DNA from: Candidatus Binatia bacterium
GTDB lineage: Bacteria; Desulfobacterota; Binatia; Bin18
Assembly: GCA_963666315.2 (NCBI GenBank)
Contig: CAXXHG010000005.1
Location: forward strand, 1-64,000
Direction of reading: 5' to 3'
Length of the DNA stretch: 64,000 nt
This document shows, one piece after another, positions 1 to 64,000 of this stretch. The notes beneath the pieces were generated by a model that saw nothing but the letters and a program-made list of their open reading frames with translations, made no database searches and was not told the DNA's origin. Numbering within the stretch: the first letter of the stretch is position 1; the number at the start of each line of letters is the position of its first letter. Both the position numbers and the translations under genes were made by a program.

Positions 1-1
1 T

Positions 2-103
2 CTTATTGAGAATGAGCATCGCACCCGCCAAGCCGTGCGTGGCGTTCGGCGGGCCTTTGGCGGGACCTTATCTCCCGCCCTGAAGAACGCGAGCATAGGC
101 TAG
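2..103 (+). CDS. alaC: 3' end of alanine transaminase-like class I/II aminotransferase (partial)
   Basis: Frame from nt 2 reads LIENEHRTRQAVRGVRRAFGG...*, matching the AlaC/YfdZ C-terminal motif; this gene commonly lies upstream of hom. Confidence 0.75.
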   Translation, partial: LIENEHRTRQAVRGVRRAFGGTLSPALKNASIG

Positions 104-105
104 GC

Positions 106-1434
106 ATGGCGGGGGAGGGGGTAAAACTTGGCCTGATCGGGCTCGGGACTGTTGGGTCCGGTGTTGTCCAGCTCTTGGACCAGCATCAAGACGCACTCAC
201 ACGTAAAATTGGTGGCCCGCTCCAGCTTATCCATGTTGCGAGCCGGAGTATTGCAACAAAACCGCATGCGCCGCTCCCTGGAGTGCGGCTGTCATCGGAT
301 CCCTGGGTGGTGGTGAATGATCCTGATGTCGATATCATGATTGAACTGATAGGTGGCGTCGATCCCGCCCGTGACCTTGTTTTAGAAGCCATGGCGCAGG
401 GGAAAGCCGTAGTCACTGCGAATAAAGCTCTGTTGGCGGTCCATGCCGATGAGGTTTTTTCCGCAGCGGAAGCCCATGGCGTGCGACTGGGATTTGAAGC
501 CAGCGTGGCCGGCGGTATTCCGATTATCCGGACTTTACGCGAAGGTTTTGCGGCTGACCGGAATAAAGCTTTGTTCGGTATTGTAAACGGCACGTGTAAC
601 TATATTCTTTCGACCATGAATGAGCAGGGAGCGGACTTTGCCTCTGTCTTACAACAGGCACAAGAATTAGGGCTGGCTGAGGCTGACCCCAGCATGGACG
701 TTGACGGCATTGATGCCGCTCAGAAGTTGACGCTTTTGGTCATGCTCGCTTTTGGAGTCCGTGTGCCGGCTGATGCTGTCTATACTGAGGGGATTCGACA
801 GCTGGACCAGATCGATATGCTATTTGCCCGTGAGTTCGGATACGCTATTAAACTCCTGGCGATTGCGAAGGATGAAGCGGGGACGCTTGAAGTCCGCGTG
901 CATCCGACTATGATCCCGCAGCACAGCTTACTCGCCAGTGTGAATGGCGCGTATAATGCGGTCTTCGTCCAAGGCGAAGCCTTGGGCTCTTCGCTGCAGT
1001 TTGGACAGGGGGCGGGCGGGTTGCCGACGGCAACGGCCGTGCTCGCCGATGTGGTTGATATCGCACGTACGTATCCGGCCTACACTGGACAGGCTGGTCT
1101 CAAACAGGCACCGCTTGGTTGGGCGTGGGCGGATTTACGTCCTGCGGTGATCCGACCGATGGAGGATCTCGCCGGTGAATACTACCTGCGCTTTATGGTG
1201 GTTGATCGGCCTGGAGTGCTGACTCAAGTGAGTGGTATTTTAGGCGAGCGGGAAATCAGTATTGCGTCCGTGATTCAGCGCGGACGCAGCGAAGGCGATA
1301 ATACTGTTCCCCTCGTGATGCGGACCCATACCGCGCGCGAGCATAATATTAAGGAAGCAATGACCTTAGTCGACCGACTGCCTGTGGTACAGGGGCAATC
1401 TGTTTTCGTACGTATTGAGGAGAGCCTCGGTTAG
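106..1434 (+). CDS. hom: Homoserine dehydrogenase with C-terminal ACT domain
   Basis: GLGTVGSG Rossmann motif, [37 protein letters not shown]; ACT domain (DRPGVL). Confidence 0.97.
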
Positions 1435-1448
1435 CCGGAAATACAATA

Positions 1449-2903
1449 ATGGAAAAAGCCCCAGCACCTCAGATCATGGCACCCAGTACGACAGCACCAT
1501 CAGCCGCCGTTCCCCTGACCGCTCCCGCGTCTTCTCCGTTTCGCGCCTGGTTTAGATGTGCATCCGGATGTGCCGGGGAATACCCGCTGAACGAGATTCT
1601 CTATTATTGTCCGTCATGCGGAGGGTTACTCGATGTTCAGCATGATCTCGACGCCCTCAGAACACGCACGGCACAAGAATGGCGGCATTTGTTTGATGAG
1701 CGTTACCGGCGCACGCTGTATCCCTATGGCAGTGGTGTGTGGGGCAAGAAAGAAATCGTGTGTCCGGCCATTGCCGATGAGAATGTGGTCTCAACCTATG
1801 AGGGCGCGACCAATATGTATTGGGCAGAGCGGTTGGGCAAGCAGATCGGCATTGATGAGCTGTGGGTGAAACAGTGCGGCAATTCCCACACCGGATCGTT
1901 CAAAGACCTGGGCATGACGGTGCTAGTGTCTATGGTCAAGCAAATGATTGCAGATGGGGTGCATATTCCCGCTGTTGCGTGTGCCTCAACTGGTGACACG
2001 TCGGCAGCGCTTGCCGCCTACTGCGCTGCCGCCGGCATCCCGGCCATTGTCATCCTGCCGCGTAATCGTGTGTCGACCGCCCAGCTCATCCAACCCATGG
2101 CAAATGGGGCGCTGACTCTCTCACTCGATACGGATTTTGACGGCTGTATGCGTGTCGTGCGTGAGCTGTGTATTAAGGAGAATATTTACCTCGCCAATTC
2201 TATGAACAGCCTGCGACTTGAAGGGCAAAAGACTATCTCGGTCGAAATCGTGCAGCAGTTTGACTGGACAGTACCGGATGTGGTGATCGTGCCCGGCGGC
2301 AATTTGGGCAACGTGACTGCGGTAGGCCGCGGATTTTTACTCATGCGGGAGCTCGGTTTGATTGACCGGCTGCCCCGTCTGGTGTGTGCACAGGCAGAGC
2401 GGGCGAATCCCCTGTATCGTAGCTTTGCGAAAGATTTCAAGACCTATCGTCCAGTCAAAGCCAAAAGAACTTTGGCCTCGGCTATTCAGATCGGCGATCC
2501 GGTCAGCATTAATAAAGCCATTAGCGTGCTGAAGACCTTTGATAGTATTGTCGAACAGGCGAGTGAAGAAGAGCTCGCCGACGCTGCGGCGTTGGCGGAC
2601 TTAACCGGACTCTTTAACTGTCCCCACACTGGAGTGGCTTTGGCCGTCCTCATGAAGCTGGTGCGCGCAGGACAGATTCAATCGCATGAACGTGTGGTTG
2701 TGATTTCAACCGCGCACGGCCTCAAATTTATCGACTTTAAACGACGTTACCACGAGGGCCGGCTGCGCGGGGTGGCGTCGCAGTATGCCAACCGACCGAT
2801 TGAACTGCCGGCCGTCTATGACAGCGCCCGCGACGCAATTTTTCGTGCGCTTGAGAAGCCGCGGCTTGAGAAGCCCCTGGTTCCACTGGCCGAGCAGGAG
2901 TAA
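1449..2903 (+). CDS. thrC: Threonine synthase (long, plant-like subfamily)
   Basis: HTGSFKDLG (PLP lysine), [17 protein letters not shown]; N-terminal [13 protein letters not shown] and [12 protein letters not shown]. Confidence 0.95.
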
Positions 2904-2924
2904 CGCTTTAGAGTGGTAGGGCTT

Positions 2925-4163
2925 ATGAAATACGTGATTCTCCAAGGCGACGGTATGGCGGATTGGCCGGTCGATGAACTCGGCGGGAAAACGCCGCTCG
3001 AATACGCCCGCACGCCGAATATGGACTATATTGCATCGCATGGTGTGTTGGGTCTCACCCAAACGATTCCCGAGGGCTATCCTCCTGGCAGCGATGTCGG
3101 CACCATGAGTTTGCTCGGCTATGACCCTCGCCAATACCACACTGGGCGCTCTCCGATTGAAGCTGCAAGCATGGGAGTTGAGCTGGGACCGGAGGATATT
3201 GCGTTTCGGTGCAATCTGGTGACGCTCGGACGTGCGGCAGACGGGGCTGAAACGATGGTCGACTTTGCGGCGGACCATATTCCCAGTCCGGAAGCCGCAG
3301 AGCTCATTCAGGCCGTCGGTGCGGAGCTTGGCGGCGGTGAGTTCGAGTTTCATCCTGGTGTGAGTTACCGCCATCTGCTGGTATGGCATGGCGGGCAGGA
3401 GGCTATGCAGACCACGCCGCCGCACGATATAACCGGCCGGTCGCTGGACGGGCATTGGCCGCACGGTGACGGCGGAAAGCGGCTGTGTGAATTGATGCGG
3501 CGCTCTCAGGAGATCTTTGCTGAGCATCCGGTGAACACACGCTGGCAAGCCGCCGGCCATAAGCCCGTCTCTTCGATCTGGCTGTGGGGGCAAGGCCGCC
3601 GTCCGGCCGTACCCACGTTTGCCGAACGCTTTGGGCTCAGCGGTGTCGTGATCTCTGCCGTTGATTTGGTCCGTGGTCTTGGCGTGCTGGCAGGTTTAGC
3701 AATCATTGAGGTGCCTGGAGCAACCGGATTTCTTGATACGAATTACTTGGGCAAGGCGGAATATGGCCTGGCTGCCTTACGCGAGAAAGACCTGCTGTTT
3801 TTGCATGTTGAGGCACCTGATGAGGCCGGGCATATGGGCGCCGCTGACAAAAAGGTCCAAGCGCTGGAGGATTTTGATGAGAAAGTGGTCGGGACGATTT
3901 TACGCGGGCTGAGAGAATTCCCTGAGTGGAAGATCTTGCTCATGCCGGACCACGCAACGCCGCTCGCGATTAAGACCCACTCGTCCGATCCCGTACCATT
4001 TGCCGTGCTGTCGTCTGAAGCTGAATCCCATGCAGATGCTGAATCCATGGGGTATAACGAGCCGAGTGCAAAAGCAACCAACATCTTCGTGCCTGTGGCT
4101 TGGAAGCTGATGGAGCAAGTCATTCGCGGTGAGGCGCAATCGCTGGGGCAATTGCTGGCGTGA
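2925..4163 (+). CDS. apgM: ApgM-type cofactor-independent phosphoglycerate mutase / proposed homoserine kinase
   Basis: GDGMAD, GKTPLE, PGSDVG, PPHDI, HVEAPDEAGH, MPDHATP, THSSDPVPF motifs; directly after hom-thrC. Confidence 0.88.
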   Translation: MKYVILQGDGMADWPVDELGGKTPLEYARTPNMDYIASHGVLGLTQTIPEGYPPGSDVGTMSLLGYDPRQYHTGRSPIEAASMGVELGPEDIAFRCNLVTLGRAADGAETMVDFAADHIPSPEAAELIQAVGAELGGGEFEFHPGVSYRHLLVWHGGQEAMQTTPPHDITGRSLDGHWPHGDGGKRLCELMRRSQEIFAEHPVNTRWQAAGHKPVSSIWLWGQGRRPAVPTFAERFGLSGVVISAVDLVRGLGVLAGLAIIEVPGATGFLDTNYLGKAEYGLAALREKDLLFLHVEAPDEAGHMGAADKKVQALEDFDEKVVGTILRGLREFPEWKILLMPDHATPLAIKTHSSDPVPFAVLSSEAESHADAESMGYNEPSAKATNIFVPVAWKLMEQVIRGEAQSLGQLLA

Positions 4164-4176
4164 AGAGGGAGCAGGC

Positions 4177-5133
4177 ATGGATCGAAATCTGGCTCTTGAA
4201 TTCGTGCGTGTGACAGAGGCCGCCGCCTTAGCTGCCGCGGCCCATATGGGGCGAGGGGATGAAGCTGTTGCCGATGCCGCCGCTGTGAGCGCGATGTATA
4301 AACTGTTCCCCGATATTGAATTTAATGGTCGCCTGGTCATCGGAGAAGGCGACGAGGACTCCGTCCCTATGCTGTATGCTGACGAAGCGCTTGGGACAGG
4401 AAAAGGTCCTGAGATCGAGGTGATCGTTGACGCGCTTGAAAGCACGACCTCATGCGCCCTTGGGGGCCCGAATGCAATTGCAGCGATTGCCATCGCTGAA
4501 CAGGGTGGGTTTCTGCGCTGTCCACCCGATGTCTATATGGAAAAAATCGCTGTCGGGGCGTGGGGTAAAGGCGTTATTGATCTCGATATATCCATGGCGG
4601 ATAATCTTGCCGCCCTGGCTGAGGTCAAAGGCGTGAAGCCACAAAACCTCCGTGTTGTGGTCCTCGATCGCCCACGGCATGCCAAGCTGTTGCAAGAGCT
4701 GCGCGATATTGATGTCCATCTCAAGCTGATCAGCGATGGTGATCTGTCCGCTGCCTTAGCAACCACGCGTGAAGAGTCGGGTGTTGATCTCCTTGTGGGT
4801 ACTGGCCGGGCCGCACAAGGGATTTTGGCTGCGGCTGCCCTGCAGTGCCTGGGCGGAGAGATTCAAGCCCGGTTCCAACCCAGCACGCAGGAGGAGGTCG
4901 ACCAGCTGCGTCAGATCGGGGTGGAAGACCTACGCAAAAAATATACGGCAGAAGACCTCACTCAAGGGAGCGTGGTGTTTGCGGCCACTGGCGTAACGAC
5001 TGGAGAGTATCTGCGCGGAGTGCGGTTTTTCCCTGGAGGGGGCGAGTCACATTCCGTCGTTATGCGCTCAAAAAGTCGGACGATCCGTTTTCTCAATACA
5101 TTTCATTATTTTGAGGAGCAGCCGGAGTATTAA
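4177..5133 (+). CDS. glpX: Class II fructose-1,6-bisphosphatase
   Basis: MDRNLALEFVRVTEAAA, VIGEG, YMEKIAVG, LDRPRH, ISDGD, FAATGVTTG. Confidence 0.93.
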   Translation: MDRNLALEFVRVTEAAALAAAAHMGRGDEAVADAAAVSAMYKLFPDIEFNGRLVIGEGDEDSVPMLYADEALGTGKGPEIEVIVDALESTTSCALGGPNAIAAIAIAEQGGFLRCPPDVYMEKIAVGAWGKGVIDLDISMADNLAALAEVKGVKPQNLRVVVLDRPRHAKLLQELRDIDVHLKLISDGDLSAALATTREESGVDLLVGTGRAAQGILAAAALQCLGGEIQARFQPSTQEEVDQLRQIGVEDLRKKYTAEDLTQGSVVFAATGVTTGEYLRGVRFFPGGGESHSVVMRSKSRTIRFLNTFHYFEEQPEY

Positions 5134-5134
5134 T

Positions 5135-5917
5135 ATGGCATACGAAAATATTGTGTTTGAGCAAGAGGACGCCGTTGGCATTCTGACCGTGAACCGTCCG
5201 AAGAGTTTGAATGCGCTCAATCCCACAACGCTGGGTGAGATTGCCGACTGTTTAGAGACCGTACGGCAAGATCCGGCGATTCGCTGCCTTATCATTACCG
5301 GCGCGGGAGATCGTGCCTTTGTCGCCGGAGCAGATATCTCGGCCATGGTGTCGATGTCGGCCCTTGAAGGCAAGGCCTTTGCCTCTCTGGGCCTCAACGT
5401 GGCGCGTCGGCTTGAAGAGATGTCCATTCCGGTTATTGCCGCAGTGAATGGATTCGCCCTCGGGGGTGGAACCGAGTTGGCCTTGGCCTGCGATATGATT
5501 ATTGCGGCAGAGACAGCCAAGTTTGGGCAACCGGAAATCAACCTCGGCGTTATCCCCGGGTTTGGAGGAACGCAGCGTTTAGCGCGTCGAATCGGGCTGC
5601 CGTTGGCGCGCGAACTCATCTACACTGGGGATATGATAACTGCGGAAACGGCGCTGCGTTACGGTTTGGTCAATCGGGTCGTTCCCTTAGTCGATTGCCT
5701 CAACGAGGCCAAAGCACTAGCACATAAGCTGACGACAAAGCCGCCGATTGCGATTCAGCAGGCGAAAGCCGCCATTAATGCCGGCATCGATATGGACATT
5801 ATTAACGGCTGTCGTTTTGAGACCGAAGCCTTTGGACTCACTTTTGCGACAGAAGATAAAGCCGAAGGCATGTCTGCTTTTCTGGAAAAACGAGCGGCTC
5901 AGTTCGCTGGCAAATAG
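5135..5917 (+). CDS. Enoyl-CoA hydratase (crotonase)
   Basis: AFVAGADI, GFALGGGTELALACD, FGQPEINLG, PGFGGTQRL; both catalytic Glu present. Confidence 0.95.
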   Translation: MAYENIVFEQEDAVGILTVNRPKSLNALNPTTLGEIADCLETVRQDPAIRCLIITGAGDRAFVAGADISAMVSMSALEGKAFASLGLNVARRLEEMSIPVIAAVNGFALGGGTELALACDMIIAAETAKFGQPEINLGVIPGFGGTQRLARRIGLPLARELIYTGDMITAETALRYGLVNRVVPLVDCLNEAKALAHKLTTKPPIAIQQAKAAINAGIDMDIINGCRFETEAFGLTFATEDKAEGMSAFLEKRAAQFAGK

Positions 5918-6060
5918 GAAAAGCACCCTATTCTGCGCGTGTCGGGCATGCTATGTAGCGTCAAATCCTTTGTATTCCAGAGGACTTGGACCTCAAGGCG
6001 GGTGTGTCAAGCAGATCTGCAAAATGAATATGACGGATAGCCGGTTTTTCAGGAGGAGTC

Positions 6061-7692
6061 ATGCGTAAACAGGATTGGTTGAATGAGAAATATTCTCAGC
6101 AGAGCGAACGCGCCCAGCGGTTTTCAACCATCTCCGATATGGAAGTCGATCCGATCTACGCACCGGATGACCTGAATGGCTCCAATCTCGAAGGGATCGG
6201 CTTTCCTGGCGAATATCCCTACACGCGCGGGGTGTATCCGAGCATGTACCGCGGCAAATACTGGACTATGCGTCAGTTTGCCGGGTTTGGGACGCCTGAG
6301 GATACTAACCAACGCTTTAAGCTCCTCTTATCAGAAGGACAGACCGGTCTTTCAACAGCATTCGATATGCCGGTGCTTATGGGCTATGACGCTGACCATC
6401 CACGTTCGCTTGGTGAGGTTGGACGCGAGGGTGTCTCGGTCTCGACTATCAAAGATATGGAGCGGCTCTTCGATGATATTCCGCTGGATAAAGTCTCCAC
6501 ATCCATGACCGTGAATTGTACCGCCAGCGTCCTGCTGGCCATGTATATCGCGGTTGCGGATAAACAGGACATCCCTCGGAATCAACTCAGCGGTACCATT
6601 CAGAACGACATGTTCAAGGAATATATCGCGCAAAAAGAGTGGATCTGCCCGCCGGAACCTGCCGTGCGGATTGTGACCGATATGATTGAATTCTGCACCA
6701 AAGAGGTCCCCCGCTGGCACGCCGTATCGATTTCAGGCTACCACATTCGAGAAGCCGGCTCGACCGCGGTGCAGGAACTCGCCTTCACCCTGGCCGACGG
6801 TATCGGCTATGTCCAGGCGGCGATCGAGCGTGGGCTCGATGTGGATGATTTTGCCCCGCGCCTGTCCTTCTTCTTTGATATTCATAACGACTTCTTTGAA
6901 GAAATCGCGAAGCTCCGGGCCGCTCGGCGCATGTGGGCCAAGATCATGAAGGAACGGTTTGGGGCAAAGAATCCACGTTCTCTGCTCATGCGTACGCATT
7001 GCCAAACCGCAGGTGTCAGCCTGACGGCCCAGCAGCCGGTCAACAATGTTGTCCGGGTTGCTATTCAAGCTCTCGCGGGTGTGTTGGGGGGAACCCAATC
7101 GCTCCACACCAACTCTATGGATGAGACGCTGGCACTGCCGACTGAAGCATCGGTCATGGTAGCGTTGCGCACGCAGCAGATTATTGCCGAAGAAAGTGGC
7201 GTAGCAAATATTGTTGATCCGCTTGGCGGCAGCTGGGCAGTTGAGGCTCTGACTGATCGGATGGAAAAAGATGCGTGCGCCTATATTGACCGGATTGATG
7301 AACTGGGTGGTATTATCCCGGCTATTAATAAGGGCTATCCACAAAAAGAAATTGCGGATTCAGCCTATCGTTACCAGCAGCAACTGGATGCCAAAGAGAA
7401 AGTCATTGTCGGGGTGAATGCGCACGAGATTCCAGAAGAGCGACCGATGGAAACCCTCAAGATCCACCCTGAGGTCGAGCGTAGCCAGATTGCCCAGGTG
7501 AAGCAGGTCAAACAAGAGCGCGATAGCGTGCAGGTAGAAGAACACCTTGGCCGGGTGCATGCCGCTGCACGCAACGGCCAAAACCTAATGCCGGTCTTGA
7601 TCGATGCTGTCAAAGCCTACTGTACGGTTGGCGAAATCTCTGACGTCTACCGTGAGGTGTTTGGGGTGTATCAAGATCCAGCGTGGCTGTAA
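6061..7692 (+). CDS. icmA: B12-dependent acyl-CoA mutase large subunit, isobutyryl-CoA mutase type
   Basis: [18 protein letters not shown] (F73), KEYIAQKEW (Q191), [18 protein letters not shown]; no B12-binding domain. Confidence 0.85.
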
Positions 7693-7705
7693 CGAAGAAA
7701 GGATC

Positions 7706-7764
7706 TGGGAGTTAGGGGCTAGGGATTAGTTTTTCCTCACTCTTGCCCCCAACCCCTAGTCCCT
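7706..7764. repeat. Imperfect short inverted/heptamer repeat (REP-like) between the mutase subunits
   Basis: gttaggggctaggga ... cccccaacccctagtccct; complementary degenerate 7-mer units. Confidence 0.4.
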
Positions 7765-7780
7765 TATTTGGGAGGTCCGT

Positions 7781-8194
7781 GTGTCCGAAGAAAAAGTACT
7801 CCGCATCTTAGTCGCAAAGGCCGGTCTTGATGGGCATGATCGGGGGGCCAAGATTATTGCCCGGACGCTACGGGACGCTGGTTTTGAGGTAATTTATACG
7901 GGCCTACACCAAACGCCGGAAATGATTGCTGAGGCTGCGGTGCAGGAAGATGTGGATGCCGTTGGCTTGAGTATGCTCTCCGGTGCCCATATGACCTTAT
8001 TCCCGGCCGTTATAAATGCGCTCAAGGAGCGTGGAGCAGAGGATATAGAAGTCTTTGGCGGTGGGATCGTGCCTGCGGATGACATGCCTGAACTGAAAAA
8101 AGCCGGGGTTCGAGAGGTTTTTACCCCTGGGGTGAGCACGCAAGAAATTGTTGAGTGGATTCGAAACAACATTGAACCGCGTACTGCTGTATGA
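7781..8194 (+). CDS. icmB: Cobalamin-binding small subunit of the acyl-CoA mutase
   Basis: GLDGHDRG (DxHxxG), SMLSGAH, GGGIVP; GGAGG RBS before GTG. Confidence 0.9.
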
Positions 8195-8225
8195 GCAGTA
8201 TGGGTGGAATGTAAAGGGCGTGGGG

Positions 8226-8570
8226 ATGGTCAAACTTGTTGTGTGTGTGAAACGAAATCCTGACATGGATGTAGAGGAGTTTCATCAGTACTGGCGGACT
8301 ACACACGGCACACTGATTAAGAGTCACCCTGGGCTGCGTAAATATATTCGGAAATACATCCAGAGCCATACAGTAGCGCAAGCGTATGAACGCAACGAAG
8401 CGCCGTTCGACGGCATTGCGGAACTCTGGTTTGATGACATAGCCGCTGTTGACGGATTTTTTGCCGACCCGGATTACGTGGCAAAAATTCGTCCTGACGA
8501 ACTGAAATTTACGGACCACGCTAACCTGGTTTGGTTCGTGACCCAAGAAGAGCCCGTCCTTGAAGGCTAA
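8226..8570 (+). CDS. EthD-domain protein
   Basis: EEFHQYWRTTHG, YIQSH, FDGIAELWFD, IRPDE. Confidence 0.85.
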   Translation: MVKLVVCVKRNPDMDVEEFHQYWRTTHGTLIKSHPGLRKYIRKYIQSHTVAQAYERNEAPFDGIAELWFDDIAAVDGFFADPDYVAKIRPDELKFTDHANLVWFVTQEEPVLEG

Positions 8571-8614
8571 TCCTTTACCTTCTCAAGACGGTCTCAGGAT
8601 GGCTGCGCAGCACT

Positions 8615-9832
8615 GTGGATTGCTACGATGTGATCATAATCGGTTCCGGCCCGGCCGGGACCGCAACCGCCCTGCACCTCCTCAAGGCTGACTCTGCTCT
8701 CGCCGGCCATATTCTTCTGCTTGATAAAGCGGTCCATCCGCGCGAGAAAATCTGTGCCGGCGGGCTGATTCCCCATACGCTCGATTGTCTCAATGTGTTG
8801 GACGTCCCGCTGACGGTCCCGCACGTTCAGGTGCATCGTGCTTTCGTGCGGGTACCACCAGGGCAAGTCGTCGAGTGTCAGGATGGGGGCATGTGTTCGA
8901 TAGTCCGACGGAATGAATTTGACTTTTTGCTTGTGCAGGCGGCGCAGGAGCGCGGTGCTGAGCTGCGCCAGGGCGAAAAAGTGCGAGAGTTAGTTCGGGA
9001 ACCTGATGGAATTCGGGTGCTGACTGAAAAGGAGACCTATCGCACGCGTGTTGTCGTGGGTGCGGACGGATCAGGCAGTCGTGTCCGGCGTCAACTGGTC
9101 GGCGAGGCGCGACTGCCGGTTGGCAAGGCAGTGATGTCTGACGTTCCTGTGTCGGAAACAGACTGGAACGGGTTTGCCCAGCAACGCTACGAGTTTAATT
9201 TCTTGCCGGTCCAAAACGGGCTGCGTGGCTATCTGTGGGCCTTTCCGTGTCTCATCGATCAAGTACCGCATGTGAATATCGGTGTGTATTCACTCGGGAC
9301 GGCGTCTTTATCAAATACCGCCCTTCGGCAGAGCCTCACACAAGAGATCGATCGTATCCGTAGTCCCGATAGAGCAGAATCGGCACAATCGCCACGACGG
9401 CTGCGGGCCTTTCCCATCTATGGCTACGACCCTCAGCGCCCGCTTGCCGCACCACACGTCGTCCTGGCCGGCGATGCAGCAGGCGCCGAGCCGCTCATGG
9501 GTGAAGGGATTTCGTTTGCGCTTGAATATGGGGAGGTTGCTGCTCAGGCCGTGCTTCGGGCACTGCATACCCAAGATTTCACCTTTGGCGACTACACCCA
9601 GAGCATCACACAGTCTTGGATGGGGAAGAAGTTGGCGCGTCTTTCCTTTGCAACCAAGCTTTTTTATGGCCGGACGGCACTGATCTGGTTTACTTTGGCC
9701 GCCCGTAGCAGACGACTCCGGTCCGTCGGCCTGAAATGGTATAACGGTGTGGATGGCTGGCATCAACGCAGTGGCTGGGATGCCGTGCGGACGGTACTGC
9801 GCGGGCGTCCGATACGAGCGAGTGGAGGATAA
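8615..9832 (+). CDS. FAD-dependent oxidoreductase, geranylgeranyl reductase family
   Basis: GSGPAG, PREKICAGGL, VVGADG, GDAAG.EPLMGEGI. Confidence 0.85.
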   Translation: MDCYDVIIIGSGPAGTATALHLLKADSALAGHILLLDKAVHPREKICAGGLIPHTLDCLNVLDVPLTVPHVQVHRAFVRVPPGQVVECQDGGMCSIVRRNEFDFLLVQAAQERGAELRQGEKVRELVREPDGIRVLTEKETYRTRVVVGADGSGSRVRRQLVGEARLPVGKAVMSDVPVSETDWNGFAQQRYEFNFLPVQNGLRGYLWAFPCLIDQVPHVNIGVYSLGTASLSNTALRQSLTQEIDRIRSPDRAESAQSPRRLRAFPIYGYDPQRPLAAPHVVLAGDAAGAEPLMGEGISFALEYGEVAAQAVLRALHTQDFTFGDYTQSITQSWMGKKLARLSFATKLFYGRTALIWFTLAARSRRLRSVGLKWYNGVDGWHQRSGWDAVRTVLRGRPIRASGG

Positions 9833-9835
9833 ATA

Positions 9836-10156
9836 ATGGCACAACGGCGCAAGCGTCGGACGGTGGCAAAGCAGCACAAGAAACGACGTTGGCTTCTGAT
9901 TCCGAAGCTCTTGCTCCTCCTGGCCTGTGTTGGGCTGGTAGTGTTTATTGGAGCGATTTTCGTGATGGAAGCAGAGTTGCGTCGGATTGGCCTGTTTGGC
10001 CCGGAGGGTATGAACGAGCCGACGCAGAGTGCAACGGAATCCGCTGTTGCTGCAAGACCTGGCCACACCACCGCCAACGTGGCTGAAGAGGTCACGCAAG
10101 AGGAACGACGACAATTGGAAGCCATTCTCCAAAAGCAAAGTGAAGGCGGAGCGTAG
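9836..10156 (+). CDS. Small single-pass membrane protein (hypothetical)
   Basis: Basic N-terminus, one hydrophobic helix, GGAGG RBS, tightly coupled to neighbours. Confidence 0.65.
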   Translation: MAQRRKRRTVAKQHKKRRWLLIPKLLLLLACVGLVVFIGAIFVMEAELRRIGLFGPEGMNEPTQSATESAVAARPGHTTANVAEEVTQEERRQLEAILQKQSEGGA

Positions 10157-10182
10157 GGCTACACTTTTTCGGGTTCGGGTGA

Positions 10183-11013
10183 ATGATGGAATTTCTTGAC
10201 GACCACAAACGTTGCCTTGCTCTGCCACACGTGCCACGGCGTATTATCTCACTCGTTCCGAGTATTACTGAGACGCTGTTTGCACTTGGGGCTGGAAGCA
10301 GGGTTGTCGGGGTGACGACCTATTGTACGCATCCGGCCGAGAGCGTGGCAGGTATCACAAAGGTTGGCGGAACCAAAGATCCGGATCTAGAGGTGATTGA
10401 GAGGCTGAAGCCCGACCTCGTTATTGTCAATGACGAAGAAAACCGCCATGAGGATTTCAGTGCGCTGGAGGAACGGGGCTTGCCGCTCTACGTCACGGCG
10501 CCGCGCACTGTGCTGGCAGGCATTCGTATGGTTGCGCAGCTCGGCCCATTAGTTGGCTGTCAAGAACAAGGGCATGCACTTTCTCGAGGTCTTGAGCAAC
10601 AGTATGGGGAAGTGACGGCGGGGCTAGGGCGGGTACCACGGCTGCGAGTTTTTTGTCCAATTTGGCGCAAACCCTGGATGTCCTTTAACGCCGATACCTA
10701 TAGCGACGATATGCTATGGTGCTGCGGTGGCGAGAATATTCTTCGGACAAAAGAGGAGCGCTATTTCTCCCTCAGACTTGATGAGGTCGCTGCTGCGGCC
10801 CCTCAGGTTGTCCTTCTCCCGAGCGAGCCGTACCCGTTTGCGAAGAAGCATTTCGTACATCTCAAGCCGTTGCTGGATACACCGGCCGGACAGGCAGGGC
10901 ACTTTTATTGTGTCGATGGCATGGCGCTGTGTTGGTATGGACCGCGGATTGCGGCTGGTTTGACTGAACTATCGCGTTTATTTGCTTTTGTATGGGAGAC
11001 GATAGATGACTAG
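10183..11013 (+). CDS. BtuF-like helical-backbone cobalamin/metal-binding protein
   Basis: RIISLVPSITETLF, VGVTTYC, VGGTKDPD, LPSEPYPF, WYGPR; no clear signal peptide. Confidence 0.8.
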   Translation: MMEFLDDHKRCLALPHVPRRIISLVPSITETLFALGAGSRVVGVTTYCTHPAESVAGITKVGGTKDPDLEVIERLKPDLVIVNDEENRHEDFSALEERGLPLYVTAPRTVLAGIRMVAQLGPLVGCQEQGHALSRGLEQQYGEVTAGLGRVPRLRVFCPIWRKPWMSFNADTYSDDMLWCCGGENILRTKEERYFSLRLDEVAAAAPQVVLLPSEPYPFAKKHFVHLKPLLDTPAGQAGHFYCVDGMALCWYGPRIAAGLTELSRLFAFVWETIDD

Positions 11014-11062
11014 TCATTTCCTGTTTCCCGCCTGCGTTCTCGACGTCAAGGAGACTTAAACA

Positions 11063-12433
11063 GTGGCGATACTTGAAGATGCGTTGCGGAAAGTTCCTCC
11101 TCAGAGTTTGGAAGCCGAAGAATCGATTTTAGGTGCTATCCTGCTGGATGCTCATGCCCTGGACCGCGTGATTGAGGTCATGGCTGCGGATGATTTTTAT
11201 CGTGAGACGAACCGGAAAGTTTTCCTGACGATGCTTTCGCTGTCCGAGCGGGGTGAGCCGATTGATTTGATTACATTGACCGACGCCCTCAAAGCACGTG
11301 ACGAGTTGCAACAAATAGGAGGCGCAACCTACCTTGCAGAACTCATTGATAAGGTGCCGAGTGCCGCGAATATCGCCTATTATGCTCGTATCGTGAAAGA
11401 GAAGGCTGTTCTGCGCGGCCTGATTAATGTCTGCGGAGAGATCGTCAGCCGTTGTTACACCGGTCAGGAAGATATCGAACAATTCCTAGACGAAGCCGAG
11501 CGCCTCATCTTTGATGTATCCGAGAAACGGATTCGTCCCGCCTTTTTTAAAGTGGGCGATATGATCATGGATACGATCAAGACGGTTGAGCAGCTATACG
11601 AACGCAAGGAGATGGTGACTGGCGTACCAACTGGTTTTAAGGACCTCGACATGAAAACCGCCGGTTTACAGCCGGCGGACCTGGTCATTATCGCGTCTCG
11701 ACCGAGTATGGGGAAAACCGCGTTCGTTCTGAATATCGCCCAGTATGTGGCGTTACACACGGACACCGCAGTGGGCATTTTTTCAATGGAAATGTCCAAA
11801 GAACAGCTGGTTATGCGTATGCTGTGTTCGGAAGCTCGTGTCGATAATGCCAAGGTACGTGCCGGATATTTGGCAGAACGAGACTTTCCTCGTCTTGCTA
11901 TGGCTGCCGGACGGCTTGCCGACGCGCCCATCTATATTGATGATACACCGGGACAGAATGTGCTTGAAATTCGGGCAAAAGCACGTCGGCTCAAACGAGA
12001 AACCAATCTCGGTATCATTATTATCGATTACCTCCAATTGATGCGCGGACTGGCCTCGCAGGAAAATCGTACCCAGGAACTGGCAGAAATATCGCGTAGT
12101 CTGAAAGCGCTGGCCAAAGAGCTTGAGGTGCCGGTCGTCGCTCTCTCGCAGCTCAACCGTCAGGTTGAATTGCGGGGAGATAAGCGTCCGGTCATGTCGG
12201 ATATTCGTGAATCGGGCTCGATAGAGCAGGATGCCGACGTCATCATGTTCATTTACCGGGATGAGGTCTATCATCCGGAGTCAGATCAGGAGGGGACTGC
12301 AGAGATCATTATCAGCAAGCAGCGTAACGGTCCGATCGGGATGGTCCGCTTAGCCTTCCGCAGTGAATATACGCGTTTTGATAGTTTGGTGGATAATTTT
12401 GGAGAACCGGATGAGGTCGCGGAAGAGGCTTAG
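11063..12433 (+). CDS. dnaB: Replicative DNA helicase
   Basis: PPQSLEAE, Walker A ASRPSMGKT, IIDYLQL, LSQLNR, SGSIEQDAD, KQRNGP; no intein. Confidence 0.98.
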   Translation: MAILEDALRKVPPQSLEAEESILGAILLDAHALDRVIEVMAADDFYRETNRKVFLTMLSLSERGEPIDLITLTDALKARDELQQIGGATYLAELIDKVPSAANIAYYARIVKEKAVLRGLINVCGEIVSRCYTGQEDIEQFLDEAERLIFDVSEKRIRPAFFKVGDMIMDTIKTVEQLYERKEMVTGVPTGFKDLDMKTAGLQPADLVIIASRPSMGKTAFVLNIAQYVALHTDTAVGIFSMEMSKEQLVMRMLCSEARVDNAKVRAGYLAERDFPRLAMAAGRLADAPIYIDDTPGQNVLEIRAKARRLKRETNLGIIIIDYLQLMRGLASQENRTQELAEISRSLKALAKELEVPVVALSQLNRQVELRGDKRPVMSDIRESGSIEQDADVIMFIYRDEVYHPESDQEGTAEIIISKQRNGPIGMVRLAFRSEYTRFDSLVDNFGEPDEVAEEA

Positions 12434-12441
12434 GTAGACGG

Positions 12442-13068
12442 CTAGAGTCGTTGGAGTATGGCTTCCACTCTGTGCTGAATGTTTGGCGCGAGGACAATGT
12501 CGCTGATCATGGCGACCGCGTCTGCACCGGCCTCAAGCGCTGACGGCGCGCGCGCAGGGGTGATTCCCCCAATTGCAATAATCGGCAGACTGACGAGCCT
12601 GCGGACCTGCCGGAGTTGATCCAGGCCGCGCGGCGTATAACCGGTGGCTTTTGTAGTCGTGCCGAATAGTGGCCCGAACCCGATATAGTCAGCCCCAGCG
12701 TGCGCTGCCGCCAGCGCTTGCTGAGGGTCATGGGTCGAGACGCCGATAATTTTTTCCCGCCCGAGCACTTTGCGTGTAGCGGCGAGGGGCATATCGTCTT
12801 GACCCACATGCACCCCATCGGCATCAATCGCCCGCGCAATATCCACACGATCATTAATGATGAGCAGACACCCGTGCTGCTGACAGATCTGTTGCACTTC
12901 TTTGGCAAGAGATAAAAAGTCTTGTATTGAATGCTGCTTGACCCGGAGCTGGAGAAGTCGGACGCCGCCGGCACACAGCTGCTGGGTCAGTGTCTGGAAC
13001 GATACGTCCGGCTGGCTCAGTGTGTCTGCGATAGCATAGAGTGGATTTGGGACGGAAAAAGCAGCCAT
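12442..13068 (-). CDS. thiE: Thiamine-phosphate synthase
   Basis: LQLRVK, IINDRVD, GVHVGQDD, GVSTH, YIGFGP, AIGGIT. Confidence 0.95.
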   Translation of the reverse strand: MAAFSVPNPLYAIADTLSQPDVSFQTLTQQLCAGGVRLLQLRVKQHSIQDFLSLAKEVQQICQQHGCLLIINDRVDIARAIDADGVHVGQDDMPLAATRKVLGREKIIGVSTHDPQQALAAAHAGADYIGFGPLFGTTTKATGYTPRGLDQLRQVRRLVSLPIIAIGGITPARAPSALEAGADAVAMISDIVLAPNIQHRVEAILQRL

Positions 13069-13070
13069 TG

Positions 13071-14492
13071 CTATTTTTTGATGGAAATCTTCAGATCTGT
13101 CATTTTTTTTCGCAAGGTGTTGCGATCAATACCGAGTAGCTCTGCTGCTTTCAGCTGATTGCCGCGGGTATGCTCCAAGACCATCTCGATGAGCGGTTTC
13201 TCTACTTGGCTCATGATTCTGGCATACAAATCGCCTGATTCCAGTAACGAAGTCTGCTGCAGGAAGGTCTCAAGTTTGCGTCGGACCGTTTCCTCAAACG
13301 ACAGGTCTGTCAAGTCGGCAGGCAGGGGGTGGCCTACCGACGGGAGGGATAAGTCGTCTGGGGTCAGGACAGGACCTGGGCTCAGTACGGCTGCTCGTAA
13401 TAAGGTATTTTCAAGCTCACGCACGTTTCCCGGCCAGGCGTAATTCATGAGGACAGCTTGGGCTTCTGGTGAAACACGAGTAGCCGCAGTTTCCATTTCC
13501 CGGTGTATTCTGTCGAGAAAGTAACGAATCAGCTCGGGCATATCCTCGCGTCGCTGACGCAGCGGCGGCAGCGTGATCGGTACGACCTGAAGGCGGAAAT
13601 AGAGATCTTCGCGAAAACGTTGTTCCTTCACCGCAGCGGTCAGATCTTGATTGGTCGCGGCGATGATGCGGATATCTGCCCTGATTGTCTCGCGTCCACC
13701 AACGCGGGTAAATTCGCGTTCTTGGAGGATACGCAAAAGTTTTGCCTGGAGTGGGAGCGGCATGTCGCCGACCTCGTCAAGGAAGAGTGTACCTCCCGCT
13801 GCCTGCTCAAACTTGCCGGCATGCCGTTCAAATGCACCGGTGAAGGCTCCCCGTTCATGGCCGAATAGTTCACTTTCTAATAGGTCGAGTGGAATGGCTG
13901 AGCAATTGATAGCTATAAAAGGGGCGCGCCAGCGTGCCGAGTGATGATGGATAACTTGTGCAACGAGCTCCTTGCCTGTTCCGCTCTCTCCCTGAAGCAG
14001 CACGGTTGCGTCACTTTTGACGATGCGACCAATGGTTTTATACACCTGCTGCATGGCCGCCCCACTCCCAATAATCTGCTCGTTGCGCCCTTGGACGGCC
14101 GGCAGGGGCTGCGCGACGGTGAGTCGCCTCGCTTCTAATGCCCGCGAGGCTAGCGCTTGTACGTCGTTCAGGTCAAACGGCTTTGGCAAATAGTCAAACG
14201 CTCCCCGTTTCATGGCCTCAATCGCATTCGTCAGCGTTGTTTGAGCAGTCATAATGATGACTGAAGTTTCCATGTGGGTTTCCTGAACCTTATGCAGCAG
14301 GTCCAATCCGCTCAGCTCCGGCATGCGAATGTCAATAAAGGCGAGGTCGAAAGGTCGGTTTTGTAACAATGCCCAGGCCTGTGCCCCGGTCTCTACCGCC
14401 TCGACCTGGTAACCCCGTCGGCTCAACGTATCGACGAGAACGCGCCGGATCAGCTCTTCGTCGTCAGCAACGAGAATGGTACCGTTCGCCAT
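13071..14492 (-). CDS. NtrC-family sigma-54 response regulator
   Basis: Receiver domain (DDE, DIRMP), GESGTGKE, GAFTGA, WPGNVRELEN, Fis HTH (GNQLKAAELLGIDRNTLRKK). Confidence 0.93.
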   Translation of the reverse strand: MANGTILVADDEELIRRVLVDTLSRRGYQVEAVETGAQAWALLQNRPFDLAFIDIRMPELSGLDLLHKVQETHMETSVIIMTAQTTLTNAIEAMKRGAFDYLPKPFDLNDVQALASRALEARRLTVAQPLPAVQGRNEQIIGSGAAMQQVYKTIGRIVKSDATVLLQGESGTGKELVAQVIHHHSARWRAPFIAINCSAIPLDLLESELFGHERGAFTGAFERHAGKFEQAAGGTLFLDEVGDMPLPLQAKLLRILQEREFTRVGGRETIRADIRIIAATNQDLTAAVKEQRFREDLYFRLQVVPITLPPLRQRREDMPELIRYFLDRIHREMETAATRVSPEAQAVLMNYAWPGNVRELENTLLRAAVLSPGPVLTPDDLSLPSVGHPLPADLTDLSFEETVRRKLETFLQQTSLLESGDLYARIMSQVEKPLIEMVLEHTRGNQLKAAELLGIDRNTLRKKMTDLKISIKK

Positions 14493-14497
14493 ACGTA

Positions 14498-15730
14498 TTA
14501 CGCTGGAGGCACGGGCAAATAGACGTGGAAGCAGGTTCCTTGGGCTGGATCGCTTTCTACCCGAATGGTGCCTCCATGTTGGGCAATGATCTGCTGACTA
14601 ATGGGCAAGCCCAGACCCGTTCCGTGACTCTTTGTTGTAAAGAGCGGAGTGAAGAGGTGGGGGAGATGGTCAGGGGCAATCCCTGGTCCGTTATCAGCAA
14701 AATCGACGCATAGGAAACGGCCCCAATCGCGTTTGTCCTGAAGCGTCTGCCTTTCTGCGCCTTGTTGTTGTGGACGTCTGTCGGGTGCAGGGGCTGTTCC
14801 TGGTTGGGGCGGTTGAGGACGATCTTCCGGAGACCGTAAGAGGTGAAAGTCGGTTGCCATGCGGGTGGCAATCCTCAGAACTCCCCCGCGCCGTCCGTTT
14901 AAGGATTGGAGACTGTTTTTCATCAAATTTCGAAAGACTTGGGCCAGCCGGGATTCATCACCAAAGATCGTGGGCAGACTGGGATCAAAATGCGTCTGGA
15001 CTGTCACCCCTTTCGGAGCAGCTTCTTGTTCAAGTAGCAGGACATCCGTGAGGGTTTTATGAATATTGACCAATTGTAGATCAAGTTGGGGACGGGCCGA
15101 TAATTGCAAGAGTTGTTCGAGCAGGGTACTCAGGCGATCAATATCGCGAATCATTGCGGTTGTATACTGAACGGCTGATTGATCAGTCTTGAGCCGAGAC
15201 TGGAGAAGTTGGGTAGCGCCTCGAATGCCTGCCAAAGGGTTCTTGATTTCGTGGGCCAGGCCAGCCGCGAGAATGCCAAGAGAGGCGAGGCGGTCCTCTC
15301 GTTGTTCCTCCTCAGCAAGCTCTTTCCGGTAGCTCAGGTCGTGCAGGACGAGGACGAATCCGAGCAGCGTGTCAACTTTTTCGAGAATGGGGGAGCACGT
15401 CACCCGTACAGGAATGACACGCTGGAGGCGGTCTCGCAGCTCTCCTTCTCCAGCCGTGCGGCTATAGCCAGACGCCCGCGCGCGCTGGACAAGGTCGATA
15501 ATCCATGGGCTTGCAGCAAAAATAAGGTCGTACGGCCTTCCCCAGACCTGCGTTTGTGAGCAACTCGTCAGTGACTCAGCCGCTGCATTAAAGAATACGA
15601 TATTTTGCTGATGGTCGATGATCACCAGGCCTTCTTCTAGGTAGGTTGCAATGTGCTCCCAGTAGTCTGAAGGAAAGTCTGATAGAGGGAGAGTTGATTT
15701 GTGTATTTGTTGGGACACTCTAGCTCCCAT
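14498..15730 (-). CDS. NtrB-like PAS histidine kinase
   Basis: PAS domain, LAHEIKNPL H-box, DNGPGI, FTTK, GTGLGL; start at ATG 15730 is uncertain. Confidence 0.9.
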   Translation of the reverse strand: MGARVSQQIHKSTLPLSDFPSDYWEHIATYLEEGLVIIDHQQNIVFFNAAAESLTSCSQTQVWGRPYDLIFAASPWIIDLVQRARASGYSRTAGEGELRDRLQRVIPVRVTCSPILEKVDTLLGFVLVLHDLSYRKELAEEEQREDRLASLGILAAGLAHEIKNPLAGIRGATQLLQSRLKTDQSAVQYTTAMIRDIDRLSTLLEQLLQLSARPQLDLQLVNIHKTLTDVLLLEQEAAPKGVTVQTHFDPSLPTIFGDESRLAQVFRNLMKNSLQSLNGRRGGVLRIATRMATDFHLLRSPEDRPQPPQPGTAPAPDRRPQQQGAERQTLQDKRDWGRFLCVDFADNGPGIAPDHLPHLFTPLFTTKSHGTGLGLPISQQIIAQHGGTIRVESDPAQGTCFHVYLPVPPA

Positions 15731-15800
15731 CTCAAACCTTGTTTTTCTTGTCAAGACGGGGTTGCCAAACTGTGTAAGTGCTGGATATGCTAGGCACCGC

Positions 15801-16076
15801 ATGCGAAATCCAGAAGCACTGTGCCGTTATACCGCTCAGATCTTAGTGGAAACGTTGTGTGCGAAGGGGATGGTGCGCCTTGGTGGGGAAAGACACAGCG
15901 TCACGGACAAGGTTGCGGCCGCATTGATAGAGAATTTTCGGCAAGAAGCAGCTCTAGAAAAAGAAGCCGAACGCTTAGCAGAGGAGCATGCTCAGGAATC
16001 GCCGGGCGCTGATCAATATAAGGTAGTACAGCTCATCAAGAGGCGATTGGCAGAAGAAAATGATTTTGCGCTATGA
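15801..16076 (+). CDS. DUF507-family protein
   Basis: Short helical protein ending IKRRLAEENDFAL; tandem DUF507-like pair. Confidence 0.7.
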   Translation: MRNPEALCRYTAQILVETLCAKGMVRLGGERHSVTDKVAAALIENFRQEAALEKEAERLAEEHAQESPGADQYKVVQLIKRRLAEENDFAL

Positions 16077-16342
16077 GCGGGCTGTCCGAAATCCGCATTA
16101 CCGCGCTTGCTCGTCTCACGCTCCGGACCATAGCTACAGAAGGCGAGATCCTGAATCAACGCGGAGCGCTTGTTGAGAGTAAACGCGTATTGGGAGCCCA
16201 TTTTCAACAAGGCGAGGCAATCGATGCAATGGTTCGGCGGAAAATTGCTTCCCTCTCTCGTAAAGTCGTACCGGGAAGTACGGAATGGGACGTCTTGTAT
16301 CGGCGTTATTGTGAAGAAGAAGCTCGGAAGCGAAAATTCTGA
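16073..16342 (+). CDS. DUF507-family protein
   Basis: VRRKIASLSRKVVPGSTEWDVLYRRYCEEE motif; ATGA overlap with the previous gene. Confidence 0.8.
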   Translation: MSGLSEIRITALARLTLRTIATEGEILNQRGALVESKRVLGAHFQQGEAIDAMVRRKIASLSRKVVPGSTEWDVLYRRYCEEEARKRKF

Positions 16343-16352
16343 GCGATCACGC

Positions 16353-16380
16353 TTGACAACACAAAAAGAGTGATTAATTT
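16353..16380 (+). promoter_or_regulatory. Putative sigma-70 promoter of groESL
   Basis: Perfect TTGACA at 16353 and TAATTT 16 nt downstream. Confidence 0.45.
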
Positions 16381-16463
16381 TCCCCCATCTTTTGGAGGAG
16401 GAAACGCTCCTACAGAGAGAAATTCACAGTAAAGAAACGCTCGTTGGAGAAAGGAGAAGAGGT

Positions 16464-16754
16464 ATGAAAATTCGACCTCTACAGGATCGGATTATTGTGT
16501 TGCGGATTGCGGAAGAAGAGAAGACCGCTGGTGGGATCATCATTCCGGATACCGCAAAGGAAAAACCCCAAGAGGGCAAAGTGACTGCAGTTGGCAAGGG
16601 AAAGGTTGGAGACGATGGGAAGGTCACCCCGCTCGATGTGAAAAAGGGCGACAAAGTGCTCTTTGGCAAATATGCCGGCACGGAGATCAAGATTGACGGT
16701 GAGGAGCACCTGATCATGCGTGAGGATGATATCCTCGGCGTGATTGAAGGGTAG
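16464..16754 (+). CDS. groES: Co-chaperonin GroES
   Basis: [28 protein letters not shown]. Confidence 0.98.
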
Positions 16755-16767
16755 TCCGGTGTATTAA

Positions 16768-18447
<1,680 letters not shown>

Positions 18448-18480
18448 ACGCCGGTACATTGGGTTTATTGGTTTGGTAAT

Positions 18481-18512
18481 AAAAAAGGCCCTGCGAGAAG
18501 CAGGGCCTTTTT
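18481..18512. terminator. Bidirectional intrinsic terminator
   Basis: AAAAAAGGCCCTGC-GAGAA-GCAGGGCCTTTTT between convergent groEL and npdG. Confidence 0.9.
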
Positions 18513-18540
18513 ATGTGTACGAAGTCGAAATCTGGTCAGC

Positions 18541-19194
18541 CTACCGCCCAGACAGTCCCGTAATCCGAATACCGGCTGAGTGAACCTTGTTCCTGATATT
18601 CAGGCGAATGAGGAGAGCGGTGAGAGGTTCAATCAAACTCGCCGCCGCGAGGGGGCCGACGTCCACAGTATGGATGCCGAGCTTTTCGACCAATTCAATG
18701 ACTGTTGGTCTGGCATCTTTGTCTCCGCAAATCAAAACATCGCAATCAATTTCTGCCTTTATATCGCGCAGAAGGTAAGCAGAAATATTCTGCAGCGCAC
18801 ATACGACCTGCACGTCGTCTCCCAGGATATGCTTGGCCTCTTCCGCGGCTGAGCCTGCTGCCGGCATTATAACCCGGCGTGCGTCGTCAGGATCAAGCGG
18901 GACCGACACGTCCACAAAAATCTTGCCTTTGAGCTGATCTTTGACCGACTCTACCGTCTTCACGTGGGCTGAGTACGGGACCGTAATAAAAACGACATCG
19001 GCTTCTGCCGCGGCAGTTACATTGTCTGTCCCGCGCAGCAGGTTCTGACCGAGTTCCTGGTTGAGCTCGGTAGCAACCCGTTCCCCTTTTTCCTGTTGGC
19101 GTGAGCCAATAATGACCTCTTGTCCCGAGCGCGCCCAGCGTAGGGCGAGGCCCGGACCTTGTTCTCCCGTTCCTCCCAAGATGGCAATCTTCAC
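18541..19194 (-). CDS. npdG: NADPH-dependent F420 reductase
   Basis: IAILGGTGEQGPGLALRW, IIGSR, VDVSVPL, GSAAE, AGIRITGL; GTG start with AGGAG RBS. Confidence 0.88.
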   Translation of the reverse strand: MKIAILGGTGEQGPGLALRWARSGQEVIIGSRQQEKGERVATELNQELGQNLLRGTDNVTAAAEADVVFITVPYSAHVKTVESVKDQLKGKIFVDVSVPLDPDDARRVIMPAAGSAAEEAKHILGDDVQVVCALQNISAYLLRDIKAEIDCDVLICGDKDARPTVIELVEKLGIHTVDVGPLAAASLIEPLTALLIRLNIRNKVHSAGIRITGLSGR

Positions 19195-19229
19195 GCTTGC
19201 TCTCCTCTCTTGCTTGCAATACGATTTTT

Positions 19230-20885
19230 TCACTGGCCGTTGCCAACCGAGGCCTTAATATACTTTTCCGTTATCGGAGATAAGTCGCGCGGCGGAACCA
19301 TAATCTCAATGACGAGAAAAGACGAGGTCTGGTCGGCTTCTAATAATGCGAGGCGCAGTTCTTTTACGGTATACACCTGTAAGCCTTTTCCGCCCCAAGC
19401 CTCGGCAAGCTTGGCGTACGGCCAAGGCGGGGTGGTCAATAAGTCCTGGCGTTCTGCAACGGGCCGAAAAATGCCCCATCCGCCGTTATTCATGACAAGG
19501 ACAATGGGGTTTAAATGGTGCCGGGGCGCATGCGAAATTTCCGGACCAGTCATCTGGAAGGCTCCATCTCCACACAACACAAGCGGCCGCTGACCCGTTC
19601 CGATCTGGGCGCCAAGCGCGCCAGGGACACCAAAACCCATCGACGCATAATACTCTTGGGCGAGATAAGTGCCGCGCTGACCGACTTTAATGTCGAGGCC
19701 GGCAAACGGCATATCGCCGGCTTCTGCCACGACCATATATCCTTTGCGTCCGTCAAGGAATTTATTGACCTCCCATAACATGTTGGAGACATGGATAGGT
19801 CGGTCCTCTCCTGGGGGTTGCGGATCTAGATTATCACAGTAAGCGATCTCTTCTCGATGCTTTGTCAGTGGCGCCTGCAGTAGCCCCGTGACGTAATCAT
19901 GGAGCACAACGTCGGTATACGTATGAAAACTGATATGGACTTTGTTTTCTGCCGCCCAGATCGATTTGTCTCTGTGGATATATTGGGGCTGCGAGCCAAG
20001 ATTCATATCAGTCAGGAGGGCCCCGAGGTGAATGACGAGATCAGCTTCCTCAATGCGCTGGCGAATAGGAGTGGGAGAAATAGCGCCAATATGAACGCCC
20101 ATATATTGGGGGTGATCCATAGGGAACGCACCTTTTGCGAGGACTGTCGTCAGGCAAGGCACCCCCATCTTTTCGACCAGAGCGATGACGTCTGTCGTGA
20201 GTTTATGCCGGAAGGTTTCAATACCGACAATAACAGCCGGCTTGCGGGCTGCCTGAAAACGCTCGGCCGTGTCGCGGACATCTTCCTCTACTTTTCTAGC
20301 ATCGGAGCTTGCCTCGGAAAAGATGCCATCCCACTCGCTGATATGGTCGGGGACGGCAATCTCACACTCGACCATGTCTTGATGGATTTCGATGTAGCCT
20401 GGCTGCTGATAGCGCCAGATATTCTGTACTACCTCGTCGATATCTGTGGCTGCGGTACGAGGGTCATCGATAATTTTGGCGGAACAGGTAATTTCTTGAA
20501 AGATGTGGAACTGGGATTCGATTTCTTTAGCCTGATGGTGGATGAGGACTCCCAGCTTCCGTTTTTCCTCGCCCGGGCCACCGCTTACGACTAAGATCGG
20601 AACGCGTTCGGAAAAGGAACCGGCAACTGTGTTGACGACGTTATGTCCCCCTGCTCCATATGTCACGCATAAGACGCCGATTTTTCCCGTGGCCTGGGCG
20701 TATCCATAGACGGCAAACCCGGCGCCAGGTTCATGCGAAGCGGTAATGACCTGCATATTATGAGGCTTACCGAATTTCATAAAGAGCTGGATGACCAAAT
20801 CGCCGGGGATACCAAAGAGATGACTGACGCCGATCTTGCGCAAATACGCGACCAGGTAGCTCCCGAGCTGCATATGCGCTTTCAT
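19230..20885 (-). CDS. ThDP-dependent 2-oxo-acid decarboxylase (indolepyruvate/phenylpyruvate decarboxylase family)
   Basis: FGIPGD, HEPGAGF, VTYGAGG, HHQ, GDGAFQMTG...MNNGGWG. Confidence 0.88.
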   Translation of the reverse strand: MKAHMQLGSYLVAYLRKIGVSHLFGIPGDLVIQLFMKFGKPHNMQVITASHEPGAGFAVYGYAQATGKIGVLCVTYGAGGHNVVNTVAGSFSERVPILVVSGGPGEEKRKLGVLIHHQAKEIESQFHIFQEITCSAKIIDDPRTAATDIDEVVQNIWRYQQPGYIEIHQDMVECEIAVPDHISEWDGIFSEASSDARKVEEDVRDTAERFQAARKPAVIVGIETFRHKLTTDVIALVEKMGVPCLTTVLAKGAFPMDHPQYMGVHIGAISPTPIRQRIEEADLVIHLGALLTDMNLGSQPQYIHRDKSIWAAENKVHISFHTYTDVVLHDYVTGLLQAPLTKHREEIAYCDNLDPQPPGEDRPIHVSNMLWEVNKFLDGRKGYMVVAEAGDMPFAGLDIKVGQRGTYLAQEYYASMGFGVPGALGAQIGTGQRPLVLCGDGAFQMTGPEISHAPRHHLNPIVLVMNNGGWGIFRPVAERQDLLTTPPWPYAKLAEAWGGKGLQVYTVKELRLALLEADQTSSFLVIEIMVPPRDLSPITEKYIKASVGNGQ

Positions 20886-21032
20886 GGCACCTCCCTTCAA
20901 TCCTATCGGCCCTATTGTACCAGACTCATACGGAGGACAAGTGATACTGCGGATCAGAGCATGGAACGACTGTTCTCCAATATCAAAAAGATCAAAGAAG
21001 CACGGTCTGTGGGTGATGACAGGAAGAGACGA

Positions 21033-21935
21033 CTATCCAAAAAATTCTTCAACACTGACTGAAACAACAGGGATACTCTGGACCGCATTATTCCGAAAGA
21101 CGCGAAATAATACGGTTTCTCCTGCAGGGCGACTCCAGAGTTGCTGATACAGTGCACGACGATCAGTCAGTTCTTTTTCGTCCAGAGCGAGGACGACATC
21201 ACCGGCTTTCAGGCCGGCCTTTGCCCCAGGACCGTCCGGCAAAAGACCGGCAATCACAATATGCCCTTTGAGCGGATACGAGTACATGCCGATCCAGGCT
21301 CGCGACGAACGAGTCACCCGCCGACCATAGCGCAAGAGTTCGTCCTTATGATCCGTGAAATATTCGACCGGAATGGCGAGAGAGAACTTGCCAATTTCAT
21401 TTGGGCTCAGTGAAACAACGCCGACCATACGGCCATACATATCGAACATCGAACCGCCGCCCAGACCCGGGTTCATCGCCGTACTCGTTAAAGCCCGCTC
21501 CAAGCTATACTCCCAGTATGCATCAAAATGGGACACTGAGGTCAGTCCGCCGCCATCGATGCGTCTGCCGTTTTCTTCTCCTGAACTTGCGACAAGAAAG
21601 ACCTCATCCCCCGTCCGAAGTCCAGCGGAAGACTGGAGTGGGAGGGCAGGAAATCCGGTTTTCGAGACCTTCAGCACGGCAATGCCACTGGCAAAATCCT
21701 GAGCAACGACTTCAGCGTCGAGTTGTGTGTTGTCTGCCATACTGACCTTCACACTCGATGCGCCAATAACGATATAGTTGACGGTTAAAATATAACCGTC
21801 TGTATCAATAACAGCGCCTGACCCCATGCGCTCGGTTCCTAACAGTTGGGCAGATCTATGCTGTGAAGGAACGGTGACCCTGATGGTAACTGTTGACGGG
21901 ATGACTTGCTCAATAAGCTTGACCGAAGCGTTCAC
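21033..21935 (-). CDS. S1C trypsin-like protein with PDZ domain, non-canonical catalytic triad
   Basis: GSGAVID..GYILTV, C-terminal PDZ (AGLKAGDVV); catalytic His and Ser positions substituted. Confidence 0.85.
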   Translation of the reverse strand: MNASVKLIEQVIPSTVTIRVTVPSQHRSAQLLGTERMGSGAVIDTDGYILTVNYIVIGASSVKVSMADNTQLDAEVVAQDFASGIAVLKVSKTGFPALPLQSSAGLRTGDEVFLVASSGEENGRRIDGGGLTSVSHFDAYWEYSLERALTSTAMNPGLGGGSMFDMYGRMVGVVSLSPNEIGKFSLAIPVEYFTDHKDELLRYGRRVTRSSRAWIGMYSYPLKGHIVIAGLLPDGPGAKAGLKAGDVVLALDEKELTDRRALYQQLWSRPAGETVLFRVFRNNAVQSIPVVSVSVEEFFG

Positions 21936-22171
21936 ACTGTCCTCTTTTAGGCTATAAAAGTCCACCAAACCTAATGCCTTGCCTGGATGAAAGCAAGCCC
22001 GGATATAAAGAGCAGCAGAGTGTCATTTTTTTGGCGGAATGTTACTTTTTTGCCGCCCATTATTTTGATGCTCTCTTTTCTTCTGAAACAACTACCATGC
22101 TGGATGGCGATAAACCCCTATTCTCTATGTAAAATTTCAATAAGTAAGAGATTCGAAGAGATATAGACCTC

Positions 22172-22188
22172 TTGGCCTAAAGTTTGCT
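22172..22188 (+). promoter_or_regulatory. Putative sigma-54 (-24/-12) promoter
   Basis: TTGGC-CTAAAGT-TTGCT with canonical GG-N10-GC spacing, 54 nt upstream of ORF 22243. Confidence 0.6.
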
Positions 22189-22242
22189 GAATTATTTAAC
22201 GGCTCCCAAAGCAAGAGGAAGGAAAAGCTGTCTAGTCGTACC

Positions 22243-22605
22243 ATGGCAACTTCCTTTACAGAATTGCTGCTCCGCGATTATTTCTTCTCAGATCGTTGTC
22301 TCATGGGGCATCATTCTGGAGAAATTGTGCTGCAATGGGAAGTTTTTGTTGACGGTCTGAGGCAGTTTCGGGAACTGGCCGAAGATCATCTATGTCATGA
22401 TTCTTTAGCGATGAAGGAAGAGGAACAATGGATCCTTTCTGACGAAAGCGAGTGGCCTTCTTCCTTTGTCCATCTCTGTGAAACGTTTGGAATGAGCCCT
22501 GACTCGGTACGTGATTCCCTTTTTGTCTGGAAGAGCCTTCAAGGGGCCACGGAAAGTCAGGCAGGACGGAAGAACAAACTACTCCGTCCCTTTCCTCAAA
22601 CATAG
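22243..22605 (+). CDS. Hypothetical protein
   Basis: 120 aa ORF with EEQWILSDESEWPSSFVHLCETFGMSPDSVR motif; preceded by a sigma-54-type promoter. Confidence 0.7.
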   Translation: MATSFTELLLRDYFFSDRCLMGHHSGEIVLQWEVFVDGLRQFRELAEDHLCHDSLAMKEEEQWILSDESEWPSSFVHLCETFGMSPDSVRDSLFVWKSLQGATESQAGRKNKLLRPFPQT

Positions 22606-22870
22606 TTTTTTCGTTTCCTGTCCCCGCGCAGACGGGCAGGGGATTCTCCTCCTTTCCTCCTGCCCGTCACTTTTCCTCAGCGCTGCTATTCAGCATGCCT
22701 CCATCGTAGCCTCCGCCGTCTCAGTCACGAGGCGGACGAACTCTCCACCTTCCTTTCCGTACTAATCCCATCCGAGATTCCTGTCGGTGGATGTCTCGCT
22801 GCCGTCTGCACGCCATCTGCACGATTGTAGGCTGTTGTGGTAGGATCTCGTGATCTTACGCGACCTCTTA

Positions 22871-22920
22871 TCGTGATCGCGCAGGATCTCGCAGGACCTT
22901 GCAGAATTTTGCAGAATCTC
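22871..22920 (+). repeat. Tandem 10-bp repeats (GCAGRAYYTY, four copies plus a degenerate one)
   Basis: gcaggatctc gcaggacctt gcagaatttt gcagaatctc, preceded by tcgtgatcgc. Confidence 0.7.
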
Positions 22921-22983
22921 ATCTGATGTCCTCTTTATTCATAGACTACAATAGTCACAAGGGTTACGAGTAAGGATGCATGT

Positions 22984-25185
22984 ATGGTGAAGAGCACGAT
23001 GGAAGAGCAGGAAGACACTCTTTCCGAGTACGAGTCAAAGCAACTGCTCACAAGCTTGGGGATTCCCGTCTCCCGCGAGGTTCTGGTCCAACGTCCTCAC
23101 GATGCCGGACAAGCAGCGACTGAAATTGGATTTCCTGTTGTGGTGAAACTGTGCGGGGAACGGATCGCCCATAAGACGGAACGCGGCCTTGTCCGGTTAA
23201 ATCTCAGCGATGAGGCAGCCGTCATACGCGCGGCAACTGACCTTTGGGTCCAACGTTGTGCTGAAGATGGACAAGTCGGTCTGCTTGTCTCCGAAATGCT
23301 GCAAGGTAAACGAGAGCTGATTGCCGGCATGGTCCGTGACCCGCAGTTCGGCCCGTGCGTGCTGGTTGGACTTGGTGGGATCCTGACCGAGGCCTTGGGC
23401 GATTTCGTCTTTGGCGTTGCCCCGCTCACACGTGTGGCCGCCCTGGGGATGATCGAAGGACTTCGTTCCAGACATCTTGTGACCCAAGCGTTTCGTGGGG
23501 AAGCGCCCGTTGATCTTGTGGCCTTGGTCGATATCCTCATGGGCCTGAGCCGCTTGGCGCTTGAACGGCCCGATATCCAGAGCGTTGACATCAATCCATT
23601 GATTGTCGTCGGTAGTAAGCCGGTTGCGGTTGATGCGCTAGTTGTGACACACGTCGTCAATGAAATCTCGGAAATATCGCCTGCGACTCACTGCCGAGCT
23701 CCCGAAGACGTCCTCGAACGGTTTCGGCCACTGTTTCACCCACGTGGCATTATTGTGGCTGGGGCGTCCTCGCATCCTGGGAAATTCGGATTTGTGGCAC
23801 TGCACAACCTGCGCCGCTTTGGCTACCAAGGTGAAATTTTTCCGGTCAATCGAGACGGTGCTGAGATCCTGGGCGAGCCAACGTACCGGGATGTGGCGGA
23901 TATTCCGCCCGATAAAGCAGACTTGGTGTTTGTGTGTACTCCCGCGGCCGCAAATATTGAATTGCTCCGCTCCTGTGCAAAAATTGGTGTCCGGGCGGCG
24001 TTTGTTGCCAGCGGCGGATATCGCGAGACAGGAGAAGAGGGACGACAACGCGAAAATGGGCTTGTCCAAACGGCGGACGAACTCGGAATGCTGCTTGCCG
24101 GTCCGAACGGACAAGGCCTGATCTCAACGCCGGCTTCCATGTGTGCCCAAATCGTAGCCCCGTATCCACCCTCAGGCCGAATTTCGGTCGTCAGCCAGAG
24201 TGGCAACTTATTGTCTGCCTTCTTGAATTACTCCGTTCAAACCGGGGTCGGGATCAGTAAAGCCGTTTCGGCAGGAAACTCGGCCCAGACCAATATTGCC
24301 GATTATCTTGACTATTTTTCGGCTGATGCAGAGACCGACGTTGTCTTGGCTTATCTTGAAGGGGTACCCGACGGACGGCATTTTATTGAGGCCGTTCGTC
24401 GTCTCACCGTACGGAAACCCCTGGTGTTGATAAAAGGAGGGACTGCTGCTGAAGGACAACGCGCCGCGTTATCCCATACTGGGTCACTTGCCACCGATGA
24501 TCGTGTCTTTCAGGGCCTGTGTCGTCAGTTCGGAATCTTGCACGCAGCGACGATTGAGGATGCCTTCGAATGGGCGGCAACACTCGCAACCCAGCCGATT
24601 CCACGTGGCCGGCGGGTCGTGGTCTTCACCACAGTTGGCGGCTGGGGAGTGCTGACCGCGGATGCCTGCGCCCATGCCGAACTCGATCTGCTCCCTTTGC
24701 CTCAAGATCTTGAAGCTACAATCAGCAGCATGGTCCCTGCCCGCTGGAGTCATAGCAATCCGATTGATCTGGCTGGCGGCGAAACACGAGACACGGTTCC
24801 CGAAATCCTGGACCTGGTGTGCGCGCATCCCGAGGTCGATGCGATTTTACACTTGGGCATAGGTATCCAGGCGGCTACCGCCCAGGTTTTTAAATCGGGG
24901 GAATTTTATCTACAGCACGGATTGGAGCGTATGGCTGACTTTCACGAAAAACAGGACCGTCGCTATGCGCGTGCAGCCGCTGAAGCCTCGCAACGGCATC
25001 ACAAGCCCATACTCACCACAACGGAGCTTGTCTATACCGACCGGGAGTACGGTAATGTCGGCCCGTTGGCAGTCCGCGAGGCGGGGCGGGTGTGTTATCC
25101 GAGCGCGCATCGGGCTGTAGCTGCCTTACGGGTCTTGATAGACTACGCGGAGTTCCAGCGGCGGCAGGGCGAAGTGACCCAGTAG
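22984..25185 (+). CDS. ADP-forming acyl-CoA synthetase (acetate-CoA ligase family), beta-alpha fusion
   Basis: N-terminal ATP-grasp (LSEYESK, HKTE, DPQFGP, DINPL), then CoA-binding domain (GASSHPGKFG, GPNGQG, SQSG, SHTGSLA, NPIDL). Confidence 0.9.
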   Translation: MVKSTMEEQEDTLSEYESKQLLTSLGIPVSREVLVQRPHDAGQAATEIGFPVVVKLCGERIAHKTERGLVRLNLSDEAAVIRAATDLWVQRCAEDGQVGLLVSEMLQGKRELIAGMVRDPQFGPCVLVGLGGILTEALGDFVFGVAPLTRVAALGMIEGLRSRHLVTQAFRGEAPVDLVALVDILMGLSRLALERPDIQSVDINPLIVVGSKPVAVDALVVTHVVNEISEISPATHCRAPEDVLERFRPLFHPRGIIVAGASSHPGKFGFVALHNLRRFGYQGEIFPVNRDGAEILGEPTYRDVADIPPDKADLVFVCTPAAANIELLRSCAKIGVRAAFVASGGYRETGEEGRQRENGLVQTADELGMLLAGPNGQGLISTPASMCAQIVAPYPPSGRISVVSQSGNLLSAFLNYSVQTGVGISKAVSAGNSAQTNIADYLDYFSADAETDVVLAYLEGVPDGRHFIEAVRRLTVRKPLVLIKGGTAAEGQRAALSHTGSLATDDRVFQGLCRQFGILHAATIEDAFEWAATLATQPIPRGRRVVVFTTVGGWGVLTADACAHAELDLLPLPQDLEATISSMVPARWSHSNPIDLAGGETRDTVPEILDLVCAHPEVDAILHLGIGIQAATAQVFKSGEFYLQHGLERMADFHEKQDRRYARAAAEASQRHHKPILTTTELVYTDREYGNVGPLAVREAGRVCYPSAHRAVAALRVLIDYAEFQRRQGEVTQ

Positions 25186-25251
25186 GGTTTGTGTGGTGTG
25201 AGAGCTGCCTATTTTATTTTTTCATGCCCAAGATGGACGAGGAGGGAAACC

Positions 25252-26352
25252 ATGCGACCTGAATACCCTGTTATTGATGCGGACGGTCATGTTGACGAGA
25301 AGGCTGTAAACTGGGTTGAATTACTCCCCGAGCGCTATCAAAAAGACGCGCCGTGTTGGGTGAGCTATCCCGATGGTCGTAAGCATCTTGTGGTCGAAGG
25401 AAAGATGTGGCCGAGCCGGCGCGATTTCTACGGCCGGCTGGGCATGTGGCCAGAGCCCAAGAAGCCGGCTCATCAATGGGGCTGGGACCGTGAAGGGATG
25501 CAGGACCCACACAAGCGTATTCCAGATATGGATTACGAAGGTATAGATATCGCAATGCTGTTTGGCACCTTTATCGGTTTAGGTGCGGCGGCTTCTATTG
25601 AAGATCGCGGCCTGGCGATGGCGGTCTCGGTTGCGTACAACAACTGGCTGGCCGAATATTGTAAAGCCTACCCTGATCGTCTGAAGGGCATCGCCATGAT
25701 CCCGATGCAAGACCCACAAGCCGCCCGCGCTGAGATCCGCCGGACAGTCGAAAAACTGGGTATGGTAGGCGTCCAGGTATTGACCAACTTTGGCGGCAAA
25801 CTGCTGCACGAAGCCGAGTTCGATCCCATATGGGAAGAAGCCCAGGGGCTCGGCGTGCCGATCTGCGCCCATATCATCTCCACCAACTCGGCGGCTATTG
25901 ATCGATTTGATCGGTATGTGTTTAAGCATGCCTTTTACGCGCTGGACACCATGCTAGCGGTCGCCTCATTTACCTGCGGAGGAATTTTAGAGCGTTTTCC
26001 TCAGCTCAAGGTGGCCTTTATGGAGGCTGGCGCCGGTTGGGTGCCGTGGATGATGGACCGGCTGCACGAGCACTATGAGCTGTTACCCCAGCAAATGCCG
26101 TGGCAGAAACGCAGCCCGGCAGAGTGGATCAAGAGTGAGAATTGCTTTTTTGCAGTTGAGCCAGAAGAGACAACGATTCCGTTTGTGGCCCAAATGATCG
26201 GCGAAGAGCGTTTGATCTACGCCTCGGACTACTCGCATTGGGACTGCATGTGCCCTGATTCCGTGAAGGTCTTATACGAGCGAACAGATATCTCGGATGG
26301 TCTCAAGAAGAAAATTTTTAACGAGAACGCAGCCTGCCTGTTTAATGTGTAA
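25252..26352 (+). CDS. Amidohydrolase-2 family protein
   Basis: IDADGH, AYNNWL, LERFPQLKVAFMEAG, YASDYSHWD. Confidence 0.9.
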   Translation: MRPEYPVIDADGHVDEKAVNWVELLPERYQKDAPCWVSYPDGRKHLVVEGKMWPSRRDFYGRLGMWPEPKKPAHQWGWDREGMQDPHKRIPDMDYEGIDIAMLFGTFIGLGAAASIEDRGLAMAVSVAYNNWLAEYCKAYPDRLKGIAMIPMQDPQAARAEIRRTVEKLGMVGVQVLTNFGGKLLHEAEFDPIWEEAQGLGVPICAHIISTNSAAIDRFDRYVFKHAFYALDTMLAVASFTCGGILERFPQLKVAFMEAGAGWVPWMMDRLHEHYELLPQQMPWQKRSPAEWIKSENCFFAVEPEETTIPFVAQMIGEERLIYASDYSHWDCMCPDSVKVLYERTDISDGLKKKIFNENAACLFNV

Positions 26353-26366
26353 GTGATAGGTGTAGC

Positions 26367-26836
26367 GTGCACGACTATATCACTCCCGAAGGCTGGAAAA
26401 CCGGCATCGAAGAAGTTGCGCCCAAAGTCTACGCCTATAGGCGTATGGTGAACTCGGCGTCAGTAACGCCAGTCTTCTGCTGGACCGTGAAGGCACGATG
26501 GCGATTGATGCCCTCATGGTCCCTTCAATGACCCGCCGTTTTCTTGAGTTGATCAAGAGAGTCACCCGACGACCGGTGTCCCGGTTAGTGAATACCCATC
26601 ATCATGTGGATCACAGCGGCGGGAATTTTTTGTTTCGCGATGCGCAGATCATCAGCCATACGTTCTGCCGTGAAGAGCAGCTGCGGACGGGCATCCCGAT
26701 CAAGCAACTCCAGCAACGCATCCCACGCTTTGCCCAAGAGTTTGCGAAGCTCAAACCCCAGATGGACGGCATGCGCCAGCTCCGGGCCGAACGCTACGGT
26801 CACGCGGCAGGTGAGCCGGATTGGTGTTGTACCTAA
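26367..26836 (+). pseudogene. Metallo-beta-lactamase-fold (cyclase-like) hydrolase, frameshifted and truncated
   Basis: EEVAPKVYAY in one frame, then GVSNA...VNTHHHVDHSGGN in another (shift near 26438); C-terminal half missing. Confidence 0.8.
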
Positions 26837-26872
26837 AAATCCTCCCGCATCCAACACCACAAGGCTAAAAAT

Positions 26873-26922
26873 CCCCTCCTCGGAAGGGGTGGCGCACAGC
26901 GCCGGGGTGGGTTCCGTGGGGC
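26873..26922. repeat. REP-like GC-rich double hairpin
   Basis: cccctcctcggaaggggt ggcgcacagcgcc ggggtgggtt between convergent genes. Confidence 0.45.
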
Positions 26923-26974
26923 GATATCGGCGTCTCGTATGCCAATAAAAAAGGGCAGCCACATGGGGCTGCTC

Positions 26975-28435
26975 CTACATGTCCGCCCCATTCTCAGCCA
27001 AAGCCGCCTGTACCTGTGACTCGACTGCCGTGCCTTTGAAGAAGCCCGGGTTTAAGGCCGTCCATAATCGGACCGGATTTGCAAACACGAAATCTCTGAA
27101 GTTATCTTCAGTCATCACCTCATCTTCCACACTCTCATATGCCTCGGGTAAGACTCCGGCCATATCCGGCACATCGAAATGGCCGATATCGGAGCCAAAC
27201 AAAGCATTGATCTTGGCTCCGAACGGATTAACTTTTTTATTAAACGCCCAGGCATTCAGCGGATCGTCGGCTTCACACCCAAAGTAGAAGTTTGGTACAA
27301 ACAGATCGCGAATGTCTTCGGCTCGCTCAATCTTGCACAGGGCAAAGTCATCCAGCTGTTCGGGTTGATCTGTGAGCAGTCCCAAGTTGATTTTTTCGGC
27401 TAACTGATCCAGTTTTGCCACAACTGACTGTGAGCCGTATTTCTGGAATAAGTCGAGCAGTAATTTTTGATTGAGATTGGCCGGATTCACCGCATCTAGC
27501 GCCTGAGGATTGCGGATTTTCCAGTGACTAATAAGGTCGCTATACAGCCCGCACGCCCAGCCCACGCCACCTTCTAAAAAGATAAAGCGGAGTTTGGGGA
27601 AGCGCCGGGTGACACCGTTCATGAAGAGAGACTTACACACCGCCTCGCTGGCCTGGGCAAAATGCCCAATATGGTTGTACACAAAATTTGAGATCGAGGC
27701 GCGCATCCCTATCCCAGACGAAGCAGAATGAAAGCTCGGCGGGATGCCGAGTTCAACACATTTGGCCCAGACCGGGTCGTAGTCGTGTTCACTGTCTATC
27801 CCTAAGGTGTCATGCCAGATTGCATAACGGCTCGCCTCAGGCGCCTTCTTCGCCACAGCTGGGACAGGTCGACGTATTAGGCTCGACAGCATGACGGCCT
27901 TAAAGCCCCGGCCCTTCACAAACTCAAGTTCTTCGACTGCCTCCTCAGGCGTAAACATAGGCACCACAGCCGCAGGTGTGAGCCGGTCTTCTAAACCTGT
28001 GAACTGATCAGCCGTGTATGTGTTGAACGCCCGGCAGGCGGCGCGGCGGATTTCTTCATCGCGCAAAAACGGGGCAAACAGCGCCCCACCGGTTGGGTAC
28101 ATGACGGCAAAGTCCAAACCCAACTCGTCCATGCGTTCGTACAGCAGTTTGGGCAGCATGGCGGTCGCACGGTCGCGCGTGTTCTTCGTCGGTACACCCC
28201 ACCACGCGGGCTGCAGCATACGCCGGTCTCGACGTTTTTCGGGCGAGAGCGAAGCGAATTTCTTGTTTCCGAACTGGTTGGCGGTTTTGCTGTAACGCTT
28301 GGCGACGCTATCGCCCGCGATTTCGTGTAGATAGTCTATGGCTGCCGGTTCAAACTCGATCCAGTGCCCATCCGAGTCTATGACCGGATGGCTCAAACCG
28401 GCGTGAACTTTTTGTGCGGATTGGTGTGCTGACAT
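26975..28435 (-). CDS. Amidohydrolase family protein (long type)
   Basis: IDSDGHWIE, NHIGHFA, GVTRRFP, FLEGG, FYFGCEADD, FGSDIGHFDV. Confidence 0.88.
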   Translation of the reverse strand: MSAHQSAQKVHAGLSHPVIDSDGHWIEFEPAAIDYLHEIAGDSVAKRYSKTANQFGNKKFASLSPEKRRDRRMLQPAWWGVPTKNTRDRATAMLPKLLYERMDELGLDFAVMYPTGGALFAPFLRDEEIRRAACRAFNTYTADQFTGLEDRLTPAAVVPMFTPEEAVEELEFVKGRGFKAVMLSSLIRRPVPAVAKKAPEASRYAIWHDTLGIDSEHDYDPVWAKCVELGIPPSFHSASSGIGMRASISNFVYNHIGHFAQASEAVCKSLFMNGVTRRFPKLRFIFLEGGVGWACGLYSDLISHWKIRNPQALDAVNPANLNQKLLLDLFQKYGSQSVVAKLDQLAEKINLGLLTDQPEQLDDFALCKIERAEDIRDLFVPNFYFGCEADDPLNAWAFNKKVNPFGAKINALFGSDIGHFDVPDMAGVLPEAYESVEDEVMTEDNFRDFVFANPVRLWTALNPGFFKGTAVESQVQAALAENGADM

Positions 28436-28705
28436 GGGTTCCCTCCTTGTCGTTTCAGGCTTGGAATGTAGCAGGATCGGAGGGAGGGGAAAATATGTTG
28501 CCTCAAAACTTAGTCCTCTCCGTGAATATAGTTTTGACTCTTCTCCTATCCGCTGAATTCCTTATAGAGATAGTAGGCTCCACGGAGATGGTTTCGATAA
28601 TCTAGCACCCGATAAACCCCTCTTTCGTTAAGGTCCCCACGTACGCTAAATTGTACATGAGAAAAGATTGGAAAGAGTGTCTCGTGCTCTGAGAAGGTTT
28701 TGCCT

Positions 28706-28954
28706 ATGTCGATGCAGCCGTCCTATCAAGAGGTCCTTCGCCTCGTCGAACAGCTCTCATCCGAAGAGCAGGTCCGGTTAATTGTCGAAATCCGAGAACG
28801 ATCTCAAGGGTTTGGCATGTGGCAGAACCGGCCTGATGTCGCGAACCCCGAACTGTACATCCTGCGACTCCGCGAGGAGAACGCCAAAAACGAGAACGGT
28901 GAGCAGAAAACGCCGGAAGAATACCTTGCAGAAATAGAAGCGTGGGATGAGTGA
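28706..28954 (+). CDS. Putative antitoxin of a VapBC-type pair
   Basis: Small acidic protein (FGMWQNRPD...YILRLR) overlapping the downstream PIN gene. Confidence 0.65.
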   Translation: MSMQPSYQEVLRLVEQLSSEEQVRLIVEIRERSQGFGMWQNRPDVANPELYILRLREENAKNENGEQKTPEEYLAEIEAWDE

Positions 28955-29369
28955 CGCCTCGTGGTCTGATGTGCGATCCACACTCGTCGATACTGGGGTA
29001 TTCGTCTACTGGTTGCGTGGAGACCGTACGGCACAGCAATTCTTCCGCGATCCGGAAAAAATTGTCTATTATTCCAAGGTTACGCGTAAAGAGCTGCTAA
29101 GAAAACCAATACGAGAAGCAGAAACTCAGCGTGTTAAAGCCTTCCTGAGCCGTTTCCGGCTAATCAATCCCGATGCACAGATTGCCGCTCGTTTTTCTGA
29201 ATCGTTGCATAAATATCCCTATCTGTAGGGCCATCCCGCGGATGCTCTTATCGCAGCAACGGCATGGGAGAAGAATCTTCCTCTGATCACAACAAATCTC
29301 CGACACTTTACTTCCCTTGAGGAGATTTCTACCATTCGATTTTTCTCCTCTCGCGAGGGGTTACCGTAA
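28947..29369 (+). pseudogene. vapC: VapC/PIN toxin interrupted by an in-frame TAG
   Basis: LVDTGV...TRKELL, TAG at 29226-29228, then in frame GHPADALIAATAWEKNLPLITTNLRHF to TAA 29369. Confidence 0.85.
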
Positions 29370-29384
29370 ACGAGGAAATGACTC

Positions 29385-30298
29385 ATGAACGAAATCCGTT
29401 TTGACAACAAAGTCGCCGTCATTACTGGCGCAGGAAACGGCCTTGGAAAAAGCCACGCATTATTTCTCGCTTCACGCGGGGCGAAGGTGGTTGTGAATGA
29501 CCTTGGAGGAACGGTTGCGGGAACGGGTGGCTCGCAGGCTGTTGCGGACGCGGTTGTGGAAGAGATAAAAGCCGCTGGCGGGCAAGCAGTAGCGAACTAT
29601 GATTCGGTTGCAACTGAAGAAGGCGGCAGAAACATTATTCAGACGGCGCTGGATACTTTTGGCACGGTGGACATCCTCATCAACAATGCGGGCAACGTCC
29701 GGGATAAAAGCTTTGCCAAAATGGACCTGGACGATTTCCGATCATTGATCGACGTGCATCTCATGGGGGCGGTGTATTGTACCCATGCCGCCTGTCCTAT
29801 CATGAAAGAGAAAGGCTTCGGTCGTATTGTCATGACCACGTCATCCGCCGGCCTGTACGGCAATCATGGTCACACCAATTATGGAGCCGCGAAAATGGCC
29901 CTTGTTGGCCTCATGAATTCTCTCAAAGAAGAGGGTCAGCGGCATAATATCACCGTGAACGCGATTGCACCCATCGCTCTCACTCGGATGTCCGAGCAGG
30001 CTGTGATGCCGAAATTTGCTCCGCTCATGAAGCCCGAATTTGTCACTGCCGTAGTCGCCTGGCTGTGCGCGCCTGACAATACTGACACCGGCCATATCAT
30101 TCAGGCTGGAGCGGGTTATTGCGCTAAGATGAAGTCCGGGAGGCAGCAGGCGCGTTGTTTGATACGGAGACTATACCAACGCCAGAACAGATTCGCGAGC
30201 GCTATGCGGAGATTGCTGATATGCGCCAAGCTGCGCCATCTGTGAACGCTGCAGAAGTGATCCGCAAGGTCTTCCGGATGGTGAAACCGAAGGGCTAG
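29385..30298 (+). pseudogene. MFE-2-like SDR (3-hydroxyacyl-CoA dehydrogenase type) with C-terminal frameshift
   Basis: TGAGNGLG, VVVNDLG, NNAG, YGAAK; expected tail (TPEQIRERYAEIADM) is in the -1 frame from about 30130 to TAG 30298; catalytic core intact. Confidence 0.75.
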
Positions 30299-30327
30299 AA
30301 ACGAGCGGGACGATCGTCCGGTCTCCC

Positions 30328-31257
30328 TTACAAATCCTCAACCAGCGCCGTACTCAGATAGCGTTCGGCGGAACTGGCCAGAATAACCACAATCATCTTG
30401 CCAGCGTTCTCGGGTCGGGCGGCAACTTGCAGCGCCGCCCAGACTGTGGCTCCGCTGCTGATGCCTGCGGGAATGCCTTCTTGCTTGGCAAGTTGGCGTG
30501 CAGTGGTCAGGGCGTCTTCGTCGCGGACTTGGATGATCTCGTCAATGATGTCCATATTCAGGATAGCGGGCACGAACCCGGCGCCTATGCCTTGAATCTG
30601 AGTCGGACCTGCTTGGCCACCAGAGAGAACGGCTGAGCTGGCTGGCTCGACCGCAATGGCCTGAAAACTGGGCTTGCGAGGTTTGATCGCTTCGGACACG
30701 CCGGTGATTGTTCCGCCTGTCCCGACACCGGTAATGAAAATATCAACCTGCCCGTCTGTATCGTCCCAAATCTCATTGGCCGTTGTCTGGCGATGAATGT
30801 CCGGGTTGGCCGGATTCTCAAACTGCTGGGGAATGAGCGCGTTGGGCATGCTTTTCGCCAGTTCCTCGGCTTTTCGAATGGCGCCCGGCATGCCTTCCCT
30901 GGCTGGAGTCAGGATCAATTCCGCCCCTAGAAAACGCAACAGATTCCGCCGCTCCATACTCATGGAATCCGGCATAGTCAGGATGAGCCGGTAGCCGCGT
31001 GCGGCCGATACAAAGGCGAGGGCAATGCCAGTGTTGCCACTGGTCGGCTCGATAATCACGGTGTCCGGGGTGAGTTTGCCGTCCCGTTCGGCTACGGCCA
31101 GCATATTGTAGCCAATGCGGTCTTTGATGCTGCTCAGAGGATTACAGAATTCCAGCTTGGCATACACCTCGGCGTTCACATCCTGGGTCATGCGGTTCAG
31201 CCGGACCAGAGGGGTGTGGCCTATGATCTCGGTGATGTCTTTGAACAAGCGTGCCAT
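30328..31257 (-). CDS. cysK: Cysteine synthase A
   Basis: [40 protein letters not shown]. Confidence 0.96.
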
Positions 31258-31338
31258 GCTGGACTCCTTGCCGTAAGACCTATCTGCACGGACGTGGGTG
31301 ATACGTCAGCGCAGGCGAACATAGACCCCTCTGGATCC

Positions 31339-31740
31339 CTATGCGTCTTCCTTCTTGAGCTGAAGTGAGACCGAGTTCATGCAGTAACGCTGCCCGGTCG
31401 GCGCGGGGCCATCGTTAAACATATGGCCTAAGTGGGCGTCGCAGGTGTTGCACAGGACCTCGGTCCGGACCATGCCCTGGCTCTGGTCTGATTCCATGCG
31501 TACGTTGTCCTGGGCGACGGGCTCCCAGAAGCTTGGCCAGCCACTGCCCGACTCATACTTGGCTGCGGAGTTAAAAAGCTCGGCCCCACAACACGTGCAG
31601 TGATAGATGCCCTCGTCCTTGCAATCGTTGTATTCGCCGGAGAATGCAGGCTCGGTGGCCTTCATGCGGCATACGGTAAACTGCTCGGGGGTGAGTTCGG
31701 CGCGCCATTCCTCTTCCGTTTTCTTGACTTTGTCGCTCAT
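31339..31740 (-). CDS. msrB: Peptide methionine-R-sulfoxide reductase
   Basis: GSGWPSF, RTEV, HLGH, DGP, RYCMNS; two CxxC zinc motifs. Confidence 0.96.
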
Positions 31741-31878
31741 AGTGTATGCTCCCTAGGTCGCCTTTTTTGGTTTGCCCTTTTTGGTTTGCACTCTTTGGTC
31801 TGTACTCCTTGCCCTTGTCTGATAGCTTCAACTATATACAGACAGTAGCAAATTTCGGAAGGGGTGCGGAGAAGCACT

Positions 31879-32802
31879 ATGAGTAGAGTAAAAATTGGGA
31901 TTGGCTTTGGACAATGGAAATACGGTTTGCCTGATCCAGACATGCTGTGTGCCTACTCCGAAACAGCGGAAGCGGCGGGTCTCGATTCCCTGTGGCTGTC
32001 CGACCACATTGTGACACGGAACCCAACGCTCGATATCACGTGTCTGTTTGCCATGCTTGCCGGACGAACCTCGCGCCTGAGAATGGGGCCGAGTGTCTTG
32101 ACCCTGCCCGCTCGGCATCCCGTCCAGGTCGCGAAGACATATGCCACGCTCGACTACCTGTCAAACGGACGCATGATTATGGCCGTGGGTAGCGGCAGCG
32201 ATACGCGCGACCTTGTTGCCTGCGGTATCCCGGCCAAAGCCCGTGGCCGGCGGCTTGACGAAGGCATTAAGATTCTGCGCAAACTCTGGACCGAGTCGCA
32301 TGTGACCCATCACGGAGAGTTCTATCAATTTGAGGATGTGACGATCGATCCCAAACCGAAAAAGGGTGCTCTTGATATCTGGATTGGCGGCAAGAGTGAT
32401 GCCATTCTCAAACGTGTGGTCCGCCTCGGCGATGGCTGGTTTCCGGCTTTGACGTCGCCAGAAGAATTTCAGCGGGACATGGAAAAGCTCAAAATATACG
32501 GGCAAGAATACGGGCGGAGTATTGATCCAGGTGAGGCCGGCGTGCTGCTCTTCGCGCATGTGTGTGACGACCGGGCTGCCGCCATGAAAACGGTCTATCC
32601 CTTTTTCCAAGGACTGCAGGTGGACCCAGAGAAAATAGCCCAACGTTCGCTCATTGGTTCGGCTCAAGAATGCGTGGAGCAGCTTGAACGCTTTGTTGAA
32701 GTCGGCTGCGAAAAATTTGTTTTACGTCCGATCTGCCCGCCCACAGAGATTGCGTCACAGCTTGAACACTATGGCCAGGACATCTTACCCCATTTTGTGT
32801 AG
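31879..32802 (+). CDS. LLM-class (probably F420-dependent) oxidoreductase
   Basis: DSLWLSDH, AKTYATLDYLSNGR, IWIGG, GDGW. Confidence 0.88.
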   Translation: MSRVKIGIGFGQWKYGLPDPDMLCAYSETAEAAGLDSLWLSDHIVTRNPTLDITCLFAMLAGRTSRLRMGPSVLTLPARHPVQVAKTYATLDYLSNGRMIMAVGSGSDTRDLVACGIPAKARGRRLDEGIKILRKLWTESHVTHHGEFYQFEDVTIDPKPKKGALDIWIGGKSDAILKRVVRLGDGWFPALTSPEEFQRDMEKLKIYGQEYGRSIDPGEAGVLLFAHVCDDRAAAMKTVYPFFQGLQVDPEKIAQRSLIGSAQECVEQLERFVEVGCEKFVLRPICPPTEIASQLEHYGQDILPHFV

Positions 32803-32832
32803 ATGCAAGTCGAGTCAATAAGTGGGATCAAT

Positions 32833-33885
32833 ATGATCAAGGCCAAGCCTGAAATCGAGCAGCTTCAGTCCTATGTGGCGCCGCTTGAAGGCCGGCGGCC
32901 TATGCTGCGCCTGGACTTTAACGAGAATACGGTCGGCCCGAGCCCCAAAGTGGTTGAGGCGATTCGGAGTCTCCCGCCTCACGCGTATGCGACCTATCCG
33001 GAATACGCCGGGCTTAATGAGGCGTATGCGTCGGCTATCAATGTCCCGGAGCAGCATGTAGCAGCCTTCAATGGCGTAGACGCCGCGATTCACGCCGTCT
33101 TTGATGTGTATGGACAGCCGGGCTCCACCTTTCTGACAACGGCTCCGACATTTGGTTACTACAAACCCTGCGCTGTGCAGCATGGCATGCTGCAGGACGA
33201 AGTGCTGTATTTACCGGACCTGAGTTTCCCGATTCAGACGATCCGTGCACGTCTGAGCGCCACACCACGGCTGTTCTTCGTCTGCAACCCGAACAACCCG
33301 ACAGGGACATTGATCGAGCCACGGCTACTTTTAGACTTAGCGCGTGCTGCGCCCGATACGTTAGTAGTCGTTGATGAGTTATACGTCGCCTTTACGAGGA
33401 AATCGGTACTGCCGGCTGCGCTTGAGTTGCAGAACGTTGTCGTCCTGCAATCTCTGTCCAAGGCCGCGGGCATAGCGGCGCTGCGTCTGGGGTTTGCCAT
33501 TGGTCAGCCCGATGTGGTTGATCGTCTCAGCCGAGTGACCGGACCGTATGACATCAACGCGTTTGCGGTGACTGCCGGGAAAGCGGCTCTCGCTGATCTC
33601 GACTATGTGGAGGACTACGTTCAACAAGTCTACGCCGCCAAAGCGTGGACTGTCGAACAGCTGCAACGTTTAGAGGTGCGACACTTTGCGCAAGGCGGCA
33701 ACTATATGCTCGTTTGGCCTCCACGACCGTGTGAGCAGGTCGAGCAAGCCCTGCGTGAGAGAGGCATCCTTGTGCGGAATATGCAGGGCAAACCCGTGAT
33801 TGACGGCAGCTTTCGCCTCAGCATCGGCACGCTTGGACAAATGCAGCAATTTATGCAGGTGTTTGCTGAGGTGCTGGCGGGCTAG
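32833..33885 (+). CDS. hisC: Histidinol-phosphate aminotransferase
   Basis: LDFNEN, NGVD, CNPNNPTG, VDELY, SLSKAAGIAALRLG; alternative start at 32803. Confidence 0.85.
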   Translation: MIKAKPEIEQLQSYVAPLEGRRPMLRLDFNENTVGPSPKVVEAIRSLPPHAYATYPEYAGLNEAYASAINVPEQHVAAFNGVDAAIHAVFDVYGQPGSTFLTTAPTFGYYKPCAVQHGMLQDEVLYLPDLSFPIQTIRARLSATPRLFFVCNPNNPTGTLIEPRLLLDLARAAPDTLVVVDELYVAFTRKSVLPAALELQNVVVLQSLSKAAGIAALRLGFAIGQPDVVDRLSRVTGPYDINAFAVTAGKAALADLDYVEDYVQQVYAAKAWTVEQLQRLEVRHFAQGGNYMLVWPPRPCEQVEQALRERGILVRNMQGKPVIDGSFRLSIGTLGQMQQFMQVFAEVLAG

Positions 33886-33924
33886 CGTCTTCGCTGCAGC
33901 CCGCCATGTCTTGGAGGTCTTCGT

Positions 33925-34746
33925 TTAGATGCCTTCGCCGTTCTGATTAAAGCTGGCACTATATTCGCGCTCGAAGCTGCCACTCTCAATCGAACAGTGC
34001 ATGCCGCACTCTTTCATGGCTCCGTTTTCCCACCACCACCGACCTGCGCGAGGATCTTCACCATCTGTTGTTGGACGGGTACACGGGGTACAGCCGATGC
34101 TGGTATAGCCTTGGCTGTAAAATGGATGAGTGGGCAAGTCATACGTACGGACGTAGTCCCAGATTTGTGTTTCCGTCCAGTCGGCCAGCGGGTTGATCTT
34201 GATCAGTCCGCCATGATCGTGGTCGACCTCAATCTTCTGTGTCTCCGCGCGGGTGCTGGTCTGATCGCGTCGTAAGCCGGTTACCCACGCATCCAGCCCT
34301 TCTAAGACCCGGCGCAGGGGGAGGACTTTGCGGGTGTGGCAGCACAGCATGCGCAGATCGACATCCTGATAAAACAGATTCACGCCATGCTGGCGGACTA
34401 TGCTTTCGATTTGTGTTGCCTCAGGAAAGTAGACCTCAACATCAATGTGGTACTGCTCTCGAACTCGATCGAGCAGTTCATACGTTTCTTGCGGCAAACG
34501 TCCGGTGTCGATGGTAAACACGTGGACCGCCGGATCAATGCGCCACGCCATATCAAGAATGACCATGCCCGCGACCTGAAAACTCGTACATAAGGCCAGG
34601 CGGGATCCAAAACGCTCCAGGGCCCACTGCAGCACCTCCTGGGGTGAGCGGCTTTCATAGGCGCAGGCCAATTGCGCAATGTCCTGTTGATCCAGATCGA
34701 TAGGCGCCTGCATGGCGTGTATCTCCAGCTGCTGTGTTTTGTTCAT
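33925..34746 (-). CDS. cysH: Assimilatory APS reductase (4Fe-4S type)
   Basis: IDTGRL, CC..RK, WVTGLRRDQ, SIGCTPCT, RAGRWWWE, KECGMH. Confidence 0.93.
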   Translation of the reverse strand: MNKTQQLEIHAMQAPIDLDQQDIAQLACAYESRSPQEVLQWALERFGSRLALCTSFQVAGMVILDMAWRIDPAVHVFTIDTGRLPQETYELLDRVREQYHIDVEVYFPEATQIESIVRQHGVNLFYQDVDLRMLCCHTRKVLPLRRVLEGLDAWVTGLRRDQTSTRAETQKIEVDHDHGGLIKINPLADWTETQIWDYVRTYDLPTHPFYSQGYTSIGCTPCTRPTTDGEDPRAGRWWWENGAMKECGMHCSIESGSFEREYSASFNQNGEGI

Positions 34747-34791
34747 GATGTGTAGCGGTATTCAAGTCTGGGCGTGTGGATGAGACCGCCA

Positions 34792-36609
34792 CTAGGCCAT
34801 GCATTCACCCTCGCCGCGCTCCAGCTTGTAGACTTGGTTCTGGTTCCAATCGATGAATTCTTGCATATGCTGGTCGTCGAAGGTGACCGGTAAGGACAGG
34901 TCCTTGATCAGTGCCTCAAAAGACTCGACCCCGACCCGGTCGACAAAAGCATTAAAGGCCTCGTCCGTGTTACGCTGGGCCTGGTAGTGGCGAACAAACC
35001 GTTCGACGGCTTCCGGCACCCGCTTTGAAGGGACGCGCACGTTGAGGCGCTCGGCCATCCGAACGTGGCCGTCGTCATACTGGCCGCCCAGCATGACGAT
35101 ATATGCCGGGACCTGGCGCTTATCAAATTTCATGGCGGCACCGTAGAAGCCAATATTGGCAATATGATGACGCCCGCAGCCGTTCGGGCAGCCGCTCATC
35201 TTAATATGGATTTTCTTCGTAAGTGCGTCTTGAATGGACAGGTGTTCAACCCGCTCTTGGATGGCTTTGGCCAGGCCCATCGAATTCGTAATGCCCAACT
35301 TGCAACTGTCTGTACCAGGACAACTCACGACGTCGTTGATCTGCCGTGCGCCCGCATCGCTCAGCCCGATTTCTTTGAGCCGGGACCAGACATCATACAG
35401 ACTTTCATTGCGGACCCAGCGCAGCAGTACGTTTTGCTCGTCTGTAGTGCGTGCACTCCCGCCTGTAAAGTCGCGCATGATTTGGGCTAAGCCTCGCAAC
35501 TGTTCTGTGCTGAGGTCGCCACGAGACACTTTCACCTCAGCCGTCGAAAACCCGTCCTGACGCTGTGGCTGGACGTTGGCCGCGGCCCAGGTGCTAAACT
35601 CTTGGTGGTCGCCGTTCGGACTGCCTGGATTGAGTGGTTTGGGTGGCGCATGTTCTTCCTCGTTGTCAATAAATTTGATCTGCTCAGGATCGAAATTCCG
35701 CCCCTTTATCCAATCACCCTGCATCTCTGCATCCACGAGTTCGCGAAACGCCTCCAGGCCGATCCGATCAATAAAAAACTTAATGCGAGCCCGGGCGCGA
35801 TTTTTTCGTAATTCGTCTTGGCGGTCAAAAATGCGAATTACGGCTTCCACGACTTTAAGGTATTCGTTGACAGAAACAAAGTCGTACAACACCCGACCCA
35901 CGCGGGGAAGGATAGACGTGCCGCCGCCAGTATAGATTTCGAATCCTTTTTGTTCGTTTTGTATGCGAGGGATAAAACCGAGATCGTGAATGCCGGTCAC
36001 TGCCCGATCTTCATCCGTGCTGGAAAATGCCAACTTAAATTTTCGGGGCAAAGACTGGATGAGCTTGGTGCGCACAAAATAGCGCACCACCGCGCCCACA
36101 TATGGAGTGGGATCAAACGCCTCGTCCGGATCGACTCCGGCAAAAGGGTCGCAGGTGACATTGCGAACCGTATTGCCGCACGCTTCTCGGGAAGACAGAC
36201 CCGAGTCGCCGAGAACGCGCAGCGCTTCGGCTGCTTCGAGCAGTGGAATGAAATGAAACTGCACGTTCTGGCGCGTCGTAATATGTCCCTTTTTGAGCGG
36301 GGCATATTTTTCTGCTATTTCAGCAAAGGTGTCGAACTGGTCAGGCGTGATACCGCCGAACGGCAGCTTGACCCGAATCATTTGTACGTCAGGCTGACGC
36401 TGGCCGTACACGCCCTGCAGCAAGCGGTAGCCCATAAATTCCTGCGGGCTGGCGTCGCCTTTCAGGAATCTCTGCGCTTCGTTATCAAAATCGTTGAATT
36501 CGTGTTCAAGTATGGGGATGACGCGACCTGGGACATTTGAATGGAGTTCGGGATTATCCAGTGATCCCACCCGTCCATTGCCTTTATTCGCCGTTGTGGC
36601 TGATTCCAT
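34792..36609 (-). CDS. Siroheme nitrite/sulfite reductase (ferredoxin type)
   Basis: GVYGQRQ, HITTRQNVQ, ACGNTVRN, LPRKFK, SCPGTDSC...SGCPNGCG; AGGAGG RBS; upstream of cysH. Confidence 0.92.
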   Translation of the reverse strand: MESATTANKGNGRVGSLDNPELHSNVPGRVIPILEHEFNDFDNEAQRFLKGDASPQEFMGYRLLQGVYGQRQPDVQMIRVKLPFGGITPDQFDTFAEIAEKYAPLKKGHITTRQNVQFHFIPLLEAAEALRVLGDSGLSSREACGNTVRNVTCDPFAGVDPDEAFDPTPYVGAVVRYFVRTKLIQSLPRKFKLAFSSTDEDRAVTGIHDLGFIPRIQNEQKGFEIYTGGGTSILPRVGRVLYDFVSVNEYLKVVEAVIRIFDRQDELRKNRARARIKFFIDRIGLEAFRELVDAEMQGDWIKGRNFDPEQIKFIDNEEEHAPPKPLNPGSPNGDHQEFSTWAAANVQPQRQDGFSTAEVKVSRGDLSTEQLRGLAQIMRDFTGGSARTTDEQNVLLRWVRNESLYDVWSRLKEIGLSDAGARQINDVVSCPGTDSCKLGITNSMGLAKAIQERVEHLSIQDALTKKIHIKMSGCPNGCGRHHIANIGFYGAAMKFDKRQVPAYIVMLGGQYDDGHVRMAERLNVRVPSKRVPEAVERFVRHYQAQRNTDEAFNAFVDRVGVESFEALIKDLSLPVTFDDQHMQEFIDWNQNQVYKLERGEGECMA

Positions 36610-36797
36610 GTCCAGACCTCCTGACACCCGACTAGTAAGGGTACGTATGATTAATAACGACTAAATCTATAGACATCACTATCTTACTATGTATTTATGG
36701 TCTTTTCTGAGGTAGTGTCAAGGGCTAATTCTTTGATATTGGCAAATGAGGGAGGATTGACGAGCAGGCATATTATCTACTAAATAAGTAGTGATTT

Positions 36798-37262
36798 ATG
36801 AAACTGTCGAAAAAAAGTGAATATGCGCTGAAGGCGCTGAGTTGTCTGGGGGCGCCTGGGGCACCTGAGGTGCTAGCGATCCAAGAAATTGCTCGCCGCG
36901 AACACATTCCCAAGAAATTTTTGGAGCAAGTGCTTCTGGCACTCAAGCGGGCGGGTATTGTGCAGAGCACTCGGGGAAAAGCGGGCGGGTATACTTTGTG
37001 TAGCGATCCGGAGACGATCACCCTACGCGAGGTGGTGTGGGCGGTAGACGGTCCACTTGCTCCTCTCCCTTGCGTGTCCGACACCAACCCGAGGAAGTGT
37101 GCCGACTGTGTGAGCTTCGAACACTGTTGGCTACGGGAGGTGATGTTAGAAGTGGGTGAGTCGATTGCCGCCGCCTTTGCTCAGGTGAGTTTGGCCGAGG
37201 TGTGCAGGCGTGCGGAAGAAAGCCGACGGCGCGGATCGCACGTGGCTATGTATGACATCTAG
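36798..37262 (+). CDS. Rrf2-family transcriptional regulator (CymR/IscR-like)
   Basis: KKSEYAL, IPKKFLEQ, STRGKAGGY, GPLAPLPC plus three more Cys; divergent from the sulfite reductase. Confidence 0.92.
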   Translation: MKLSKKSEYALKALSCLGAPGAPEVLAIQEIARREHIPKKFLEQVLLALKRAGIVQSTRGKAGGYTLCSDPETITLREVVWAVDGPLAPLPCVSDTNPRKCADCVSFEHCWLREVMLEVGESIAAAFAQVSLAEVCRRAEESRRRGSHVAMYDI

Positions 37263-37330
37263 TTTCGTTCTGCTGCCAAGAGAGCCAAGGGAGCTGTGCT
37301 TTTATGAAGAATCAAGCGGGGAAATAAGAC

Positions 37331-37359
37331 TTGACGTAGACACTCAGCTTTTCTAAGGT
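37331..37359 (+). promoter_or_regulatory. Putative sigma-70 promoter of the GST gene
   Basis: TTGACG-N17-TAAGGT. Confidence 0.5.
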
Positions 37360-37402
37360 CAGAACACACAAGCCGCGTATACGACCGGGAGAGGAGCCGT
37401 CG

Positions 37403-38026
37403 ATGAGCATCAAGAGAAAGTTGTTTGACTATCTGCCTTGACCGTTTGCTATGAGAACGAGGATCGTTCTCAAAGAAAAAGATCTGGACTTTGATCGCAT
37501 CTTGGTGGATCTGCCGAGCAAAGAACAGAAAGAGCCCTGGTTCCTGGCCATTAATCCGTACGGTAAAGTGCCCGTGCTCGTCGAGGAGGGAGCCTGGATC
37601 TACGAGTCGGCCATTTGTAATGAGTATCTGGAAGACAAATATCCAACGCCGTCTTTGTCGCCGTCTGAGCCCAGTGCAAAGGCTGAGATGCGGTTGCTTA
37701 TTGAAATGTGTAACAGCCGGTTCGTACCGCCCGTGATTCGTTTGCTCTACACCAGCCGTAAGCCCAACGCTGAACAAGATCCGGAGCGCATCGCGCAGAA
37801 TAAAGACCAACTCAGCGAACTCTTCCCCCAGTTGGAGGAGCAACTCCAAGACCAGGACTACCTCATGGGGGAGTATAGCCTGGCGGATTTGACGTTTACG
37901 CCGTTTCTCGGTTTGTGTGACAAGGTCAGTGTTGACTTGAGTCCCTTTCCAAAAGTTTCAGCCTGGGCCGAACGGCTCAAAAACCGGCCCAGCTATGAAG
38001 AGGTCAGGATTGGGCTGACGGGTTAG
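37403..38026 (+). CDS. Glutathione S-transferase, probable selenoprotein (UGA13 = Sec), 207 aa
   Basis: GAGGAG RBS, ATG 37403, MSIKRKLFDYLP-TGA-PFAMRTRIVL in frame with INPYGKVPVL and YESAIC; TGA 37439-37441 falls at the C/S-P-F catalytic position. Confidence 0.88.
37452..37472 (+). promoter_or_regulatory. Bacterial SECIS-like hairpin
   Basis: Perfect stem TGAGAACGA/TCGTTCTCA with a GGA loop, starting 10 nt after the UGA. Confidence 0.8.
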
Positions 38027-38081
38027 CGACACGTTTTCATACTCGTATCTCCTCAATAATATGAGACCAGGACGAGACCAG

Positions 38082-38114
38082 TGGGGGCGGTTCATAAACC
38101 GCCCCTATTTTTTT
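38082..38114 (+). terminator. Intrinsic terminator (REP-like stem)
   Basis: GGGGCGGTT-CATA-AACCGCCCC followed by a T7 tract. Confidence 0.8.
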
Positions 38115-38206
38115 GTGAGAATCTTTTCAAGCTGGACTAGATTTTCCCCGCTCCCTAGTTGATAGTAAGCCGTCGAGGCTCAGAATACATGAGGAAGCAC
38201 GCAGGT

Positions 38207-39796
38207 ATGAGTATCGATAGGCGTTTTGTTGTCGTGCTCCTCTCCCTGGCTTTGCTCTTGGGCTCTTCACCCGCATTCGCCCAACCTGCGAAAGTCTTTG
38301 TCAACTCGGCCGTGCTGGCTATCGGCGACCGGCCGGTGCTACTTGATCTCAAAAGCCAGCGTATTGTCAGCCACGGCGAAAACTTTGAACCCGACCAGAG
38401 TCTGCGACCGGGGGCTGAACCGCGTAAGGTTTCCTCGTTTCGGTGTGTACTACTGCGTGACCTGGAGAACGGCCGGCTGCGCTATGAATGGGAGCGTGAG
38501 ATCGAGTATCCCTTCCGTGAAACGTGGCGATACACTGAGGTGATAAGCGGCCTGGATGGCGTCGTGCTCGGACAGGATGGCTTCCACAGTCCGGTCCGAC
38601 GGGCGATGTCTGCTGCCCGTATTGCCGCACGCCAAAAAGAACTGCGTCGTTCGCCGGTGTCGGTGCTCATTCATGCCTTGAGTCGCTCGGGGTCCTTTTT
38701 GCGCTTGATGGATCAAACCATACACGGTCGTCGCCAGGTCGTGGTTTCGTTTGATGACAACGGCCAGCTCGTGCTGTTAGCCATTGATGCCGAAACTCGA
38801 CTGCTCACCAAAGTCGTGTTTATCGAAGATGACCCTCTACACGGGGATGTGCAGAATGAGGTGTTTTATGCCGGTTGGCGCCAGGTCGGAAAACTCAAGC
38901 TGCCGTTTGAACTGACGTATCGCGTCCACGGCCAGACCGTCATGGTCGAGCATATCGAGGTCATTCAGAATGACCTCGATCTCTTTGAGGTTGATTTCGT
39001 CATCCCGGAAGAGATTCCGCAGCCTGAGGAGTGGGACGGTGAGCGCGGGGAGCGAAGTTCGCACTGGGTACACCGGCAGGTGGCGCAGGGACGGAGCGTC
39101 GATGCACCCCAGACCAGGATTGTCCTCCAGCAACTCGTACCTGGTGTCATGCATATTACTGGAGGTAGCCTCCAGAGTCTCGCCATTGAGATGGACGATC
39201 ATCTGATCGTGGTAGAAGCGCCACTCGACGACGCACATTCTCTTGCCGTATTAGATGTCCTGGGACAGAGATTTCCGACCAAGCCGGTCCGGGTTGTGGT
39301 CAACACCCATTTTCATACTAGCCATGCTGGCGGGTTACGAACGTATGTCGCCGCTGATGCGGTGGTTGTCACCAGCGCGCTGAACGTTGAACTGTTCCAA
39401 GATGCCTTTCGCGCCCTGCATACCCAAGTCCCGGATACCTTACATCGCGACCCCAAAATCGCAATCATCGAGTCCGTTAGCGCTGAACGTAAATTCCTCG
39501 TTGGGGCCAACCGAGTGGTAGTCGTCTATCCCATTGAGACCCCGCGTGTGGACGGCATGCTGGTCGTGCATCTCCCGGAGGAGCGACTCCTTTATGTAGC
39601 GGACCTGTTTACGCCGGGTGCGGTCCGGCAGGTCTCGGCCTGGTGCCGCGAACTGCTCGACGCCATTGAGCGCTATGGCCTCGCGGTTGACATTATTGTC
39701 GGCAGTCAGGGGGGCGTGGGAACTCTTGATGAGTTGCGTCGCGTCGTCCACGGCGAAGACGTGCAAGAGAAGCTGGCAGTCGAGCAGATGCGTTAA
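38207..39796 (+). CDS. Secreted protein with C-terminal MBL fold and degenerate metal site
   Basis: Signal peptide (..SPAFA), VVEAP, VNTHFHTSHAGG, YVADLF; start may be 38189. Confidence 0.8.
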   Translation: MSIDRRFVVVLLSLALLLGSSPAFAQPAKVFVNSAVLAIGDRPVLLDLKSQRIVSHGENFEPDQSLRPGAEPRKVSSFRCVLLRDLENGRLRYEWEREIEYPFRETWRYTEVISGLDGVVLGQDGFHSPVRRAMSAARIAARQKELRRSPVSVLIHALSRSGSFLRLMDQTIHGRRQVVVSFDDNGQLVLLAIDAETRLLTKVVFIEDDPLHGDVQNEVFYAGWRQVGKLKLPFELTYRVHGQTVMVEHIEVIQNDLDLFEVDFVIPEEIPQPEEWDGERGERSSHWVHRQVAQGRSVDAPQTRIVLQQLVPGVMHITGGSLQSLAIEMDDHLIVVEAPLDDAHSLAVLDVLGQRFPTKPVRVVVNTHFHTSHAGGLRTYVAADAVVVTSALNVELFQDAFRALHTQVPDTLHRDPKIAIIESVSAERKFLVGANRVVVVYPIETPRVDGMLVVHLPEERLLYVADLFTPGAVRQVSAWCRELLDAIERYGLAVDIIVGSQGGVGTLDELRRVVHGEDVQEKLAVEQMR

Positions 39797-39813
39797 AGAA
39801 GCGTTGAGCAAGC

Positions 39814-40338
39814 ATGCGAGTTGAGAAAAACTGCTCTACTGATGATGAATCTTGCGATGCATCTTGGATGCGTGCCGCCCTTGCCGAAGCTGAGCGGGCG
39901 GAAGCGGCCGATGAGGTGCCGGTCGGCGCGGTTGTGGTGAGCGGTGCACGTATCGTTGGCAGAGGACACAATGCTCCGCTCTCCTCAAATGATCCGACTG
40001 CTCATGCCGAAGTCCTGGCTTTACGCCAAGCGGCTGGTGAGATGCGGAATTACCGTTTAGTGGATACAACGCTTTACACGACTGTGGAACCGTGTCTGAT
40101 GTGTATGGGCGCGATGCTACATGCTCGGGTGAAGCGATTGGTCTTTGGTTGCTTTGATCCCAAAGCTGGGGCAGCTGGATCCCTGTACAATGTACCAATG
40201 GATACGCGCTTGAATCATCGCCCGGAAGTGACGAGTGGGATAGGTGCAGAAGACAGTCGGACGCTCTTACAACGCTTTTTCCGAACCAAGCGCCAGCGTG
40301 AGCGTCATCTTTGCGCCCCTATAGGAAATCCCCTATAG
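39814..40338 (+). CDS. tadA: tRNA adenosine(34) deaminase
   Basis: EVPVGAV, DPTAHAE, EPCLMC, DPKAGA, LNH. Confidence 0.95.
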   Translation: MRVEKNCSTDDESCDASWMRAALAEAERAEAADEVPVGAVVVSGARIVGRGHNAPLSSNDPTAHAEVLALRQAAGEMRNYRLVDTTLYTTVEPCLMCMGAMLHARVKRLVFGCFDPKAGAAGSLYNVPMDTRLNHRPEVTSGIGAEDSRTLLQRFFRTKRQRERHLCAPIGNPL

Positions 40339-40352
40339 TAAGTGACAAGCCC

Positions 40353-40442
40353 GGAGAGGTGGCAGAGTCCGGTCGATCGCGCACGACTCGAAATCGTGTA
40401 TACTTTCGGGTATCGGGGGTTCGAATCCCCCCCTCTCCGCCA
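40353..40442 (+). tRNA. tRNA-Ser(CGA)
   Basis: Acceptor stem GGAGAGG/CCTCTCC, anticodon arm CACGA-CTCGAAA-TCGTG, long variable arm, TTCGAAT T-loop, encoded CCA. Confidence 0.97.
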
Positions 40443-40535
40443 GGTGGTTTCCCCGGAAGCTGGGAACGTTACTCCGCTTCTGACAGTTGATACAAGACAA
40501 GAGCGACCGCATTACATAAGACAGGCGGACTTATT

Positions 40536-41821
40536 ATGGACATTGGACTTGGTATTGCACTCCTGGCAGGTTTTCTGTCTTTCGCCTCGCCGTGTGTCCT
40601 GCCTATCGTACCTGGTTATTTGACCTTTATTACTGGCATGAGCTTCGAAGAGCTGACCGAACGACAACGTCCGTCCCATGTGGTGACGAGTGCGGTGATC
40701 AAAAGCCTGCCCTTTGTCTGCGGCTTTTCCCTCGTCTTTATTTCCCTGGGTGCCTCGGCTTCCGCGGTGAGTGTGCTGCTGCGGTCCAATCTTGGACTGC
40801 TCAAAGGTGTTGCCGGATTTGGGATCATGGTCCTCGGCTTCCACCTGGCGGGTCTGTTACCTATCCCCGCCTTGCTCCGTGAGCGGCGCTTCTCAAAGGA
40901 ACCGACAGAAACCGGGCATGCTGCGTGCCTTTGTCGCTGGCGTCTTTTTTGCTTTTGGGTGGACGCCGTGTGTGGGCCCTATTTTGGCCGGTATTCTGGC
41001 GATTGCGGCCACTACCCAGACGCTAGGCCAGGGTGTTTCTGTTGTTGGCGGTCTATTCCGTGGGACTCGGCATCCCTTTTGTTTTGTCTGCGGCCTTTTT
41101 GAACAGTTTTCTGTCCCTGTTTAAAGGCATAAAAAGCCATTTGCGGCAAATGGAAGTCGCCGCAGGTATGTTACTCGTCTTGGTCGGCTTGCTGATTTTC
41201 ACAGATAAAATGGGCTGGGTGTCGTCCCGGTTGACGTTTCTGAACCCAGAGGCGCTCTTAGTCAGTGATTTTCAGGAAACAGGCGTTCAGCCTGTTATTG
41301 CTGCAGAAGCGAGGCCGGTGAGCAGTACCTATGGCGACTACGATTTTACCCTCACCACAGTCGATGGTGACACCGTGAGCTTGTCTGACTATGAGGGGCA
41401 GGTCGTGCTGGTAAACTTTTGGGCCACTTGGTGCGGTCCGTGTGTGGTTGAAACACCGGCCTTGGTCCGCATGTATCATAAATACAAACGTCAAGGGTTT
41501 GCTGTCATAGGCGTCGCCCTGCAGAGTGAGGATGTCGGAGTGCAGGACTTTGTTCGTAAGTATAACATCCCGTATGCAATTGGACGAGATTCGTCCGACG
41601 AGATCGGCCTGCGCTATGGGGTGTTTGCCTTGCCGAGTAGCTTTTTGTTTTCTCTGGACGGAAAAGTGCAACGTGCGTTTACCGGCTACGTGGCTGAAAA
41701 CGTACTGGACAACGAGCTCCAGAAGATATTAGGATCGACGTCTGCGCCTCAGACTACGCCTCAAATCGAAGCGATCTTATACCAGGGGGGCGTGTCAGAA
41801 TCGAAAACTGCTAGCGAATGA
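40536..41821 (+). pseudogene. ccdA: CcdA/DsbD-TM plus TlpA thioredoxin fusion with two +1 frameshifts
   Basis: SPCVLP (frame 40536), GWTPCVGPIL (frame 40771), YSVGLGIPF...NFWATWCGPC (frame 41033); shifts near 40910 and 41038. Confidence 0.8.
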
Positions 41822-41975
41822 TGCCAGCGGATATGCCTGCTTCGGGGTGCCTTGGGCACGGCGCGTTCGCTAAGACTGAGGCCGGCCACACAGAGACTTC
41901 TCATACACGCTCTCGGCTGATTCAGGCCCGCCCGCGCTGTTTTTGCCTACGCTGCCGTGCTATCCCCAATGCGCA

Positions 41976-42410
41976 ATGGCTCGCGACAATTTTTCAGCTC
42001 AAGGTGGTTTGCGGTATGCGGTTGCCTTCCTGGCAAGCGACTCGTGTACCGTTGAGCTGCGTGCAGGACAGTACGAATGGACGCTTGATGAACCCCGAGA
42101 ACTTGGCGGGAATGGGGCTGCTCCTGATCCGATCACGGCTTTTTTGGGCAGTTTATGTGGCTGTTTACTCATGTCTCTTGAGATCACAGCTAGTGCCCGA
42201 AAAGTGCCGCTTGACGATGTGTCTGTCTCAGCCAAGTCTAATATAAAAGGCTTCGTCAAGACGATAGACGTTGACCTGACTGTCCGGAGCGCTGCCCCTG
42301 AGGAGACCGTCCTGACACTGGTCGCCCGAGCGGAAAAGGGTTGTTACGTTCGGGGACTGCTGAAAGACAGTATTACCTATTCTCTGAACGTAACCGTCCT
42401 GCCAACGTGA
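41976..42410 (+). CDS. OsmC/Ohr-family protein
   Basis: LDEPRELGG..APDP, LGSLCGC, AEKGCYV. Confidence 0.85.
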   Translation: MARDNFSAQGGLRYAVAFLASDSCTVELRAGQYEWTLDEPRELGGNGAAPDPITAFLGSLCGCLLMSLEITASARKVPLDDVSVSAKSNIKGFVKTIDVDLTVRSAAPEETVLTLVARAEKGCYVRGLLKDSITYSLNVTVLPT

Positions 42411-42411
42411 C

Positions 42412-43167
42412 GTGGTGAAAATTTCTCTCTCCTTTTTCTCATTACACACCCTCCTCAAATGGGGAGCGGGTTGTGGAATTGTGATTGTTTTGTTGCATAG
42501 CGTTGCCTCACAGGCACAGGCTGCTTGTGCAGAAGACCTTGAAGAAACCCGTCGGGCAGTGGCCTACGCCCTATACGGACTGCGCACTACGAGGGAAGTG
42601 GTGCGCGCAGCTGAAGCACGGACCCATGGACGTGAGGCCGTATTACAAGAATTGCGTCTGCATCCTCCTGAAGACTATGACTCGACGTTGGCGCGGCAGG
42701 TAGGGAAGCTCCGGCGCAGCATCGTTCGCCCCAAACGTGCCTTACTCGCGCAGTTAAGAGAGCAGCACGAAGACGCACGGCGTCACTGGGAGCGCGGCAT
42801 TCGACTGATTCACGCGCAGTTTCTTGAAGCTCAAGCGGCCTTTCAGGAACAGCTACTGACACCGGAGGCCTACTGCTACGCTCGAGAGTCGTATCTCCGA
42901 GCACTGTCCCTATATCGGAACGGGCTCGAACACTACCGAACCGGACTGGCCCTGTATGCCGATGGCCTCAACGCATACCGGGAACGCTTTGTCGTGCCGT
43001 GTCTGCAAGGCTATACAGACCCATATCAATGGCAGGTGTTGGTTGAGCGGCTTGAGCGGGAAGATTTCTTGCAAGAGTTCCTCAGTCCACTCACGACAAA
43101 TGCTTTGCGTAACGCACCGCAGGACATCCCGCCGGACGTCAATAAGCTGGTGCGTAAGCGACCTTGA
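42412..43167 (+). CDS. Hypothetical secreted helical/coiled-coil protein
   Basis: Signal-like N-terminus, amphipathic helices with a YxxxLxx heptad; adjacent to the OsmC-family gene. Confidence 0.6.
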   Translation: MVKISLSFFSLHTLLKWGAGCGIVIVLLHSVASQAQAACAEDLEETRRAVAYALYGLRTTREVVRAAEARTHGREAVLQELRLHPPEDYDSTLARQVGKLRRSIVRPKRALLAQLREQHEDARRHWERGIRLIHAQFLEAQAAFQEQLLTPEAYCYARESYLRALSLYRNGLEHYRTGLALYADGLNAYRERFVVPCLQGYTDPYQWQVLVERLEREDFLQEFLSPLTTNALRNAPQDIPPDVNKLVRKRP

Positions 43168-43218
43168 AGATCGACACCACAACAAAGCGGTGGGGAAAAG
43201 GCTACCGGAGGGGAAAGT

Positions 43219-43560
43219 GTGAATCGACACAGTATACGAAAGCAGCACGCTTCCAAGCTTCCCAAAAAGCTAAAAGACTTGTTTTGGGACTATGACTTTG
43301 CGGCTTTACGCTGGGAACCCGATCGAGATCTCATCATAGCGCGAGTACTGACCTTGGGAAGCTGGGATGCTGTGACTTGGTTACGGTCTGCCGTGGAAGA
43401 TTGTGCCTTGCGAGAGTGGATCCAGGCTCATCGTGGCGGTGGGATGAGCCCGCAGCGGCTTCGCTTTTGGGAGCTTATCCTAGGACTGTCGCACCATCAG
43501 GTGAATGCGTGGCTGGCGGAGGAGGGGCGGCGAACTTGGGATCGAAGAAGACACGTCTGA
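43219..43560 (+). CDS. DUF6922-like putative antitoxin
   Basis: LFWDYDF...RDLIIARVLTLGSWDAVTWLR...LRFWELIL; GGAGG RBS. Confidence 0.7.
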   Translation: MNRHSIRKQHASKLPKKLKDLFWDYDFAALRWEPDRDLIIARVLTLGSWDAVTWLRSAVEDCALREWIQAHRGGGMSPQRLRFWELILGLSHHQVNAWLAEEGRRTWDRRRHV

Positions 43561-43580
43561 AATTCTATCCAGAGGGCTAA

Positions 43581-44443
43581 GAACCTGTTCAGGATCTTTT
43601 GAGCAGGAGGACGGTAAAAGCAAGCACGACCATTTGCAGACTGGTGTTCAAGTGCCTCTCGCAGTTCTTCCACAAGCGCCGGCATTTCTCCAGCCACGCG
43701 AAACTCCGCTCCACGACCCACCGTTTCGGGATAACCGTGAAGCGATGCAAGTCGCTCCGTTTGGCTACTTCGACCCTGGCCCCTAGCGCCGTCTGGACGG
43801 CCTGGGCAAACTGCTCGCCGCTATAGCCCCCATCCACCAGCAAGGTCTCAACCTGAGAGAGGGCAGACTCGTGGAGCGCAAAGGCTGCCAACGCCCCAGC
43901 TCGGTCCGTGACATTGGCGGTCGTCACATGGAGCGCATGCGGTAATCCCTGCGTATCTACGGCCAGATGCCGCTTGATCCCCGACACTTTCTTGCCCGCG
44001 TCATACCCTTTGTGTTTCGCGGTATCCGTGTTCTTCACGCTCTGGGCATCTACGATACAAAAGCTCGTCTTCTCTTTCCGCCCAGCTTGTATGCGGGCCG
44101 CCCCGATGAATTTTTTTTAAGCAGTCCTCTAGCAGGCTGGCCCGCGACTCGACACGTTGCTCACTCCAGATGCGAAAATATTCATGGCAGGTCCGCCACT
44201 TCGGGAAATCCGCAGGGAGCATCCGCCACCGACACCCACTCCTCAACACATAGAGGACACCACAGAAGACATCGTACAAATCGACTCTCCGGGGTTTTGT
44301 CTTCTTGCGCGCCGACTCCAGGAGCGGCCGAATGCGCGCGAACTGCTCGCGCGTGATATCACTCGGGTACCTATGGCTCATGATCCCCCCTCCTCAACAC
44401 GGACAGCGTAACAGATCCGTCAGGATTAATCTTGAACAGGTTC
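43581..44443 (-). mobile_element. IS5-family insertion sequence (863 bp)
   Basis: TIRs GAACCTGTTCAGGATC / GAACCTGTTCAAGATT (14 of 16 match), flanked by TAA on both sides. Confidence 0.93.
43589..44381 (-). CDS. IS5-family transposase, two ORFs joined by a probable programmed -1 frameshift
   Basis: OrfA YPSDI...SGCRWRMLPADFP; OrfB GYDAGKKVSGIKRHLAVDT...DGGY...RWVVERSFAW; A8 slippery run at 44111-44118. Confidence 0.9.
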
Positions 44444-44757
44444 TAAGGAGCGGATGAAGATTGTTAACCCATAAGGGGGGCGATGTCGCTGGAATATGCC
44501 TTGGGCTGGGGAAGAGTATCGCGAGAAGGGGTGTAGGTCGCTCAGAATTGGCGCACAGCGGCCTTTGTGCCAATTTCGTGTCTCTTTTTGGACGCCCAAG
44601 AGCTTTACGGGTCCTTCTGGAGCTTTTCAGAAAGCAGCGGGTCACATTTGCGAGGTTCTGTTTTTTTTCAAACATAAAAAAATGAAGGTAAAACGCCCCA
44701 ATTGGGGCCAAAACTCTTGAAAAATAAGGCTGAAAACGCATCCACTAAGAGCTAAAA

Positions 44758-45054
44758 ATGCCTCGACTTTGCACCCTATGTCGCCATCCAGAGCGAGAAT
44801 CCATAGACAAATCTCTATTGGCTGAAGAGCCCCTGCGGACCGTGGCGGACCGCTATGGGGTCTCGAAAACAACCCTAATCAGGCACAAACCCCACGGTAC
44901 CAGAAGAGCAAAGGCGCCCCCCTCTATTGAAGAACTGCTCGATACGTGGCGTCGGGCAGATGAAGAAACGAAAAAGACGCTTTTCCGGGATGCAATCCGT
45001 CCCTGGCTAACTGGAAGAGGAACTCTCCCTATGGTGTGGCACGGGCGGTTGTGA
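44758..45054 (+). CDS. Small CxxCxH + HTH protein (mobile-element/phage-type hypothetical)
   Basis: MPRLCTLCRHPER..ID..L...LRTVADRYGVSKTTLIRH. Confidence 0.65.
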   Translation: MPRLCTLCRHPERESIDKSLLAEEPLRTVADRYGVSKTTLIRHKPHGTRRAKAPPSIEELLDTWRRADEETKKTLFRDAIRPWLTGRGTLPMVWHGRL

Positions 45055-45147
45055 GAGAGCCACTCCCCCTCACAGACGTAGTGCTCCCCGCGGAGGGGAT
45101 CCCCTTCCTGGTTAGGTTGCTTCCCTTCGCAGAGACGGTCTTTCTCC

Positions 45148-45193
45148 CCCTTATAGGGGTGTGACAATCATGATTGTCACACCCCTATAAGGG
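45148..45193. repeat. Perfect 46-bp spacerless palindrome
   Basis: CCCTTATAGGGGTGTGACAATCA|TGATTGTCACACCCCTATAAGGG; 23 of 23 pairs checked. Confidence 0.97.
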
Positions 45194-45596
45194 TACGTGA
45201 GTTGGCAGGAGCACGACTGTCTACTCACGCCTTGATGTTAGTCCTTCTCGTTGACGGCTATACTCAGATCTTCAAGAAGGATCTGCTCATAGTTTCTCCA
45301 TATTTTTGTTCCATTCTTGCCCATTCGTTCCTAACGAGCGGAGTCTTTCCTTGCCTCTCCTATTCTGCGCGTATATACGCTAGCCTTACACTTGTGAGAA
45401 CACCTTGGGCCGCAGAGCGCCGTTGTTTTCTGTGTCTGATAACCGCGTTTATGACAAATTGCACCGAAAAAGCAAAAGTCACTGGGTGGTTATTTCCCCC
45501 GTAAATCGAACTCCTACGCAGCCGTGACGCCGGCATGGCGGCGTCTATCTATTACGGTCATTCTTTTATACAATCCCGCATGGCAGGTTGGCGTGT

Positions 45597-48500
45597 ATGG
45601 ATTTTCTGGAAGTTGTCAAGCAGGCGCGTGCCGCGCTACAGAGCGAGCGCCGGATTACCTACCGCGTGCTCAAACGGCAATTTGCGCTCGATGACGAGTC
45701 GTTGGAGGACCTGAAAGAGCAACTCATCGAGGCTGAAGAGCTCGCCATCGACAAAGACGGCAAAATGCTGGTCTGGGTCGGAGGCAGGGACCAACCGAAT
45801 GACCAGCCGGCAGCCACCACGGCGAAGCCAGTTTCCCGCAAAGCGAAGTCTCCAAACCGAGAGGGCACTAAAGCTCGGAAATCGCCGGTCAGCAAACGCG
45901 GCAGCCGTTCGGCCAAACAGAGCACGCCGGCGAGTTACACTCCCCCTCACCTGGCCGAACGCATCCTGGCTGAACAATCAGCTATGGAAGCTCGCGGTGT
46001 GACTGACGGCGAGCGAAAAACGATTACCGCGGTCTTTTCCGACCTCAAAGGCTCGACAGCTTTGATTGAAGGGCTCGACCCAGAGGAAGCCCGAGCCATT
46101 ATTGACCCAGCGCTCCAACTCATGATGGACGCTGTTCATCGCTATGACGGCTATGTGGCACAAGCCTTAGGCGACGGCATCTTCGCGTTGTTTGGTGCAC
46201 CTATCGCGCATGAAGACCATCCCCAGCGAGCACTGTATGCAGCGCTGCGGATGCAGGAGGAGATGCGGCGCTATGGAGACACGCTTCGCGAGCAGGGCCG
46301 TCCCCCGCTCCTTATGCGTGTGGGAATGAATACGGGGGAAGTGGTGGTGCGCTCTATTCGTAAGGATGACCTGCATGCCGACTATGTGCCGGTCGGTCAT
46401 TGCACGAACCTGGCGGCTCGCATGGAGCAACTTGCCGCGCCTGGTTCGATTCTGGTTAGCGAGCAGACGCATCGCCTGACGGAGGGCTACTTTGAGTTTA
46501 AGGCACTGGGGAAAACCCAAGTCAAAGGAGTTGAAGAGCCGCTCAATGTATACGAGGTGGTAGGAGCAGGCCCACTCAGAACTCGCCTGCAAGTGTCTGC
46601 TCGGCGTGGTCTTAGCCGGTTTGTGGGTCGCCATACTGAGATGGACCAAATGCAGCGGGTGTTGGAGCAAGCCAAGGCGGGCCATGGGCAGATTGTGGGG
46701 GTAATGGGTGAGCCTGGCGTTGGCAAATCCCAGCTCTTTTATGAGTTCAAGCTCACCTCACAGAGTGGTTGTTTGGTGCTCGAAGCATTTGCGGTTTCTC
46801 ACGGTAAGGCATCGCCGTATCTACCAGTTATCGAACTGCTCAAAAATTACTTTCAGATTCAGCCGCAAGATGATGAACGGCAGCGCCGGGAGAGAGTGAT
46901 AGGAAAGGTCCTGGGCCTGGACCGCAGCCTCGAAGACACCTTGCCGTATCTGTTCTCACTACTCGGCATCAGTGACCCTCAATCCAGCCTGCAGCAAATG
47001 GACGCGCAGATTCGCCGGCGACGGACATTTGAGTCCCTGAAGAAACTGTTCCTGCGAGAGAGCCTCAACCAGCCCCTCATTCTCATCTTTGAGGATCTGC
47101 ACTGGATAGACACTGAGACGCAAGGGTTTCTCGATACGCTGAGTGAGAGTGTGGCCTCAGCGAAACTGCTGCTGGTGGTGAACTACCGGCCCGAGTATCG
47201 GCACGAGTGGGGAGGGAAGACGTATTACACGCAGCTTCGTCTCGCTCCCCTGGGCAAAGACGAGGCAGAAGAGCTGCTCACCTTTCTGCTTGGAAACGAT
47301 GCGAGTCTCAAGGCGTTGAAGCAGCTCATCCTCGAAAAGACTGAAGGGACACCGTTCTTTATGGAAGAGGTGGTGCAGACGTTAGCTGAGGAAGGCACGC
47401 TCAGAGGAGAACGGGGGAGCTATCGGCTCGAAGGAACTCCGACTGAGCTTCGCATCTCGCCGACCGTGCAAGGCGTGCTAGCCGCCCGCATTGACCGGCT
47501 AGCGCCAAAAGAGAAAGAGTTCTTACATCAGTTAGCGGTAATTGGACGAGAGTTTCCCTTAAGCCTGGTCCGGCACGTTGTCTCACAGCCTGAAGAGGAG
47601 TTGTATCGGTTGTTAGCTTCACTACAGAGCAAAGAGTTTCTCTATGAACAGCCAGCATTCCCTGAGGTGGAATATATATTCAAGCATGCTCTGACCCAGG
47701 AAGTCGCCTACGGCACAGTGCTCCAGGAGCGGCGCAAGACGCTGCATGGGCGGACCGCGCAAGCCATAGAGGAACTCTATAGCTCCAGCTTGGACGACCA
47801 CTACAGTGAGTTGGCTCATCACTATAGTCGCGGTGGAAACGCTGAGAAGGCAGTAAAGTACCTCCAGCTGGCGGGGCAACAGGCGGTGCAGCGCTCAGCC
47901 AATGTGGAAGCGATTAGTCACTTCACAACGGCTCTCGATTTACTCCAGGTCCTACCAGACACCCCTGAGCGCAGCCAGCAAGAACTCATGTTGCAAGTGG
48001 CCTTGGGAGCGCCCCTAATGGCCACCAAGGGCTTTGCGGCCCCGGAAGTAGAGAACGTCTACCTGCGGGCACGGGAGCTATGTGAGCAGGTGGGGGAAAC
48101 CCCTGAGCTCTTCCCGGTGCTGTACGGGCTGCTTGCGTTTTATTTTGCACGGGCTGAGCACAAGAGGGCGCACGAGCTGGGAGAGCAAATGCTGCGCTTG
48201 GCCCAAAGCAGGCAAGACCCCGCTCTGCTGATGGTGGCTCATTTGGTGATGGGGGCCATCTTGTTCTTTCTAGGAGAGCTAACCCCTGCCCGCACCCACC
48301 TGGAGCAAGGGAGTGCTCTTTACGACTCCCCGCAGCACCACTCTTTGGCTTTCATCTATGGGTCTGTTGACCCTGGGGTAGACTGTCTGTGCAATACGAC
48401 CACGGCCTTGTGGCATCTTGGCTATCCGGAGCAGGCTCTGAAGAGAAACCACGAGGCCCTGAGCCTGGCCCAAGAACTGTCTCACCCCTCTAGTCTGGCT

Positions 48501-48989
48501 TATGCCCTGGACTCCGCTGCCTGGCTCCATCAGTCTCGCCGGGAGGGGCAAGCAGTCCAAGAACGGGCCGAGGCAGCCATTGCCCTCTCGACCGAGCAGG
48601 GATTTCCATACTGGTTGGCGTGGGGGACAATGCTGCAGGGCTGGGGGCTGGCTGAGCAAGGCCAGGTCGAAGAGGGGATTGCCCAGATACGTGAGGGACT
48701 GGCTGCCTGGCAGGCCACGGGATCGGAGGCATGGTGGCCATATTTTCTTGCCCTGCTGGCAGAGATGCATGGAAAAGGGGGGCAGGCCGAGGAAGGGCTG
48801 AGGGCAGTGGAGGAGGCATTGGCTTTTGTAGAGAGAACCGAGGAGCGTGTCTATGAGGCGGAGCTGCACCGGCTGAAGGGAGAGCTAACGCTTCAGTGCA
48901 ATGTTCAGAGTCCGGAGTCTCGGGCCAAAGAAGCCGAAGAATGTTTCCAGAAATCCATTGACATTGCTCCTCAGGTGCTCATCTGCTAA
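45597..48989 (+). CDS. Class III adenylate/guanylate cyclase + AAA ATPase + TPR protein, C-terminally truncated
   Basis: GERKTITAVFSDLKGST, GDGIFALFG, NLAAR, GEPGVGKS, EDLHW, FKHAL; ends abruptly at SIDIA-PQVLIC. Confidence 0.88.
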   Translation: MDFLEVVKQARAALQSERRITYRVLKRQFALDDESLEDLKEQLIEAEELAIDKDGKMLVWVGGRDQPNDQPAATTAKPVSRKAKSPNREGTKARKSPVSKRGSRSAKQSTPASYTPPHLAERILAEQSAMEARGVTDGERKTITAVFSDLKGSTALIEGLDPEEARAIIDPALQLMMDAVHRYDGYVAQALGDGIFALFGAPIAHEDHPQRALYAALRMQEEMRRYGDTLREQGRPPLLMRVGMNTGEVVVRSIRKDDLHADYVPVGHCTNLAARMEQLAAPGSILVSEQTHRLTEGYFEFKALGKTQVKGVEEPLNVYEVVGAGPLRTRLQVSARRGLSRFVGRHTEMDQMQRVLEQAKAGHGQIVGVMGEPGVGKSQLFYEFKLTSQSGCLVLEAFAVSHGKASPYLPVIELLKNYFQIQPQDDERQRRERVIGKVLGLDRSLEDTLPYLFSLLGISDPQSSLQQMDAQIRRRRTFESLKKLFLRESLNQPLILIFEDLHWIDTETQGFLDTLSESVASAKLLLVVNYRPEYRHEWGGKTYYTQLRLAPLGKDEAEELLTFLLGNDASLKALKQLILEKTEGTPFFMEEVVQTLAEEGTLRGERGSYRLEGTPTELRISPTVQGVLAARIDRLAPKEKEFLHQLAVIGREFPLSLVRHVVSQPEEELYRLLASLQSKEFLYEQPAFPEVEYIFKHALTQEVAYGTVLQERRKTLHGRTAQAIEELYSSSLDDHYSELAHHYSRGGNAEKAVKYLQLAGQQAVQRSANVEAISHFTTALDLLQVLPDTPERSQQELMLQVALGAPLMATKGFAAPEVENVYLRARELCEQVGETPELFPVLYGLLAFYFARAEHKRAHELGEQMLRLAQSRQDPALLMVAHLVMGAILFFLGELTPARTHLEQGSALYDSPQHHSLAFIYGSVDPGVDCLCNTTTALWHLGYPEQALKRNHEALSLAQELSHPSSLAYALDSAAWLHQSRREGQAVQERAEAAIALSTEQGFPYWLAWGTMLQGWGLAEQGQVEEGIAQIREGLAAWQATGSEAWWPYFLALLAEMHGKGGQAEEGLRAVEEALAFVERTEERVYEAELHRLKGELTLQCNVQSPESRAKEAEECFQKSIDIAPQVLIC

Positions 48990-49000
48990 TACTTTGAGAC

Positions 49001-49117
49001 GGTGAAGGGATACACCACATATGCTTCACCTCTACGGACCTTGATGACGTTATACCCGAGCTAAAACGGAAAGGAATTCCTGTGACCAGTGACCCGCCAC
49101 TTTCGGCCCCGGACTAA
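49001..49117 (+). pseudogene. VOC / methylmalonyl-CoA epimerase-like gene fragment
   Basis: GEGIHHICFTSTDLDDVIPELKRKGI with no start codon. Confidence 0.6.
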
Positions 49118-49211
49118 CTTTGACAACGAGGAGCGGATTCACTGACTGTCAGATCAAGTCTTGATTTTACATTTTAAATGCCGGGGCGTGAACCGCGGCC
49201 AAGGAGGATCC

Positions 49212-49976
49212 ATGATGGCTGGAGCACTAGAAGGCAAAGTGGGCCTGATAACTGGGGCAAGCTCGGGTATCGGCCGGGCCACGGCGTTGGTCTTTGCGAG
49301 GGAGGGAGCGAAGGTGGCGGTCGCGGACATCGCCAGGGAAGGCGGCGAGCAGACCGTCCGTATGATCGAGGACCTCGGGGGGGAGGCCATATTCGTCAGG
49401 GCCGACGTTACGAAGGCATCGGAGGTCCAGGCGATGGTGGACAAGACCGTCCAGATCTACGGTCGGCTGGACTGCGCCTACAACAACGCCGGAGTCGCGG
49501 GCATTGGGGTGTCCACGCACGAGCATACCGAAGAGGATTGGGACCGGACCCTGGTAGTCAACCTGAAAGGTGTCTGGCTATGCATGAAGTCTGAGATTCC
49601 ACAGATGCTCAATCAAGGCAGTGGAGCTATCGTCAACACCGCGTCGATGCTGGGGGTGATAGGCATGGCCGGGGTGTCGGCATACGTTGCCAGTAAGCAC
49701 GGGGTGGTAGGGCTGACCAAGGCTGCCGCGCTGGAATACGCTCGCAAGGGGATCAGGATCAACGCACTATGCCCGGGAGTTATCCGAACACCCTTGACCG
49801 AGAAGGACTGGAAGGAATTCCCCGAGAAGGAGGCGCCGCTCCTCGAAGGGGAGCCCATCGGCCGGTTCGGGGAGCCGGAGGAGATGGCCGAAGTAGTGAT
49901 GTGGCTGTGCTCTGATGCGGCCTCCTTCGTCACCGGCCATGCCATGCTGGCGGACGGCGGCTACGTGGCTCAGTAG
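49212..49976 (+). CDS. Short-chain dehydrogenase/reductase
   Basis: TGASSGIG, NNAG, YVASK, CPG, DGG; AAGGAGG RBS. Confidence 0.93.
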   Translation: MMAGALEGKVGLITGASSGIGRATALVFAREGAKVAVADIAREGGEQTVRMIEDLGGEAIFVRADVTKASEVQAMVDKTVQIYGRLDCAYNNAGVAGIGVSTHEHTEEDWDRTLVVNLKGVWLCMKSEIPQMLNQGSGAIVNTASMLGVIGMAGVSAYVASKHGVVGLTKAAALEYARKGIRINALCPGVIRTPLTEKDWKEFPEKEAPLLEGEPIGRFGEPEEMAEVVMWLCSDAASFVTGHAMLADGGYVAQ

Positions 49977-50128
49977 GGCCTCGTCCTACAGGCGACGTCG
50001 TTTGGTAACTGGCCGGGACCACCCGCAAGCGGCGGCCACCCGCGCAGGCGAATAGTAGTGGAATGCTGAAATACCCCTTTGACTCGGGCCCGACTCCCTC
50101 CTTGACACGTAAGGGGGAAGAATTCATA

Positions 50129-50182
50129 TCTGAGGGACACCCTCAGACTCCCGGCAAAGGGGCGTCGCCCCTCTGCACTTCC
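50129..50182. repeat. REP-like double hairpin
   Basis: tctgagggacaccctcaga and aggggcgtcgcccct hairpins in tandem. Confidence 0.55.
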
Positions 50183-50199
50183 ATTTCCTCATCACATTG

Positions 50200-50481
50200 C
50201 TAGATACGGAATCGGTGCCAGTCCCGCTCGAAGCGCTCCTTGGCTCGAAACCCCTGCGCACTGGGCGGTTGAAACCTAACTTCCGGCTTCCTGCTGGCGA
50301 GAAACTAGCCGCCGACCGTCGCTGCCTGCCTTCCGCTGTAGGAGATAAAGCAGTAGCCGACCCCGGAGGATTCGTTTGGCTGGGTGTCGTTGATGGCGGC
50401 GGCGAGGTTCCGTCCCACGGTGTCACCTTCAGAGGTGGCGAAGACGCCCGCCTTGGGTATTCCGCGTCCGTCGGCCATGGT
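50200..50481 (-). pseudogene. C-terminal fragment of a sulfide:quinone oxidoreductase-like FAD protein with internal TAG
   Basis: IPKAGVFA..EG..V..NLA...GVGYCF...GG*FLA...PPS...KERFERDW. Confidence 0.7.
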
Positions 50482-50896
50482 GCGTCCTCCGGCCGCTAGA
50501 GCAGAGTCGGTGATCGCCTGGGCAAGCGCCTCCTGGTAGCCCCAGGAGGTAGGCTCAGGCATATCCTCGGGCACGCACACCAGCGCGGCCTTGGAGGAAG
50601 GGCGACCCCAGCAGCAGCTCCTTTGCATCGGCGAAGCCGGTCCGGTTGCGGATGTGGTCGAAGCTCCCGTTGGCGCTAAGGGTCGCGCTGGTAAGTATCA
50701 CCGACTGCTTCTGGGTGAACAGGTTCTTATCGAGGAGCTCACCCACGTGCAACGGAGCGGAGTGCAAGCTTGTGTCCCCGCTTCCACTCGTATGTGTCGT
50801 CCAGTAGATTCCGTCCTCCCTGGGATGAGGGATGAATTCTGCGAGCTGCCGGCGCAGGTCTGAATTGAACTCAAGGGCGCCTCCGATCTCAAGCAT
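50473..50896 (-). pseudogene. Internal fragment of a DinG-family helicase, frameshifted
   Basis: LHSAPLHVG..L...LF...VILTSATL...GSPF, then shifted frame VPEDMPEP...AAGGRTM. Confidence 0.75.
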
Positions 50897-51213
50897 CAGA
50901 CCTTAGTGACGCTCTCGCGCCGGCGGCGGTTGAAGCGAGAGCGTTCGAGGAACTGTGGGAACAGCGCCCGACAGTTTTTGCGCACAAAACCATACCACGC
51001 CTTCTCCGAGTCCATGCCCAACAACTCCCCGAGCAGGGCAATGGTGATCACCTCGCTATCCGAGAGGGTGGGAGGACAACCATTACGCTGCCCCCGCTCG
51101 CGAATCGAGGCGGGCACGGCCTGCTGGTAGAGATCATCGACCAGGGTGTAGACGATGGTAAAAAGCATGTCCAAAGTGAGCCCCGCTGTGCTATGCTCTC
51201 CTTGCTCCGGCAT
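50896..51213 (-). mobile_element. IS982-like transposase, N-terminal remnant
   Basis: YTLVDDLY, LSDSEVITI, SEKAW, LFP..ERSRFNRRRR; DDE domain absent. Confidence 0.75.
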
Positions 51214-51454
51214 GGCGCGTCCTCCTTTGCAAAAGGTGGCAGTTTGCACCACTATTGTAGAGGAAGAGACCAGCAGGAGCACTATTTTTTGACGTCACCG
51301 GTTCACTAGTATAACGCCTACTTGACATATTTAAATATTACTTTTATGTGGAGCGATATTCTCTGTCCGGTTACTGTCGGAACCCCGGTAACTCAAACGT
51401 TTGTATTGTTCTGTCGAGGGTTCTTTAACCTTATCGATGAAAGGAGGACGTACC

Positions 51455-52219
51455 ATGGCCAAGTTTGAGGACTACGTAAACAAGTACAAGCATGTCCGAA
51501 TGGAGCGGCGTAACGGGATTCTGCAGATCTCGTTCCACACCAACGGCGGGACCCTCAAGTGGAGCGCCGCTCCCCACGCGGAGTTCGGCGCGTGCTTTAA
51601 CGATATCGGCAGCGATCCCGAAAATAAGGTCATTATCATGACCGGGACCGGTGAGAAGTTTAACGCAGAGTTCGATGAGGGTGGCTTTGGAGATATTTCG
51701 CCGCGCTTGTGGGACGTACAGCAAGTGCACGCGAAACGCCTCTTGATGAACCTGTTGGACATCGAGGTGCCGATGATTGCCGCCGTGAATGGCCCGGCAA
51801 TCGTTCATGCCGAATTGCCGGTGATGTGTGACATCGTCCTGGCGGCTGAGCACGCGATATTTCAAGATGTGGTGCACTTTCCCAACGGCATTGTCCCGGG
51901 TGATGGGGTCCATGTGGTGTGGCCGTTGGTGTTGGGTATCAACCGGGGGCGCTATTTTCTGCTTACCGGCCAGAAGCTCTCAGCCCAAGAAGCGCTCAAC
52001 TTGGGGGTGGTCAACGAGGTGTTGCCGCGCGAGCAACTGCTGCCCCGTGCGTGGGAGCTGGCGGAGCAGTTGGCCAAACAGCCCCCGCTCACGCTACGCT
52101 ATTCTCGGGTAGTGCTCACCCAGCAGCTCAAGCGTCTCATGCTCGATAACCTCGGATACGGGTTGGCGCTGGAGGGGCTGGGAGCAAACGATTACTGGCT
52201 AACCGGCAAGACTAAATAA
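51455..52219 (+). CDS. Crotonase-superfamily C-C hydrolase (6-oxocamphor hydrolase-like)
   Basis: AAVNGPAIVHAE, FQDVVHFPNGIVPGDGVH, NRGRYFLLTGQ. Confidence 0.82.
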   Translation: MAKFEDYVNKYKHVRMERRNGILQISFHTNGGTLKWSAAPHAEFGACFNDIGSDPENKVIIMTGTGEKFNAEFDEGGFGDISPRLWDVQQVHAKRLLMNLLDIEVPMIAAVNGPAIVHAELPVMCDIVLAAEHAIFQDVVHFPNGIVPGDGVHVVWPLVLGINRGRYFLLTGQKLSAQEALNLGVVNEVLPREQLLPRAWELAEQLAKQPPLTLRYSRVVLTQQLKRLMLDNLGYGLALEGLGANDYWLTGKTK

Positions 52220-52232
52220 GGGTGAGAGACCT

Positions 52233-52268
52233 GGGGGGGCAAGAGAACTCCATGCTCTTGGCCCCCCC
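52233..52268. terminator. GC-rich hairpin after the hydrolase gene
   Basis: GGGGGGGCAAGAG...CTCTTGGCCCCCCC; weak U tract. Confidence 0.45.
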
Positions 52269-52609
52269 CTCGGCTTCTTCCTCACGCCCCAGCTCGGCGT
52301 TGTGCCGAGATACGCGCAAGATTAGGACATAGGCCCCACACGCGGCCTCCTTCGCGTTCGTTTAGGGGTAAACTCCTGTTTTATTGATCTCCTGAGCGAG
52401 AGCCGCATGATACTTGAACACGGGTACCAATCAATATATAGACCTGGCCGGCACTCTCATGCGGGGCCTTGTGCCAATTGTTCTGTCTTCATATCCTGTC
52501 CTATAAGAAACGATCAAGAGGACCGTTTCTCTTGTCAGGGGAAGGGGAAAAGGAGTAGAGATGAGGAAGTACCGCACAACCGCCTTTTGTTTATCAAGCG
52601 AGGTGACCT

Positions 52610-52837
52610 ATGCGTAGGCAGATGCTGGCGCTAGTGCTGCTCTTATTGGTTTCCCCAGCAGGATGCGCAGTTCCCCAAGGCCAGAGTCCTGGCCTCTCCC
52701 GGGATGAGGATGCGGAGTCCCAGAGGACACGTGTGTACCACCGGCCCCGTTGGGGGATGGTGTATCCTCATAACATCGGCGGGTCGGGCGTCGTGGGTAT
52801 AGGAGGAATCGGTGGCGTGGGTGGGGTTTGCCGCTAA
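52610..52837 (+). CDS. Small putative lipoprotein with Gly-rich tail
   Basis: GAGGT RBS, MRR plus hydrophobic stretch plus PAGC lipobox-like motif. Confidence 0.5.
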   Translation: MRRQMLALVLLLLVSPAGCAVPQGQSPGLSRDEDAESQRTRVYHRPRWGMVYPHNIGGSGVVGIGGIGGVGGVCR

Positions 52838-52874
52838 AGTATACTAGAGAGAGCAAAGATCATAAGGGGAAACT

Positions 52875-52940
52875 ATGAGCAGCCCATCGTCCCAATTGCG
52901 CCATATTTGGAGCCCCCTTACCATTGGCAGCACGGTGGAA
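52875..52940 (+). pseudogene. N-terminal stub of an Old Yellow Enzyme-family oxidoreductase
   Basis: GGGGA RBS, MSSPSSQLRHIWSPLTIGSTV, then similarity stops. Confidence 0.5.
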
Positions 52941-53210
52941 GCCGGTTTGTGTGATCCCGAAAGCCCGCTGGCCTTCTTAACCCAGGGGGACAAGCTTCTA
53001 CTATCCCCGAAGCAGCCTACCGCTACTGCAGATATGAGCCTGGCGTACATGTAGTTTTGACTGGAACCGGAAACCCGGAGTATTTAAAAGCCAACGTAGG
53101 GTCGATTTTAAAGCCTCCGCTAGTTGAGGCGGATTTAGAGCGGCTTAGGAAAATCTTTAGCCAAGTGGACTCGGTTTCCGGGAATTAGTGGATGATCTTA
53201 GGGTAAAGTG

Positions 53211-53386
53211 ATGTCTACCCATGAAATTGAAACGGCTCGGTTACGATTACGCCCGTTTTCGCCGGACGATGTGGAAGACCTTCACCATCTAAAGCCAGGA
53301 TGACGTTCGAGAAGCGAGTATGCATTCATAGCTCGGATCTGATATTCTACACTATCTCGCGAGAAACTTTAAGGAGGGAGTCATGA
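53211..53386 (+). pseudogene. RimJ/RimL GNAT acetyltransferase with large internal deletion
   Basis: EIETARLRLRPFSPDDVEDLH joined out of frame to KARMTFEK...FYTISRE; stop overlaps the next ATG. Confidence 0.65.
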
Positions 53387-54615
53387 GCGTAAAGCCAATT
53401 ATTCAGCTCTATCCGGTTATCCCGGCGCCGGGAAAGGAACGTGAAACCCTGCGTCCCATCGGACGCAACAGCGAGCGCTACCAGCAGGTTATTCGCGACT
53501 GGGCCAAGCTGGCTCAGGCCGCCGACCAGCTGGGTTACTGGGGCTTTAGCACCATCGAGCACCACTTCCACTCTGAGGGCTACGAGGTCGGCCCCAATCC
53601 CGGTGTGCTGAACGCCTGGTGGGCCGGGCTGACGAAAAACCTGCGCATGGGAGCCCTGGGCTATGTCATGAGCACTCAGGACCCGGTGCGGGTGGCCGAG
53701 GAGTGCGCCGTTCTCGATCACATCCTGGAAGGACGCTTCTTTGCCGGGTTCGCCCGCGGCTACCAATCCCGCTGGGCTAACATTCTGGGCCAGCACTACG
53801 ATTCCAAAGCCACACTCTCGGATGGTTCTGGCGATGATGAGCGGAACCGTGAGATTTTTGAAGAACAAATGGACATTGTTCTGAAGTGCTGGACCGAGGA
53901 CGCAGTGTCGTACAACGGCAAGTTTTTCAAGATCCCCTATCCGTATGAGACCGGGGTTGAGGGCTATCCGGCCTATGAGCTGACGCGCAAAAGCGGCGCC
54001 CATGATGAAATCGGACCGAACAATGAGGTGCGCAAAGTCAGTGTGGTCCCTGCGCCCTATCAGAAACCTCACCCTCCGGTGTTTGTTGCCACCAGCGCCA
54101 GCAAGGACTCAGCCATCTACTGTGGGAAGAAGGGGTTTGTGCCCTGTTACTTTGCGCCGATTGACAAGGCGGTGGAACACGGCCAGGCCTACTGGGAAGC
54201 GGCGCAAGCGGCCGGGTATAACATCCGCTACGGCGAGGGACAGGCCCTGGTGCGCTGGATCCACATCAACAATTCGTGGGAGGAGTACCGGCAGTCGATC
54301 GCCAAGAACGACGTGGATATTTATGTGGACTTTTACTCCAAATTTTTCCCCAAGGCCTTTGACATCAGCAAGATTATGGCCGATCCCATACAGGCGGTGA
54401 TCGACTGTGGCTTATATGTAGGGGGTACTGTCGAGGACGTGCGCCAGCAGCTCCAGAGCCAGCTCGACCGTTTCCCGGTGGAGTACCTGGTGTTGATCTG
54501 GCACTGGGCTCAGCAGCCAACCCAGGATGTGCTGCGGGAGATGGAGGGCTTCGCCAAAGACGTGCTGCCCAGGCTTGATAACACGGGCGCGAGGGTGCAG
54601 GTAGCTTCAGCATAG
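53383..54615 (+). CDS. LLM-class flavin-dependent oxidoreductase
   Basis: IEHHFHSEG, DPVRVAEE.AVLDH, GFARGYQ, PYQKPHPP. Confidence 0.9.
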   Translation: MSVKPIIQLYPVIPAPGKERETLRPIGRNSERYQQVIRDWAKLAQAADQLGYWGFSTIEHHFHSEGYEVGPNPGVLNAWWAGLTKNLRMGALGYVMSTQDPVRVAEECAVLDHILEGRFFAGFARGYQSRWANILGQHYDSKATLSDGSGDDERNREIFEEQMDIVLKCWTEDAVSYNGKFFKIPYPYETGVEGYPAYELTRKSGAHDEIGPNNEVRKVSVVPAPYQKPHPPVFVATSASKDSAIYCGKKGFVPCYFAPIDKAVEHGQAYWEAAQAAGYNIRYGEGQALVRWIHINNSWEEYRQSIAKNDVDIYVDFYSKFFPKAFDISKIMADPIQAVIDCGLYVGGTVEDVRQQLQSQLDRFPVEYLVLIWHWAQQPTQDVLREMEGFAKDVLPRLDNTGARVQVASA

Positions 54616-54759
54616 GCTTCGGATGAGGCTAGGCTGAACAAGTAGAGGTGATTGGAGGTCAAACGAGAAAGTGACCCAATAACTCTATAGGGGAAGCAAA
54701 AAAACTATGGGCTGGGGAACTACAGCTCGCGTAGCATCCTTATTGGCGGCTCTGCTGCT

Positions 54760-54942
54760 TTAACGGCCGCGCGAGAGATGGATGAGGGGTTTATTAACGA
54801 TATGGCGGAAGCAGCCTATAATGCAGTGGTACAACCGACTTCTGAGCTGCACGCCGATGGCGAGTATAAGCAAGAGATGGCTCGGGTGTTCACTCGCCGG
54901 GCCCTCAGCACGGCGTTCGCGCGGGCGTCCCCCGGGAGCTAA
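54760..54942 (+). pseudogene. C-terminal fragment of a CoxM/xanthine dehydrogenase FAD-binding subunit
   Basis: AEAA...QPTSELHADGEYKQEMARVFTRRALSTAFARA. Confidence 0.65.
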
Positions 54943-55169
54943 GACGTTAGAGCAAGGCCAGCCCACAGAGTTTTGCCTCTCTCTCACCCCGCCCACGCCT
55001 CTGAGGTTACACTGCAACGGTGGGCCCCTGAGCGCGACCCCGGTCATTCGCCATACTCCCCAGGGCAGGACACTGGCGGTGATCTTTGTCTGTCGCGCAC
55101 ACTCTGGCAGGGGCGCGAGGCCCGAGGGGTGTACGAATTCTCCGAGTGGAGAAGAGAATAGGTTTTTTC

Positions 55170-55592
55170 CTACTTCCTATCCCCGACGAGATCGAAGTGG
55201 ACTTTGCGGGTCTTGAAGAGCCAGCGGTTCCCCTGTTTGACCAGTTGGTCTTCGTAGCGTCCGGCCAGACCATTGACCAGGACGCCTTCGCCCTTTGAGC
55301 GGAGGTGCAGAAGGTTGCTTTTTGCGGTCGCCTCATTACCGTTCACCTTAATAATCTCATTCATCACGTAGTGCTTCACCATCGGCAGGCCGTTGGTCAG
55401 GGGGATGGTCTTGAGGAAGGTGCGCAGAGCCTCTTTCCCTTTGTGCACGCCGTCCTCCCCGGCATCAAGAGTGCAATCCTCGGTGAACAGGTCCACCCAC
55501 TTGTCGAACTCTCCCCCATCGAAGTAATAACAGTAATTAGCGATGGTTTCACGGATGGCGTCTTTCTCTTCTAATACGGATGCCACAGTCAA
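55170..55592 (-). CDS. SnoaL-like / NTF2-family protein (LinA/scytalone dehydratase-like)
   Basis: AIRETIANYCYYFD, LFTED, KHYVMN, GRYED, WLFKTR; AAGGAGG RBS. Confidence 0.85.
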   Translation of the reverse strand: MTVASVLEEKDAIRETIANYCYYFDGGEFDKWVDLFTEDCTLDAGEDGVHKGKEALRTFLKTIPLTNGLPMVKHYVMNEIIKVNGNEATAKSNLLHLRSKGEGVLVNGLAGRYEDQLVKQGNRWLFKTRKVHFDLVGDRK

Positions 55593-55859
55593 CCTCCTTG
55601 GCGGCGTAAAATGTACGCGATGTTGTGACCCTTGCCCGAATTATCGTAACGCTAAAAATCGCCAGCGATGCTGTGAACCCTTTGCCGCCTGAGCACACAG
55701 TCAAGAACTTTGCACTGTTCAGTAAAAAAGTATTTACATTTTTGTGATAACAAGTATGTTGTTGAAAATCAAACGTTTTCCCTAAAAATCCCTGGTGGCT
55801 TGAGGTATCTGGACAGCAGGAAGGTTTGTGCTGTCCTAATACGACTTTGTTGACTAACG

Positions 55860-56041
55860 GATAAAGCGGTGTATCCTGCCTTCTGTGGGTACCCGGTGGG
55901 GCTTAGGCCAACAAGGACTGATGGAGTGTTCGATATGCTGTTCTGTCATCAAACCATCACCCCAATTGATCTACAAAACCTTGCATGAAACTGTTACCTA
56001 TGTGTCCGGTACATTTGTCACCCTTGACTCCGGTCCGCACA
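55860..56041 (+). mobile_element. IS481-like remnant (transposase C-terminus and right end)
   Basis: PVGLRPT..DGVFD.LFCHQ..IDL; end repeats TGTTACCTATGTGTCCGGT and TGTCACCCTTGACTCCGGT; terminal ACA next to a REP-like sequence (56042-56098). Confidence 0.7.
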
Positions 56042-56112
56042 CGGGGCGAGGGGAAGGATTTTCTCTCCTCTTTGAGAGGAGAGGGCTAGGGTGAGGAGTT
56101 GTTCTAGTAACG

Positions 56113-57087
56113 ATGATCGAAGTCGATAATGTAACCAAGCAATTTGGCCCTGTTCTCGCGGTCGATCGGGTCTCCTTTCATGTTGCCCGGGGTGAAGTTG
56201 TTGGCTTTCTCGGCCCTAATGGTGCCGGCAAGAGCACGGTCATGCGCATCCTTGCCTGCTTCTTTCCGCCTACCTCGGGGAAGGCCAGGGTAGGGGGGTA
56301 TGACGTGACCTCCCACTCGCTCGAAGTCAGGCGGATGGTGGGGTATTTCCCTGAAAAGGCTTCTGTTTACTCGGACCTGTCGGTGCGAGCCTTTCTCGGT
56401 TTTGTGGCCGAGGCCAAGGATGTGCCGCGCAGGAGGCGGGCGCAAGAGGTAGGACGAGTAATAGATAGCTGTGGGCTGAAAGAGGTACAGAACCGCATCA
56501 TCGGCCAGCTCTCTAAAGGCTATCGCCAGCGGGTGGGTATTGCCCAGGCCCTTACCAGCGATCCGGAGGTCCTCATTCTCGATGAGCCTACCATTGGCCT
56601 CGACCCAGAGCAGGTGGTGGAAATTCGCAAGTTTATCCGCGACCTTGGCAAGGAGCGAACGGTGATCCTTTCCACCCATATCCTGCCCGAGGTGAGTACG
56701 GTCTGCGACCGTGTCATTGTGATCAACCGCGGCAGGATCCTCACTTCGGAGTCGCTCAAAGAGTTGCGTGCCCAGCTTCAGCGCACCCGCCGGGTGCGGG
56801 TGGAGGTCGAGGGGCCGAGGGATCAGGCGGTGGAAGCGTTCTCCCGGCTGCCCGGGGTAGTGCGGGTAGAGGAGGATGGGCCGACTGAGGACCGTGAATT
56901 GCCGGCGGCCGGCGGCGGTCCTGTTAGCTTGGTTGTGGAATACGAGGGAGGAGATATCCACAATGAGGTGAGCCGCACGGTTCTGGAGCGAGGCTGGGGG
57001 CTGCTGGAGGTCCGCTCAGTGGAGCTGACCCTGGAGGACATCTACCTTAAGCTTATCCATGACTCCGGCAGAGCACGGGAGGAGTGA
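56113..57087 (+). CDS. ABC transporter ATP-binding protein (GldA-like)
   Basis: GPNGAGKST, LSKGYRQRVG, LDEPT, STH. Confidence 0.93.
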   Translation: MIEVDNVTKQFGPVLAVDRVSFHVARGEVVGFLGPNGAGKSTVMRILACFFPPTSGKARVGGYDVTSHSLEVRRMVGYFPEKASVYSDLSVRAFLGFVAEAKDVPRRRRAQEVGRVIDSCGLKEVQNRIIGQLSKGYRQRVGIAQALTSDPEVLILDEPTIGLDPEQVVEIRKFIRDLGKERTVILSTHILPEVSTVCDRVIVINRGRILTSESLKELRAQLQRTRRVRVEVEGPRDQAVEAFSRLPGVVRVEEDGPTEDRELPAAGGGPVSLVVEYEGGDIHNEVSRTVLERGWGLLEVRSVELTLEDIYLKLIHDSGRAREE

Positions 57088-57096
57088 GGTCTCATC

Positions 57097-57840
57097 ATGA
57101 AAGTGTGGTGTGTTTTCAAAAAAGAACTCCGCCTTTACTTCGGCTTGTTTATTGCCTATTCCCTGGCCGCCTCTTTTCTTGTCCTCTCCGGCTACTTCTT
57201 TTACACCGATATGATCTTTTATGACCTTTTTGGCACCTTCATGGATATCACCTCCTCACTCTGGCAGTATTACTTCCTCGACCTACGCTTCGTTGCCATG
57301 CTCATCATCCCGCTGCTCACCATGCGGCTGTTCGCCGAGGAGAAAAAGTTAGGGACCATCGAGCTTTTATGGACCTACCCCCTCAAGGACCTGCACATTA
57401 TCCTGGGGAAGTTTCTCGCCTGCGTTTTTATCTTTGAGCTCATGGTGGCCTGTACGCTGGTTTACCTGGTAATGTTTGCCTCCGTGTACACATTTGACTG
57501 GGGCCCACCGCTGGCCGGATATCTGGGAGTGGCTCTCCTGGGAGCGACGTTCATTGCCTGCGGCACCTTTATTTCCTCACTCACCGAAAACCAGGCGGTA
57601 AGCGCCATGTCTACCTATGGCTTGCTGGTTTTTTTCTGGTTCCTCACCTGGAACGAAGAGGCGCTGGGGCCGCAGCTCATTGGAATCGTGAGCCGCCTCT
57701 CTCTCTATGACCGCTTCGAGGACTTTGCCAAAGGAGTCATCAACACCAAGGATATCGGCTTTTTTGTGCTGGTAACGCTGTTGTTTCTCTATCTTACTCT
57801 GCGGTCGCTTGAGTCGCGCAAGTGGAGGGGCATGCGATGA
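57097..57840 (+). CDS. ABC-2 permease (GldF-like)
   Basis: PLLTMRLFAEEKKLGTIELL, LGKFLA, SSLTENQ; about six TM helices. Confidence 0.9.
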   Translation: MKVWCVFKKELRLYFGLFIAYSLAASFLVLSGYFFYTDMIFYDLFGTFMDITSSLWQYYFLDLRFVAMLIIPLLTMRLFAEEKKLGTIELLWTYPLKDLHIILGKFLACVFIFELMVACTLVYLVMFASVYTFDWGPPLAGYLGVALLGATFIACGTFISSLTENQAVSAMSTYGLLVFFWFLTWNEEALGPQLIGIVSRLSLYDRFEDFAKGVINTKDIGFFVLVTLLFLYLTLRSLESRKWRGMR

Positions 57841-59210
57841 TGTGGTTTGGCCGCGAGTCGGTCAGACGGTCCCTCCTTCTTGGGGTGGAGGTGGCGCTCA
57901 TCTTTGCGATCGTCGTCTCGCTGGAGGTCCTCTCGGCGCGCGGGAATCTGCGCTTTGACCTTACCCCCACCAAAAGGTATAGCCTCTCTCCGATCACCCA
58001 GAAGGCACTCAGGGCCCTTACCCAGGAGGTGGAGATTACGGCCTTTTATCGCCGGGGGAAGCGGTCGCAGTATGATGAACTCCTGGGTCTCATGGCCCAG
58101 GAGACTCCGTTCCTGAGCTATCGGCTGTTTGATCTCGATAGAACTCCGGGACTGGCGCAGCAGTATGGGGTCTACGCCTATGGATCCGCGATAGTGCAGG
58201 CCAAGGGAGGCCGCCGGATCACGATTCTGGTTACTGATGAGAAGAGGGTGCTCAGCGCCATCCTGCGTATCAGCCAGTCGATAAAAACCGTCTATTTCCT
58301 TTCTGGACATGGGGAAAGAGACCCCACCGATATGGGGGAGCGGGTGGGCTATGGGGTAGTGAGAAAAGTGCTGGAGACAGAGAACTACAGAGTTCGTTCC
58401 TTTCTTCTGCACCAGACAGGCAGGGTTCCACAGGATGCTGACCTGGTGGTGGTGAGCGGTCCCAAGGAAGAGCTGTCTGCAGCCGAGCTTGAGGCTCTCT
58501 CTGCCTACTTCTCTGCCGGCGGGAACGCGCTTTTTATGATTGATCCCTACACTGTGCCGGGGCTATGCCAGTATCTGGCCCGGTTTGGCTTTATTTTGGA
58601 TGAGGGGGTCGTGGTGGATACCCGGACCCACCTCGCCGGCGGGGATCCGTTGATGCCGGCCATCCCCACCTTTGCCGCAGAGGTTTTTCCCCGCAAACTC
58701 CAGGACTTGCCCATGATGCCGGTAGTGCGGCCGGTGCGTGTGCAGGATGGCAGGGCGCAGGCATTTGCCTTCTCAGGCCCGGAGAGCTGGGCGCAGAAGA
58801 GCCGGGAGCGGATAGAAAGGGGCGACCTGACATATCGCGCCGGGGAAGATCAGCGTGGCCCGGTGCCCGTTGCTGCAGTAGCCACGGTTGGCCGCACGGC
58901 CGATGAGGAGAGACGGGGAAAGATTGTGGTCTATGGTGATTCAGACTTTGTTGATAACGTCTACTGCCGTATTCCAGGCAACGTGGATCTCTTTATGAAC
59001 ACGGTGGGGTGGCTTTTGAGGAGAGAAGAGCTGGTCTCGACCGGCCGGTCGGTGAATGTGCCAGTCTCAGGAGGAGCAACCCTGGCTCAGAGTCTTTACC
59101 TCTCTCAGGTCCAGGCACGGATGTTCTTCTGGACCATGGTCGTCCTGGAGCCCAGCCTTATTTTCTTGGTGGGGATGGTTGTGTTCTTTCGTCGGAGAAG
59201 AAAAAGATGA
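57837..59210 (+). CDS. GldG-family ABC auxiliary protein
   Basis: FDLT..KRYSLS, YFLSGHGE, VYGDSDF, NTVGWL; TM helices at both ends. Confidence 0.88.
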   Translation: MMWFGRESVRRSLLLGVEVALIFAIVVSLEVLSARGNLRFDLTPTKRYSLSPITQKALRALTQEVEITAFYRRGKRSQYDELLGLMAQETPFLSYRLFDLDRTPGLAQQYGVYAYGSAIVQAKGGRRITILVTDEKRVLSAILRISQSIKTVYFLSGHGERDPTDMGERVGYGVVRKVLETENYRVRSFLLHQTGRVPQDADLVVVSGPKEELSAAELEALSAYFSAGGNALFMIDPYTVPGLCQYLARFGFILDEGVVVDTRTHLAGGDPLMPAIPTFAAEVFPRKLQDLPMMPVVRPVRVQDGRAQAFAFSGPESWAQKSRERIERGDLTYRAGEDQRGPVPVAAVATVGRTADEERRGKIVVYGDSDFVDNVYCRIPGNVDLFMNTVGWLLRREELVSTGRSVNVPVSGGATLAQSLYLSQVQARMFFWTMVVLEPSLIFLVGMVVFFRRRRKR

Positions 59211-59749
59211 GTCTCTCGGCTGAAGGGCGCCGCGTCGCCCTGTTGATGGTGGTAGCATTGGCGCTGGGGGGCTACACCTATCTCACTGCTCCAGAGAAAA
59301 AAGCGGCTGGCGGACCAGAGGAAGGTCCCGCCTCGCGCCGGGTCATAGAGTTTAACCCCCAGCGAGTGACGAAGGTGGAGATCTCCCACGAAGGAGAGAG
59401 CCTCATCTGCCGGCGCACCGCAGAGGGGTGGAAAGTAGAGCCCGGCATGAAAGCGCTGCGTGCCGGAGCGGTGGAGGATTTCCTCCAGAGCATTGGGGAG
59501 CTCGTGGAGATAGGAGAGATGGGGGAAGGGATGGAGAGACTCTCCGAGTATGGGCTTGATCACCCAACCTCACACATCTTACTCCAGATCGAAGGGGACG
59601 GCACACGCACCATTGTGCTGGGCAGCCATAACCCGGTGCAGACGAGTGTTTACGCCCGGGTCGGCAACTCCCCACGGGTGGTGCTGATTGGGTCGGTGAT
59701 CCTCTGGGACATGCGCAAGCTGTTTCTCACAGCTGGCACCAGGGGCTAA
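59207..59749 (+). CDS. DUF4340-domain protein
   Basis: N-terminal TM, EYGLDHP, LG..NP...VYAR; ATGA overlap with the GldG-family gene. Confidence 0.8.
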   Translation: MSLSAEGRRVALLMVVALALGGYTYLTAPEKKAAGGPEEGPASRRVIEFNPQRVTKVEISHEGESLICRRTAEGWKVEPGMKALRAGAVEDFLQSIGELVEIGEMGEGMERLSEYGLDHPTSHILLQIEGDGTRTIVLGSHNPVQTSVYARVGNSPRVVLIGSVILWDMRKLFLTAGTRG

Positions 59750-59913
59750 GATTGAGCCAGGGCCTGCCTCGCCTCTCCGCTAGCCGTTTTGGGCTCTCGA
59801 AGGCAGTCGGCACGGGGCCGTTGGCGCAATTCTTGACTTCTCAACGGCCATGCCTCGGAACTTCTTAATCATCTTGGGTTTACCTCTGAGTAGGTTGACC
59901 CTAGGCGGTGGGC

Positions 59914-60837
59914 TTACTCTCCACCCCGCTCCAACGGGGAAATCACGCCGAGTTGTTGCAGAAAGCCCAGGTCGTCACGACTCGTCCAGAGTTCCACAAT
60001 CTTGCCCTCGGCAAGGCGGTAGATGTATATCCCCGTCAACGTGACGCGCTTGCCGGTCGGGGCGATGCCCATGAACGCCCCTTGATGGGTGCCCACCGTT
60101 GTCCAGCGGGTCACCACCTTATCGCCTGTGACAATCTGGTCTTCAATGGTGATGTGCATATCAGGAAAGGCCGTCCGAAACCCTGGCACCGCTCGCTTGA
60201 GAGCCTCACGTCCACGCACATCCCCGGCGGGCTCGTGGAACACGAAGTCGGACGCAAACAACTCGTCCACGACGGCGAGGTTGCCCTGGTTGATGCCCTC
60301 TTCAAACCACCGACGGATGATGGCCGTGTGCTCTTCCGCGCTCCGCTTTGGGGCTGCCGTCTGTTCCCCAATCAAATGCACGTCACCATAGACGCGATTC
60401 CTTTTCACCTTGCCTCGCTCATCAAATTCAAGGAAAAAAACGATGGGCAGCTTCACAAATGTACCAGCCTCTTTGTGCGTTCCCTGCGCGACGCCCTCCC
60501 ACACAGCACGCCTACCTTGAATCGTCCTGCTGTGTTCGATGTGTGTCCAAGCAGCCCGAAAGTTCTCAAATCCTGCGAAAAACTTTTGTAACGCTTCTCT
60601 CCCTCTTTGAGTCCCTGACGCGCCAAATGGATGGTATTGCACACCGTCTTTAGCGAATAAATGGGCGACAGCGACCGGATCATTACGCGGTGGCATATTG
60701 GCATTGAGAATCCCAAGCCACTTGGTGGGCATGGCGTCAGTAGTCTGTGCACGGACCGTTGTGGGCGTAACAACAGCCATGAGGCATGCGCAGGCACCAA
60801 TCAAGGTTATGATTGCCAGATAACGCGTACATTTCAT
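59914..60837 (-). CDS. Secreted tandem SnoaL-like / ester cyclase protein
   Basis: Signal peptide (..VRA), two NTF2 domains; the second has AFPD, GTHQG.FMGIAPTGK, GKIVE. Confidence 0.85.
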   Translation of the reverse strand: MKCTRYLAIITLIGACACLMAVVTPTTVRAQTTDAMPTKWLGILNANMPPRNDPVAVAHLFAKDGVQYHPFGASGTQRGREALQKFFAGFENFRAAWTHIEHSRTIQGRRAVWEGVAQGTHKEAGTFVKLPIVFFLEFDERGKVKRNRVYGDVHLIGEQTAAPKRSAEEHTAIIRRWFEEGINQGNLAVVDELFASDFVFHEPAGDVRGREALKRAVPGFRTAFPDMHITIEDQIVTGDKVVTRWTTVGTHQGAFMGIAPTGKRVTLTGIYIYRLAEGKIVELWTSRDDLGFLQQLGVISPLERGGE

Positions 60838-61224
60838 AGTTACCTCCTCGGAACGGTCTACAACTTTTGCACCCCGCACGCCAGCTTGCAGTGCACTGCC
60901 CCGTCTGAGGGGATTGACAACATATCAGTCTTTATCTTATTGTACAGCATATTGACTTAATAGACTTAAAAATATATCTAGTAGATATCCAGTGAGTCTC
61001 ATAATTATACTGTAAAGAAGGTGGGGGTGGGAGTTTTAGGAGTATGTTCTTAAAGTACCTGGTGGCCTGAGAGTAGGTGGACGAAAGGAAGCTCTCGTGT
61101 TGTTCTCAGGACATGCAGCAGCACTTTAAGATGTTTGTTTCCCGGGTCCCCATGAGAGTATTCACGTAAAAAAACTAATTTGACAGTCCACTTAGGAACG
61201 ACAAGAGGGTAAGGGGGAAAAATT

Positions 61225-63042
61225 TTGCGTGCAACAGTACTTAGGGGAATTATAATCTGCCTTGCTCTGGGAGGTCTGCTGTTTGGATCACAGACCTGGG
61301 CGGCGGAAACCGCCCAGGTCAAGTCCATTATGGGGAAAGTGAAAGATACCCAGGGCAATCCCGTCTTTGGCGCGATGGTTACTCTAGAAGGCAAGGCCCT
61401 CCTGGCCGATGCGATAACAGTGTTCACCGATCGGACCGGTACATACCGGTTTCCTGAACTGGGCAAAAATGTCTCTATAGATCAGATCGAGATAAGAAGC
61501 CGAAAGGTGGGGTTTAAGACTGAGTCGACGAACATAGGCTCAGCCTCTGCTGATGGCCTGGCCGAGGTGGATTTCCTCATGGCGACGATTGATAATGTGG
61601 CTGAGCAAGTTCCGGCTTCTGCCTGGTTAGATCCCGCACCAACTACGCCCCGGATTGCAACGGGCCTGTCCATGGTTTCCAAACTGTGTTATTCTAATTG
61701 TCATCAGCTTCCGATTGTTGCATACCGCCCGCAAGTTCAGCGGTTCATCGAGAACGTAGGCCGCCTAGCTGTGCCGGAACGTGAGCAGGCCTGGATAGAA
61801 CACCTAGCGCGGCATCGTGCGCTGCATGCTAAAGTGGGTACTAGGACGAGATGGGTGAATGTAGATCCTAAGAACCGTGAGGATCGAGAATTTCTGGAAT
61901 TCCATCATATGGCTCCAGGCGAGGACGAGACACTCATGGCTTGGTTCCTTGCAAAGTACCTGCCTAAGAACTTCAAGAAGTTTAGTGTTTCTGATTTTAA
62001 GGAAGGCGACGCTCCGATCGGCGTTAAGGGTACGGTCATTAAAGAATATCAGTTGGAGCCCACGAGTGATGGGTGGTATCGTGAGGTGGCAGTTGCGAGA
62101 GGGTCTCCGTACGTCTGGGGTATAGACCTAGGTGGGGATAGGCTTGTGCGGCTGAACCCAGAGGACGGCTCCCACAAATGGCTGAAGATTCCTGGCGAGG
62201 GGCCGTTCGGCCCGCATACGATCACCCCGGATGCTGCGGGCAACCTGTGGATTAGCTTGGAGGAGATAAACGGACTTGGGGTATTTGACCCTCGCACGGA
62301 GAAGTGGACGAAGATTTTCCGAGATGCCCTAGAAAAAGGGGCCATATCTCATGATTTCGCTACCGATTGGCGTGGCAATATAGCATTTGACCTAAAGGGC
62401 CGCTTATGGCTAACCATTGTAAATCGCAGCAGGCTTGCAGCCGTGAACTCGAAGACTGGTGAAACTAAGGAGTATGACCTGCCGTTTCGGAAGGGCCATA
62501 GGGGGGTTGCGATAACCTACGGCGCGGTTATGACATCCGACAAGAAACATGTATGGTTCACCCAGTGGGGGGACGATGTGCTCGGGTCATTTAATACAGA
62601 GACCCTAACGGTCGACACTATGATTCCTTTTCCAAACGGCACTGCCCCTCGGCGTATGTCCATTGACGACAACGACGTGGTTTGGGTAGCTCTGTGCGGT
62701 GCTGGTCAAATTTTGGCGTATGATACGAAGACTGGGACGCAGAAGATCTACGACCTGCCAGACAGGAGTGGCTCGACCTATAACCTGACGTGGGATCCTA
62801 AGAGGCGCGTCGTATGGGTGGGTACCACTAATAGTGATAAGATTTACCGGTTTGACCCAAAGGCTGAGAAGTTTACGCAATACCTTCTGCCACATCGTGG
62901 TGCCCTCTTACGTGTCCTACCAATTGACGAAAGCGGTGATATATGGACTACATACACAACCATGCCGGGAATGGGGCCGACAATGATCGCGGTGCTGCAT
63001 CCTGGTGAACCGGATGAACTGGATGAAGAAGGCATGAAATGA
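61225..63042 (+). CDS. Secreted protein: carboxypeptidase-regulatory domain, putative heme motif, Vgb-lyase-like beta-propeller
   Basis: Signal peptide, GKVKDTQGNPV..A.V, CYSNCH, repeated blades (GPHTITPDAAGNLW, PRRMSID..VVW). Confidence 0.8.
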   Translation: MRATVLRGIIICLALGGLLFGSQTWAAETAQVKSIMGKVKDTQGNPVFGAMVTLEGKALLADAITVFTDRTGTYRFPELGKNVSIDQIEIRSRKVGFKTESTNIGSASADGLAEVDFLMATIDNVAEQVPASAWLDPAPTTPRIATGLSMVSKLCYSNCHQLPIVAYRPQVQRFIENVGRLAVPEREQAWIEHLARHRALHAKVGTRTRWVNVDPKNREDREFLEFHHMAPGEDETLMAWFLAKYLPKNFKKFSVSDFKEGDAPIGVKGTVIKEYQLEPTSDGWYREVAVARGSPYVWGIDLGGDRLVRLNPEDGSHKWLKIPGEGPFGPHTITPDAAGNLWISLEEINGLGVFDPRTEKWTKIFRDALEKGAISHDFATDWRGNIAFDLKGRLWLTIVNRSRLAAVNSKTGETKEYDLPFRKGHRGVAITYGAVMTSDKKHVWFTQWGDDVLGSFNTETLTVDTMIPFPNGTAPRRMSIDDNDVVWVALCGAGQILAYDTKTGTQKIYDLPDRSGSTYNLTWDPKRRVVWVGTTNSDKIYRFDPKAEKFTQYLLPHRGALLRVLPIDESGDIWTTYTTMPGMGPTMIAVLHPGEPDELDEEGMK

Positions 63043-63164
63043 GCCTCGATTTCGTAGGGGGGTTGTCGTCGGTGGGGTAATGTGAGATTGTCAAGTTAGC
63101 GAGTCGGTTTGGAGACGCCACTGTCCGTCGGTGTCTCTTAGCAGAGAAAGGAAGGAAGGAGCTT

Positions 63165-64000
63165 ATGCGTAGAGGAGAAAAAAGGTGGTATGTGTTGGTA
63201 GGACTTGTGGGGTGGCTTGTCGTGAGCTTCCTCACCGTGCGACCTGTCGCTGGTGGTATGTACCTTGACGAAGGGAACACACTGTTTTTTACCTCGGTAT
63301 TCACCAACCAGTATCGGCTGCGCACGCAAAATCCGCTGAGCTTCAACGCGAAAGTAGGCGACTGGACCATGATGCAGCACCGCACCCTCGTGGATCCTCA
63401 GCTCATGGCTAATGTGCTGCCATGGATTCGGAACCAGCGCTGGGGCGCCAATCTTATAGAAGGTCTTAATATAGAATCGGCGCGGTTCTTTTTCAATTAC
63501 CGCCTCGAATACGAAGGTGCGTACGATTACGGGCCGAAAGTGTACCGGGACGACGTGCCTCCCTCACTGCAGAAAACTACCCGCCAGCAGATTTTCGAGG
63601 CGTGGGGGGATGTGCGGATCTTCGGCGCGCTCAACCTACGGGTGGGCCGGCAGAACCTCTCCTGGGGACAGACCAATGGCTTTCGCTTGCTCGACCAGAT
63701 CAACCCGCTTGATAACTCATTTGGCGGATTTCTCCTTAGCCTTGATGAGCGGCGTAGGCCGCTCAACATGGTCCGCGCAACGCTATCGCTACCGACTTTC
63801 CCCGACTGGGGGATCTACGACCTGGCCGTACAGGGTTTCATTGCGCCCGATAGTCGTCTCCCCGTCGCAGGAGCGGCTCCGCCCACGCCGTGGGGGACGG
63901 GTGGCGCACCACAGCCGGCGGAGTCGATTCCGACCCTGATCTCGAGTATAGGGGAGTTCGGTGCTCCTACCGACACAGTGCTCCAGCGTCCGGACAAATC
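63165..64000 (+). CDS. DUF1302-like outer-membrane protein (partial, runs off the window)
   Basis: Not in the ORF track; AAGGAG RBS, signal peptide, YEGAYDYG, LRVGRQNLSWGQT.GFRLLDQINPLD, DERRRPL. Confidence 0.78.
   Translation, partial: MRRGEKRWYVLVGLVGWLVVSFLTVRPVAGGMYLDEGNTLFFTSVFTNQYRLRTQNPLSFNAKVGDWTMMQHRTLVDPQLMANVLPWIRNQRWGANLIEGLNIESARFFFNYRLEYEGAYDYGPKVYRDDVPPSLQKTTRQQIFEAWGDVRIFGALNLRVGRQNLSWGQTNGFRLLDQINPLDNSFGGFLLSLDERRRPLNMVRATLSLPTFPDWGIYDLAVQGFIAPDSRLPVAGAAPPTPWGTGGAPQPAESIPTLISSIGEFGAPTDTVLQRPDK

Follow-up and report, generated by a model that had tools for sequence, protein, structure and literature searches.

A GST-like gene of Candidatus Binatia, shortened in public annotation, in which an in-frame TGA very probably encodes selenocysteine

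The analysis of the window, the whole 64,000-nucleotide stretch of a Candidatus Binatia contig, points to a genuine bacterial selenoprotein gene, in which the UGA at codon 13 of a GST frame is very probably recoded to selenocysteine (Sec). The full coding sequence of this predicted selenocysteine GST-like protein, delimited by translation and by the Pfam GST_N_3 and GST_C models, runs from 37403 to 38026 on the forward strand and comprises 207 codons followed by a TAG stop at 38024-38026, with the putative Sec-encoding TGA at 37439-37441 opening a U-P-F-A motif. A U-P-F selenoenzyme with a SECIS element just 3′ of the UGA had been proposed from the letters of this DNA alone (hereafter the sequence-only reading), and this proposal is supported here by the Sec genes of the genome, by the alternation of TGA and Cys codons among relatives and by covariation within a hairpin downstream of the codon.

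Gene callers place the start of this gene elsewhere. In the mechanical ORF list the GST begins at ATG 37451 (the codon of Met17, 37451-37453, forward strand), as the sequence-only reading had remarked, and is 191 aa long; the same false start recurs in the database matches. That reading had also pointed to a GAGGAG motif and to an ATG lying in frame 16 codons earlier. Both were found: the Shine-Dalgarno-like GAGGAG occupies 37391-37396 on the forward strand, 6 nt before ATG 37403, and an AGGAG-type motif stands ahead of the equivalent upstream ATG in most of the 41 related loci described below; in the window sequence no Shine-Dalgarno motif precedes ATG 37451. The only stop between the two ATGs is the single TGA, which lies at codon 13 in the YLP-TGA-PFA context previously described. 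Moreover, the 16 added codons show homology to the beginning of the GST N-domain, with Pfam GST_N_3 covering residues 7-83 and its profile position 1 falling at residue 7; GST_C models match too, and a PF13409 (GST_N_2) match (E 1.8e-20) spans residues 13-78, that is, from the Sec onward.

The sequence-only reading predicted that annotation pipelines would cut this protein short, and public databases hold exactly such entries. A protein search returned 510 matches, the best 120 of which were listed, and the first 94 of these share 63-98% identity with the window protein. All but one of the 94 are 191-193 aa long at 91-92% query coverage and thus begin at Met17; the exception, P0011 (204 aa, 68% identity), carries C-P-F at the position of the U-P-F in the window. 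The 191-residue public proteins are annotation artefacts. The same mistake runs through a whole clade of entries: 93 of the 94 best clusters lack strand 1, the first beta-strand, as well as the catalytic residue, and functional, structural and metabolic inferences drawn from them are flawed.

Conservation of the TGA was examined in a genome scan with one genome per species, which yielded 80 loci. Of these, 43 form a close clade (60-98% identity), most of whose records are titled Candidatus Binatia; two of them (L079 and L080) run off their contigs before codon 13, leaving 41 loci to be counted. Codon 13 is TGA in 40 of these 41 loci (64-98% identity) and TGC in one, L066, the counts being drawn from related and hence not independent sequences. 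Of 51 distant homologues (35-46% identity), one further locus (L089) having been omitted because its N-terminus is cut, 45 carry a Cys codon at the aligned site, 5 a Ser codon and one a TGA. The TGA/Cys alternation anticipated by the sequence-only reading is thus present, in the 40 TGA loci against one TGC, in the CPF of P0011 and in the predominance of Cys among distant homologues, and close relatives do not uniformly carry TGC or TCA.

This observation is further strengthened by a class sample of 401 genomes, in which an orthologue was detected in 51 at E <= 1e-70. An in-frame TGA is present in 48 of these 51, one has no stop and two are cut before residue 30; among the 48, 46 have one TGA alone, one has an extra TAA and one has two TGA codons, the position of the TGA in this sample being inferred from overlap with the 41-locus set. 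The orthologue occurs in 49 of the 54 genomes of the window's family and in the one genome from another family of that order, and none was found in 345 genomes (0/345) from the 18 other families of the class sample. In one family of Candidatus Binatia the gene has become fixed.

Codon usage on either side of the TGA reveals how this stretch has been maintained. In a set of 35 distinct sequences, the residues of codons 5-16 are preserved through many synonymous codons (five at Arg5, six at Leu7, five at Leu11, four at Pro14 and four at Ala16), and the sole replacements are Pro/Ala at position 12 and Phe/Tyr at position 15. Such synonymous variation with a constant peptide indicates that translation runs through the codons ahead of the TGA and across it.

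Immediately downstream lies a candidate bacterial SECIS-type hairpin (37452-37472, forward strand, inside codons 17-24), composed of a perfect 9-bp stem that pairs 37452-37460 with 37464-37472 and a GGA loop at 37461-37463. Its stem begins 10 nt after the TGA and its loop lies 19 nt from it, which agrees with the geometry and the G-led loop that the sequence-only reading had described. The predicted fold energy is -10.5 kcal/mol for the core and -11.4 kcal/mol when counted from the UGA. As a single sequence, the 65-nt fold is unremarkable (z-score -1.71; 12 of 200 shuffles at least as stable), and since thermodynamics alone is unremarkable, the case rests on comparison with relatives.

That comparison reveals a conserved helix with compensatory change. 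For the 9-bp helix, 98.3% of cells are paired over 39 distinct sequences, and in a control in which the partner was slid by 1-3 columns pairing falls to 30-43%. Four stem pairs are invariant, and the covariation consists of two wobble-position pairs only, each changing on both sides. Pair 27/33, formed by the third positions of Thr19 and Ile21, is G-C in 27 sequences, A-U in 12 and unpaired in none, while pair 24/36, formed by the third positions of Arg18 and Val22, is A-U in 23, G-U in 9, G-C in 5 and unpaired or otherwise in 2. In one subclade, 14 of the 17 rows have A-U at pair 27/33, a state that recurs in L066 in another clade, and the G-C state reappears in L055 and L057 and, separately, in L047; on the protein tree, the switch between G-C and A-U at this pair needs about four separate double changes. 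The check for covariation suggested by the sequence-only reading was thus positive. Codon choice within the hairpin is also narrow (Arg20 AGG in 35/35, Arg18 AGA or AGG in 34/35, Leu23 CTC in 33/35), with synonymous choice in codons 18-23 restricted more tightly than for the same amino acids outside the hairpin. The weaker lower stem mentioned in that reading survived only in part: 2 bp do form in the window, but with 67.9% of cells paired across relatives this lower stem was rejected as a conserved feature.

The available text of a recent review (PMC13188914) gives rules for bacterial SECIS elements of the bSECISearch type, namely a 3-9-nt loop with a G within its first two positions, an upper stem of 4-16 bp, a UGA-to-loop distance of 16-37 nt and a fold energy of -7.5 kcal/mol or lower, and the window hairpin, with its 3-nt loop, 9-bp stem, 19-nt distance and -10.5 to -11.4 kcal/mol, fits this consensus. 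Its loop begins with G then G and is at the minimum size. The window stem has no bulged U; the E. coli fdhF SECIS element has one. A test against a SECIS model, which the sequence-only reading had recommended, gave a mixed outcome: the window passes all four rules as coded here, as do 41 of 41 TGA genes, but the rules discriminate poorly, since 20 of 50 non-TGA outgroup genes pass them at the same position. Thermodynamics was likewise rejected as a discriminator, because the non-TGA outgroup genes fold as stably there (mean fold energy -13.4 kcal/mol, vs -13.1 kcal/mol for the TGA genes, at a G+C of 0.56 vs 0.48). The published rules alone are therefore weak evidence, and it is conservation, covariation and codon restriction that carry the argument. 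Scanning 37300-37600 against Rfam (E up to 10) returned two chance matches only, to miRNA and lncRNA models, and no curated family.

These data bear directly on the best-surviving alternative, which holds that the TGA is the true stop of a conserved 12-codon leader ORF, that the product is a 191-aa protein translated from ATG 37451, and that the hairpin serves coupling or regulation. Public gene calls do use ATG 37451 (93 of the best 94), the hairpin sequesters this ATG and could in principle regulate it, and the Met17 codon does not vary among the distinct sequences (35 of 35); this invariance, however, is accounted for by the U and G of the ATG, which are the first two stem bases of the hairpin. 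A separate start at this codon would have no Shine-Dalgarno motif before it and would yield a product without strand 1 and the beginning of helix 1. Furthermore, the peptide encoded upstream shows homology to strand 1 of GSTs and to the CPF motif, the whole being a single frame in the Cys forms, and the P-F-A codons between the TGA and the ATG keep their amino acids through synonymous changes. The apparent constraint on both sides of the TGA excludes a 12-codon leader ORF combined with a separate Met17 start, and we regard this alternative as very unlikely compared with recoding of the UGA to Sec.

Recoding requires a dedicated machinery, and the sequence-only reading had called for a search for it. 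The window's genome (4.99 Mb, 47 contigs, 92% complete) encodes selA (592.8 bits), selB (378.3 bits) and selD (308.3 bits), all above curated cut-offs, together with a tRNA-Sec (66.8 bits, above cut-off) that ARAGORN also reports as tRNA-SeC with anticodon tca. In addition, a selB fragment scores above the cut-off in five of five genomes tested, among them the genome of the TGC-bearing L066.

Several features of these genes were recorded alongside. The selA and tRNA-Sec genes adjoin, about 57 nt apart on opposite strands (G000:C43:402598-404077; L001 and L014), and selB and selD lie on contigs other than that of selA. The selD gene (L009 1390-3663, reverse strand; G000:C28 around 39602-40519) is a 757-codon fusion in which an N-terminal Pyr_redox_2 domain (residues 10-317) is followed by the AIRS and AIRS_C domains of SelD; fusions of pyridine-nucleotide-disulphide oxidoreductases with SelD have been reported before. 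Within the window itself, a tRNA-Ser(cga) gene at 40353-40442 on the forward strand gives a sub-threshold match to the tRNA-Sec model (32.9 bits), owing to its long variable arm.

If the TGA were read as a standard amino acid (Trp, Gly or Cys) and not as Sec, whether by generic read-through or because the code had changed across the genome, this would leave an open frame that looks identical to that expected under Sec insertion. Nevertheless, among 1189 stop-to-stop frames of at least 400 codons, which are mechanical frames and not validated genes, TGA closes 349, TAA 424 and TAG 416; TGA thus serves this genome as an ordinary stop and is not reassigned genome-wide. With selA, selB and selD free of internal stops, a complete Sec system present, and the TGA placed where a redox Cys would stand and followed, at the distance of a SECIS, by a conserved hairpin, this explanation is highly improbable.

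The TGA was also recovered in independent assemblies, which answers the possibility of a sequencing error raised by the sequence-only reading. The window stretch was found in runs from 15 studies, mostly labelled marine sediment, and four sequencing runs were compared, all of them as assembled contigs whose depth, like the gaps in cover by the RNA libraries, is uninformative on expression level or transcript ends. Specifically, 37393-37548, TGA included, is matched without differences by a 156-nt contig of a metatranscriptome library, a second RNA-library contig covers 37409-37647 and a DNA contig covers 37360-37579; among the differences listed for these contigs, none falls before 37528, the list leaving out a further 13. 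This shows that the TGA is no assembly slip. The RNA-library contig is no proof of transcription, because DNA carry-over is possible. It is scarcely credible that the gene is a pseudogene or that the TGA is a sequencing or assembly error for TGC or TGT, for although TGA is one base from TGC and one relative has TGC, the TGA recurs in 40 of 41 loci from separate assemblies, many of which are closed chromosomes, in 48 of the 49 class genomes covering the codon and in an RNA-library contig without differences, and the remaining GST frame is intact and under purifying selection.

The direction of change between Sec and Cys was examined on a protein tree whose outgroup consisted of nine Cys loci from the distant set, with L079, L080 and L081 omitted as partial. 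The close clade forms one branch with 100/100 support, and L066, the Cys form, lies nested among the TGA sequences, in three starred clades of 4, 7 and 12 rows (support 98/88, 96/81 and 97/81). If the root lies on the outgroup branch, Sec would be ancestral to the clade and the TGC of L066 would be a later one-base replacement. The hairpin of L066 has a stem mismatch, folds at only -5.0 kcal/mol and fails the SECIS rules; this fits relaxed constraint, as a single case.

Other members of the wider set are of separate interest. Several public MAG records with this Binatia-type locus (L040, L041, L061, L062, L066, L071, L072, L074 and L081) are titled "uncultured Enterobacteriaceae bacterium" or "Klebsiella pneumoniae"; they take tree positions among Binatia sequences, and the titles look like mislabels. 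A second, distant Sec-type GST was found in another genome of the same class (L036, G263:C11:13177-13764, reverse strand, 37% identity), with TGA at the same aligned position, a U-P-W motif and a stable downstream structure (-25.8 kcal/mol over 72 nt, from a single fold); it may represent an independent or older Sec lineage. The window's genome also holds a paralogous GST with Ser at this position and the motif S-P-Y-C (L037, G000:C15:245924-246517, reverse strand, 41% identity).

To place the residue within a fold, we used an AlphaFold2 model built on 28 sequences (mean pLDDT 87.7, pTM 0.84), in which strand 1 comprises residues 5-9 and helix 1 residues 14-25. Residue 13 is placed by this model at the classical thioredoxin-fold active-site position; with strand 1 at 5-9 and Sec at 13, the 191-aa version lacks both strand 1 and the active-site residue. 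The best solved sequence relatives are the SspA-like Burkholderia proteins 6v91 (E 9.4e-27) and 4qq7 (1e-26), followed by RegF 4hoj (2.1e-21), whose CPF aligns residue by residue with U-P-F. The SspA-like proteins differ in having Cys rather than Sec, their identity to the window protein is about 30%, and the NCBIfam SspA model gives the window protein 64.9 bits against a cut-off of 314. Chains of GSTO1 match at E 2.3e-20 over query residues 7-198. Human GSTO1, of the Omega class, likewise has x-P-F-A at the N-terminus of helix 1, but it carries Cys where the window protein would have Sec and is 241 residues long as opposed to 207; unlike GSTO1, the window protein begins four residues before strand 1 and has no N-terminal extension.

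The sequence-only reading had labelled the protein as Omega/Xi-type, and this label was not established. Omega-class GSTs carry class-specific N- and C-terminal extensions, and membership in this class is not supported here in view of the 207 residues with strand 1 at 5-9, the better scores of SspA-like proteins (E 1e-26) than of GSTO1 (E 2.3e-20) and the best structural matches being Phi and Ure2p, even though the Omega-type motif is present in U-P-F-A (residues 13-16, helix 1 N-terminus, Sec for Cys). Xi-class GSTs carry C-P-W-A; membership in the Xi class, that of the glutathionyl-hydroquinone reductases, is not supported either, given the U-P-F-A motif and no Xi or GHR protein among the 60 listed sequence matches or the listed structural matches. 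Class assignment by structure was itself set aside, as Foldseek returned Phi, Ure2p, SspA-like and Zeta entries at similar scores (TM up to 0.88), and no NCBIfam equivalog reached its cut-off (maiA 84 vs 171.05; FzlA 75.1 vs 300). Overall, the window protein belongs with the Cys-type GSTs, as a Sec-type member whose motif is Omega-like.

Instead of conjugation, Cys-type GSTs carry out thiol transfer, deglutathionylation and reduction, and the Omega-class cysteine serves thiol-transferase and reductase chemistry. By analogy, the window protein would most likely be a glutathione-dependent thiol-transferase or reductase acting via a Se-S intermediate and not a conjugating GST, a function inferred from motif and fold only. 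Cys72 and Cys103 are invariant in the Sec clade and not in the wider family, the Cys-type outgroups having Ile or Val at position 72; Cys72 lies three residues past the E-S glutathione-binding motif. A role of Cys72 or Cys103 as resolving thiol is speculation. Most of the Cys-type relatives L082-L114 (40-46% identity) carry a glutaredoxin-like C-P-F-C dithiol motif; unlike them, the U-P-F-A of the Sec clade has no second Cys in the motif.

Taken together, we propose the following course of events. Translation would start at ATG 37403, and on reaching the UGA at 37439-37441 the ribosome would meet SelB and Sec-tRNA(Sec) recruited by the hairpin at 37452-37472, so that selenocysteine would be inserted as residue 13 and elongation would continue to the TAG at 38024-38026. 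The predicted product is a 207-residue cytosolic-type GST-fold protein in which Sec falls after strand 1 and immediately before helix 1, the site of the catalytic cysteine in Cys-type GSTs. Such an enzyme would reduce or deglutathionylate a glutathionylated or oxidised substrate via a Se-S intermediate with glutathione, and a second glutathione would resolve this intermediate; resolution by Cys72 instead is speculative.

The gene neighbourhood is partly conserved. Upstream lies an Rrf2-family regulator gene (36798-37262, forward strand; Pfam Rrf2, E 8.8e-35), which is found upstream in 24 of the 43 related loci, and beyond it, on the opposite strand, a NirA/sulfite-reductase-like gene. The next gene downstream, also on the forward strand, encodes an MBL-fold protein (38159-39796, start codon uncertain, weak Lactamase_B match) and spans 545 codons, with a hydrophobic, signal-peptide-like N-terminus and about 330 N-terminal residues without a match. 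As to its function, only weak metallo-beta-lactamase and alkylsulfatase-type matches were obtained, all far below cut-offs. This gene follows the GST in 39 of 43 related loci, and three of the four loci lacking it sit at contig ends or are cut; judged from these loci, the linkage between the putative Sec-GST and the MBL-fold gene is conserved. A strong intrinsic-terminator-like hairpin with a T-run (38080-38119, forward strand; 13 pairs, seven of them G-C) stands after the GST stop, between the two genes.

The locus offers a test case that combines a compact bacterial SECIS element, natural compensatory variants and one natural Sec-to-Cys revertant, and it suits work on the advantage that Sec confers, compared with Cys, at the active site of a GST. 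It also adds selenium dependence to the known biology of the uncultured Binatia; our literature search for selenoproteins in Binatia found nothing relevant.

Comparison with known systems places the gene in an existing category. GST was among the 15 new selenoprotein families described from the Sargasso Sea in 2005 by Zhang, Fomenko and Gladyshev, with four unique sequences according to the available text (PMC1088965), and the 2008 GOS survey, in the part accessible, counts 12 Sec GST sequences against 1,036 Cys homologues (PMC2398784). The accessible portion of the Olavius symbiont study reports the GST-like family as not detected (PMC1976440). Reviews of 2022 and 2026 (PMC9312934, PMC13188914) list the family, with MEK9676863.1 and PPR62222.1 as representatives, and in their available sections describe such proteins as still functionally uncharacterised. 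The remark of the sequence-only reading that Sec-GSTs had been predicted from marine metagenomes and were little characterised accords with these sources as far as their accessible text goes. Since GST-like proteins have been a listed prokaryotic selenoprotein family since 2005, the Sec-GST kind is not new and the window gene opens no new category.

Set beside this family by description only, the window gene shares with it the GST domain (COG0625 / PF13409), a single Sec specified by a TGA within the frame, a bacterial SECIS element downstream of it and widespread Cys homologues. It differs in provenance and distribution, as the published examples come from ocean-water metagenomes whereas the window sequence occurs mainly in marine-sediment runs and its clade is confined, among the genomes searched, to one Candidatus Binatia family. 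The published family is described, in the text available, without a motif, while the window clade carries U-P-F-A. It is a tentative and rather doubtful suggestion that this clade is a separate, undescribed Sec-GST lineage and no orthologue of the Sec-GSTs reported from ocean water in 2005 and 2008. On this view it is fixed across one Candidatus Binatia family, with a SECIS element within codons 17-24 whose stem supplies the AUG at which gene callers all make their false start; its chemistry may be distinctive, with Cys72 or Cys103 acting beside Sec13 as resolving thiol, and the enzyme may have a functional tie to the conserved downstream exported MBL-fold protein.
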